This document shows, in pieces, positions 1 through 64,000 of a stretch of 64,000 bases of DNA. Source of the DNA: Asterias rubens. Taxonomy: Eukaryota. The stretch covers positions 8,246,001 through 8,310,000 of the forward strand of contig NC_047063.1 in assembly GCF_902459465.1 (NCBI RefSeq), given 5' to 3'. The notes under the pieces were generated by a model. It saw only the letters and a list, made by a program, of their open reading frames with translations, did no database searches and was not told the DNA's origin. Position numbers and translations under genes: made by a program. Each line of letters begins with the position of its first letter. Within the stretch, counting starts at the first letter, position 1.

Positions 1-519
1 TTTCCATCCTATGTGTTCTCTTTCATTCTACCCTTTATATCACAAGGTCTTGTCTTTCCTGCACACTCATCCTACACTCCCCTCACGCATGTTGTACATC
101 ATCAGGGATACTCTGGGGTTTATCTTGCTCGTAGCTGCCATAAGTGCCGCATGGTTCCGACTTCTTCTAATCTAGAAGCATGGGATGGGATGGGAAACTT
201 CTTCGTAATGATCTTTTGATTGACGTGTTTAGGAATCTCCCTTTATTGCATGGGTTCTGGGATGGAGGCAGTTCACATTCAGTATAGGGAAGGACTGCAC
301 AATCTTTGCTGGGTTGTTTTTTAATTGCATGTATTGGAAAGTTACAATAAGCAAAATCAATTCTATTTAAAGTATGAAATTAATTTTACCTTTCACCTTA
401 TTTTGATGATCAAGACCATTTTGTTGCTAACAGTCAGTAAAGAACTGGTGATTATATGGAAGTGGGGATTTCCATGTATATGTTTAGCATGTTTAACAGG
501 TTAGCAGGGAATTTTTGAT

Positions 520-742
520 TGTGCAGAGCCATGAAATTGGGCCCTGTTCTAATTTCATGGCTCTGTAATTCTCTGAGTTCTGCGCTTGCAATCACCATTC
601 TTTGCATACAGGGTAAGCGCCGAGTACGCACAAGCGAAAAATTCCCTGCTGACCTGTGAAATACATGACTTTGCGTGGTATTGCCAGCTTCCTTATTGCC
701 AATTTTTTTGCTAATGGTAAGCAGAGCTAAAAATTGGGCCTA
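520..742. mobile_element. GGGCCCAATTTCAT-type Harbinger-like MITE (family with many copies in the window)
   Basis: CAGAGCCATGAAATTGGGCCC termini. Related copies lie near 10720-10910, 11748-11898, 13420-13602, 14282-14630, 20637-20836, 22528-22800, 55383-55450, 56703-56843, 57322-57540 and 61462-61655. Confidence 0.7.
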
Positions 743-2016
743 GAAGTCATTCAGCCATCATCTGTTTTGCTGGCTCAAGCTGGATTGCTTTTGCAAAAGA
801 AGAAGAAGGGGGGGGGGGGCTGTCTGATATCATTGATTTAACATCATGCTCCTCTCTTGCTGTCACAAATTTTGTAACATTCCAAGTAAAATTGTACATG
901 CAATCCATAAAATGAAGGAAAAACCTTTTAACGCATTGATCAACTCTTTCGCAAACTTGCACCAAGATAAAACATGACCAGGTATCTTGTTACATCGATA
1001 AAATAAAACGTTCCCAGAGTATCGGTTACACTTCTTACCCATTCAAATGTTTGGCCAGTCCTTTCTTAATTTTGAACCAACTGTTTCTCTGTTACTTATT
1101 TGGATCGAATACACATCAAGGGGAAAAACTTGCAAGTACGTGTAACAACTTTGTGTCTTTAAATTATTATAAATTCAATTTGATTTTTTCCTTTGCAAAC
1201 ATGCACCCTTGTATTTTTGTAAAAGAAGGTTTTATGCAGCCCTTTGTAATACAAGTGGTCTAAATTTAACAAAAATTCTATAAAAAAATATGATATATTT
1301 TCAGTTATCAAATATTGTTTTGTATTCTGAAGGTAACTGCCACTGCCACTTTGAAATTATTATTTAATAACAAAAATTGTACTACCGAGTGACAAATAAT
1401 TTTTTTACCAGACAAATATAATAATAAAGTAAAATAGGAATAAAGACAATCATGTATTCCTCACCCTCCGATTCAACCTTTCCCTTTTATTATTTCTTCC
1501 TCGCCCCCATGGCCATTTACACTTTATGATTGCCTTCCCCCTCGAAGAACTAAAAAACAAATCTTATCAAATTGAGTTTGCCATTCACTGCACCACCTTC
1601 AGCACAAAACACGAAAACCTCCAGGCTTTTAAGATTCATTTCCTAAATTTTGCAACTTCCACAACCTTCCTTAAGGGGGTGGAAGGAAGAAGCAGATTCA
1701 ACAAGACTCGATTTAAGAAACATCTCAAAGTGTTTGTCTCTAAAGATAAATCATTTCAAAGAATTTTTTCTTCTTTTTTTCTCATCGGATATTTAATTTC
1801 CCCTGTCTATATTTTTATGCAATATACAATATTAGCATTTCTGACTTGAGTTTGATGTTGTATCATGCATATATTTTGATTCACTAACCATCTGAGATGT
1901 ACGCATGTATTCTTGAAAACGTTATCTTGGACTTGACATAATCTCATTTTGTAGCAAAACTAATGAATGTCATGCATTTCAGAGCCAGTAAAATTGTCAG
2001 CATCATCTGTGCTATA

Positions 2017-2243
2017 AGCCTTTTTGAGGTATGGCGAACGTGATACGTGCGTCACACGCGGCGACTGATGCCACGCTCACCATGAACGTTGATGGTCAAT
2101 AGGTTTACATGTAAACGCCGCGTCGCCTAAAAAAATGCGCACTTCACTGAAAAACACACTTTCTATTTCTATGGTCAATACGCACAAATTTACCCAAACC
2201 TTATAGTGTTGTAGCATTGTGTCCGCCATATCTCCAAAAGGCT
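2017..2243. mobile_element. MITE family A (TA target, AGCCTTTT...AAAAGGCT TIRs)
   Basis: TIR ATAAGCCTTTTTGAGGTATGGCG / CGCCATATCTCCAAAAGGCTTAT. A homologous inverted copy lies at 26745-26966 and a fragment near 10285-10345. Confidence 0.85.
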
Positions 2244-2293
2244 TATGGGTTTGGATTCAGAGGATGGGATTTTGAAGGGGTTAAACAGACCCC

Positions 2294-2726
2294 AGCTTTG
2301 CTACCACGGGCACCGTGCCTTATCGATACCTTTTGTCACTAACCCCTAGAAGGGAACTGCTGCAAAACAATGCTGATTGGCTAACAACAAGTGACTGTGG
2401 GCATGCTTGTGAAACACTTCTTAGCGCTTGAAGTGCGCTTGTTATGGGCTTGTACTCATGCTCGTTGTACATGTAGGAATGCAAGTATTTTGACGAAATC
2501 CACTTCAAATGAATCATGTTTTTACATGGTTACCCTAAACCGCACACACACCATATCAAAGAAGAATGGGGACCAGTTGACAGCGCCCTCTGCATACGTC
2601 TCATACAGATTGGATCAACCACATATTTGAACATTTCAAAATCACACTTCCAGGGGTTAAGATCGAGCAGGGTATTCTGGAAACAAAGTAACATGGCGAG
2701 ACTGTATACCACTGGGAACAGGGTTG
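2294..2726 (-). mobile_element. Unclassified about 430-bp non-autonomous element with dissimilar ends (CAACCTCGTTCCCAG... / ...GGTAGCCAGGCT)
   Basis: Reverse complement aligns along its length with 50513-50923. A 5' fragment also occurs at 44816-44865. Confidence 0.7.
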
Positions 2727-4325
2727 AAACATACCCATGTCACTCTGTGGCCACCTTTCTTTGATGCCAAGTGTACTAACAACAAAAAAGTACTGCTGAT
2801 TCCTACACATTAACAGAGCCAGACTATGAGGAAGTTCGGGTGAGAGACTAGACTTGACCAGAACCATGGCGTAACTCTCAAATTGACCATAGTCACCATA
2901 CTTCAGTGCATGGTTTGATAAAGTCAATCTCCCTATACTGTATGGTTTCTGGTTAGTTTAGTCAAGCTAGTCACCTCCCGAGGTTGCTCAAAGAAGATGA
3001 TGATGTAATGCATGACATCATTAATATGCTAATTCACCTGCATGCATATTTATTGATCACTAATGTTGTTGTTTTATTGCACCATTTCCAGTCAATTCGT
3101 CATCACTCTTCACCAGCATTCACAGAGTTTTCAGATTACTCTAACAATATTTACTGATCTTGTAATTTCCATTTTTGTTTTGTTCAATGTTTAGTTGTTT
3201 GAGTTTCATAATATTTGTTTGTTGCTTAAAACATTTTGTCAATTGCCAGAAAATCAGTGTGATCAATGAATGGACTTCCAAATTTTATTTCATGTATATT
3301 TTTCTTTATGAAGAGATTTCTGAATTCACAATATTGGAATTTAAAAAAAAATATAGTTGCTAAACTGGGGTAATTTTTTTGAAAATCAATTGACAATATA
3401 AACATTTTATTTTGTGGGTTTGGAAAATAAAACATGACAGTCAATGGTTTGTTATCTACCCATTTTGCTATGAATATTTTGTTTTTCAGTTGCGTTTCTC
3501 GTTATGCTATTCTGTTTGCCATGCTATGTACTGTTAGGACAAACTTAATGATGTGAGAATGCAGCAGAGGTCATGTCAAGTTCAAGCTACTCAGTACTTA
3601 GATTGGCAGCTGTCTAAGTTGACCAGCCATCTATTTCCATGAAACTTTACGCAAATATGTGCAAGTTGTGAACCATTGACACAAGAAATCTTGCGCAAGT
3701 GGACTTACGTAGTTATGTAAAGTTTCGTGAAAACGGATGTCAATCCTTTCATGGACATGTTAATTAGTACACATTCCCCCTTCACTGAGTGAATGAACTG
3801 CTCAAAACAAATAAATGGGGGCAATGCAGGGAGCATTTAAAAGCATGCTTCGTTTCCATGGTGATGCTTCCTGGACGTCTTTCACCAATAGTTGCTTCGC
3901 ATTATAATTCCAGTCTCAAAGTACCCAAGAGATTTTCAAACTTCAGTTATGAAAAACAAAACGAATTACCAAAAAATAACAACTTCAGATACTGTGCATT
4001 ACCAGTGCCACTTTAAATTATATTAAATGCCCGAATCATGTACTAGAATTTACCTTTGACATGACCTCTGAACTCATCACAGCATGCTCTGTGTTTACTT
4101 GACATAACTGTCGTTACTATTTTTTTGTTGATTAAATACTTGTTTAGTTTTCCTCATTATGTATACTACTGTTTTATTCTTGCTCTTCGCTGTTTATTGG
4201 GGCATGTTTTTCTAAAAAAACTCTGTCGCCCATTACTCTTGGCTACCTCATCACAACTACCACCGTTATTTCTACGTACGCTGTGAAACTTGACCACCGC
4301 CACCATCTTCATGCATGTTGCTGTT

Positions 4326-5165
4326 CACTTTTCAGAATGCTGTAAGTATACAGAGGGGCTTCCCCCTCCACCTGTTCCCGATCCCTATTTCTCCTTAGAG
4401 ATACACCTCAAACCCAGTACCCACTGTTAGTGCCCTTGTGTGTCTCAAGATATACCTCAAACCCGGTACCCACTATCAGAATGCTGTAAGTATACACAGG
4501 GGCTTCCCTCTCCACCCAATCCCGTTTTCGCTCTGGGGGTGTTAAACACACCTCAAACCCAGTACCCACTATTAGTTCACTTGTGTGTCTAAAGATATAC
4601 CTCAAACCCGGTATCCACTTTCAGAATGCTGTAAGTATACACAGGGACTTCCCCCTCCACCCAATCCCGCTTTCGCCCTGGGGGTAATAAACACACCTCA
4701 AACCCAGTACCCACTATTAGTTCACTTGTGCGTCTCACTCTCAAGATAAACCTCAAACCAGTACCCACTCTTAGTCATTAGTGCCCTTGTGTGTCTCAAT
4801 ATATACCTCAAACCCGGTACCCACTTTCAGAATGCTGTAAGTATACACAGGGGGTTAGGGGCTTCCCCATCCACCCAACCCCGCTATCGCCATGGGGGTG
4901 TTAAGTTACACCTCACACCTAGTAACCACTATTAGTTCACTTGTGTGTCTCAAGATATATTTCAAACCAGTACCCACTATTAGTGCCCTCGTGTGTGTCA
5001 AACTCGGTACCCACTATGAGAATGCTGTAAGTATACAGAGGGGCTTCCCCTTCCACCCAATCCCTCTTTCTCAATAGGGGTGTCAGATACACCTCAAACC
5101 CAGTACCCACTATTACTATTAGTGTCCTCGTGGGTGTCAAGATACGGTACCTAGTACCCACTATT
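4326..5165 (+). repeat. Complex tandem satellite, about 5 units of 144-206 bp with about 45-bp sub-repeats
   Basis: The anchor (C/G)AGAATGCTGTAAGTATAC recurs at 4333, 4477, 4622, 4828 and 5018. The sub-repeat CCTCAAACCCAGTACCCACTATTAG has variable copy number. Confidence 0.9.
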
Positions 5166-7074
5166 TTTGTTCTTGTGGATGTCTCTGGAAGAATTGCCCT
5201 TCAGCAAATTTATTGACCCAGTTTGAGTTCTACTTTTTAAGAACTTCAAGTAGTTTCATCATAAATCCCTTGCATCTAGATCACTGTGTCTGCTTTTGTG
5301 TGACATAAGACTATCATCAGATTTGCAGTGTTGTTTAAGTGGTTCATGCCCATTCCAAGACATAGCTTGGAGCTGTTCATAGAACAATGAATATTTATTA
5401 TTGTTAAGTTCTTTGTATAATTTGGTTTGCAGTAACACAATGTGTATAAAATACTTGGTGGGTCGTCGGTAGATTATGTTCTTTTGAGAACTTGTCTTGC
5501 TTTATATTATACTACCGCTGAGTATACAAAAGCAAGGCAAGTTTCTCTAAAGAACCTAATCTACATTGTACCAAGCAAGTAGAATGTTGTTTATTATACC
5601 GCAAACCAAGTATACATTGATAACTTGCCATGCAATGCCTCAAGTACCATGTTCAGTTCTACTTTGCTAGTAGTAAGTTTTTGGTATACATCAGTCCATT
5701 GGAACATGAATAAGAAATTCTGATTTTAAAATTTTCACATTTAAGAAGCACATTTGTTTGTTAACTATTAACATATTTTTGTTGAATAATTCGCTGTTCA
5801 TTTTAATCATTTATTTGTTAATGCTCACCATGCGTTTTGTTTTCAATCACGAAACTGTTAAAATTACCACAACAAAATTTATTTAAAAAATTGTATTATT
5901 TAATTGACATAACTTTTCTCTGAAATGTTTCATATAATTTCTGTGTTTTCACTTTGTTTTCCTTAGAATCTAGAACAGTTCCTCTGGAAAGAAAAAGACT
6001 TTTGCAACAGCCTTGATTATAAAATTTCAACAACTGTGCAACTTAACTCCAATCTTTTTAAATTTGATAGACTCTTTATATGGTTAAAAGGTTGTGTTGA
6101 CCAATCTCAAACCAATTGATACATGAATCCAAAATAACTTCACCTTTTAAAAACTATTCAGCCAACAAAATGCACCAGGATGAATTTATAAGAGTCAAAG
6201 AGTAAAATGTACGGGCCTTGAACTCATTTTCCTCATAGAAGTGCCTCTTACTTGTACCAGAGGAAAATTAATGTGCCCTTTTGATAATAAAATTCAAGGA
6301 TTATATATAATCTTTGTTTAAAACCCCAAATCAACTAAATCCAATTTGTTTCGATGATGCATCTTTTTATGGATACAAATTAGAAATAGGTTTGTAGAAA
6401 TTGTAGAAGGTTGTGAATTCCTTTAGTGATTGACATTTTAATGAAACTCTTTACGCAAGAAAAGTGAGTGGGCTGAGACCTTTTAGACAAGATGTTTATA
6501 TCTGAACGTTGCTAAGGATAGGGCAGAGCTAGCTGTGTATTGAGAGAGTTGCGACATGGAAGGACCAGTTTTCTTTGGTCACGTGGTTGCTGGACGCCAT
6601 GTTGTCTCCAGATGCAGCACAACCCAATGGGCAGACTAGTGTGGCACCTTGTGTTCGCCCATGCAGTTCTTGGGGGAAAAAATGGCTTCTAACCGCAAGT
6701 TGTCATAACTCTCTCAATACATGTATATGGCTCTGGGATAGGGTGATGAATAGCGCCCTTGCAGCAATCTGCGCTTAGAAACCTCATACCCAGGGTTTGA
6801 CTGGTTCTCATTATTTACAAAGGTGGGGTTGAGGAATTCTGTTTCTTTTTTTGAAAGCAATTTACAAATTGCAATTATTTCTATTTTGAAAAAATTCATA
6901 GTGAGGCTTAAAAGTATGCTTTTGTTTAAGGTAAAAAAGTATGGAGACAAATATTTCTTGAATATCTATTTGATTCTTGTAAATGAACAAGTATTTGTCA
7001 TAGATCTCTTGTGATGAACATTTTGTTTTGATTTGATGTGACACTGATGAAACTTGACTCTTTACCTTTATTAG

Positions 7075-10000
7075 GATGACCCCACCAAAGAAAAAGAGAT
7101 TGCTACATACAGCAAGGGCCAGTACTTTGGAGGTAGGTTTTGTAGTAAAAATAATAACAAGTTCTTATATGCATTTTGTTGAGTCAAAAATTTGACTTCA
7201 TAAGATGGCATGCCATGTTCGTTTCAAGGAAAATCGTGCAATTCTTAGGCATATTTGTGTGGATCATTGTATTCTACTCTAAAAATATCTCTCTATCCAT
7301 GTGCATTTTATAACAAACAGTTTCAAGCTTTTGTCATAGACCAACTAGCCTGATCCAATGCCAACAGGTCCCTTTAAAGCCAAATGACACGAGTCCAATT
7401 AATAACAGAAATGAATGCTACTTCTGCGTTTGTTTCAGTATAAATCAAGAGTTTCCAGGAGTCTATTTTATCTTGTTACCTTGGGCTTTTCAAAAACTGT
7501 TTTTCATTTTCTTGTTGTCGAACAGAGCTAGCTTTGATCACAAACAACCCACGTGCTGCCTCAGTTTACTCTTGTGGCTCCGTCAGATGTGCCTGTAAGT
7601 ATTCAAGCATTGTCAAGGGTTCTATCAATTTGTACATATATCTGACAGATTATGTATCTTGTACTAGTATCTCTTTGTTAACCATCACATATGAATGTTG
7701 GAATGAACCTGCTCCCCCTTGCCTAACTGAACTTGGCACTCCTTACCAGCCCATAGGCCCACTCCGTTCCAGTTGTCGATTTCACAAAACTCTTTCTAAC
7801 TTAGGATTAATCTTATGACTTAGGACAAGTCCCAACCCTGCACTGTAGCATGCTGACCTTAAGATTAATCCTAAGTTAGGACGAGTTACTCGTCCTAACT
7901 CGAGATAAGACGAGTCCTTACTCTTTGCGAAATTGGCAGCAGCTCAGATACAAGGATTCTCACAAGACCTCAAACCAGATACTCTTCATCTTGCCAGAGG
8001 TTTTAATGCAGCTGCACAAACAAATAGGTCATGCTATTTCACTTACTGAATTCAAAACATCCTTTATAACTCACCCTTTCCAGACCTATTTCGTGAGAGG
8101 CTATTTATTTCATTTTCATACCCTCATATTGTTAAAAACAATTGCTTTTATATCATTGTTGTGAAGTGTTTTTGTACCTTTTCTGTGCAAAAACGCTTTA
8201 AAAATGCTTAGATTATAATTATATTTGTCCTTTGCGATATTTGTTTATCTTAATCTAATCCAAAACTTCATTTTTTAATAAATTGTATGATAGAATGTAC
8301 AGCATGTTCTGTCTTTTAAACCTTTTATGTAATGTGTTTCTTATTTTTCTACTTCTCTGTGATTACATTTACATTGCTGATTGTCATCATTAAGTGATGA
8401 CCAGGGGCCGATTTCACTAACGTCTATGTTTGCGATCATCGCTAACACACTTGCTATGAGATCGCAAACCTCAAATCCATCGCAATTGCGATGTCCCTAA
8501 TTCTGCGTTTCACTAAAGTCATCACAATTGCGATGAGGTTAAAAGGGAAATCAAGTTTTTGTACGAGGCTAAAAGTAGTGACCTTTGACATCCCGCAACA
8601 AAATCGTCGGTCGTCGCTCGTAATGAAATGGCATTGTGCAGTTTATATGTAAATCGTTGTCATGTTGGTGCACACGAACTATTGTGGACGATGTTTAGGC
8701 ATTTACAAAGGGTTAAAGCATTTATAGGCCTATGGCCTCTATTATAATTTTAGATTTTAATAAACAGTTTTCGTAAATCTGTTGTAACGGTGGGATAGAT
8801 GAAAATTCTGACATATATCTGTCTAATAATACTAAGCTTCACTCTGTCAATTTGCCAATACATTACACATTTTTTCTAAAAATGATGGTTAAAATAATCG
8901 AACCCATATAGTATCTCCTTTTTACCGATATTAAGGGGCTCTTTGCTGCAGTTGCGTCGCTGATAGTTGTCATCGGCAATCTGAGTCTACCAGGTAAAAG
9001 ACCGCAAGACTAAAATAATGTAGCGCCACTCATTTTACTCTAAATCACGGACAATTTATACGTCAAAACGTACACCGCTATAACTATAAGCATAGAATGG
9101 CGCAATGTATCATAAGTTTGCGATGAACTTTTACTTTGCGACCACTAACATCGCTAAATAAAACTTTGCGACGAGTATATTCACCGTTAAGTTTTAGTGA
9201 AATCGTTGGCTAAAAATCCATCGCTAAGTTGCGATGGATTTTAGATTTAGCGAGCGATTTCGGCGTTTGCGATGACCAAAGCGCATTAGTGAAATCGACC
9301 CCAGGATTGTAGATGGGAATGCGTTTAAAATATACTGTGACTTTTTAAAAGCAATATTTTCACAGAAATCAGGGAAAGTACTGAGTATACAGTGCTTAAT
9401 TCACATCGGTGTATGAGTAAAAGACATCATATTCTTTATCCCGATGCAAAAATAACATCTATTATGTTGTATTTTCATCTTTTGTTTTCTCCTTATACCA
9501 ATGTGTGTAAGCACTGTATGCTCAGTACTTCCCTGAGTTCTGTGAACAAAAGGCATTCAATCCCACCTGAGTAATAAACCTGTGGTATAAAGATGCACTT
9601 ATTTAACAAATCAACTGTGCATTTTTGTTTTGTTACCTAGTAGGCCTACATCTTGTATTAATTTGTATTTTGTTGTCTTTGTTTCTCTACAGCACATAGG
9701 GACATGTTTTAGCTCTTATTGAACAATTAATTAATGCATTTTTGTTTTGTTAACAAGTAGGTCTACATCTTGTATTTGTATTTTTTTTTTCTTCTTCTCT
9801 ACAGCGCATAGGGACATGTTTTAGCACTTATTTTTGAAACAATTAATTCATGCATTTTGTTGTTGTTACCTAGTAGGCCTACATCTTGTATTTGTATTTC
9901 TCTACAGCGCATAGGGACATGTTTGAACACTTTGTGTTATTCGTTAATTATTATATTAGACAGTGCTTACACAGGGGTCAAACCAAATTAATATTATTCT

Positions 10001-10510
10001 CACATGATATGTAATGGTTCAGTTTAGGTATTGGTTCAGTTGTAGATGTGAATATTATTTGAAATCATTAATCAAATTGAAATTTGTCAGTTTTTGTTTA
10101 GAGACATATTGTGGCTTGTAGTGTATTTTGTACTGTATTATGGTAAAACCAAACTTAATGTAGTTTTTGTAAGTTTGATATAAAGGTTGCGAATCGAGGA
10201 TAATAAATTGAAATTTTACTTTTTGAGACATGGTGGCCACTAAAGAAGTACACTGTGTGGCTTTGGTGTACATGTATACAGACATATTTACCTAAACCTT
10301 ACAGTGTTGTAGTAATGTCTCCCCCATATCTCAAAATGGCTTAATATTGAATTGAACTATCAATAAATCTTGTCTCTTTCCTTCCATAATCCAGTCCTAG
10401 ATGTGAATGCATTCGAGAGGTTGCTAGGTCCCTGTATGGACATCATGAAGAGGAACATCGGACACTACGAGGAGGAAGTAGAAAGAATGTTCGGCAAAGG
10501 ACCCAAATGA
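7075..10510 (+). CDS. PRKAR2: cAMP-dependent protein kinase type II regulatory subunit, 3' part (last 3 coding exons; CNB-B domain)
   Basis: Exons 7075-7132 ([19 protein letters not shown]), 7526-7594 ([23 protein letters not shown]) and 10395-10510 ([38 protein letters not shown]). All have AG/GT boundaries and consistent phase. GQYFGELAL..PRAAS is the phosphate-binding cassette; [16 protein letters not shown] is typical of RII. No upstream exon was found in 1-7074. Confidence 0.96.
7775..7935. mobile_element. Hairpin-rich MITE fragment
   Basis: Perfect 20-bp inverted repeat CTAACTTAGGATTAATCTTA / TAAGATTAATCCTAAGTTAG, plus the palindrome TAGGACGAGT-TACTCGTCCTA. Confidence 0.7.
8405..9301. 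mobile_element. About 900-bp non-autonomous PIF/Harbinger-like element with CAG target duplication
   Basis: TIR GGGCCGATTTCACTAA / TTAGTGAAATCGACCC, CAG on both flanks, and subterminal TTGCGA/TCGCAA arrays. Confidence 0.8.
9618..9930 (+). repeat. Triple tandem repeat, about 117-bp unit
   Basis: TGCATTTT..GTTACCTAGTAGGCCTACATCTTGTATT..TCTCTACAGCGCATAGGGACATGTT starts at about 9618, 9735 and 9851. Confidence 0.85.
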
Positions 10511-11066
10511 TGACGCTATTCTTTCCCCCTCCCCACCCCCTTCTCTCATAGAACAACTCCCCCCCCCCCTTCAAACACCTCCTCACAACACACCAACTGA
10601 CCAACTGCCTACACAGGGATTAAATGACACACTACATGCCCGAAGGTTATAACTGAAGCTACCACAAGCAACGGACAGCGAACCAAAATGGACTCATCAC
10701 TACATCTGGGTCTCAACTTCAACGGAGCTGCTTAAGGGAGCAGCAAGATATTGCTTAGAAACATTCTGCTAAGCAAAAATTAAGCAGGGTTGCCAGCCGC
10801 TAAGCGTATTTGGAATTCCTTTTTTGGCTGGTAAACTTACTCTGTATATCTGTTTTTATGCTTAGCTGCTACTTGTTGTGCTCAATCAACTCTACGAAAT
10901 TGGGCCCAGATAGTTTGGTAGACAATTTGCTTAGCGGCCTTAGGGCTTAACCTTCGGGAGTACATGTGTTAGGGGAAGGTACAGCATTTATAAATCAAGA
11001 GCTGAATGGGAAGAAACTCAGGGGACTGTCGTGTAACTTCCCTTAAGAATATTGATAACCAGGACC

Positions 11067-11293
11067 AATAGACCCTTCCCATGAAATATGTAAATTGCAC
11101 ATAGCGCGTGCGCACTAACATTTTGTTTGGCAAAAATAAGGAAACAATGTGCTGTTTTGTATATGGCTAATGGCTGCGTGACGCAGACGCGTTTGCGCGT
11201 CTGCATAGTGCACAACTTTATGACGTTTGCCACCCCAAAGGGTCTGTACGCATGCTTGAATGTAGTTAGCATATTTCATGGGAAGGGTCCATT
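11067..11293. mobile_element. AATAGACC-type MITE
   Basis: TIR AATAGACCCTTCCCATGAAATATG / CATATTTCATGGGAAGGGTCCATT. Confidence 0.8.
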
Positions 11294-14200
11294 CCATTTG
11301 TGTAATTTGACAAAAAGAAAAAGAAGCGGGAACAAGTTAACAACAACTTCAAATAGCGCCTTAGCCATGTTAGTGCAATAAGATTGTATTGGTGTATTGA
11401 TATAGACAGTGGAAGGGACTGTGCAAGTCTAATGCGTATCCAAACATTAAGTTAAAGCCAGACTTGTGGATCTCATGGCACTTTCTTGGCTGGGCCACAA
11501 AAACAATTTCTAAGTTCACTTTATATTTAATTTTACAAACTATTGACGATTTTACTTTAATGTGATGCTTATTCCACTCAGCATTTTAGAGATGAAATTT
11601 TAAAACCATAAATAGTTTGCCTCAGTACAGACATGACTGCCTGTAACTTAAATAAATTATTTTAAAAAGTTACGTTGTTTATTTGCAGAGTGCTGCTTTA
11701 CGTGTTTGTTTTGCGTTAATTCAAGGCATCTTTTCCAAGTTATGATGAGGACCCAATTTCATGAAGCTGTTTCAAGCAGAAAGATCTGCTGATTAAATTT
11801 CTTTGCTAAGCAATAATGAGTAGGGTGCCAGTCGTAGCCAGGGTGACTGTATAGTATTCTGACTGGGAACCTATTTTTGCTTTATCAAATTGGGCCCTGT
11901 GTAAAAATTGACCAAAGTCGTATCCGAAATTGGCGGCTACGGCTTACAGCTATGGTTAGATTTCCAGTTCATTCTGTGTTGGAGTGCTGTACAGCAACAC
12001 TCTTATCAGTGAGTTTAAGCTGTTGCCGCAAATTTGAATATTAGTTCATCTGAGGTTCAAATGTTAGTCATTTTTATTTATTTACTAATTGACAAGATGT
12101 GGATGACTCAGGCCTACTGATTAGCTGTAAGAAAACAAAAACTAGTCCTCTCAATGTTTTTCCTTCTTACATCCTGAACGATATACAGTCTCATACCAAA
12201 ACTTGTTCGAAGGACTAGGTCTTCTCTACTGATACTGTTGCTATGGTATCGTTAATATGCCACATTAATTTATTATGACTTAATCTTGTTTTCTCTGATC
12301 ACTTTTGTTTTTATTCACACATATTAAGCACACCCTACTTTTGCTGTATAAGTATTTTGATTTTTTTTCTGAACATATATGATGTGAAGTTGGCAATATT
12401 TATTATAATTTGAATCTTTCTTTTTTATTAAAAGAAACAAAAGTATATCTGATTTTTGTTGTTGATTTCATTTTATAAAAGATTAAATGTTTTTTGATAT
12501 GTGCTGCTGGCCAGATGTTATGTGGTGACAAACTTGTTCAAGATCTCACAAAATAATTAGCAGAGAACTAAAGTAGTTGGGTGCACTGAAGCGAACATGC
12601 AGATATTTGTTTAAATCAAAAATTTATCTTCCTCTGGTAGTTAAGCAAAAATTGCTTCCCTGTGGGGTAAAATGTTTACAAGGACATTTTGTTTGAAAAC
12701 ATAAGAAGGTGGCAAAATTGGTTGCTATGGTTATGGCTAGATTTCTGCGTCATGCGTTGAAGTATGGTACTCGTGGTGATAAGAACAAATTGGTGGAACA
12801 AATTAGATAAAACACGGTAAGAACACGGCTAAAAAAGTACATAAATAAATAAAAGTAGAAAACATGAAATTAAAAATTATTCAGTATTCTGAAACGTATT
12901 TGGATTGGTCTGGGAAATGGTTTTACAAGCATTTTGTATGAAGGGTGTTTGTTCAGAGGGGAACCATTATGTTGTTAATAATTCGTTCACAACCCAGCAG
13001 CCCGTTGTATAACAACTGCCACAGCGGGCAAGAGATTTGATTTTAAAAATCTTAATGTTTGCCTCAACAAGTTAGAGGAGTTTACAGTTTTTTTTGTGCA
13101 TTTTTCAAATATTTGTTGTTTGTTTGTTATTTTTTCATGTTTATAACTTTGGGCCTTTATTGGAAGCGTTCTTTTAATGAGTTTAACAGTTGGTGTTCAT
13201 TGTAGTTGAGTGATTCCAGAGGGTGCTTTTTAACCTTTTAAAAATTAATTGTATGTAGAAGTCACAACTTGAGGATTCAGACATAATCTTGGTATCTTGA
13301 TAACTTTTGGAGGTATGTTTTCATTTACAAAATAGATTTCTGTAATTTTCTCCTCTCAATTTTCTCTCCAGACACATTTCATCTTGAATCTTGTCATAAT
13401 CATCTTCCTTTGTTAATTTCTGAGAGCTGCTTAAGCACAACAAATATGCTAAGCACAACAAAATTATGCTTACATGTAACATTTGTGAATGGTGTACTAT
13501 GTCACTTATAACAGTTGTGATTGGTGTCCTGCTCATTTCTGCAAAGCAGGAAACTCTCAAGCAATATTTTCTGCTTGAGCAGCTCTATAAAATTGGGCCC
13601 AGTACTGTGCAGAAACCTAGTACTGTGCAGAAACCTGTAGTGTACACAGGTGCATCAGTATTAAAGTGTTAACAAAATGAATTCTTTACAAATATTAAGG
13701 AGAAATATCAAATCTTTCACTAAATCGGTTGGTACTTACTTAACAGCAAAATACACAACAAATCAAGTGTCGCACTGCTGGAATAATTACTATAAATCAG
13801 ATACCTGTTAAGCAGAAAATGTACCACTTAGCAAGTTTGCCAAGTCTATACAAGTAAATACCAGGTAGAAAACAGGACGTGGGAGAAATGACACTGGAAC
13901 TATTCTGAAACATATTCCAGAAAGTTTTTCTGATTAGAGAAGTAGACTATGTCGTTTCTGAAATACACATCGCTGGTTGAGCAGCGAAAGAAAAAACAAA
14001 CATTCCATTTTACATTTTACTGCATTTATTATACTTTATATTAAAAACTATATAAACAAATAAGTAAAAAAAAACATTTGTGGATAGATGTTTAGTATTT
14101 GATGAGAATTATTGGTAAATCTAGGTGGTGATGAGCTTTCATTTATAGAGGATTTGTTGAAAATAAGCTAAGTCATTCTATTTACAGTGAGTCTATAAGT

Positions 14201-16199
14201 TTCTGTTGCTCAAAGCTGTTGCTACTTCCTTATTTACATGTTTGCGAACATCTGAGATCAAAGTCAGGTTTGTTTCCATCGGGGCCAGATTCATGGCTCT
14301 GCTTATTCGATGAATTCTGCGCTTACGATCATCAATTTTCGCTTACAGGTCAAGCGCTAAATTTCTGCTTAAGCTGTGTAAGAGAAGAATGCCTAGAAAA
14401 GTAGAGAATGCATTGGCACATGCACAAATTCTCTGCTAACCTGTGAAATAAGGGCAGAATTCCCTGCTTTTGTTAACAAGCAGAGCCATGCAGGGCCCAG
14501 TTTCATAAAGCTTAGCAAATGTCCAGACTGAGCAAGAAGTGGTGTTCTGGCTGGTTACTTACTTTTTCTTAGCACACGTTTTTGGTGCTAAGTAAGTTTG
14601 TATGCTTACAGGCTTGATGAAATTGAGCCAAGATGGATTCTCTGTGCTGTAACAGGAAACACACTCAAAAAGATACCTGTGTTTGGTTTAAAAACAAAAA
14701 GACAAAATTTCAGAAATTTGTTTTGAGAAGTTGCTATCAAATGCCTCATGAGTATGTGTGGTATTCTTATCATTGCATTCATTGCTCGTCGGTTTTTACC
14801 TAACAGCTACTAGCCATTACTGAACACCGCCGGCTAATCACACTGTACAGAATTTGATGTTTCTTTGTTAATCGTTATTGTTCAAGAGATTTTTTAATCC
14901 ACAAACTTTAGAGTTAGTGTTGAATTTTGAAAAAAGTGTTTCAAAACCGCTGTTTCTGATTTTTACAGACGGTGTTTGTGTTGAATCTTCCACTGCCCTA
15001 CAAATGTGCGGCTATTTTTGGGGTTTTAATGATAAAGGCAGAAATGAAAGGAATTTGTCATTATTATTATTTTTATTTTTTCAGATAGAAATATTTATCC
15101 ACCTGGCTATTTTTATTTTTTAATTGTACACTGGTTTTAGTTGAAAAACAAATGTGCTCAAAATTGTGAAACTTTCTTTGGGGGTCAAATTTCTGACTCT
15201 TAGAAAAATACACTTGAATGTAAAATGTAAGTGACGCATCTTGTAGTTTTGACAGAAAAACGGGTCCCCTCTCTTCAACTGTTAATTTATTTCTGACCTG
15301 TTGTGATTCACAAGGGCACCAGTCTATGAAGGTGCTAGCCTCCTGTCGAGTCATATTTACACTTTAAAAAACAAAAAGACAGTTGATGCGAAAATATAAA
15401 TGGTGATCGCTTAGATGCACTCTCCACTGACTTCATTTAATTAAAAAAAAAAGACCTAAGAAATAATTTAAGTATGCCCTCAACGCCATAAAAACACTAG
15501 CCTTATGTATATATTATTTGTTTTTTAGAAGCCAGGTTGGTGAAAGCTTAAATCAGTAGAATGTTATTTTATTATGTACATTTTGAGCCACATCAGAGTT
15601 GGAGTCGTACATAGCATTTATTATGTTTAAAGAGGCATGTTCATTTTGCGGTATACAAATTTGCCGATGTTTGTTTAGAAAATTATATATTTAAATGTTA
15701 TCTTAAATATTGTGGATAAAAAAAAAAGTGATTGTGAATAAACCAGTTTATCAATTTAAAAATCACAGTCCAGAGTTGTGTTATTTCTTTATAATTTCAG
15801 CCTTTAATTTTGCCAGACTTTTTCCTAACTGCCCAATTGTATCGCAGGAAATCCAGACCGATTGTTGGAATACCGGAACTGAGAATCATTTATCAGTTTT
15901 CTAGTGCATTGAAGGACAATTTAGAGTAAACAAAATGTAACATTGTAGAGACTTCTGTACTTTGGCCTTCAAAAGTTGCACAGGCACATCTATTTGTACC
16001 AAAATTAAAAGTAAATTTATTGTATTGCTCTTAGTCTTGGGTGATGTAAAGCTTCTAAAAGTTCTCTCTAAGATAATATAATTATTATGTATTTTCCCCC
16101 TTTGATCATGAGAACAAATGCCGTCTGCTCACCACATGTGGTGCAACATTTTATATGGCAATTAATGACAATGACACATCGCTTGTATTGTGTTTAACC

Positions 16200-16485
16200 A
16201 TGGAATTTATTCGTCCATGGTATAACCGTTCACTCAGTCAATCGTTGAACGTTGTATTTCTCAGTAATTATTCATATCACTTCATAAATATGCAACACAA
16301 CGTCACGCGTATTGACCAATCACTGTGCTCGTCAATTATCACGAACCTGCTTCTGTACCGTGCATCTCATTACTTGCTCATTGAGATATGCATGCAATAT
16401 CATCACAGCCGGCCTAGCACTCGAGGAGATCAAACGCCATTTTTGTTTTTTCCTTGCGACAAACTTCAAAATATACGGGGTGAAA
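16200..16485 (+). promoter_or_regulatory. Putative promoter/5'UTR of the secreted peptide gene
   Basis: Local CpG enrichment, with an ACGTCA CRE half-site at 16300-16305 and CCAAT at 16316-16320, upstream of the ATG at 16486. Confidence 0.45.
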
Positions 16486-18951
16486 ATGAAGCACATCTCG
16501 GCAGCACTGCTGCTCTCCGTACTGCTGTTTCACGCTGTCCTCGCTGATGCATTAAAGGTTCGTTTTGTGGGACAAATTTTCTTTTTAAAGTGCACATTTC
16601 CGTAAATAAGACTAAAAAGGAAGGAATCCATATTTTGTATTTGATGAGAATATTTTTGTAGCTTCTAATTCTTACCTATTCGACCTTGACGTGAAGATGT
16701 TCACATTTTGTTTCACACACATATTCTGTGAACTAGGTTCTTATTAATTTTGGTTTTTACCCAGACACCGATGTGTGTTAGCACTGTATACTCAGTATTT
16801 TCCTAAGTCCTGTGGAAAAAAATTCACAGGCATATTACATGGGTGGGATTCGAACCCACGACCCTTGCAATTTTAAATATATGTAAATAAATTAAATAAA
16901 AATAATAACTATAATAATAACAAAATACAAAAAATAAATAAACTCATTAATTAATTATTAAAACATAATCAACAACAAACAGACAAATTATATGTAGGCC
17001 TAAATGTTAATCAGTGTTCTTGTCCACTGATTCAATTAATTTGAAAGACGTCAGAGATAACCAAATCAGCCATTCATGCAGCTAACAATGATCCACCTGC
17101 TTTTATTAATTTCACTATAGTGGTTTTGTTTTATTGGAGATCAGTTTGGATATTTGGCCAAAATTGCAGGGTTGATACCAATTGTTCTAACAAATGCAAT
17201 ATTCAAATAAGTGTATTCTAAACTAGTATGAGAAGTGGTACATCAATGTTTGGAGAAGAAAAAACCCCACCCAATTTAATCATTCCAATATGGAAACATT
17301 TTGTATGATTAAAAAAGTAAATTCCACAAAATAAAGCTCAGTTTCTTAAGATCAAAGCTTCACTTTTCATTTGTAGCTTATTTGATGCTCAAAAGCCATA
17401 GTTTTTGGTACTAAAACTTAAAGGCAATGGACACTATTGGTAATTACTCAAAAAAATTATCAAGTTTAGAATTTGAGGTCTCGAAATCAAGCATCAGAAA
17501 GCACACAACTTCGTGTGACAAGGGTGTTTTTTCTTTCACTATTATCTTGCAACTTCGACAACTGATTGAGCTCAAATTTTCACAGGTTTGTTATTTTATG
17601 CGTATGTTAAGATGCACCAACTGTGAAGACTAGTCTTTGACAATTACCAATAGTGTCCACTGTATTTTATATGGTTTATTCATTTGATATTGTTTGCATA
17701 ATGGCCAGATTTAAAATTGGGCTTGGTGGGCAGTTAATGCAGATAATGCGGTCAAAATACGCCTCAATAATCACTTGTCCTGTCCATAGGGATTTGGTTT
17801 AAAATCTATTAAGTCTCCTTTAATCCATCTAAAGCTATTTCATTATTAAATCATTATCTTATTCAGATTGGTAAAGTATGTACTTTCTGTGTTGTTTTTA
17901 TGTGAATCAATTTATAATTAATAGAAACCTATATAATAGAAACCTTTATATCGTATTTCCACCATGCAAAGTTTCAAATCCTACTAATAGAAACCTGTTT
18001 TGGATTTAATCGGGCAGGCTAGTTGAAATCTTGAAACCAATTAAGAACTCACTCCGCAGCAGTGAAGTTAATAAAGAGAAGTCCCCTCGATCCACTAGGC
18101 AAAAGTAGTAGTCCCAGTCGGTTTCCTACCTTTCACCCAGATTGTTAATAAGCAGGACAGCTCTTCTCAGAACTAAGTAGTTTCCCGAATCCCGAAAATC
18201 TATTCCGCAGTAATCAGGTAGTAGAATAAATGACAAGACAAGTTCTCAAGAACAAATCTTCATAGCAAAGTACACATGGTGTTACTGTGAACTGAATAAA
18301 ATACATCGATAAAGCATGCATGCAACCCATTCCTACCTGATACAGTCAAACATGCCAAACAGCGCTGATGCACAGTAACAAATTTCATGAGGACCACATA
18401 AACATTAACAGGACTTGAGAGGGAAAAAGCCTACTAACAGGTTTTGGCAACTCTAAACTCTTATACATGAAGCTCTTATACATACATAATGTGGATTTGA
18501 ACCCTGGCCTGATCAATCATGACACTTGTGTCCTTGAGCAAGGCACTCTATCATAATTGCTTCTCTCCATCCAGGAGTACAAATGTTATAAATGACGAGC
18601 CATAATAATTGGCTTTTGGGAAAGACTTTACTTTCTTATAAACATGTACATAGTGTTAGAGGCTGGTATTGTTGTCGGATTTGCCATGATCTTACAACGA
18701 TCCCATCTTCTTTCTACTAGGACAAAACCTTAGACAAAGATCTCCTGGAGCGAACCCGACGGGCCGTTGCCCACCAGGGTCTTATCAATCCTGCCGATTT
18801 GAGGATGCTGAAGGTCCGACGAACTGATCCGTATCGTCGCGCTCCTCGCATGAAGAGATACCGCAGAATGGCGGAGGACCCCGAGATGTTCAAGAGGGGA
18901 CCAAAGAGCGAGAAGTACATCACAAGAGTGAAGAAAATTGTCAAATCTTAA
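16486..18951 (+). CDS. Uncharacterised secreted cationic prepropeptide, 100 aa (signal peptide, acidic pro-region, multiple dibasic sites)
   Basis: Exon 16486-16557 (MKHISAALLLSVLLFHAVLADALK, donor GTTCGT) joins in phase 0 to exon 18721-18951 (acceptor tttctactag; DKTLDKDLLERTRRAVAHQGLINPADLRMLKVRRTDPYRRAPRMKRYRRMAEDPEMFKRGPKSEKYITRVKKIVKS*). Both exons are GC-richer than the AT-rich flanks. A CpG-rich promoter-like region lies upstream. Confidence 0.78.
17422..17666. mobile_element. Internally deleted copy of the Kolobok-like MITE, in the intron of the secreted peptide gene
   Basis: Same TIRs, shorter body. Confidence 0.75.
18030..18290 (-). repeat. Unclassified dispersed repeat; related copies at 5420-5720 and 63730-63990 (+)
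   Basis: Shared GAGAACTTGTCTTG..TTATTCTACT and GGGGACTTCTC..TTCACTGC.GC.GAGTGAGTTCT blocks. Confidence 0.65.
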
Positions 18952-19632
18952 AACAATGATCTTTCTTATTGATATGGTGAGTAAGATGAGATGCTGTTTA
19001 TGAAGGGTGGGTTGGGTCTCTTTTCTGTAAACTTAGATGATGGTCTCAAGTCTTTAAATAAGTTTTCTCAGTTTTGTTTTGACATTCTGCATACTACAGC
19101 AAAATTTCGAGAAAGAATCTGCGAAACTTTGGGCCATTAATAATTGTATGCACAAATTTGGGTTCAACTTGTTTTATTTTATCTTTTTGTTCTTCTGTCC
19201 TTTATTCCTAGTTCAAGTAACAATTTGGATTTTCTTGGGCAGAAACTCTGAACAGAACAAACTGCCATACTCTTGCTACTTGTGACTACGCCAGTTGGGA
19301 TAGAACCAAATCAATCATCACCTCTGCAATAGAGCTGGAATATCACTGAACACCATTTACCTCCCAACTACCAATTCGGCACGGACTACAATCATGGAGT
19401 TTGAATCAAACTAGTCAAATAATCACAACCAAAAATGTTCTATTTAACAATAACTCTACTTATATTGTAAAATCCAGAAAATAAAACGGAGGCAATGATA
19501 TTGTATTGGTTTTTCAATTTTTACTCAAGGGGTTGAATGCATATTGTACATAAATTACATAAATGATAACACTTCAAATTTAAATAGTTTGTATCTTTTT
19601 AAATCTATGTTGAAATTGTACCTTGTTCTTAA

Positions 19633-19970
19633 AGGGAGGGTATGCCTTTCATAAAAACTCACTTGGTTGAAAGCAATGCAGCTGTTGATAATGTATAATA
19701 TTTTGAGAAATTTTTCAGGAACGTGGTGCGGGAGAAAGGGATGCAAACAAAATCAATCTGAGAAACACTTTATGCATGAAATGTTTCTCAGATTTTTTTA
19801 ATTATTTACAGATTATGTTTCCTGGGACATAACAGCTACAGATTTTTGGCGATATTTTAAAAACAAAACCACCTTTGAAAATTAAATTCTTGCAGGTTAG
19901 TTTTACTGTATCTTTACACTTATATAGGAATATAACAACTGAACAGTTCCGAAAACCAAACGTACACTTT
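19633..19970. mobile_element. Diverged TTAA-flanked MITE
   Basis: TTAA at 19629-19632 and 19971-19974, with degenerate TIRs. Confidence 0.55.
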
Positions 19971-21334
19971 TTAAAGGTGCAAACAAATTCATTGGTGCAG
20001 TGAGGTGATGCACAACTCTTAACATTTTAGTTGATGTCAAAATATATACATGTAGTAGAGCTTTGTACTGACTTTAATAATATAAATAAATAAAGTATTT
20101 ACTAAAAGCTATTTGACATACTGTCTAAATTCTTAGGAACACTGATAATCATCAGAGTTGTTCGTAGTAAGTTACTCTCCAAGAAAAATAAGTCATTGTC
20201 AAAATAATCAGTTACAAATTAAAACTTGGTGTATAATTCAAGAAATGCATGTTTTGGTGCAATGTTCAATTTTACATTCCAGGAGCTGGATACAAGGCCT
20301 TCGGTTTTTTTTAAACACAGTAATTTGTTTGAACCAATTTTGTTTTTATTCCATCCAAATGGAACAACGATTTACAAATCAAGTCTTGGGATTGAGTCTT
20401 TCTACTGTGTTTATAACATTTATCTCATCTCTTCATTTTGATAAGCTAACACAATTTCTGTCTACCCCAAGACCTCATTTGTTTCATAATTAATTATTGT
20501 ACATTTAGATCATATACTTTACAAGTATATCATTGGCGTATCATGTATTAAATTGGTGGTAACATCTACATGGTACTTTTTAAGAAGTCTGGATACTTTG
20601 ACAAAATTAAACTATTTCTTCAAAGCTTACAAACAATGGACCCATTCTTATAAAGCTGTTAAGCAGAAACAGAGATTGGCAAGTTCTTCTGCTGGGCCAA
20701 AATGATCAGGGAACCACCAGTCACAAACAACATTATATTTTGGCTTGTTATCAACTTAACCTAAGCAAGATTTTGCTGTGCCAAGAGTTGTTTTGTGTTT
20801 GGGGTGGTGTTTAGCAGCTTTATGAAAGCAGGCCCTTTTTGGAGTTATTTCTATGATGAAATTGCAAAACAGTCATGCTTACTGTTACAATAAAATGTAT
20901 TTATTTATGGAACTTTTAGAAATTAACAATCATGTACACAGAGATATGGATTAAGTAGACTGTTTTTGTTTCACATATCAAACAACAATTATCCCAAAAA
21001 CTTGTAGTTCAACTTTGTCAATCTAATAATCAATGCGGTCTGTGTCATAACAGAAGAAGATCAAACTAAAAACACTCTAGTAAGATAATATGAAATACCA
21101 GAACTTTTTTGGTTCATCAGATGCAGAAGATGCAAGTCATCATTTTGTTTGTTTTTGAGATTCAACAATTTAAAAGAAAAGTATTTATATTGCAAAGTAT
21201 GTTTTAATAACTTATTAATCATAAACTACATTTTAATATAATAAATTATGGGGATAAAAATGACAATTTCTGTTTCAAATGAGTTTGTATTTTAGAGAGA
21301 GGTTTCAATCACAAAAAGTCAATAATATACACAT

Positions 21335-21473
21335 AATGAATGTTTATGAGTGCAATGGTGCGAATATGTTCATGAGTTGAAAGGTGGAATGTTCGGAGCC
21401 GAGTTGAATGGAACATTCCAGCTTTCAACGAATGAACAAATTCGCACCATTGCACGAATGAAAAACATTCATT
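21335..21473. repeat. About 140-bp imperfect palindrome (terminus of a non-autonomous element)
   Basis: Arms AATGAATGTTT..GTGCAATGGTGCGAAT..GTTGAAAG.TGGAATGTTC and their reverse complement. Confidence 0.8.
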
Positions 21474-22302
21474 ATTTTTTTTATATAACATCCAAGTAGA
21501 TCTTTGTCATTTTGATTGAAAGATACAACTTTCAAAACAAACAATTTCAACTGTAGAAGCCGAATGCTAGTAATTTTACTATGCCTTCTTGCAGTAACAC
21601 CTGCTGTGTTACCAAAGACACGCGCACGCAGTGATGTTTTTACTCGGCTTTTTCGTTCCATCCGAAAAGTACCATTGCACGCTGCCAGCGTGCAATGGTA
21701 CTTTTAGGATGGAACGAACAAGCACGGTGAGTGACTCAGAGTGCAGTGGTACTTTTATTTGCTATCACGTGACGGACAATCCTCCAATCAAATGGCAAGG
21801 ATCTGCTTGGGTGTTATATAATACTTTTTATTTTGTATAAAGTAACAATTGTTTACATAAATTAGAACTCTAAAACAAGAACTCCCTTTAGTTATTACAC
21901 CTACTAACTGTTCTCAAAACATGTGAACAGCTGACAATGAATCATGCAGACAAACAGTTTCAAATGTAAAATGAAATTCAAGAAACTCTTAACATTTTAA
22001 AGTTTTTAATCTTGGCAACAGCCTGCTATAGTAACTGTCAACACTTTAAAAGTTTCCTCCCCAAAAATGTACAGTGTCTCTGCTTGCTGCCGAATACTGC
22101 GCTGACGGCGCCCTCCCAAGCTAACAATTCTATCGGTTGAAGCGCAGAATTCCATTGTAAGCAGAGGCATGCAATATAGCAGAATGATGATTCATAATTT
22201 CAATAGTTTGTCATCTATTTATTTGCTAAAGTTTTGACCAAATGAGACTATCAGTTTATGTTCAGGTGACATGTTTTACTCGTAAGTTTAGAACATTTGA
22301 TA

Positions 22303-25300
22303 CTAATAAGTCTTGATTTTTCTGATCTTGCTTTGTTGTAGTCGAAGTGCGTTGCTGATCTCGGCCATCGCGGCTGATGAAGAGTTACTCAGGCATCGTT
22401 TCTTCTCTTGCTGTCTGCTCACTTTACTCCCAAAACTCATCTATGAGAAATGAGTAACATAAATTCAGTTAAAGGTAATGTTGTCAATGGGAGACTTTTG
22501 GGAACACAGTAAGAAAGTGTACAAAAGAGCCCAATTTTGTAACTTAAGCACAAAAACAGAATTATAATTATCAGAATAAGAATAGCAGCCAAACTACCAT
22601 GTCACATGTACAATTTTTGATTGGTATCCTGCTATTTTTTTGCTTAGCAGAAAAATGTTAAGCAATATTTTCTGCTTTTGGCCTTGTTTAGGCAAGATGA
22701 TGAAGAAAATGACACGGGAGGTATCCGTGTCTTATATGCAATCTGTTCCAGCTAAGCCAGCATCTTACTTGCTTAGCAATTTTCTCTGTGCTTACCAGCT
22801 TTAAAGAATTGTGTCAAATGTAACTTACGGAAAGTGGCTTGCGGGTAACCACCGTCTCATCACTGCTCTCATCATCATGTATTATCTGGATGTAAGGAGT
22901 ACTGCAGATATCTGAGCCTCTTGTAGGTACAACTTGTTCCTCAAAGACATCCCTATGGGATTGTTGCTTCGAACTGGACTTCTGAAACCCTGATGACAGA
23001 TTTATTGAATGTACTAATGTTACAGTAAAATACACGATAAAACAATTATTCCCCTCTGCCCATTCTTTGCTTTTGTAAATTTGGACTTGGAAGGTAATTT
23101 TAAAAAGTCTTGATAAAGATACTTACAAGGTGAATCGGGCAGTTTCAATGAGAATATCATGTCTTCAGAGCTGTCTTCGTGATCCGAGTAAGATGGCATA
23201 GTGTCTAGACTCACTGCTGATGGCTGCTTAGCTGGATTCATTGAGGTTACTCCTAAACAGATACAGAAGAGAAAGACTGGTTTACTTGGCTAAGTGGTTT
23301 CTTTCCTCATCTTCCAAATCTTGGACCCTAGTTTGAACCCTGCCCTGGGCACTATGTTTTCCCTGGAAAAATACACCTTTAACTAAAACTTCACTCCTTG
23401 TTCTTTCTCCAAATTTTGGTTATTTTAGTGATTAAGTTCTGAGAATTCACAACTAGAATTCACAACTAGAATTAGTATGCTGGTCTCAGTACTTTAAGGT
23501 TTATTCTGATGGGAAACTACTTAACTGACCCCTCTTTCAAAATAAATCTATTCCAATTTTGAAAAACCATAATTCTGCATGTGAGATGTTTATAAACAAG
23601 ATGACTCCAACCTACCTTTGATGGTTTGTTTGGATGCTTGTTTGTTTTTTCTTTGCACCTGCTTCCTTCTGACTGGTTTTGAAGCTGGCTGATGGATAGT
23701 CACCACTTCCATCTCAGATTCATCTCGAGAAACCAACCCCTGTCTCAAGTCTTCAGCCCAAGTGCTCTGAATCTCAGCTACAGAGCTACTTTTGCATTGC
23801 ATTTCCTTTGATTTCTTATTCGTCTGATTCTGTCGACTCTTCACTAACTTTTCTTTCGGGGCTTTGATGGAGCTGGCACTCAGACTCTTTGCACTGGTAA
23901 CTCTCTTCTGTGAATAGATGTTATCATTCTGCGACACCTTTGTGGAAGCCTTTCGCTGACTCCTGCTGTTCTGCCTTTCCTGTGGGTTTTTCTCCTTTGG
24001 TGCTTTTCTCTTTCTCACCACTGGAAGAGTTTTTTGAGGAGGTTCAATAAACTCATAAACATCTTCCTCTTTCAACCAGTGGCAGGCCTCTGGGTCCTGG
24101 AGAGGCTTTGTAGTGTTGACTTCAGAGACTGTTTGACTGTTTCTTGTCTTGATACGTGGTTGAGTTTCTGGCTTCTTCTTCATCTGGTTAGCTGTGTCAG
24201 GATTAGGCTTCTTAGCTTTGACTCTTGCTGACTGCCTCTTGGACTTTACTGCAACCTGGTATGGCTTCCTAACTTTCTTCTTTCTTGTAGGAGCTTGAAG
24301 GACTGGTGCCTCATTACCCTGATTGGTTTGTTGTTCTTGTGTGGGAAGAACAGCTTCTTGAGGCTTCATCACTTGGGGAGCGACAGCAGCAATTGGTGAT
24401 GGCCTCACCTTGTTCGCATTCCACCGTCCAGATGTGGTGGCTGAACTTGTCGGAGACATCAAATGAGGTACAGCTTCATGTTGCTGTTGAAAGTGGAATC
24501 CAGATGGTCTACCATCTGGGCCAAGATTGCCACCTCCTTGATTTGAAATTGGCAACCTAGGTTGAGTCACAGCTGGTTGGTTGTAGGTGTAAGGAAGACC
24601 ACACTGTGGGTAAGACTCTCTGTTTTGGAGACTTGGCTGTGCTGGCCATGGTGGAAGCCTGACATTGCTACCATGGTTGAGGGTTGGTTCAACCATCTGA
24701 CGAGTAGCGCCACCAATCAGATGATAGCTTGGATGAATCTGATTGATCATACTCTCTTGATGTCTGCTTCCTGACTGAATCTGACATCCGCTCTGCTCAT
24801 ACTGAGCCACGGCTTGCCAGGAGCGTGGTCGATTGTCGCCGTCCATAATCGGTGCTGCCATTAACCTTTGACCTGACTGCAGACCTCGGACCCTCTTGTC
24901 GATGACCTCTGATGACCCGGCTTCATTATGGAGACTTCTCTGATGTTGATCCTGTTGAAGCTGTTGGATCTGTGTCTTGCAGAAAGCCTGTTGTTCCTCT
25001 TGCATCTTGTCAATGTGTTCTCTGTTTATCTTTTGTTGTTCTGTGTACACCTCCATGAGAGAGTGTACGACACGCTCGTCACGCTCTTTCTTGGCAGTTT
25101 CCAGTTGCATCTCAAGAACCTCAATCTTGGCATCTTTCTGTGGAATTTGCAAATATTCCTCTATAAAATATCATTCAATAAAATTTAAATCAACAATATC
25201 TCAAATGTAAGGCTGAAGATCAATCATATTATGAAAAATAATTTACTGCATCAGTTTGCATCTTGTTATTATTAATCGTAAAGATTTGAGATGCTCCAAA

Positions 25301-28153
25301 TAGTCGCAATGTTTTATAGTTGACAGGAATTACTAAGGATATAAATACGCTGACATACTATCTGGAAACTTCAATCAAAATCAAATCTCAATATAATAAA
25401 TCTGACCTTCAACATTATAAAGGGAGAAAATGAAATATAAAATATTAGTTTGATAGTGTCTTACAGCAGCAATGTTTTGAAGCAGGTCTGTAAGTGTGGC
25501 CTGCTGGTCTTCTGTGATCTTCATTGCACCCAATAACTTCACATGGTAACTTTTCAGATCTTCATTTACTGAGAAAAAAAGACATAAACAAGTCGGAACA
25601 TGAATAAGAATTTTTGTTAATATTAATATTTTCAACTCCCATAATAAGCCATAAACCTTTTAGTCTGTATTCATTAGGAAATTGTTGACTCGAATGAGCT
25701 TGATATGGTATACATTCGAATTCAGAAGTTCTACAAAATATCACTTCATGCATTCGTTTTGACATTTTGATAATAATATTTTCAGTAAAAATATTGTAAG
25801 TAAGTACAAGATTCTAACATCAAGTGGGGTATACAAGAAACGACTTAGGTACTATACAGCATTCAATTGAAGATTATATAACAAACAGTTTTATTATGCA
25901 CAACATTGCTATAAATAACCTATCATGCTATTCCTGTCGCAGAAAGGTGCAGGGCCATATAGATTAGGCTAGACAATAATTATATCTTATCAACAATGTT
26001 CACAGGTGAAACCTAATACCCAACCTACTTTTCTGAATAAGATCGCCGAACTGACTGGCTGTATCGGAGATATTTTTATCAACATTCTTTCTGATGTCCG
26101 TAGCAGCGGATCTGACTTCCTCAGTGCAATCTTTGACAAGCGTAACAAAGGTGTTTATCAGGTCCCTGGACGAAAGGGAAGAAGAAAATGGGACAATGTC
26201 AAGGAAGACACAATATTGATTCTTTAAAATGTCACTGCGATGTTATTCTTGTCTTTAGAACGACAGATGGAAAAGGTTAGCGAGGATTGACCTGAATAGA
26301 TTCATAACGATTGAGATCTGAGAGGAATACAGGAATGAAACAAAAAATGATTCAATGAAACATTTCTTCAATTTGAAAAGGAAACGTGTCAACATATTTA
26401 TGAACAGGAAATAACAAGACAGATGTGAAGTCTTGCCAAAACTTAAGAAATGATGAAAGTATAATAATATAACACATAATTTGCATAAAAAAGTGCAATG
26501 AACTGATATTTTATCAGTAGGATTTTAAACTTTGCATGGAGGGGGTATAATCAGATGATGTTTGAGTTGCACCATGTATAAATCTATTTTGAGTAGTGTT
26601 GGTTCTGAAATAGAACAAGTGGTTGACAACTCAATGTTTTGACCAGTATGCTGTGATCATCTTCAGGATGCTGCTGGACTCTGTTGCTGAATGCCGCTTA
26701 AGTACTGCCTTGGAGATTAACTGGTAGTTGGAATTGGCTCAATAAGCCTTTTTGAGGTATGGCGGACCCAATGCTACAACACTGTAAAGTTGTGGTAAAT
26801 TTGTGCGTATTGACCATAGAAATAGAACGTATGTTATTCAGTGAAGTGCGCATTTTAGGCGACGCAGCATTTACACGTAAACCTAATGACCACCAACATA
26901 GTGAGCGTGGCATCAGTCGCGGCGTGTGATGCGCGCGTATCACGTCCGCCATACCTTAAAAAGGCTTATGCTGCTCGAACTAGGGAAGGAGTTGAGGTTA
27001 GCTCGAAAAAGCATGCAGGCTGAAGCTGCGACTGAAACCTAAACTGAAACCCTCTTGGAATGTGTGCTCACTGAACTGAATCAGTGGGTGACAAACACAG
27101 GGAAGGAGAGTTGGGAACCTAGAGGAGACTGAGGTATTGATGACCCAAAACTAAGGATATTTCATCATTCTTGCATAGGCGAGAGAAAAAAGGATAATCC
27201 TAACAGAATTGTATGTCTCAGTACCTGTCATCTCTTTCCTTTGCTTTCTGTTTATTATTCTCTAATCGCTCTTGGAAACTTCTTTTTCTTGGCTGAATAT
27301 TTCTGTCAGATTCTTTGTTGAAGAGCGGTGCCTTGGACATGTACTTCATGTAGAACTTTTGTGGGTTGTTTGCACTCTGTTGGAAAAAAAGGATTTTGTT
27401 TTATCTACTTATACTTTCTGCCATGGAAGAGCTACTTTTATCCGGGTTGTTCATTTTGATCTTCAAGTTTAAAAATGAAACCCTTTTTTGAAATTGTCTA
27501 AAAGATAAAAAGTGTCTTTAAATAGATTCAAATGATCTTTTGTTATCTAGAGAAAGGATAAAAGTAGGAAATACATTGTTGCAATTAGAATTATGGCAAT
27601 GCTTTTACTTAAAGGTAGGATCAACGTTTAGCAGTGCTATGAAATTGAAACCGTACAGTAAGCACGAAATTGGCCGCTAAGCAGCTCTATGTAGTCGGGC
27701 CCAGATAAACAGTTGCCTGATAGTACCTCTGTCTGCTGTGAAACACCCTGCGACATCATCATCTGTGAGAACATGTCGAAGGAACTGGATTGTGAATTCT
27801 CCATCTGGGAATTGATCTGAGAGTTACTTTGACTCAGAGTCTGACTGGAATTAAAAGCTGAATCCTCTTGGTCACTTCTGAACCCAGATCGCTGCAGAAA
27901 CTGACTTTAAAGCAAAAATATACAAACAAAATTAAAAATCAAATAATGAATGGTCATTGTGGTCCAGTGTAAGGACTGTAGTGATTAAATTACTTCACAT
28001 AAAAATGGCATTACAGGAAAGAAGGCCTACATTATAAATCTGGTTTTAAATTTATTCCCTGTTAAAAAAAGAAAGGTTTAAGAAAAACAGTATTAGTACT
28101 CACGCTGGATTGGTGCTGTAGAGCTCCTTGGCACTTAGTTGATTGTTAAACAT
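22303..28153 (-). CDS. IHO1: Interactor of HORMAD1 (IHO1/CCDC36, Mer2 family) meiotic DSB factor, 855 aa model
   Basis: Coding exons 28153-28104, 27904-27727, 27376-27225, 26165-26029, 25568-25465, 25137-23616, 23252-23127, 22989-22829 and 22440-22303 (2568 nt, all GT-AG, phases consistent). N-terminus MFNNQLSAKELYS, an S/Q-rich stretch, then KFYMKYMSKAPLF...FQERLENNKQKAKERDD, which resembles vertebrate IHO1 SIFTKYQTKPQLF...LEQFEEKKKRAKDKCD (recalled). A coiled coil and a long disordered tail follow. Lies head-to-head with C3orf84. Confidence 0.85.
26745..26966. mobile_element. MITE family A copy in an IHO1 intron
   Basis: Same TIRs and internal sequence as 2017-2243, in the opposite orientation, flanked by TA. 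Confidence 0.85.
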
Positions 28154-28619
28154 ATTTGACTTTGATGTTAGTCACTTTGTTTGGACTTGGAGACTGTCTT
28201 TACAAATCTGAAGAAAAATAATCCAAACTTTAAATTTAATAAATAAAACATCTCAAAATCAAATCAATACAACGGTGTGTATCAATTTTCTAACTAAGCC
28301 TTCCGTCACTCGTCAGCATACCCCATTTTTAGAAACAAAATTTCGAGTTGTTTATTGGTTAAATACCTGACAAAAGAGTGGCAAAAAGACGTTTCAACAA
28401 ATCACCGAACAAGTTTCTGACCCGCCGAATCACAATGCATTTTGCAGTCCGGCTCGGCTGCACACTTTGACTTTCGCGGAGCAGACGACATTTTTCAAAT
28501 CAATCAAAACACTTTTCAACATTTTGTTTTTCAATAAGAACTCAGAGTAATTGTTGAACGCAGTTAAGTTTCTCAAACAAACACTATAATTGTAAGATGC
28601 TTCACAAGTTATTATCAAT

Positions 28620-29075
28620 ATTCACACACACATTTTAAGGAAAAAGGCGCAATTTAGTATCCTGTTTTCCCTTACGACAAAATTTTCTCTTTTGCGCTGC
28701 CGCCATCTTGGATTTAAATCCCCAAACTTTTCAATACCTACTGCGCATGAGCAAAACACTACGCAACGTCACGCCTACTTTTGTGTCATGCAATCTGATT
28801 GGCGCTTGCGCCTTTGCTGTTGAATATTCATACAGGCACTGGCGACGGCCAGTTTACTTCCGCAAACAACATTGGCAGCCCCTGGAAACGACCTTTGGGC
28901 TAGCGGCAGTAACAATTTTCGATGTCAAATAAACCAAACTTGTGCCGCAAACTTTCGTAAACTAATGACTTCCATATGCTTTAGAGTATTTACTGAAGAC
29001 ATGTTGGTGAAATAAGGTTGTTACTTTCACAAGATATAAGATTATTTTGGCGTTAGAAATCGCCATAAGCAAGGA
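28620..29075. promoter_or_regulatory. Bidirectional CpG-rich promoter shared by IHO1 (-) and CIMIP7 (+), including the probable non-coding first exon of IHO1 (about 28730-28676)
   Basis: CpG-rich segment with a YY1 motif (GCCGCCATCTTGG, 28699-28711), an NRF1-like TGCGCATGAG (28742), a CRE half-site ACGTCA (28766), ATTGG (28798) and an ETS site ACTTCCG (28856). Minus-strand donor GTAAGG at 28675. Confidence 0.7.
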
Positions 29076-32000
29076 TGTCGAAGACGAAGACGAAGACTGC
29101 GCACTTTACACAAGGGAGTTGGGTAAGTGAAGTTTGTATATAGTATAATAATTAATACACGTGTGAGTGTGACTATTTATTACATTTGATTTGAGATTTC
29201 TTGTTCATGTGTAATTATTCTCAACAGATAAGGTAAAGTAAAAACTGTTTTTTAGTTTGTTCAAGTAATTACCATTATTATTATCAATGACCAAATTATA
29301 ATTATAATAATATGACTATTTGAGCATGAATTATATCTTTTTTTTTACAAAAAAAAACATTTTTGTTTTTGTTTATTTTAGATTTGACAATTTTGCTAAT
29401 CTTTTATTTTCAATTATTCATTTTGGGAAAAACATACTTCTCAGTGAGTAAAACATTTTGGGCGCAGAAATCAGAAGATGAAAAAAAGAAAGATTTCAAA
29501 AACATTGAAGCTAAACTTTTTATTAAATTATTATCAGCTAAATCATGATGAAGTAGCTTATTATACCGTACTTAATACCAATGTAAAAAATATTAGGCAA
29601 AAATGTGATATTTTTGTAATGGAAAGCACTGAAACAGTAATTCACTTTGTGCTAATTTGTCAAATTTTTTATTCCTTGCAGTTCCCTTCAGGCTATTACG
29701 GTCATTTCCGGAGTAAATCTAGGAATGATTTCGTGAATGAGTATCGACAGCAAGCGAAACCCTCGCCTCCAGAAAAATTCACCAGGAAACTAACGGTAAG
29801 GATATGAAACAATATCTCTCCAATAATAAGATAAAAATGGATTATATTCTATCCATTGAAGATGAAGATTAGGGTTACATTTTCCAAGATTAGGTTTTTC
29901 CAATACATGTATCATGTTCTGACTTGTGCAAAACGAGCAAATGTTTTGAGAGAATGTTATTGATTGATATTATTGATCTTCCATTGCTGAAAAAGACTTA
30001 CTTTTGTTAGGAGCATGTAGTCGTCAGGGACACACAATTAAAACATATTGATTCACATGGACAACAAATCCTCCACTGGAAAATCTGACGTACTCTGAGT
30101 TTAGTCACTATGTTCACTCTGTCTGAACTCCGTTCTTTTTAAGAAATTACAAGAGCATAACAGTTGGATATAGTTCAGAATAAAACATATTTTGTTATAG
30201 GGGGGCCTAACAGAGTGCATTTATAATGCACCATATTTGTCATAAATAGACAATCCTGGTGCAGAGTTATCAATTTAGTTGAGCATGATGAGAATTATTT
30301 TATGAAATAAAATAACCCTCGATACATGGTGAGTTGGCGCACATTTTGCCTGACCATTCCGGAAACAAACCCCTTCTCTTTATCATTATGATAATTATAC
30401 TGTTGGGTTCTTTTACATGCATTACTAAACGAAAGATGAACCAGTAATGGTTAAGTGTCTTGCTTAAGTGTCAAGACTCGAACCCACACTCTGCTGATCA
30501 GAAACACCAGAGCTGGATTCCGGTGTGCTTTATTGTTATCGGCCACGACACACCACTAAAGTATCCAATTTATCATAAACTTTGTTAAAATGATTTGTTG
30601 CTTGGCAACTTTTTGTTCAAATATATAAATGTATCCTATAATCAGAGAGTCGTGATATGTCAGCATAGTGTTTATTCAATCAAATCAATGCAGAACGGTC
30701 ACCATCAGATCACAGTGCGGACTTTGTACAACTTGATCTGAAAACCCTATCCTTCCACTGTACACACACAAAGTAAATATTTGTGCAACTCCTATCCAAC
30801 ATGTGCAATGGGTCATTGAATAAATGAATGCTCCTTTAGTCATGCTTAGGTAACAAAGTACATCGCTATTTTATTTGTTGTATTGAATACCATGGACGCT
30901 AAATCTAAAGTACATAAACGATAGGATCGTGTTTGCAAGAAAAACACATTTTTATTTACTTATTGTACACATAGAGATAGAGAAAGTGATTCTAGTTATA
31001 TAATTCAAGTATTGTGTTTAAATATTTGACCACATTGTTTTTGTTATTTCTCCTACTTCAGGCGCGTCCAACTTTACACCACTTTTCTCACCATGACAAC
31101 CGGTTTTCATTCCTGAACACTGTAACATCCTTCCAAGATGTAAGTTCAAAAGTTGTTTACTCGTGGAGGTTAAAGGCCAACTTGATTAAAATCACTCAAC
31201 TTAATTTGACTATTTATCCTTGTTTATCTTTTGCGGCCTTGAAAATAACCCCTGGCACCCACAGCAATTGCTGTGGTGCCTTGTGTATTTGCTGTGGTGT
31301 TATTTGCAAATTTCCAATTCAAACGCAATTTTTTGTGTACATAGAAGTGCCCCTGAAAAAAATTAGCGGTGTCCCTACTTTGATATTTGAACTAGTGTTT
31401 ATATCCCTGTAGGTTTTTCATCAATGACCCATAAATGAAAAGTGAAATCAACACCAGTGCCTCAGAAAACCAGTCCAAGTTATGATGTAACATATGTCGC
31501 AGCACAGACTGAAGGGATATACATTTTCCATTGTCCTTTTTTGTTCAAGTCCATTATAAGATTCCAGAGTGCTGTTTTTTTTCCAAGCAGCATATAGGGG
31601 CTGTTGCCGAAACTCAGCATTTTTGCCCAGCACAACCTCCATCTTTTAATAGTTGGATCCGAAAGTTTTTTTTTTTAAATTTATTTGTTTATATACATTT
31701 TGTTTTCACGATAGGGTCTTGGCAAGAAAAAGGTTCAACATCAGAGGACGGGCAAGTTTACACCAGACTTCATTTCATGGGTTCCTCACAAAAGAGAAAT
31801 AAGAGAAGCCGGTCCAGTTTCATCAGTATACAGAGAAACGTACAGAAACTCAGACAAGAGCAGAGTTCCTCAAGTCCTGGTTCCAACAGTCAGCAAACCC
31901 CCGAAGCAGCTCTCCGCTTCAGCACCTGCATTTCTCCCAACGCCGTATTCAGATCCAGCCGACATGGTTCAAGAGAATCCGGTTACATCCTACCAGATTT

Positions 32001-32536
32001 CTCACAGGCATTTGCAGCCGAATCCAACTGTACACACGAACATGAATACAGGCAGAGTGGAAGAGGATCCGGTCCCCCTCCAGAAAACTCACGTTTACAT
32101 CAACCCTAAGATAGATTCGATTTATGACCGACCCAAACAGCGTGGATCGTTAACCTCGCTGAGGAGAGCTAGAACTGGTTCAGCTCCGTTATTCCGATCG
32201 AGCGTGGCAGATTGTATGAGGTGGCATGTGCCACATGAACCCACCCCTCCACGACCTAAAACTGTTACAGGGACCTTTCCAGAGGTCAGGGGTGCTGAGA
32301 CAGGTTCGCTGGAGGAGATCCGACAACCCATGCCACCACAGACATTAGGTAAAGGTACCGTTTGTCCAACCACTGCATGGACCACACCAAGCCAATCTAA
32401 GCCAGAACAGTCCAGAATGGATGCAAGTGTTGACACCAGACCAATGGGTCAAACCCATAATGGTCAAATGTCAGGAATGGACACAAGTTATTCTAGTTCA
32501 CCGTCAGCTTCAGCAGATGTTCCAATGGCGGAATGA
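29075..32536 (+). CDS. CIMIP7: Ciliary microtubule inner protein 7 (C3orf84 orthologue), 353 aa
   Basis: Exons 29075-29122 (MSKTKTKTAHFTQGSW), 29682-29795 (FPSGYYGHFRS...PSPPEKF), 31062-31139 (HHFSHHDNRFSF) and 31715-32536 (GLGKKK...SVADCMRW...). All junctions are phase 0. Matches recalled human C3orf84 motifs GSWHNNGFYGHYRS, HFFSKHDNRTSF, GIGRRKD and GVSECLNW. Confidence 0.9.
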
Positions 32537-33118
32537 GAGGACTTAGAAAAATCAGTCTGGAATCTTCCTAAATGTGATAGAGCGGTGCTTGCTGAATTAA
32601 AATGTCTCTAAACCGTCAGAAGAAACAATGGTTTTCAGCAGAGATAAATCTATGTTTAGTTTGGAGAAAGAACACTCTTTGATTTTGAAGTAAACAAAGA
32701 AGAATTGACTAAAGCGGGATTGGTACCTGTGACCTCCACACTAAGGTGCCAGCACTCTCAGGTGGAAAGCTATCTAGCCCTGATGTTGGCGGTCCCCCCT
32801 ATTTTGTCAATATCTTTGTTCATGGGTGCCATTCGAGCCAATCCGACTAGCACCCCTGAACAAAGATTAATTATTATTGTTTACTGTTGGGGTGTAGCTT
32901 TTAACTTCAACCCTTTTGGTATAAAAACTTGTATAAGATGTCATAGCTTCTATGAACTGGCATTTTTTTTCCGCAGGGAAAAATAATACCCTGGGTATTG
33001 ATACAAACATAACTTTTTGCGAAAGTTTGTCACATTCCGGTTTTCTTGTAAGAGTCAACGCCATTTCAAATTTTGTCAAAGTTGGTACTTTTGATACTGC
33101 AGGATCCCTTTTGTTTAA

Positions 33119-33728
33119 AGTCACCTGGAAATAGAATTTTTATTTTTTCAAACATAAGAGTATAATATGTTTAGTAACAATAAAACAATTTTGTTTAGCA
33201 ATTGTTTGTAACGATTTATATGTTTAAAAAATAGATAAAGTTGTTTGGGGGGTTGACTCCGCCTACCCCTTTTGAGACATCAATCGAGGCAGACTTTGCC
33301 TTGATGCGTAGAGTAAACACATTGCAAAGTACATTCAAGTCCAAGTCGTGAGTTTGTACGTTTCAACAAAAAAAAATTCTTGCATTTTTCCCAACAATGC
33401 TGACCAAGTGTATTGCTGCTGGATGCAGCAAAACAACTTAAGATGGGGTCAGTCTGCATGGCTGGTCAGACTCACAAGAGCAATAGTGCCTAGTGGTCCC
33501 ATCCGATGTTCTTTTCAGCGCTGTGCAGCATTTTCTCTTCCAAAGTCGCGCCTCGATTGACGTCACGAACAGCGCCCTCTCGGGTCAGGGCCTACTCTTA
33601 AATTTGTAAATAAGATAAGAACTAATTTTTTAGAACCTTAGTTAACTGTTTATTCACATTTCACTCATCAAAACACATATATTAGTGACAAAAGCTTTAT
33701 TTTGACAAAATACCACTTCCAGGTGATT
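33119..33728. mobile_element. TTAA-flanked MITE family B (AGTCACCTGGAA TIR)
   Basis: TTAA at 33115-33118 and 33729-33732. Second copy at 46157-46731. Confidence 0.85.
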
Positions 33729-34209
33729 TTAAAGATTACTGTGACTTTTGTAAAAGCAACTGAAATTGGCTAACTGTAACATTTATATAGTGTGTCTGAA
33801 ATATCCTGCTTCATCTGTTATGATGCAATTCAAAATGTATTTTTTTAGGGTAAATTGTTGCATATTCCTGCCCCTGATCTTAAGAAATTGTACAAATCAT
33901 CAGTCAAATATGATAATGAGGCTGAAAATACATGAATCAGATTTTAACAAAATATTTTGTAAACAATATTTTTACTGATCATGATTATGAAATTCTATTC
34001 AGAAGCACACAGGTCTTAAATATATTTAAAACCCAACTATTTTGGTACGGGGTAGTATTTTTTAAGTGGGATGATATAGCATTCAACATTCAGTTTAATG
34101 TATATTTTTGTATGAAATGGAGTTTCCTCCAATTTAAAATTAGCACTCATATACATCCAATTTACATGTATTGTAAGCCGATTGGCCATGAAGTTGAGGT
34201 ACACTAACA

Positions 34210-34301
34210 CTTTTCAACTTAGCATAACTAAAAGCATTGGTTTCAACTTAGCATAAATAAAAGCACTGGTTTCAACTTAGCATAACTAAAAACATTGGTT
34301 T
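34210..34301 (+). repeat. Minisatellite, 3 x about 29 bp
   Basis: TTTCAACTTAGCATAACTAAAAGCATTGG repeated three times. Confidence 0.85.
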
Positions 34302-48100: not shown

Positions 48101-51100
48101 CTTTCACTCACCATCCACATGCACCGTGTCGTCAACACCAATCACTCCCATCTTTCACACACTCTAACACCTACTAAATATAAAAGATATCCCTAAACCA
48201 CCCCCCCCCCCTCCCAAAAAAAACATCTTTGTGCTGTGCCTGGCCTTTACACCACAGTGTGTCAATTTTTGTTAAACAATAAAAAACACACATTGTTAAT
48301 TGAATGAATCTCATACATGCAAACTCAGCCGACGGAAAGCCGCACAGTGACCATTATAGCCAGTGACGGCCGTCTTATCTGGCACAAAAGCTCCAAACAG
48401 AGACTCGATGATCTTGTGAAAAAACAAGGAAGTGTGAGTAGCCTCCTCCCAAACCCTCCTCCTCGATCTTCTGTGACCTCTCCATCATGACCTTTACCCT
48501 TTGACCTTTTCCTCTGCAGGTTTATGGCAAATTTGAAAATCTCAACAAACTGTCTCGTCTTTATTAGTAAAGACTTCAGGCCTCGAAATTTGACAAAATC
48601 TCATGTGGTTAAAAGGTTGAGTTGACCAAACTCGTCCAACTCTATTCAGAAACCAATGGATACATGAAACTAAATAACTTACCCTTTTTATAACTGTTCA
48701 ACCAACAAAATGCACCAGGATGATTGAAGAAGATTCAGAAAGTCCTTGAATGTACAGGCCTCGAATGAACCCACGGCAACCACAGCAATTGCAGTGGTGC
48801 CCTTTGCTTTTGCTGCGAGACCCTTCAAGTTCCAATATGAATTTACATTTTCCTCATAGAAGTGCCCCTTACCGGATGAAACTTGCTGTGCCCCTTCATT
48901 AAGGAAATTCAAGCCCTGAGACTTCCTATGATTGTGGTATTTTCTATGAAAGCAACATTACCTTTTTTAAAAGATACAGGCCTGCAATTACAACTCTGAG
49001 ATGGCAAGGCCGTGTACATTTTGCAAGTGCACTTCCACTGAAAAAATCTATGGGGAATGTTTGAAGGGGCACATAGGCCAAGACTAGGGGCAACTGAGGC
49101 TGTGGTCTCTATGTCTTCCCTGTGATGAAGACATTAAAGATATTACAGTTTACAATGCCCACTGCCAATTTCCTTTAAAAAACAATATGCTTGCATTGTC
49201 TTTTTCTCTTAAGTATCCCAAATTCTAAGTTTTGAGCTACACAGATATTCACTTAAGTGCATGTATTACAGACAAAGGCCGGATCCAAATTGGTGACTAC
49301 AGCTTTGGCTACAGCTGTTGCTAAAGGTGTTGCTAATGATGTCCTATAGTTCAACGCATGATGACACGGCTATCCAGTCATAGCTGTAGCCACTAATTCG
49401 GGCACAGCAAAATTTCATGAGGCAATTAATTAATTCATAAATAAAAACACAACTGAAAAGTATTGGCTTTTTACGCATGGGTCATTAGTGGTCTGACTGA
49501 CCTCACCGATTGACCTGATGACCCTATATGTCACATGATCATTCACTGACCAATCAATGAAAATACATGAATACCACATGATCATTCACTGACTAAACAG
49601 GTAGTTTGAATGCATGAAATTGCAAGGAATGTTTTTTAGTGCATGTTGATCAGATTCATCATTGACAGCTCTACTGTATAAATTTGAGTCTCATTTTAAT
49701 TATTAAAGGTTTACACATTTTATGACACCTATTGTATTTGATTAATTATCTAAAATAATAATAACAAATAAAGTGCAAAACTTTATGCTTTGAATCAATA
49801 GACCAATCCACTAGGCTCCGCCCATGGCACACGTGTCAGCAAGAACACGTGAGCCTCTCCAATGCCATTCTGCACAATTCTGCGGCGCACTCACGCATGT
49901 CGGACTCAATTGTCAGATTTTTGGTTGCGCAATGGTTTGTGATAGGTCAATACCCAATGGGGCGGAGCTTAATGGATCGGTCTATTTGGGGTTGGAGCTA
50001 GAGTGTTTGAAGAAGGGAACTAGAAGGAAATTTTTAAATAGAAGGTTTCCTCAATTTATGAAAGTGGTGAAAACATATCATGTCTCTAACCTAGTTGTTG
50101 CCTAAATGTTCCAATTATATTAAACTTGTGTTGTTTTTAAAATGTAAGCTAAGCCATCAGCAATCTAGTACTTTATCCCTCTTAATCTGATCTCTGTCTA
50201 TTCTAACAGCTACCGTGGCCTCGTACTGCTGTGGAGAAACTCCTGTCCGACATGTTTGAGGGCAGCGCTGCTCAGTTCATGGCGATCATCGAGACTCTGG
50301 CGGACAGTACCCGCCGGACGTTACTTACCAGCCCTGCGGCTCCGGACACTGAGGACCACATTCTGGACACGTACACGGAACTGTTCTTTGCTGGTCTGGA
50401 GATTATTTCAGGTATAGTCAGAAAAAGGTTCTCAAAATTGCAATCTGGTGAATTCTGCCTATCGACGATGTCAACACTTCATTTGTGCTAGAACCATAAT
50501 GCCAACATAACCAAACCTCGTTTCCCAGGGTCGATCGATCTCGCCGCGCCATTTTTTTTCTCCAGCATGCCTTGCTGGCTCATAACCCCTGGATCCACTC
50601 TACGCGCACGCTCAAGTAGGGTAACCCGCAAAAGAGCCCTCTCATTCTTCTTCGATCTTGTGATGTGTCTAACTGTATGCAGTTTTGGGTGACCATGTAA
50701 GAACATGAAGCATTTTAAATGGAACCGGATAAAAATAGTTGCAATTTCACACGCACGCACTAAGCGTCCTACAAGCGCCATACAAGTGTTTGAAAGTTTT
50801 TGACAAGCACTCATGCAAAGTAGTCGCCCTGGTAGCCAATTAGTGTACTTTGTCAGTACATCCCTACAAGGGGTTAGTGACGAGAGATATCGATACGATG
50901 CCCTGTCCATGGTAGCCAGGCTTAATGTACACCACAACAATTTTTAGAAAAAATATAATAAAACTTTTGTTTGTTGATCGTTTGTTTTCTAGGAGGGGGA
51001 GGGCACAACCCACGAGGCCCCCACACAGCCACCGATATCAGCCTAGGAGGGGTTACACCCGATAAGAAGAGCCTGATGGATCAAGCTGCCCAGTCTAAGG

Positions 51101-54100
51101 ACGGCATACCCATCGGTGCCATCGTCAAGTTTGTCAAATGGGCGTATAACTTTGAACAGTGGGAGGTGTACGAGACTCTTGTGGAAATGGTCATTGAATA
51201 TCTGAAGGTACGTACTATGAAGAGGGCTCTATGATCTTATTGAATTGAAGTTTTGCCTGAAGTCATTTTAGAAGATTTGTACGGTGAGAAGTGACTCTAA
51301 ACTGAAGGATCTTCACTAGACGAAACATTAAAAGCAAAGGAACCGGCTTGTATCAGAGCCATTACTATGCATAGCCAGGAACCCACAATTAAGAGAACAC
51401 AAGCAAGGAATTTACAGATGTGGGAGGGAAAACCCAGATAAATTTTATAGGGCCCTTAACGAGATTCGAACAGGGGTCCTAGAGGTGGAAGGAGGACAGA
51501 CCCTGAAAAAATTCAATAATATCTCTCCACTGTGCAAAACCTCAAATTCCACATGTTACGTATCTCTGTATTTAATTTGAACGCAGGGTCAGAATGATCA
51601 GCACTACACCGCTGAGATGAAGAGTCTTGAGATCCTACAAGCCATGGATCCTCTCAACCCAGCCAGGAAGTCTAAGAAACCTTATTCACATGCTGAAGAT
51701 AGTAGCATTGCTGACGGGCCATCACAACCACTACCACGCTCACAGAGTAAGTAGAGTCACAGCTTAATCTCAATAAGTAACAAAAATAGTATTAGCTGGT
51801 TCTTAAAAACTTATTTTAACATAACTTTGTATGAGAGATCGCCTAACATCACAGACGGCCACTTCAAGGTGAGAGCTACACTTAACTGATTTGAGCTGTG
51901 GACTTAATTCAACCCACCAGGGGCACATTACCACTTACTCCTGGGGATGAAACAGGGTTACCCCCCCCCCTTCATAGTCCATGTAAGGATGCAGGCATGG
52001 ATTTTTATATATATTTTTGTATGCAAGTTCGCCCAAAACAAGACTAAAAGCCACTCTAGGTAAAGGAAGAAAACATAGAAATGCAGAAACTCAGTGGAGC
52101 TGGAGGTAGGAATTGATATTCTTCTTAAAATATGATACATTATAGGATGAAGGGAAACACACACCAGGCAAGGAGTTCCAAAGAGATGCAGTACAAGTGG
52201 GTATCATCCACTAGGAAACCTGACTGATAGAGCAGAATGCAATACCTTTTTAACCTGTTACAAAGCCTTTGAGAGACTTTGCCAATGTCAGAGCGTCAGG
52301 CCGTCAACTGTTTTTTAAATCAAACAAACAATATTGTTTTGAAACTTGTTGCAATATGTAGGGTTCAAAACCCATAGCCAAATGCTTGTGTCTCATTCTA
52401 TTGATAAATAAATTGTTGATCTTTTATTTGTTGTTGTTTACAGCTCCTCAGCAGCGTTCCGCCTTACCACTGAATGATGACATGGTGCAACTGGCAGAGG
52501 TGCTCTATTCATGCGCTAAAGACCCAATGGCAGTAAGTCATTACTATTATTATTATTATTATTATTATCCTCAGTAAACACAGGTTGAAGAAAAACAACA
52601 AAAGCAAAGGAATGCAATTTCTGAGTTCTGTGACTACTACAATCATAAACATCACCAGGACATGCCTGTCGTAGTTCCTTTGGCTGTGCAGCTAAGCATG
52701 TGTAGTATTTTACTGGTTTAACCAGCACGTTGTGTCCGCACTAGACTATTTGGCTCAGTGACCAAGTTATACCTAAGTAGAGTGTAGACGGTTGAACTAC
52801 CCATTGGACTCGGTTAAGTTACCTATGTGAAATTTTCCTGGCCGCTTTAATACTGGACTTAAAATGGTAAAGTAAATGTAAATTTATTTGCTCATTTAGT
52901 TTTATCTACAGGCGTCTCAAAGTGCTCTTTAATTATTTTTGGGGGAAGACAGGTCTTTGTTGTTTAGTTATGAGACCCATTTGTAAAGATTTTTCTAGGC
53001 ATGTAACCAAAAATGCATACACCGCTTTATACATTTGATTGTTTCGTAGGAATCTGTTGATAGAGACATGGTAGCTGACGCAACACTCTTCCTTTGGAAT
53101 CGTTGCAAGTCCGTCTTCCAGAAGGTTCAGACCGGAGCATCAGACAGTGTGAAGTACCTTCAGAAGATTGATCAGCCTAATAAAGTGAGTAGACTGAAGA
53201 GAAACATTGTTAGTGTCTTTATGGTAATTGACCAAAATATTGCAGCAGCATCAAAGATGAAGTTGTTGTTTTATTTGTTTTTGTTAACAGTTCGATGGTT
53301 TTATTCCTATATAAATGTAGATGTATACAATCAAACTAACATGTGAAAATTTAATTTTCTAAAGGTGGTACTGTTTGTAAGTTGTTGCAAAAATCTGGAG
53401 CGAATATATGTCCACGCAGGAAGAATAATACCTAATAGAAATACACAATCTCAGATAATAATTTAAAGGCATGAAAACTGATATCTTTTTACAACCACAT
53501 TACTTCGAAGAGAAATGGTTCTAAAGATGCTTTATACTATTCGGAAGCTGCTGTAGGTTTCTAAGCGAGAAAACATTTATGTTAAGAGTGGTTACCAAAA
53601 CGAATACTTGAAATGGAATTGTTTTTTAGCTGTCTTATAATGCTGAACCTTTCGGTTTGTTTGATTTGTTTAGTGGGTTCACATCCTAAGCATTGTCCAC
53701 GAGGTGATGTACTGGTGTGGGATTAGCACCATGGACTCTGGAGTGACGGCTGAGGTTGCCATCCGTCTGGCTCTAGTCCTGGAGAACAACGCTGCTAATG
53801 AGCCTGACACAGGTACTGTTTAAAGTTTAAAGGCACTGGACACTGTTGGTAATTACTCAAAATAATTGTTAGCATAAAAGCTTACTTGGTGACGAGCAAT
53901 GGAGAGCTGTTGGTAGTATAAAACATTGTTAGAAACGGCTCCCTCCGAATTAAAGTAGTTTTTTATAAAGAGATAATTTCTCTCTCATTATAAGACTTCA
54001 GGCCTGAAGCCTTTTTTAGGCATCTGAAAGCACAAGTTTGTGCAACAAGGGTGTTTTTTCCTTCAGTTATTCTCTTGCAACTTCGATGACCAATTGAGTC

Positions 54101-57100
54101 AAAATTTCCACAGATTTTTATTTATGCATTCGCTGGGATACACTAAGTGAGAATACTGGTCTTTGACAATTACCAAAAGTGTCCGTGCCGTTAAAGAAAC
54201 TGAAGACATTCTTCTTGACCTCCACCAGAAAATAATGTTGAAATCTTGTTAAAGGCAAAGTGTACCCTTGGTTTTTGGAACAGTTCGGTTGTTTTATTCC
54301 TGTATAGATGTAGATGTACTAGAATGAGAACTGTATGAGCCTATCCCCGTTGCAAATTTAACATCTCTTCTAACCCCTGATGTTTGTTGTTTTGTAGGAA
54401 AGTTGAAGATGAAGACAATGAGTGGTGAGACAGGTTCTGGTGGAAGGCAATCAACAGAGGCTGATAACCAGTCTGTTTCTACCCTCCAGAAAGGTAACAT
54501 TTAAAGCTTACAAAAAAAGTTTTTTTAAATTTATTAAAAGAACAATCAATGTGATTAGTCGCCATTTGCATGAATACGCCACGTGTGTGTAAGGCCTTGA
54601 CTCCATACTTCATTTGTATTGTATTTAAGCATCTGTTTGAGTAAATGGTTTGATTTTTGTTACCTTCGATGTTTTCTTAAATATTGCATTTGTAGTGTAT
54701 TTCTATACCACATGTTCTAGATTTTTTCTCAACTTAGGCTTATGTTTTAACTTTGGTTATTGTACATAATTTGAATGTTATTGTTTGCATTTATCACCAT
54801 GAGCACTTTGATGGATTTGTGCGCTTTATAAAATTTCATTATTATTAACATTACTAGTACATCACCTCTAATACAGACCCTGCATTTGCTACCAGTGTTG
54901 CAAAGATTCAAATACAAGAATGCAGTACTTACATATAAATCATTATCTGACCAAGCTCCAACTTATCTTTGTAACCTTCTCCACACCCGCCAGTCCTTGT
55001 TTAATTTAAGAGCCACTTCTGCTGTTGTATTGAATACCCCATGATCTAAGACAAATGTGTATCATCATCCACTTATTATTTCTGCAGATGCCACTCCAGT
55101 CCCCAAGTCCCCGGCCAAATCACAAGGAGCCAGCGAGGGTGGGCGTGATACGACGACGGGCCTGGGTCGCACCAGCACGTCTCTCTACACCGCCTCCATC
55201 TTGAAGCTGGGCGGCAGGGAGCAACTCTTAGCCGCTCGGGAGATACTAGAGCGAGCTCTTCAGGGGATGTCCAACGCCAGGCAGATTGTGGCGCTTACAG
55301 ATGGGAAGTCTATTGCTGATGTCAGCTGGGTTAAGGTATGGTTTCTTTAAAGCACACTTCGCATAGTTCATCTTAGATATTGAGGCCCAAATTATAGAGC
55401 TGCTTAAACGCAAAAAGTAGCTACGCACTTAAAAAATTTGTGTCTTGCCAAAATCAGTTGAAAGTTGGAGCAAATTTGAAGTTAAAGGCAGGGTGAACTT
55501 TTGGAATTTATTATAAAATCTTACTTGATAAAAAGCACTGAAGAGCTATTGATATTATAAAACATTGTTATAGAAACCTTCGCCTTTGAAGGAATTTAGT
55601 TTCAGAGAAAGAGATAATTTTTCACCCCAAAATTTGAATCTGAGAAAGGCTTCAGGCATGAAGCCTTTCATTGGCATTTTTTTCCCTGCAACTTTGATAA
55701 CCAATTTGACCCAATTTTTTTTCTTATAGTTTGTTATTTTATGCACATGTTACACTTAAGTGAGGATACTAGTCTTTGACAGTAATACCCTTCTTTCAAA
55801 GTACCGTCTTAAAACATGCAATTTTTTTGTTATTTTACAAACTTAAAATCTTTTCCTAAATAGGACACCACATCTACAAAGTCTTCAAAAAATACCGGCG
55901 TTCTTGACGCGGCCGATAAAGACACAACAACCGAGAAAGCTGTTGATAATCCAGAGGGGGTTCACAACACGATCATGGATCTCCATCTTGAGTTGCTGTA
56001 CATGTACCACAGAGTGTGCATCAAACTGGCTAACTCATTAAACGGCGGTAGTGTGAAGACCAAGGCGGCGTCCAGCAAAGGACAGAAGAGTAGAGCCACA
56101 AGTGAGCCGCAACTGGTATGTATTGAAAGAGAGGGCTAGGAAATCAGTTTCCCGGGGTGTCGTGTCTGAGCAGATAAGAGCCCTGAACTCAAGCTCTGGT
56201 GTCTTTGTTCAGCAGAGTGTGGGTTTGAGTTCTGGTTATGACATTTGTGTCCCTGAGCTACACACTTTACTATAATTGCCATAACTTCTCTCCACCCCGG
56301 GGTAAATGTGTATCTGTGAGGGCAAAGATGGTTCTTGTAATTAATTTAGCTCAGTAGCGCAAATTTGTTGCACATACTGTATTACTCCCCAGGGAGCTGA
56401 CATGGTTTAGGATAGAATTAAATGTGATTGTGACACATAGTTTGATGATTCTAAAATCATCTTTTTTCCTGAACATTTTTTCTCTCTTTGATTTGAACGT
56501 TTAGATTCAGCGAGGTGATGGGCACATCGTCCACATCGACACCCATGAAGAGCTTCTCTCTAGCTGTGGTAAGAACATGGTCTCTAAAGCTCTGTTCCTC
56601 ATGCAGAGGGCTTTATCCATGACCAAGTCTGGCACCCCGACTCAAGCACAGGGAGAATATTTACAGGTTTGTTATTTTTTGTTTTCTTCGTCCACATAAT
56701 TCAGGTCCAAAATACTGCTTGACAAATTTCTTTGCTAAGCAAAAATTGATTGGGGCACCAGCCAAAACAATGCAAACTTTGTGATATTTTTGTTTCTGTT
56801 AGATAAGTTTTTGTGCTTACGGGCTTTATGAAATTGGGCCCTGATCTTGGCCTTGGTGCCCCTTTCAAAAGTTTCCTATTGACTCTTCCAATTGAAGTGC
56901 CTCTTGCAAAATGAAAATGGTCTTACCCTCTCAAAAATGAAATTCCAGGCTTTCCTTCCAAGGGTAAGACCTTGTTACAACTCTTTTATTCTAACCCAAT
57001 TATTCTTTATCATCAGGACGCTATTAGTCAGGTGACCAAAGCTCAAGACCAGGAGTTCAAACTGTTCAGTAACAATGCTCCCCAGAAGCAGGGCCAGTCA

Positions 57101-60100
57101 ACCAGTGTCCGTGAGTCAGGCGTCCCACCAGCTCCCTTGCTCCTCAGCCGCACAGACACTACCATGGTGTTCAGACCAGGACCTTTCAAACCAAAACAAA
57201 AGGTATGTTCAGAACTTCTCTAAGAACGGTTTGGTGTACAGGTTACTCACCTTCCACCTTAAAGACCCTGGGTCTAATCATGTCGGGGGCACTATGTGGA
57301 TTGAGTTTTCAGTCCCTGCCTGGCCCAATTTCATGGCTCTGCTTACCGTAAGCAAGGAATTGGCGCTTATGGAAGCAGAAATTCTGTGCTTACGGCAAGC
57401 ATATTTCACAGGTAAGCGGGTAATTTTGGCTTCTGCGCATGCGTACTCAGCGTTACCAGGCATTCTACACTTACAAGGCTAGCGCAGAAATTCAGTGCTT
57501 GCACGTAAGTGGGGAATTGTGATCGTAAGCACAGAATTGGACTGTTGCTGAGGGTGTTGTTAAGGACGCCTCCTTACTCCACACTTCAGGGCATGATGAC
57601 CTGAGAATCTAGCAGAGCTGCCAACTCCTGATTCTGTAGAAGGTTCCCTGAAAATAAACCAAACTTTCCATGTTCCGATGAACAAATTCGAAAACGTCCC
57701 TGAAACTTTGGCCCTATCATGTGAATGTAATTCTAAATATCTCCCTAATTGTTGTACAAAGTCTCCTTTATTGCAAGATGCAAATGTTGGCAGCTCTAGA
57801 TCTCTTGCCGTAGCTGCAGCCGCCATTTCGGACACAGTCTTATATTTCTACTCTATAAATGTTTGATTGTCTTGTGGTTATAATCTAGGTGGCGTGGTAC
57901 AGGTTGTTTGGCAGACTTGCTAGTGGTAGCAACGTTAAGGTCAGGTTGAATGACTACTTCTTACCTGGCACTGGTGAAGAGGTAAGACTGTTTTATCTAT
58001 CAAGTGAGGTTCATGGTGATTTAATCTCTCGGATGAGTTGTAGTGGTATATAAAAGTAAAAAAACTAAAAGTGTTCAAGGCAAAGCATACCTTCCACGCA
58101 GGAAGAATAATCCGTAATTGGTATATACACAATCCGGTCGCTATAGTGACCTGTTGATGCATGGTAGAATAAAATATTAAATGAGTACAGTGAATTATTA
58201 ACGGCAGATACTAGCCTGAACAGGTCCTTACAAATCTACCTTTGACCTTCAATTAATTTGACACAAAGATTCACAGTCTTTTCACACGTGAATAAAACAA
58301 TACTACATGATGTACACAACAGTATGCACACTTACGCTGCATGTAGACGGTCTGAAGTCCATGCTCACTACATTACCTCGGACCAATCATAACACGAATA
58401 TGGAAAGCACACATCACAGCACGTTTATCCAATGAAATCATTGTATCCATTGAAATCATTAGCCCTGTAAGGCCAGTGTCTGATTTTATCCTTGCGGATG
58501 AAGACAGGGGACCAGTCTAAGATTCACTGAGAAAAGTTGTACTCATTTCATTCATTTATCAAATTACACCTTAATTGGCTTATGATGTGTTGGTATTTTA
58601 CTTCTAGGTTCCGGCGTACGATTGCGAGCTTCATGTCTCTGGTCTCCAGACCAATGAGAAATACGTCTTTGCTGTAGCTGCCTACACAGCCAATGGAACC
58701 CTGATTGGTGATAGCATCGGAGATACGACTAAGTCTATCCTGGCATCCCACCCCCTTCCAATACTAATGACATGGGCATTCCTTAGTCAGGTAGGTGCTA
58801 CTGAGTCATTACAGGTTTTGGATACTTTTTGTACGACACAAAACAAAAAAGTCCACAGACTTACATTAAACTTACACGGTTTGAAGATGATGATAGTGGA
58901 AAGCTTAAAATATTACTTGCTGTAATTTTTGAGAAATGAGTAAAACAATTTCACAAAAATAATGTTCATCTCAGTGAGATGAAAATTATTTTAGCATGTT
59001 CAACAGAATACACGACTCTCCTGAAAACATTGCTTTGTGATTTTCACTTTTTGTTGTTGAAAAACTTGTTCAGCTCAGCTGGTGGAGCACCAGCACTTTA
59101 AACCGGAGGTCGTTGGTTCAAGTCCCCCTGTAGTCAAATTTTCGTTGTTCAACCCAAAATCATTTGAAAATTTGCCCAGTCAGTTTCCCTTGTGGTTCCC
59201 TTGGAACACTCTTCCAAATCACATCAAGGATGCTCAGACTATTCATATTTTCAAGAAACTGCTCAAATAATTTGTCAACAAGTGTATTGTTATTAATTTC
59301 ATGTAACTGTCTTGAGCACCTTTGAATTTTTATTTTTATTTTAGTGCTATATAAATGTCTTCTGATTGATATAATCTTTTTTGTTGTTAACAGGCTGCAT
59401 ATCAAGTGGGATGCTACCCTATAGGTCTGACTGCAAGTAGAGTACTATGGGATCACTTTGTAGCTCCAGTACCACCTCCTGAATCTGATATTGAGCTGAA
59501 GACCGCAAGAGAAGACTTCCGTCTTACTCTCAGAAAGTAAGTCCAACCCTTCCTGATGCTTCGTTTTGAAAGAGCAAGGGCACCAAGGCGTTGTCTCCTT
59601 GGTAAAAGGCACCACGGTCAAGTGGTCAGACCACAGGACTTGCAATAACAAGGTTGTGGGTTCAAATCCTACCAAGCTAACCGCTAATTTCACAATGGCT
59701 CGAGTAAGTATTGTTGTCTTAGTTACTGAATCACAGTCCCTTTATTGGTGCAATTCATAATCATAGACGTTAAACCGATGTTTGTATGAGAGTGATTGGC
59801 TGTTACCTGCTTGGTGTTTATAACCCCTTTTGGGAGTTTGCTGAGTTCCCTTGACGGGAAGATCATCTAAACAAACAAACAACAACTAAACCTGTAAAAG
59901 GAAATTGTAAGTTTCTATTACAATGTCTAAAAGTAACCAACAATAAACAGCACTTATGAAGCATACAGTTTCTGACAAATAATGCCATTCATGTGGCACC
60001 TGTTCCATAAAGACAAGGTCCAGGATTTTAATTGCTTGTTTTGAAGAAATAATTCTTTCCTAGGTCAGTTGTTATGAAAGCTGTTTGTAAAAAACTAGTT

Positions 60101-63100
60101 ATTATTATTAGATCTATACTATTTAGTTGAAATTATGTTTTTGTTTTTTGAAATGGTATGGATTTGTTTCTTTTTACCCAGACTGAATGTCAAGACCTGT
60201 GGCGTTGCTTCCCCGGTGGTCCTACGAATGTTTCTGACCAGTATCTTCATCAACGTAGATGTGAGCGTCAGGGAAGGACAGATTTACTGTGATAAACTCT
60301 GTGATCAAGGGCCCTACTCAAAAGGACAGGTTAGCAAGTCATTAGTTTTGTCCTGTCATGGTAACACAATAGTAAAGATATTTTTGGATGTAAAATGATT
60401 ACTGGATGTAAAAACTTACTTGGCGAGAAGCACCGAGCTGTTTCTCAGATTCAAATAAAGAGGCATTGATCAAATCATCACATTTTAGATGTGGAAGAAG
60501 AAGCTTTTAAAGAAGCTCCTGAATATATCATGGACATGCTCAAATTGAAATCTCAACAAAGACATCTTTGTGCGCCTACCTCTTACTCCCTTTTTCTTGT
60601 TCCAAGAACTCGCTATTCAACTTTTGCAGATAAACCATTTGCCATATACGTCTGTGAAAATGTGGACTCGATTGGTCATGGCAGTTGCAAGAGAATAATG
60701 AAAAGAAAAAAAATACCTTGTTACACAAATTTGTGTGCTTTCAGATGCCTAAAAAAGTTTTCAGGCTAAAAGTCTTTAAATATTTGAGTGAGAAATTACC
60801 TCTTTCTAAAAGACTACAGTACTTCAGAGGGAGCTGTTTGTCACAATATTTTATACTGCAAAAATTAGTTAATGGCCTGACGTTTCGACCCTAGCAGAGT
60901 CTTTCTCGAAGGCTAAATGTTTCATACTATCAACAGCTTTCCATTGCTTGTTACCAAGTAAGTTTTTATGCTAACAATTAGTTTAAGTAGTTACCACTAG
61001 TGTACAGTGTCTCTAAGCCCGGGACCCCGCACCATAACACGCTATGGCGATCGGGCCTTTTCAGTCATAGCTCCAACACTTTGGAACAAGCTACCCACCC
61101 ACATTCAAGCAGCTTCCTTTATTGGGCACTTTCAAATCTTAACTTAAAACCCATCTGTTTTGTCAGTCTGGTTATAGCGCTTAGAAACATCCGTATTTAG
61201 CGCTCTATAAATGTTGTAATTATTATTATTATTTAAGCACTTCTCTTTTGATTACTAATCACAGTTACAGCGGTTAGCAGAGTGTGAGCGTATGCTAGTT
61301 GCAATGGAGCTAGCTGGATGGCTAAATGAGTCCAACCTGGCCCTACAAGCCGTAGTGCAGTGCTATGGATTGTTGGCTCCTATTATACACTACAAGATCC
61401 CATCTACTCCAGTTGTGCAGGTAAGTGTAGAAGCAGTTGTCGTTTACCGTGCCATGAACAGGGCCCAAAAGCCTATAAGCACAAAAACTTGCTAAGCACA
61501 GACTAGTATTGCTTAGCAGAAACAGGTTACCAGCCCAAATTAAACTAAGTTTGCATTGTTGTGGCGGGTGCCCATCTCAATTTTTGCTTAGCAACAAAAT
61601 TTGCTAGGCAGTATTTTCTGCTTAACCGTTAACAGCTTTATGAAATTTAGGCCCTATTGTGTGGGTTAAAAATCAAGTTTTGTAAGTTGGTTTTTGTACA
61701 AGTTCTTAATATGTTAAAAGCTTCTATGTTTCACGACCGAATGTGCATAAGTTTTTGTAAGTAACCATAGCGCTAACATAGTTACCAACATGCGTATTGA
61801 GACTTTGCCTATCCTTTTTATAAAGTGTAGTATGCATTGGTTTGTCTCTACACACTCGTCTTGTTTTTGTGTTTTGATAAAGTGATGTATGTGTTTAGGA
61901 ATTAATAACTCTGTGATTGCCGGTGTTACTAAGACTCGGTTTTCAACCGGAATCCTTTGCTGCCAAACATGGGGATTAGGACATACATACGGTCTATCTG
62001 AATAAAAACTTGGTGTCCTAAAATGCCAATATGACTATTTTTCTCAGAGTTGACTTAACTGTTTTCTCTTCTCAGGTTCTGACTCGCTGCTACGCCATCC
62101 TCTTAGAGATGCCAGCTAGCCTCCGCCATCGTCGTCAGCAATCCATCTCCGATAGTCTCCATCACATGATAGCTGTTATTACTTACCACATGGCGAAGGT
62201 ACTAAGGGTCTGGAAGCAGAAATCACTGGCTAATTACATCACTGAGACGGGAAAGAAGATGCTGGCTATTGAGAAGGTGAGAAGTTGTTACACAAAGATT
62301 CTTGTATACCAGAGTTTTCATTAGGACTTTAAAACTATTTGTCAAGTCTATGGAAAGCAATCCTTATAGCCATTGGACACTTTCGGTAAACAGTAATGTC
62401 CAAGGCCCACACTTCGTGTATGACAACTTCTATATAAAATAACAAACCTGTGAAAGTTTAGGTTCAAGCGGTCATCGGAGTCGGGAGAAAATAACGGGAA
62501 AACACACCCTTGTTTGCGCACGATTCACCGTGTCATGACATGTGTTTAAAATAAATCTGTAATTCTCGATATCGAGAATTGATATTGTTTTAATGTTTTC
62601 TCAAAAAGTAAAGCATTTCATGGAATAACATTTCTCGAGAAGTCTTTCACCATTATTTATTTGTAAACCTGTGAACTTAAATTTTTTTTTCTGTACTGAA
62701 AGTGTTCAATGGCTTTAAGATAGAGTCTTGTGTTTCTTCTGCAAAATTGAAGTTTATTCTGTCAAGTTTCATATCTCTTGGATCAAAACGCCAAGGCCAA
62801 ACCCACTCTTTTCAGAGCCAACACTCCCTCAAATGAAAAATATTATGTGGTTGTACCTGCAAGTTTACTATTATTTATAGTTTATTTTTATCCTTCACAC
62901 CATGCAAAGCTTACAACATCAGCCTTAAAGGCAGTGGACACTATTGGTAATTACTCAAAATAATCATCACCATCAAACCTTACTTGATTACAAGTAATGG
63001 GGAGAGGTTGATGGTATTAAACATTGTGAGAAACAGCTCCCTCTGAAGTGACGTAGTTTTCGAGAAAGAAGTGATTTTCCACGAATTTGATTTCGAGACC

Positions 63101-63602
63101 TCAAGTTTAGAATTTGAGGTCTCGAAATCAAGCATCAGAAAGCACACAACTTTGTGTGACAAGTGTATTTTTTCTTTCATTGTTATCTCGCAAATTCGAC
63201 GACCGATTAAGCTCAAATTTTCACAGGTTTGTTATGTTAAACGTATTTTGAGATACATTAACTGTGAAGACTAGTCTTTGACAATTACCAATAGTGTCCA
63301 CTGTCTTTAAGTGTATAAAGGCAAGTTTGAAGTCAAGTTGAAATCCTAAAGAATAAAACATGCGTTGCCTTCAGACATTGACTCTTGTAGTATGTTTCTA
63401 TCCTAGGAATCTGAGCAGAAAGGCAAAGCAGAAGCAATTGATTTCATTGAGGATGTAGACGGAGGCGCCGGCCAGGGCGGCGCGCAAGCAGTTAAGAAGA
63501 AACGCCCTCGACGCTTCGGCCAGACCATCTATAACGTAGAGGGACCTAAGAATGAAGAGCTGAGAGCCCTTGAAGCACACATGCTCAAGCTGTCTAAACT
63601 AG
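36136..63602 (+). CDS. CFAP54: Cilia- and flagella-associated protein 54 (central apparatus C1d), 5' part: 26 exons, about 1343 aa, continues past the window
   Basis: Exons 36136-36320, 38364-38469, 40920-41063, 41300-41471, 42106-42164, 42635-42778, 43615-43728, 44377-44478, 50210-50411, 50993-51207, 51587-51746, 52444-52532, 53050-53184, 53674-53812, 54398-54493, 55088-55335, 55864-56115, 56505-56666, 57017-57202, 57889-57981, 58608-58790, 59394-59536, 60182-60329, 61265-61420, 62076-62276 and 63407-63602 form one continuous frame. Motifs QCYGRYL, LRLITQVVLPREPLCWLVYNGT, LLSIRYLSWRATLYTAVC, GLQTNEKYVFAVAAY and AVVQCYGLLAPII match CFAP54. Confidence 0.96.
36941..37064. repeat. About 125-bp imperfect palindrome in CFAP54 intron 1
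   Basis: GTTTTCAACTAGT..GAGGCCTGGTTCTTGATAATTT / AAATTATCAAGAACCAGACCTC..ACTAGTTGAAAAC. Confidence 0.8.
42904..43275. mobile_element. TTAA-flanked Kolobok-like MITE (AGGCAGTGGACACTATTGG TIR family)
   Basis: TTAA at 42900-42903 and 43276-43279. TIR AGACACTGGACGCTATTGGTAATT / AATTACCAATAGTGTCCACTGCCT. Other copies at 17422-17666, 53831-54190, 55486-55790, about 60655-61012 and 62929-63306. Confidence 0.85.
43800..44060 (+). repeat. Unclassified dispersed repeat; inverted partner at about 58240-58470
   Basis: GGATACAATGATTTCATTG.ATAAACGTGCTGTGA...GTTATGATT.GTCCGAGGT.ATGTAGTG is shared in the opposite orientation. Confidence 0.75.
46085..46985 (-). mobile_element. tRNA-derived SINE split by MITE B (head 46985-46736, tail 46152-46085)
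   Basis: Reverse strand has an A box (TGGCCGAGCGG), a B box (GGTTCGAATCC), a central TGTGTCCTTG..GCAAGACACTTAAC block and an AAAGCGCTATAT tail. Related copies: 56157-56420 (+), 42420-42570 (+), 18495-18580 (+), 30432-30553 (-) and 41135-41263 (-). Confidence 0.8.
46157..46731. mobile_element. MITE family B copy nested in a SINE
   Basis: TTAA at 46153-46156 and 46732-46735. Internal inverted repeat TGACGTCAATCGAGGCAGACTTTGC / GCAAAGTCTGCCTCGATTGACGTCA. Confidence 0.85.
47720..47880 (-). mobile_element. Second tRNA-derived SINE family (GTACTGAGTATACAGTGC core)
   Basis: B box GGTTCAAATCC on the minus strand. Relatives at 16760-16872 (-), the tail-to-tail pair at 9362-9570, and 47945-48100. Confidence 0.65.
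49797..49986. mobile_element. AATAGACC-type MITE (different subfamily)
   Basis: TIR AATAGACCAATCCACTAGGCTCCGCCC / GGGCGGAGCTTAATGGATCGGTCTATT. Confidence 0.8.
50513..50923 (+). mobile_element. Second copy of the 2294-2726 element, in CFAP54 intron 9
   Basis: Shared blocks GGGTGACCATGTAAGAACATG, GGGGTTAGTGAC and ATCGATA. Confidence 0.7.
53831..54190. mobile_element. TTAA-flanked Kolobok-like MITE copy
   Basis: TTAA at 53827-53830 and 54191-54194. TIR AGGCACTGGACAC / GTGTCCGTGCCG. Confidence 0.8.
56157..56420 (+). mobile_element. tRNA-derived SINE
   Basis: Collinear with the 46736-46985 SINE. Confidence 0.75.
57322..57540. mobile_element. GGCCCAATTTCATGGCTCTGC-type MITE copy
   Basis: Internal sequence homologous to 520-742 and 14282-14498. 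Confidence 0.7.
59072..59190 (+). mobile_element. tRNA-like SINE head (third family)
   Basis: AGCTCAGCTGGTGGAGCACC...GGTTCAAGTCCC with no complete cloverleaf. Relatives at 44160-44285. Confidence 0.6.
59600..59884 (+). mobile_element. tRNA-derived SINE with (AAAC)n tail
   Basis: A box GGTCAAGTGG, B box GGTTCAAATCC and an AAAC repeat tail. Confidence 0.65.
61010..61232 (+). mobile_element. 3' end of an L2/CR1-clade LINE with (ATT)n tail
   Basis: Degenerate translation YGDRAFSVIAPTLWNKLP is typical of the L2-like ORF2 C-terminus. Similar remnants at 54930-55050, 59200-59270 and 60500-60650. Confidence 0.75.
62369..62713. mobile_element. TTAA-type MITE (AGCCATTGGACAC TIR)
   Basis: AGCCATTGGACACTTTC / GAAAGTGTTCAATGGCT-TTAA. 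Confidence 0.75.
62929..63306. mobile_element. TTAA-flanked Kolobok-like MITE, same family as 42904-43275, opposite orientation
   Basis: TTAA at 62925-62928 and 63307-63310, with matching TIRs and body. Confidence 0.85.
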
Positions 63603-64000
63603 GTATGTATGCTCAAGAACCTCTCATTTCTTAAATACTTATCATGTATGGGTTTTGAGACATTGCATGGAGAGGTATCAATGTATATATTCAGTTTGTG
63701 GACACCATTTGTGTATACCAATTTTGCTGTGTATCAGTTTGCAGTAACACCATTTGTGTATACCAATTTTGCTGTATAGATTTGTTCTTCGAGAACTTGT
63801 CTTGCTATTTATTCTACTGCCACAGAGTAGATTTGTTACCCTAGTTTAATCTGAAAAGAACTGTTCTGCTTATTACCTACTACCTGGGCGGAAGGTAGGA
63901 AATTGGCCCGGCTACTACTTTCGCTTTAATAGTGGATTGAGGGGACTTCTCGTTATGAACTTCACTGCAGCTGAGTGAGTTCTAAATTGGTCTCAACATT

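What the first reader, a model, noticed from the sequence alone, without database searches (positions are those of the whole stretch)
16486..18951. Orphan secreted prepropeptide with prohormone-like architecture, between PRKAR2 and IHO1
Seen: a 100-aa spliced ORF with a textbook signal peptide (likely cleavage VLA-DA after residue 20), an acidic pro-segment and a furin site RTRR. A 62-aa Cys-free mature region follows (19 K/R against 6 D/E) with further sites VRR, YRR, RMKR, RYRR, FKR and KK. Predicted products include AVAHQGLINPADLRMLKV, MAEDPEMF and GPKSEKYITRVKKIVKS. I do not recognise it as any echinoderm neuropeptide family I know (SALMFamide, NG, TRH, luqin, PP/orcokinin, calcitonin, CRH, relaxin). 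Inference: an undescribed peptide-hormone/neuropeptide precursor or a cationic host-defence peptide. No Gly-dibasic amidation signal is present.
Basis: partly seen in the sequence, partly recalled or inferred. Interest (0 to 1): 0.8.

Follow-up and report, generated by a model that had tools for sequence, protein, structure and literature searches.

The report
Orphan secreted peptide precursor in sea stars
This is a real, spliced, conserved small gene of Asterias sea stars whose 100-residue product looks like a secreted, protease-processed signalling-peptide precursor with no known family; its function is untested.

Summary
The GT..AG joint is in RNA contigs of two A. rubens runs and in 41 raw reads of two A. 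amurensis runs. A second intron (18977-19211) and a 2-kb 3'UTR ending near 21255 complete a ~2.4-kb mRNA.

The window is A. rubens, and the record held here calls no gene at this place. A. amurensis RefSeq has the identical protein as 'uncharacterized protein' (XP_071810471.1).

Purifying selection is clear. The rubens/amurensis CDS differs by 5 substitutions, all synonymous, against 3-7% divergence plus indels in UTRs and introns. A 93-aa orthologue from an unidentified species gives dN/dS 0.11 with saturated dS.

Conserved features are the signal peptide, an R-X-K/R-R site followed by AVxHxGLINPADL, and a basic 48-residue core. The pro-segment and C-terminal tail vary.

No relative turned up in 1.84 billion representative proteins, Pfam, PDB, the 40 published A. 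rubens precursors, or open full text.

A prohormone-like secreted precursor is the best reading (about 0.5). The antimicrobial reading is weaker. Tissue of expression, processing and receptor are unknown.

The parts
16431..16557 (+). Exon 1: 5'UTR (at least from 16431; the A. rubens contig starts at 16451) plus CDS 16486-16557. It encodes the signal peptide (residues 1-20, 16486-16545) and the first 4 residues of the pro-segment.
   Evidence: X1 contig piece 16451-16555; A. amurensis reads carry variants at 16431/16432. The CDS is identical in A. amurensis.
16558..18720 (+). Intron 1 (2163 nt, GT..AG, phase 0). It is full of repeats that are abundantly represented in RNA runs.
   Evidence: joint 16555>18719 (cut +2) in 2 contigs and 41 raw reads. 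7.4% substitutions plus large indels against A. amurensis.
18721..18762 (+). Rest of the acidic pro-segment (residues 25-38), ending in the furin-type site RTRR (18751-18762).
   Evidence: The orthologue has RDKR at the same place and a 7-residue deletion in the pro-segment. dN/dS is about 1.4 on few sites.
18763..18903 (+). Conserved basic core (residues 39-85). It starts with the AVxHxGLINPADL block, followed by three more conserved R/K-X-K/R-R sites (KVRR, RMKR, RYRR), MAEDxxMF and KRGP.
   Evidence: invariant columns; pN 0.12 while synonymous sites are saturated.
18904..18951 (+). Variable C-terminal tail (residues 86-100) and the TAA stop codon.
   Evidence: dN/dS 0.36.
18952..18976 (+). 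First 25 nt of the 3'UTR, at the end of exon 2.
   Evidence: joint 18975>19211 (cut +1).
18977..19211 (+). Intron 2 (235 nt, GT..AG), inside the 3'UTR, 25 nt after the stop codon.
   Evidence: 2 contigs plus 20 + 9 raw reads.
19212..21255 (+). Exon 3: about 2.04 kb of 3'UTR, with an AATAAA signal at 21241-21246. The transcript contig ends at 21254.
   Evidence: (contig pieces 19211-19798, 19800-20491, 20493-21254). The orthologue mRNA L001 also has about 1.7 kb of 3'UTR.

Best explanation
The gene encodes a small secretory prepropeptide.

Proposed mechanism (inferred):
- A cleavable 20-residue signal peptide takes it into the ER.
- A furin/prohormone-convertase-type enzyme cuts after R-X-K/R-R (RTRR in Asterias), removing a short variable pro-segment.
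- This exposes a conserved N-terminus, AVxHxGLINPADL. The 18-19-residue peptide up to the next R/K-X-R-R site is the most likely extracellular signal (hormone, neuropeptide or paracrine factor) acting on a receptor.
- The conserved arginine-rich middle part is either cut further at its three furin-type sites or kept as a basic extension.
- There is no C-terminal amidation and no disulfide.

Shown here: gene structure, splicing, transcription, coding constraint and conservation of the sites. Inferred: secretion, cleavage, which fragment is active, and signalling.
For: Gene and transcript:
- Spliced, polyadenylated mRNA in two species.

Coding constraint:
- 5 synonymous and 0 non-synonymous changes between A. 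rubens and A. amurensis. With about 24% synonymous sites (S = 66, N = 210), five of five synonymous has P of about 8e-4 under neutrality (my calculation).
- No indel in the CDS, although indels are common in the UTRs and introns.
- dN/dS 0.11 against P0002.

Signal peptide:
- It has a positively charged start (MK), a 12-residue hydrophobic core and small residues at -3/-1 (V..A or V..G) in both orthologues. An Asp sits inside the hydrophobic stretch of P0002, which argues against a membrane anchor.

Cleavage sites and conservation pattern:
- All four R/K-X-K/R-R sites are kept although their letters change (RTRR/RDKR, KVRR/KSRR, RMKR/RIKR, RYRR/RYRR).
- The pro-segment is variable and has an indel, while the core is conserved. 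This is the usual spacer-versus-peptide pattern.

Fold and neighbours in feature space:
- No globular fold is predicted: pLDDT 63, pTM 0.26, short helices only.
- Among the named clusters nearest by protein-language-model features, most are short peptide-hormone precursors (PDH, DH31, NPY, galanin, urotensin-2B, CCK/gastrin, osteocrin). Scores are 0.81-0.87, so this is a lead only.
Against: - No tissue, cell type or peptide evidence is available, because the runs are coded.
- No SignalP or ProP run was possible.
- No amidation signal is present, and most known echinoderm neuropeptides have one.
- The basic-pair count equals the chance expectation for this composition.
- Conservation runs through the cleavage sites and the stretches between them alike. 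This also fits an uncut 62-residue basic protein.
- Sites with a basic residue at P4 are typical of furin substrates of the constitutive pathway, so the producing cells need not be neurons (established knowledge of convertase specificity).
- Only three species are known to carry it, and one of them is unidentified.
Confidence: 0.5

Rival explanations
1. It is a secreted cationic effector that acts as a whole or nearly whole 62-residue basic protein. Possible roles are host defence, or binding of glycosaminoglycans, nucleic acids or mucus/adhesive material. It would not be a receptor ligand.
For: Net charge is about +13 and pI 11.2 after the pro-segment. An acidic pro-segment precedes a cationic part, as in many antimicrobial precursors. 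Conservation is continuous across the basic core. The contig word depth is high (1304) in run X2, which contains spliced RNA contigs; the tool warns that this depth is a poor measure of expression.
Against: The best helical hydrophobic moment is at most 0.5 with negative mean hydrophobicity, and the only moderately amphipathic stretch of the Asterias protein (the tail) is not conserved. The core is under strong purifying selection (pN 0.12 with saturated dS), whereas antimicrobial peptides usually diversify (general knowledge). Five prolines break any long helix. The pro-segment has only about -2 net charge against about +13.
Confidence: 0.2
2. It is not secreted. The N-terminal hydrophobic stretch is an uncleaved anchor or an organelle-targeting segment, and the basic part works inside the cell, as in small ER or mitochondrial membrane proteins.
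For: The nearest cluster by protein-language-model features is C11orf94/Frey (0.87), a family of small proteins of about 92 aa; this is a lead only. The structure search in the Atlas gave only small single-helix membrane proteins at TM below 0.5.
Against: The hydrophobic core is only about 12 residues. It is followed by His/Asp and a -3/-1 small-residue motif, and P0002 has a charged Asp at position 16. The Pfam Frey family and all other families gave no hit at E up to 10. A conserved R-X-K/R-R site directly after a variable spacer has no obvious role in an anchored protein.
Confidence: 0.1
3. It is a non-coding or barely coding transcript in which the ORF is a chance feature.
For: The CDS is tiny (303 nt) at the 5' end of a 2.4-kb RNA, with an intron in the 3'UTR. 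An equally long antisense ORF lies on exon 2.
Against: There are 0 non-synonymous against 5 synonymous changes and no indel between the two Asterias species, while UTRs and introns diverge by 3-7% with indels. dN/dS is 0.11, and the frame, start, stop region and signal peptide are conserved in a species with saturated synonymous divergence. Of the mRNA of that species, only the CDS still aligns to the window.
Confidence: 0.02

Closest known systems
Small Cys-free, non-amidated vertebrate prohormones processed at furin-type sites (PTH/PTHrP, apelin, osteocrin); features recalled from general knowledge
   Same: A signal peptide and a short pro-segment end in R-X-K/R-R, followed by a Cys-free basic product without a Gly amidation signal. 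PTHrP also follows its N-terminal active peptide with multibasic clusters. Osteocrin is among the nearest clusters by protein-language-model features (0.81).
   Different: There is no sequence or profile similarity: no Pfam family reached E 10 and the PDB sequence searches gave only chance matches. Prolines interrupt the region where PTH-type ligands are helical. The C-terminus, which is the active end of apelin, is the least conserved part here.
Asteroid-restricted candidate precursors Arnp21-24 of Asterias rubens (Semmens et al. 2016, PMC4772807)
   Same: They are small (83-157 aa) precursors with a signal peptide and dibasic sites, and no orthologue was found outside sea stars.
   Different: Arnp21 and Arnp24 peptides end in Gly for amidation. 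Arnp22, 23 and 24 peptides carry Cys pairs. Lengths and site positions do not fit this protein. Motifs of this protein are absent from that paper's supplement. That paper's first de novo screen, a hidden Markov model, required Gly-Lys-Arg motifs, which this protein lacks.
Linear cationic antimicrobial peptide precursors (cecropin- or piscidin-like, or Pro/Arg-rich)
   Same: A signal peptide and a somewhat acidic pro-piece precede a strongly cationic Cys-free product.
   Different: There is no amphipathic helix, hydrophobicity is low, there are no PRP-type repeats, and the sequence is strongly conserved.

Membership tests
Prohormone / neuropeptide precursor (generic class) | Cleavable N-terminal signal peptide | tested here: inconclusive
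   By inspection only: positively charged start, 12-residue hydrophobic core and small residues at -3/-1 in both orthologues. No SignalP was available.
Prohormone / neuropeptide precursor (generic class) | Basic convertase sites flanking the product, conserved between species | tested here: met
   Four R/K-X-K/R-R sites and two plain dibasic sites are conserved between P0001 and P0002, with changed letters at some. The count alone is not above chance.
Prohormone / neuropeptide precursor (generic class) | Conserved peptide next to fast-evolving spacer | tested here: met
   The pro-segment has a 7-residue indel and dN/dS of about 1.4. The core (residues 39-86) has pN 0.12 with saturated dS. The tail has dN/dS 0.36.
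Prohormone / neuropeptide precursor (generic class) | Expression in neurons or endocrine cells, with processed peptides detectable | not testable with these tools
   Runs are coded and no tissue is given. No match in the supplement of the crown-of-thorns nerve-cord proteome paper.
Prohormone / neuropeptide precursor (generic class) | Gly + basic amidation signal (common, not obligatory) | tested here: not met
   No G-K/R-K/R anywhere in either orthologue.
PTH / PTHrP / TIP39 (Pfam Parathyroid) | Match to the family profile or to solved PTH/PTHrP peptides | tested here: not met
   No Pfam family at E up to 10 for the full-length or mature parts of both orthologues. No PTH-type chain appeared among PDB sequence matches at E up to 10.
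PTH / PTHrP / TIP39 (Pfam Parathyroid) | Activation of a PTH-type class B receptor | not testable with these tools
   PTH-type receptors are reported in ambulacrarians without a known ligand (PMC5627052). The arthropod ligand iPTH has no sequence similarity to PTH (PMC7224569), so sequence alone cannot settle this.
CRH / urocortin / DH44 and PDF / DH31 class B ligands | Profile match; 18-44-residue amidated peptide | tested here: not met
   No Pfam hit and no amidation signal. The protein-language-model neighbours PDH and DH31 score only 0.83-0.86 with fewer than 135 shared features.
Linear alpha-helical cationic antimicrobial peptides | Amphipathic helix with substantial hydrophobic face | tested here: not met
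   Maximum hydrophobic moment is 0.46-0.50 with mean hydrophobicity below 0 in 18-residue windows, and the best window is not conserved. AlphaFold2 gives only short low-confidence helices.
The 40 published A. rubens neuropeptide precursors (Semmens 2016) | Identity or similarity to one of them | tested here: not met
   Descriptions of Arnp11-25 do not fit. Motif strings are absent from the supplement with all 40 sequences and from all open full text.
Frey (C11orf94), C17orf67 and osteocrin families | Pfam profile match | tested here: not met
   No Pfam match at E up to 10. Only protein-language-model proximity of 0.81-0.87.

The most novel reading that the evidence does not exclude
The conserved peptide that begins right after the R-X-K/R-R site (AVxHxGLINPADL...) could be the missing ligand of one of the ambulacrarian peptide receptors that still lack one. 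Zandawala et al. 2017 list PTH-, galanin-, QRFP-, NMU-, ETH- and leucokinin-type receptors as orphans. By my recall of these ligand families, the PTH type is the one on that list whose known vertebrate ligands are also Cys-free, non-amidated and start directly after such a site. The likeness of the first residues to the AVSEHQ start of PTHrP is recalled from memory and fails every profile test run here, so this is a lead only.
Probability: 0.06. Interest if true: 0.8.

Novelty: new member of a known kind. Interest (0 to 1): 0.45.

Why it matters
Asterias rubens is the main experimental model for echinoderm peptide signalling. Its catalogue of precursors was built largely by similarity searches and, in one de novo screen, by looking for Gly-Lys-Arg motifs. 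That screen would miss a non-amidated, Cys-free precursor such as this one; whether the second tool used there, NpSearch, would also miss it is unknown.

This gene is not called at all in the A. rubens record held here. It is a ready candidate for receptor deorphanisation and pharmacology. Several bilaterian receptor families in echinoderms still lack ligands.

If it proves not to be a signal, it is still a strongly conserved, lineage-restricted secreted basic protein of unknown role.

Tried and rejected
Searches for relatives, all negative:
- Word-indexed search of 5.8 billion proteins with exon 2 and with the two-sequence alignment found only the A. amurensis copy and P0002.
- Full HMMER profile search of 1.84 billion representatives found only P0002.
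- Pfam gave nothing, apart from a chance DUF7285 hit at E 0.19 on the signal peptide.
- PDB sequence searches gave only chance hits: OspA repeats, a designed repeat protein and ribosomal proteins.
- tBLASTn in the window found no paralogue.
- Rfam and tRNA scans of 16000-22400 found nothing.

Literature, all negative:
- Peptide strings in all open full text: 0 papers.
- Supplements of Semmens 2016 and of the crown-of-thorns nerve-cord proteome paper: no occurrence.
- Run accessions of P0002, further 'Arnp' numbers and a sea-star PTH-type ligand: nothing found.

Synteny route to more orthologues: I used the 526-aa exon of the downstream gene as an anchor. It found only A. rubens itself and one ENA contig for which no DNA is served, so distribution beyond three species stays open.

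Other:
- AlphaFold2 gave a low-confidence model, so no fold search was run on it.
- Likenesses to PTHrP, DH44/CRH, PDH, apelin and NPB/NPW came to mind from memory. Each rests on 3-5 residues and none passed a profile test, so I treat them as chance.
- The taxon of P0002 could not be determined.

Full report
**What is in the sequence**

An ATG at 16486 opens 24 codons that end at a GT donor after 16557. An AG acceptor before 18721 opens 76 more codons that end at TAA 18949-18951. The joined ORF is 100 residues.

**Transcript evidence**

I laid two contig runs of organism A and two raw-read runs of organism B on 16000-21999.
- The joint 16557/18721 (GT..AG) is in one contig each of X1 and X2, and in 29 and 12 raw reads of X15 and X16.
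- A second GT..AG joint, 18976/19212, removes a 235-nt intron that begins 25 nt after the stop codon.
- Contigs then run on to 21254, just past an AATAAA at 21241-21246.
- The 5' end lies at or before 16431-16451.
- The mRNA is therefore about 2.4 kb: three exons, a 303-nt CDS at the 5' end and about 2.07 kb of 3'UTR.
- GT..AG on the + strand fixes the transcript strand. The equally long antisense ORF on exon 2 is irrelevant.

**Species and annotation**

Window 16300-21400 is 100% identical over 5101 bases to the A. rubens assembly GCA_902459465.3. The window is therefore A. rubens. No gene is called at this place in that record as held by the tool.

In A. amurensis (GCA_032118995.1) the same 100-residue protein is annotated as XP_071810471.1, 'uncharacterized protein'.
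- Upstream on the same strand lies a gene with RIIa and cNMP_binding domains (PKA RII).
- After that comes a gene with an HDNR domain.
- In the window I saw the cNMP-binding signature [14 protein letters not shown] in frame near 7552 on the + strand.
The IHO1 name was not verified.

**Is it a coding gene under selection?**

Yes, on two time scales.
- A. rubens against A. amurensis: the CDS has 5 substitutions in 303 nt, all synonymous, and no indel. The 5'UTR has 7.3% substitutions, intron 1 has 7.4%, intron 2 has 4.3% and the 3'UTR has 3.2%, each with indels. With about 24% synonymous sites, five of five synonymous has a probability of about 8e-4 under neutrality (my calculation).
- Against P0002, a 93-residue orthologue found on two Logan transcriptome contigs of an unidentified species: synonymous sites are saturated (pS 0.70; 0.85 in the core) and dN/dS is 0.11 overall. 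Of that 2-kb mRNA, only the CDS still aligns to the window.

**Pattern of conservation**

- The signal peptide is kept: a positively charged start (MK), a 12-residue hydrophobic core, and V at -3 with A or G at -1.
- The pro-segment is the fastest part, with a 7-residue indel and dN/dS of about 1.4 on few sites.
- It ends in R-X-K/R-R in both species (RTRR or RDKR), followed by AVxHxGLINPADL.
- The next 35 residues are basic and almost invariant. They include three more R/K-X-K/R-R sites (KVRR/KSRR, RMKR/RIKR, RYRR) and KR-GP.
- The last 15 residues vary (dN/dS 0.36).
- The number of adjacent basic pairs is not above chance for this composition (6 observed, 5.5 expected, P = 0.50). What counts is their conservation, not their presence.

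**What it is not**

- No relative beyond P0002 was found in 5.8 billion clustered proteins or in a full HMMER profile search of 1.84 billion representatives.
- No Pfam family reached E 10 for the full-length or mature parts of either orthologue. This covers the Parathyroid, CRF, Pigment_DH, Frey and Musclin families among others.
- PDB sequence searches gave only chance matches.
- The protein fits none of the Arnp precursors described by Semmens et al. 2016, and its motifs are absent from their supplement, which holds all 40 precursor sequences. Their first de novo screen, a hidden Markov model, required Gly-Lys-Arg motifs, which this protein lacks.
- Its peptide strings occur in no open full text.
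- AlphaFold2 gives no fold: pLDDT 63, pTM 0.26, short helices only.
- By protein-language-model features, most of the nearest named clusters are short secreted peptide precursors (PDH, DH31, NPY, galanin, urotensin-2B, CCK/gastrin, osteocrin), alongside Frey and C17orf67. Scores are 0.81-0.87 with few shared features, which the tool itself rates as a lead only.

**Mechanism**

The best-supported reading is a secretory prepropeptide. The signal peptide is removed, and a furin- or PC-type enzyme cuts after R-X-K/R-R. The conserved N-terminal peptide (18-19 residues up to the next site), or a longer form, acts outside the cell.
- Shown: the gene, its splicing, its constraint and the conservation of the sites.
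- Inferred: secretion, cleavage and signalling.
- Because all four strong sites have a basic residue at P4, furin in the constitutive pathway could process it. The producing cells therefore need not be neurons (established convertase specificity).
- I put this reading at about 0.5.

**Rival readings**

- Antimicrobial or other cationic effector (about 0.2). It is weakened by the lack of an amphipathic helix (hydrophobic moment at most 0.5 with negative hydrophobicity, best window not conserved) and by strong purifying selection on the core.
- Anchored intracellular protein (about 0.1). It fits poorly with a 12-residue hydrophobic core that carries Asp in P0002.
- Non-coding transcript. This is practically excluded.

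**Most novel reading not excluded**

Zandawala et al. 2017 state that receptors of the PTH, galanin, QRFP, NMU, ETH and leucokinin types exist in ambulacrarians without known ligands. The arthropod PTH-receptor ligand has no sequence similarity to PTH. A Cys-free, non-amidated peptide starting right after R-X-K/R-R resembles PTH/PTHrP in layout. The likeness in sequence is a few residues recalled from memory and fails the profile tests. I give this about 6%.

**Limits**

- The tissues behind the coded runs are unknown, so 'neuropeptide' is not shown.
- Only three species are known to carry the gene, and the taxon of P0002 is unknown.
- The protein collections clearly miss copies: A. rubens contigs hold the transcript, but no Logan protein was on record for it. 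Absence elsewhere therefore proves little.
- An attempt to reach other species through the downstream gene failed because that gene evolves too fast.

**Verdict**

This is a real, conserved, orphan, prohormone-like secreted precursor, already present as an unnamed model in one RefSeq annotation and uncalled in the A. rubens record. It is a new member of a known kind, of moderate interest, and directly testable.

Noticed in passing
window 17400-17999, also 16600-16999 and 21200-21800: Repeats inside intron 1 and just past the gene's 3' end attract enormous RNA depth: up to about 8000-11000 raw reads per strand, and contig word depth in the 10^5-10^6 range. They show hundreds of chimeric joints and loose ends. 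They look like high-copy interspersed elements transcribed from many loci. No tRNA or Rfam match was found.
   Followed up: partly
window 21340-21460 and 21660-21700: By eye there are near-perfect inverted repeats (gtgcaatggtgcgaat...attcgcaccattgcac and gtaccattgcacgctgccagcgtgcaatggtac), MITE-like, in the gap between this gene and the downstream gene.
   Followed up: no
L003 16754-21854 (A. rubens record) versus L004 10001-12867 (A. amurensis): The same gene is annotated in A. amurensis but not called in the A. rubens record held by the tool, although RNA contigs of A. rubens carry the spliced transcript. This is an annotation gap in the model species.
   Followed up: yes
window about 7520-7560 (+): An exon in frame carries the cNMP-binding signature [14 protein letters not shown], consistent with the PKA RII gene that the A. 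amurensis annotation places upstream.
   Followed up: partly
window 23593-25170 (-) and 31715-32533 (+): There is a 526-codon open exon of the 857-residue downstream gene, and a 273-codon open exon further on; neither has a Pfam hit. In the A. rubens and A. amurensis records the gene beyond the 857-aa gene carries an HDNR domain. The 857-aa gene evolves fast: only one hit, at 51% identity, was found outside Asterias.
   Followed up: partly
window 15900-16399: The 500 nt upstream of the transcript diverge less between the two Asterias species (2.4%) than the 5'UTR and intron 1 (about 7%). They contain a CCAAT box and a CGTCA half-site near 16300-16325. This is possibly the promoter.
   Followed up: no

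Follow-up and report, generated by a model that had tools for sequence, protein, structure and literature searches.

In the sea star Asterias rubens, an IHO1 orthologue and a CIMIP7-type HDNR-domain gene lie head to head, and this bilaterian-ancestral pair was most likely kept together in invertebrates by a compact bidirectional promoter. The pair is real, very old, and previously undescribed (the literature searched contained no description of an IHO1–C3orf84/CIMIP7 pair), and it is otherwise an ordinary conserved bidirectional gene pair. IHO1, a member of the Mer2 family, nucleates on chromosome axes the machinery for meiotic double-strand breaks. The C3orf84-family name presumably marks CIMIP7 as a ciliary or sperm microtubule inner protein, a role that we take from the name.

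The window, a stretch of 64,000 nucleotides of the A. rubens genome, contained complete coding regions for both genes (Table 1). The sequence-only reading had placed a divergent pair at 22303 to 32536 with the CIMIP7 ATG at 29075; both bounds turned out to be last stop-codon bases, of the minus-strand and the plus-strand gene, respectively, and the ATG was borne out by the gene model. The two start codons were 922 bp apart and divergent, and the 5' ends were at most about 415 to 775 bp apart, whichever candidate for the IHO1 5' exon is taken. Given the ATGs, the HDNR transcript reaching to 28927, and an IHO1 5' exon above 28209, the divergent starts probably lay less than 1 kb apart, the distance that defines a bidirectional pair. 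All IHO1 introns had GT-AG boundaries. The RNA evidence consisted of four runs (X1, X3, X14, and X15) from tissues identified by code; contigs and reads showed the IHO1 junctions 27376|27727 and about 26165|27225, as well as all three junctions of the HDNR gene. IHO1 was present in one copy in the Asterias genome, and the HDNR gene was single-copy for its own profile.

Table 1. Features of the IHO1/HDNR locus and its surroundings in the 64-kb window (position 1 is the first nucleotide of the window)
Feature	Position	Strand	Description
PRKAR2 (PKA type II regulatory subunit), last coding exon	10394..10498	+	phmmer vs PDB: RII-alpha E 3.4e-14, RII-beta 9e-11
IHO1 (Mer2-family) orthologue, coding region	22303..28153	-	9 exons, 855 aa; start codon 28153, last stop-codon base 22303; translation identical to Asterias rubens LOC117307297 (P0014)
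IHO1 coding exons	28153-28104, 27904-27727, 27376-27225, 26165-26029, 25568-25465, 25137-23616, 23252-23127, 22989-22829, 22440-22303	-	last exon includes stop
5' UTR portion of first IHO1 coding exon	28154..28207	-	behind acceptor AG 28209-28208, read from sequence
Candidate non-coding IHO1 5' exon A	28367..28520	-	donor GT 28366-28365; upstream limit approximate
Conserved 10-mer TGTCGTCTGC (IHO1 strand)	28481..28490	-	once in 64-kb window
Candidate non-coding IHO1 5' exon B	28676..28740	-	donor GTAAGG after 28676; upstream limit approximate
YY1-like site CGCCATCTTG / CAAGATGGCG on IHO1 strand	28701..28710	-	identical 10-mer in Acanthaster
Conserved putative promoter block, 67 bp	28824..28890	.	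vs Acanthaster 80.6% identity over 67 bp, E 1.3e-13
Core GTTTACTTCCGCAAACA of the block	28852-28868	.	ETS-like ACTTCCG between forkhead-like half-sites; factor names from consensus only
HDNR gene 5' UTR, minimum extent	28927..29074	+	X3 transcript contig begins 28927, spans all four exons
CIMIP7-type HDNR-domain gene	29075..32536	+	4 exons, 353 aa; ATG 29075, last stop-codon base 32536
HDNR gene exons	29075-29122, 29682-29795, 31062-31139, 31715-32536	+	third exon has HHDNRF motif; last exon includes stop

On sequence homology, the minus-strand gene is an orthologue of the IHO1/Mer2 family. A profile of the echinoderm N-terminal region, run against a library of 1.84 billion proteins, matched tetrapod "interactor of HORMAD1 protein 1" entries with E values from 7e-9 to 7e-4; the matches were colinear from residue 1, and 10 of the 10 tetrapod proteins looked up among them were named IHO1. 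Profile-to-profile alignment of echinoderm and vertebrate IHO1 with hhalign gave a probability of 98.8% (E 1e-16, 223 columns), and in the reverse direction an HMM built from vertebrate sequences only recovered the sea-star protein at E 5.9e-9 (Z=20000). Relatives were found in hemichordates, amphioxus, a brachiopod, an annelid, a nemertean, a priapulid, a mollusc, and a sea anemone. The reading of the minus-strand gene as a generic coiled-coil protein, with the IHO1 match an artefact of helical sequence, is extremely improbable: it would account for the public names of the invertebrate relatives ("uncharacterized," "golgin-like," "lava lamp-like," and "interaptin-like"), for weak Pfam matches to unrelated helical families, and for the failure of the Pfam IHO1 model PF15771 to match the sea-star protein or any invertebrate relative tested, but the alignment to vertebrate IHO1 begins in the non-helical N terminus, where short motifs are colinear (SSFDMFSQ with SDSQFLFGSQF, and FYMKYMSKPPLF with IFxKYQxKPQLF), and neither the N-terminal matches in the large library nor the significant reverse search fits such an artefact. 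PF15771 scored 320 bits on lizard IHO1; the model is vertebrate-centred, so that the missing match reflects a limit of the model and does not exclude homology. Three further searches were without result: a six-frame genome search, exon by exon, with the Pfam IHO1 model and the vertebrate IHO1 alignment found no match, an uninformative result; Pfam on single exons found none, full-length database proteins being required; and an Atlas search with the IHO1 N terminus returned only noise.

The architecture of the protein is that of the Mer2/IHO1/PRD3/Rec15 family, with a disordered N terminus carrying short motifs, a central helix of about 150 residues, and a long disordered C-terminal part. The AlphaFold2 monomer model predicted one continuous helix of about 150 residues at 126 to 274 (pLDDT >90) and mostly pLDDT <50 over residues 1 to 106; the coiled coil of mouse IHO1 spans residues 109 to 267 (10.1101/2022.12.16.520760). 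Echinoderm orthologues shared a conserved acidic, serine-rich block, SYSDHEDSSEDMIFSLKLPDSP, near the C terminus (SD.EDSS.EM.FSLKLPDS), which is reminiscent of FDSSDDD, the SSM2/acidic patch in mouse IHO1 (10.1101/2023.11.27.568863), though it lies about 100 residues from the C terminus in the sea star, whereas the mouse patch is at the very end. In the IHO1 family, the C-terminal SSM2 motif with its acidic Ser/Thr patch is the part that binds HORMAD1. The sea-star protein is also longer, at 855 aa versus 572 to 639 aa in tetrapods.

The plus-strand gene is, by its sequence, a CIMIP7-type member of the HDNR family, which we take to comprise C3orf84/CIMIP7 and TEX36 (PF15115); its orthology to CIMIP7 as opposed to TEX36 is drawn from indirect evidence. 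The Pfam HDNR model scored 50.6 bits on the near-identical protein P0001, against a cut-off of 27 (E 3.6e-13), and the HDNR motif had the flanking GLGKKK of the family. The nearest named Atlas clusters were "ciliary microtubule inner protein 7-like" and "C3orf84 homolog" (score, 0.90; 170 common features), and one exon was 83% identical between sea star and abalone. Unlike the rest of the family, the window protein has a 220-residue C-terminal extension, which is conserved only among echinoderms. A second HDNR-family gene, scored by the Pfam model exon by exon, was found on Asterias contig C10, which leaves some room for the window gene to be another member of the family, not the CIMIP7 orthologue, and for the match to the human neighbourhood to be coincidental. 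That reading is very unlikely, since CIMIP7-like and C3orf84-homolog clusters are the top named Atlas matches, the profile of the window gene's orthologues does not reach as far as the C10 gene at E 0.1, and a chance adjacency of HDNR and IHO1 genes in human, among thousands of possible neighbours, would be very improbable. An Atlas search with the C10 exon gave only noise. PDB searches by sequence and profile, with the HDNR protein and with the C10 exon, returned no axonemal chain, and no solved structure there contained a recognisable relative; AlphaFold2 modelled the HDNR domain with a pLDDT of only 53.6, too low for a fold search. For C3orf84, the literature searched gave only a prediction of Mn repeats (PMC10973386). 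Mouse 1700102P08Rik (MAPS, pachytene progression) was considered as the C3orf84 orthologue and rejected: the literature gives it as C3orf62, the neighbour on the other side of IHO1, and the MAPS knockout papers are therefore uninformative on CIMIP7. The two gene identities proposed by the sequence-only reading were thereby upheld, IHO1 by reciprocal profile searches and the HDNR/CIMIP7 type by Pfam and Atlas names. Its further point, that synteny supports the orthology of IHO1, was superfluous, because the sequence profiles establish that orthology directly.

The arrangement was seen in seven species. Divergent IHO1/HDNR pairs were found in all five ambulacrarians examined (Asterias, Acanthaster, Amphiura, Anneissia, and Saccoglossus) and in the mollusc Haliotis rubra (abalone), that is, across Echinodermata (three classes), Hemichordata, and Mollusca. 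The pair in H. rubra implies that it predates the deuterostomes. Distances between CDS starts were 1,049 bp in Acanthaster, 3,735 bp in Amphiura, 1,670 bp in Anneissia, 809 bp in Saccoglossus, and 1,707 bp in Haliotis; the 1.7 to 3.7 kb of Amphiura and Haliotis is an observation that speaks against a shared promoter. The microsynteny had been proposed to be deuterostome-wide, a claim that was too broad. The ambulacrarian pairs and the adjacency in human agreed with it, but in amphioxus the pair was broken, with an AP-mu gene upstream of IHO1 and no HDNR signal, and in a bird KLHDC8B and IHO1 shared a strand and were ordered as the human locus would predict, the interval between them containing no HDNR gene. 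In a marsupial and a turtle, the 10 kb preceding the IHO1 CDS contained no gene, a result made uninformative by the long first introns of vertebrates.

In human (hg19, from a GWAS gene table), the order was KLHDC8B, C3orf84, CCDC36 (IHO1), and C3orf62. C3orf84 and CCDC36/IHO1, which we take to be divergently oriented, were immediate neighbours with 6,570 bp between annotated gene ends, and PRKAR2A was 330 kb away, so that both the neighbourhood and the distant PRKAR2A named in the sequence-only reading matched the table. The human 3p21.31 region and the sea-star window therefore have the same two gene families side by side and a linked PRKAR2 gene. They differ in the gap (6,570 bp between gene ends versus at most 0.4 to 0.8 kb between sea-star 5' ends), in the distance to PRKAR2 (about 350 kb versus about 12 kb from the PRKAR2 exon to the IHO1 3' end), and in the lack of a C3orf62 or KLHDC8B counterpart in the window, a limited test in which Pfam, run on seven other long ORFs, detected neither KLHDC8B nor another neighbour. 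The human gap of 6.6 kb is too wide for a classical shared promoter, and the genes are still neighbours.

Upstream of the IHO1 start codon, the good acceptor at 28209-28208 indicates that one or more non-coding 5' exons lie beyond it; no junction read at this acceptor was present among the RNA runs examined. Two candidate exons were recognised. Candidate A had sparse raw reads in run X14 (28400-28599) and contained a pair of conserved blocks, one at 28481-28490 and one at 28493-28511. The latter differed at 1 of 19 positions from the 5' UTR that immediately precedes the IHO1 start codon of the crinoid Anneissia (0 of 300 shuffles equal). Candidate B corresponds to the first exon that had been proposed at about 28730; a GTAAGG donor and a YY1-like site make it plausible, but RNA reads did not support it, the region 28600-28799 having zero reads in X3, X14, and X15 and being covered only by one unspliced, low-depth X1 contig (28345-28967). 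The strand signal of X14 was weak (1 to 2 reads per bin), with intergenic reads assignable to neither gene. The split of the IHO1 5' exon between two candidates, together with a low-depth contig that spanned the whole intergenic region unspliced, is a further observation that tells against a shared promoter.

Several short elements were conserved in the intergenic DNA. The 10-mer TGTCGTCTGC occurred on the IHO1-sense strand between IHO1 and HDNR in Acanthaster, Amphiura, Saccoglossus, and Haliotis. The 12-mer ATGTCGTCTGCT had 157 genome copies, compared with 23 for a reversed control, and a dispersed repeat was excluded. A conserved uORF was rejected as an explanation: the ATG in ATGTCGTCTGCT opens a 29-codon uORF in Asterias and is lost in Saccoglossus and Haliotis. 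The ETS/forkhead-like core GTTTACTTCCGCAAACA was found with one to three mismatches in Acanthaster, Anneissia, Amphiura, and Saccoglossus (0 to 5 of 300 shuffles equal), always 114 to 206 bp upstream of the HDNR ATG; in Asterias it precedes the start of the HDNR transcript (the start of the X3 contig) by about 60 bp. A search of the DNA upstream in Haliotis, amphioxus, and a bird did not find it. With this element missing in Haliotis, no element besides the 10-mer is common to all pair-bearing species. The site at 28701-28710, which we take to be YY1-like from the consensus AAGATGGCGGC, lay 151 bp from the ETS/forkhead-like element in Asterias and 152 bp in Acanthaster. Scans of the intergenic regions for X-box (RFX), TATA, NRF1, E2F, CRE, and E-box sites revealed no common site. 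The short, positionally conserved elements fit a compact shared promoter, in which they would act as promoter elements serving both genes, presumably with germ-line co-expression.

Neutral inertia, in which an ancestral pair of uncoupled genes persists because a gap of less than 1 to 2 kb is a tiny target for breakpoints and each element serves the nearer gene, is a less probable alternative that still deserves weight. It agrees with the constant position of the ETS/forkhead-like element near the HDNR ATG regardless of the distance to IHO1, with the adjacency of the human genes despite their gap, and with the loss of the pair in amphioxus and a bird without obvious consequence; the 10-mer was also present upstream of amphioxus IHO1, where there is no HDNR neighbour, although there it lay on the opposite strand and its significance was weak. 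Against inertia stands the spacing between the 10-mer and the ETS/forkhead-like element, which was 365 to 417 bp in four ambulacrarians while the CDS distance varied from 809 to 3,735 bp, suggesting one constrained unit; moreover, persistence for >500 My in three or more phyla is longer than inertia alone would lead one to expect. The two transcripts also covaried, being high or low together across the four coded-tissue runs, with IHO1/HDNR depths of about 58/49 in X3, 8/4 in X1, 1 to 2/2 to 4 in X14, and about 0.1/1 in X15, as crude contig or read depth. The earlier proposal that a shared promoter holds the pair together fits the invertebrates, with 0.8 to 3.7 kb between CDS starts and elements at fixed spacing; in human, gene ends are 6.6 kb apart.

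The IHO1 and HDNR genes are transcribed divergently out of one short intergenic region; under the preferred explanation, a compact bidirectional promoter, the IHO1-side TGTCGTCTGC, the YY1-like site (in sea stars), and the ETS/forkhead-like element would be interdigitated there within about 400 bp. The head-to-head pair goes back to the bilaterian ancestor. Molluscs, hemichordates, and every echinoderm class sampled have retained it; in human it survives as plain adjacency, and it was lost in amphioxus and apparently also in birds. Any break that separated the genes would disrupt one promoter or both, which is the proposed reason for their persistence in invertebrates. A bolder extension, which we consider unlikely, is that the shared promoter forms a germ-line module dating back to the origin of Bilateria and turns on, within the same cells, both the meiotic break scaffold and a ciliary microtubule inner protein; that the HDNR protein may act in a cilium or flagellum of meiotic prophase and not only in the later sperm tail; and that the 10-mer TGTCGTCTGC is the site of an ancient germ-line transcription factor. 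A "zygotene cilium" has been described in zebrafish and mouse (10.1101/2021.02.08.430249; PMC9818220).

Gene pairs conserved head to head, and old blocks of metazoan microsynteny maintained by cis-regulatory constraint, are a known class, and an ETS-type core together with a YY1-like site is typical of bidirectional promoters. The sea-star pair resembles this class in its divergent orientation, short intergenic region, ETS-type ACTTCCG core, YY1-like site, and retention across phyla; it differs in pairing a gene specific to meiosis with a structural gene of flagella or cilia, not two housekeeping genes. The pair provides a firm anchor for annotating the fast-evolving IHO1 across invertebrates; it is also a clean and very ancient instance of divergent genes with short, conserved, putative promoter elements at fixed spacing. 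A further question that it poses is what, over more than half a billion years, has kept the promoters of a meiotic recombination gene and a flagellar/ciliary structural gene side by side.

The minus-strand gene was resolved into a spliced model whose translation was identical across 855/855 residues to the Asterias rubens protein LOC117307297 (P0014), and its junctions joining 27376 to 27727 and approximately 26165 to 27225 were present in transcript contigs and in raw RNA reads. The window itself is eukaryotic (GC content of about 0.33 to 0.44), contained no masked (N) stretches, and gave no matches in an Rfam search. Pfam returned nothing useful for the minus-strand gene. A profile of alignment A2 (five echinoderm orthologues, first 265 to 285 residues) was compared with 1.84 billion representative proteins, giving 68 matches at E ≤ 0.001, of which the full-length ones were almost all colinear from the N-terminus. 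All 10 tetrapod matches that were looked up were named "interactor of HORMAD1 protein 1"; E-values were 7e-9 for a lizard, 1.4e-7 for a turtle, and about 7e-7 for a gecko and a marsupial, and frogs and one bird also matched. Stronger than the tetrapod matches were those from hemichordates, amphioxus, a brachiopod, an annelid, a nemertean, a priapulid, an abalone, and Nematostella. A profile of seven tetrapod IHO1 proteins aligned with the echinoderm profile at a probability of 98.8% (E-value, 1e-16; 223 columns), and an HMM built from tetrapods only recovered the window protein at an E-value of 5.9e-9 (proteome-sized Z).

The similarity extended beyond the coiled coil to nonhelical N-terminal motifs within the IHO1 alignment (SSFDMFSQ versus SDSQFLFGSQF, and FYMKYMSKPPLF versus IFxKYQxKPQLF). 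The monomer was predicted to be disordered at the N-terminus and to form one 150-residue helix (residues 126 to 274; pLDDT >90), in agreement with the mouse IHO1 coiled coil at residues 109 to 267 (10.1101/2022.12.16.520760). In addition, an acidic, serine-rich block was conserved among the echinoderm proteins, and it recalls, as a putative counterpart, the SSM2/acidic patch used by mouse IHO1 to bind HORMAD1 (10.1101/2023.11.27.568863). The gene, which is present in one copy in the Asterias genome, was accepted as the IHO1 orthologue. Automatic annotation has given invertebrate IHO1 orthologues (P0020, P0024, P0026, and P0029) names that mislead: interaptin-like, golgin subfamily A member 6C-like, protein lava lamp-like, and bromodomain-containing or trichohyalin-like.

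Features of the gene pair and its surroundings (window positions unless a contig is named)
Feature	Position	Strand	Description
PRKAR2 (PKA type II regulatory subunit) 3' exons	10394-10498 (last exon) and about 7540-7590	+	Tail to tail with IHO1
IHO1 coding region	28153 to 22303	-	Nine coding exons; all introns GT-AG
Candidate IHO1 5' exon A	about 28367-28520	-	GTATTT donor; sparse reads of RNA run X14
Candidate IHO1 5' exon B	about 28676-28740	-	GTAAGG donor; YY1-like CAAGATGGCG; proposed by the sequence-only reading
Upstream ORF	28491-28402	-	29 codons (MSSAPRKSKC...); starts at conserved ATGTCGTCTGCT
10-mer TGTCGTCTGC	28490-28481	- (IHO1 strand)	Once in the 64-kb window
Conserved block	28824-28890		67 bp; 81% identity, Asterias versus Acanthaster
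Block core GTTTACTTCCGCAAACA	28852-28868		Also in Acanthaster, Anneissia, Amphiura, and Saccoglossus (1-3 mismatches)
HDNR gene	29075-29122, 29682-29795, 31062-31139, 31715-32536	+	Four exons, 353 aa
Second, distant HDNR-family gene	C10:1981934-1982814	-	Exon motif SVHDNRHSF; another contig of the Asterias genome

For the plus-strand gene, all three splice junctions were seen in RNA, and the span first assigned to the pair, from one stop codon to the other with the plus-strand ATG at 29075, was confirmed by the spliced models and RNA junctions. The full-length protein matched Pfam PF15115 (HDNR) at 50.6 bits (cut-off, 27). Its orthologues, whose N-terminal 100 residues are almost invariant, came from sea stars, a brittle star, a sea cucumber, and two crinoids. 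The protein differed from its Asterias amurensis counterpart (P0001) by one KT repeat and three substitutions. RNA contigs and reads of runs X3, X14, and X15 carried, relative to the window, a 6-nt deletion of one KT codon pair at 29079-29084, which matches the A. amurensis protein (MSKTKTAHF versus MSKTKTKTAHF in the window); either the repeat is polymorphic in length or the species differ. The closest named ESM Atlas clusters, "ciliary microtubule inner protein 7-like" and "Uncharacterized protein C3orf84 homolog," were both HDNR and both chordate, tying CIMIP7 to C3orf84 and to HDNR. A caveat to the CIMIP7 name is the second HDNR-family gene, which resembles TEX36 and was not found by a profile of the window gene's orthologues. 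A microtubule-inner-protein function for the window gene is assumed from the name CIMIP7. Solved axonemal structures contained no recognizable relative, and the literature searched goes no further than predicting microtubule-binding Mn repeats in C3orf84 (PMC10973386). The accurate label is "CIMIP7-type HDNR gene."

DNA flanking the orthologues was fetched, and both genes were confirmed by tblastn or a recorded Pfam call. This divergent arrangement recurred in the sea star Acanthaster planci, the brittle star Amphiura filiformis, the crinoid Anneissia japonica, the hemichordate Saccoglossus kowalevskii, and the mollusc Haliotis rubra, with coding starts 1049, 3735, 1670, 809, and 1707 bp apart, respectively, compared with 922 bp in Asterias. 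The abalone HDNR exon was 83% identical to that of the sea star, and the presence of the pair in abalone makes it older than the protostome-deuterostome split. The sequence-only reading is partly supported: the pair exists and is older than that reading claimed, but not all deuterostomes have it. In Branchiostoma lanceolatum, an AP-complex mu subunit gene lay upstream of IHO1, and an HDNR signal was not found; in the bird Pithys albifrons, IHO1 came directly after KLHDC8B, and the 4.9 kb between the two gave no HDNR signal, suggesting that this lineage lost CIMIP7. At the marsupial and turtle loci, the 10 kb ahead of the IHO1 coding sequence held no gene, an uninformative result given the length of vertebrate first introns. 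A PRRT3-domain gene followed IHO1 on the same strand in both sauropsid loci, bird and turtle.

The human genes presumably also lie in divergent orientation. A GWAS supplement (PMC5822465) tabulates the hg19 genes in the order KLHDC8B (49,209,018-49,213,919), C3orf84 (49,215,069-49,229,291), CCDC36/IHO1 (49,235,861-49,295,537), and C3orf62 (from 49,306,030), with the end of PRKAR2A at 48,885,270. C3orf84 and CCDC36/IHO1 were therefore immediate neighbors separated by 6,570 bp and, as stated in the sequence-only reading, linked to PRKAR2A; with the last PRKAR2 exon in the window, the three-gene linkage is real. Mouse 1700102P08Rik (MAPS, essential at pachytene) was considered as the C3orf84 orthologue and rejected, as the literature shows it to be C3orf62; it provides no evidence on CIMIP7. 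C3orf62/MAPS, which is essential for male meiosis, flanks the other side of IHO1 at 3p21.31, placing three testis/meiosis genes in a row in mammals.

In the Asterias intergenic region, a transcript contig of the HDNR gene started at 28927. Because a strong acceptor (AG at 28209-28208) lies 54 nt upstream of the IHO1 start codon, a noncoding 5' exon must exist further upstream. A 19-mer in candidate exon A matched the 5' UTR directly upstream of the crinoid IHO1 ATG, an unspliced low-depth contig of run X1 spanned 28345-28967, and reads were too few to choose between exons A and B. With either exon, the two 5' ends were at most 415 to 775 bp apart, close enough to count structurally as a bidirectional pair in the usual sense.

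Several noncoding elements were conserved in this interval. The GTTTACTTCCGCAAACA core, which by consensus resembles an ETS site with forkhead-type half-sites on its flanks, always lay 114 to 206 bp upstream of the HDNR start codon (0 to 5 of 300 shuffles were equally good) and, in Asterias, preceded the observed end of the HDNR transcript by about 60 bp. TGTCGTCTGC occurred in the same orientation in intergenic DNA of Acanthaster, Amphiura, Saccoglossus, and Haliotis, of which the last two are independent tests (chance expectation, about 0.001 to 0.002 each). Its distance from the core was 371, 365, 417, and 398 bp in four ambulacrarians, whereas the distance between coding regions varied more than fourfold; in the two sea stars, a YY1-like CGCCATCTTG was separated from the core by 151 and 152 bp. 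The 12-mer ATGTCGTCTGCT had 157 copies in the Asterias genome versus 23 for its reversed control, a sevenfold excess. These copies were not a repeat; 20 sampled copies had unrelated flanks, several resembling gene 5' ends, and ATGTCGTCTGCT may be a promoter or 5'-UTR word. The upstream ORF is probably not a conserved one, since its ATG was not kept outside echinoderms. Element conservation and spacing are consistent with a single compact, constrained promoter unit spanning about 400 bp.

RNA depths over 26000-31999 for IHO1 and HDNR, respectively, were about 58 and 49 in X3, 8 and 4 in X1, 1-2 and 2-4 in X14, and near 0.1 and 1 in X15, a hint from four runs that the genes are high together or low together. 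Intronic stretches at 26600-26999 and 30425-30520 had depths of hundreds to thousands, mostly as partial fits with many loose ends, and look like dispersed SINE-like repeats transcribed elsewhere, outside both genes. Methylation of the human C3orf84 promoter is reported to be much lower in testes with normal spermatogenesis than in nonobstructive azoospermia (PMC6926170), a difference compatible with germ-cell activity. The proposed coupling through a shared promoter is plausible in invertebrates; the human genes are 6.6 kb apart.

The feature falls in a well-known class, that of conserved head-to-head gene pairs and ancient microsynteny; no description of this pair was found in the literature searched. 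The published surveys of the Mer2/IHO1 family that were found cover fungi, plants, mammals, and birds (PMC5695089), so the list of invertebrate IHO1 orthologues given here may be of use in its own right.
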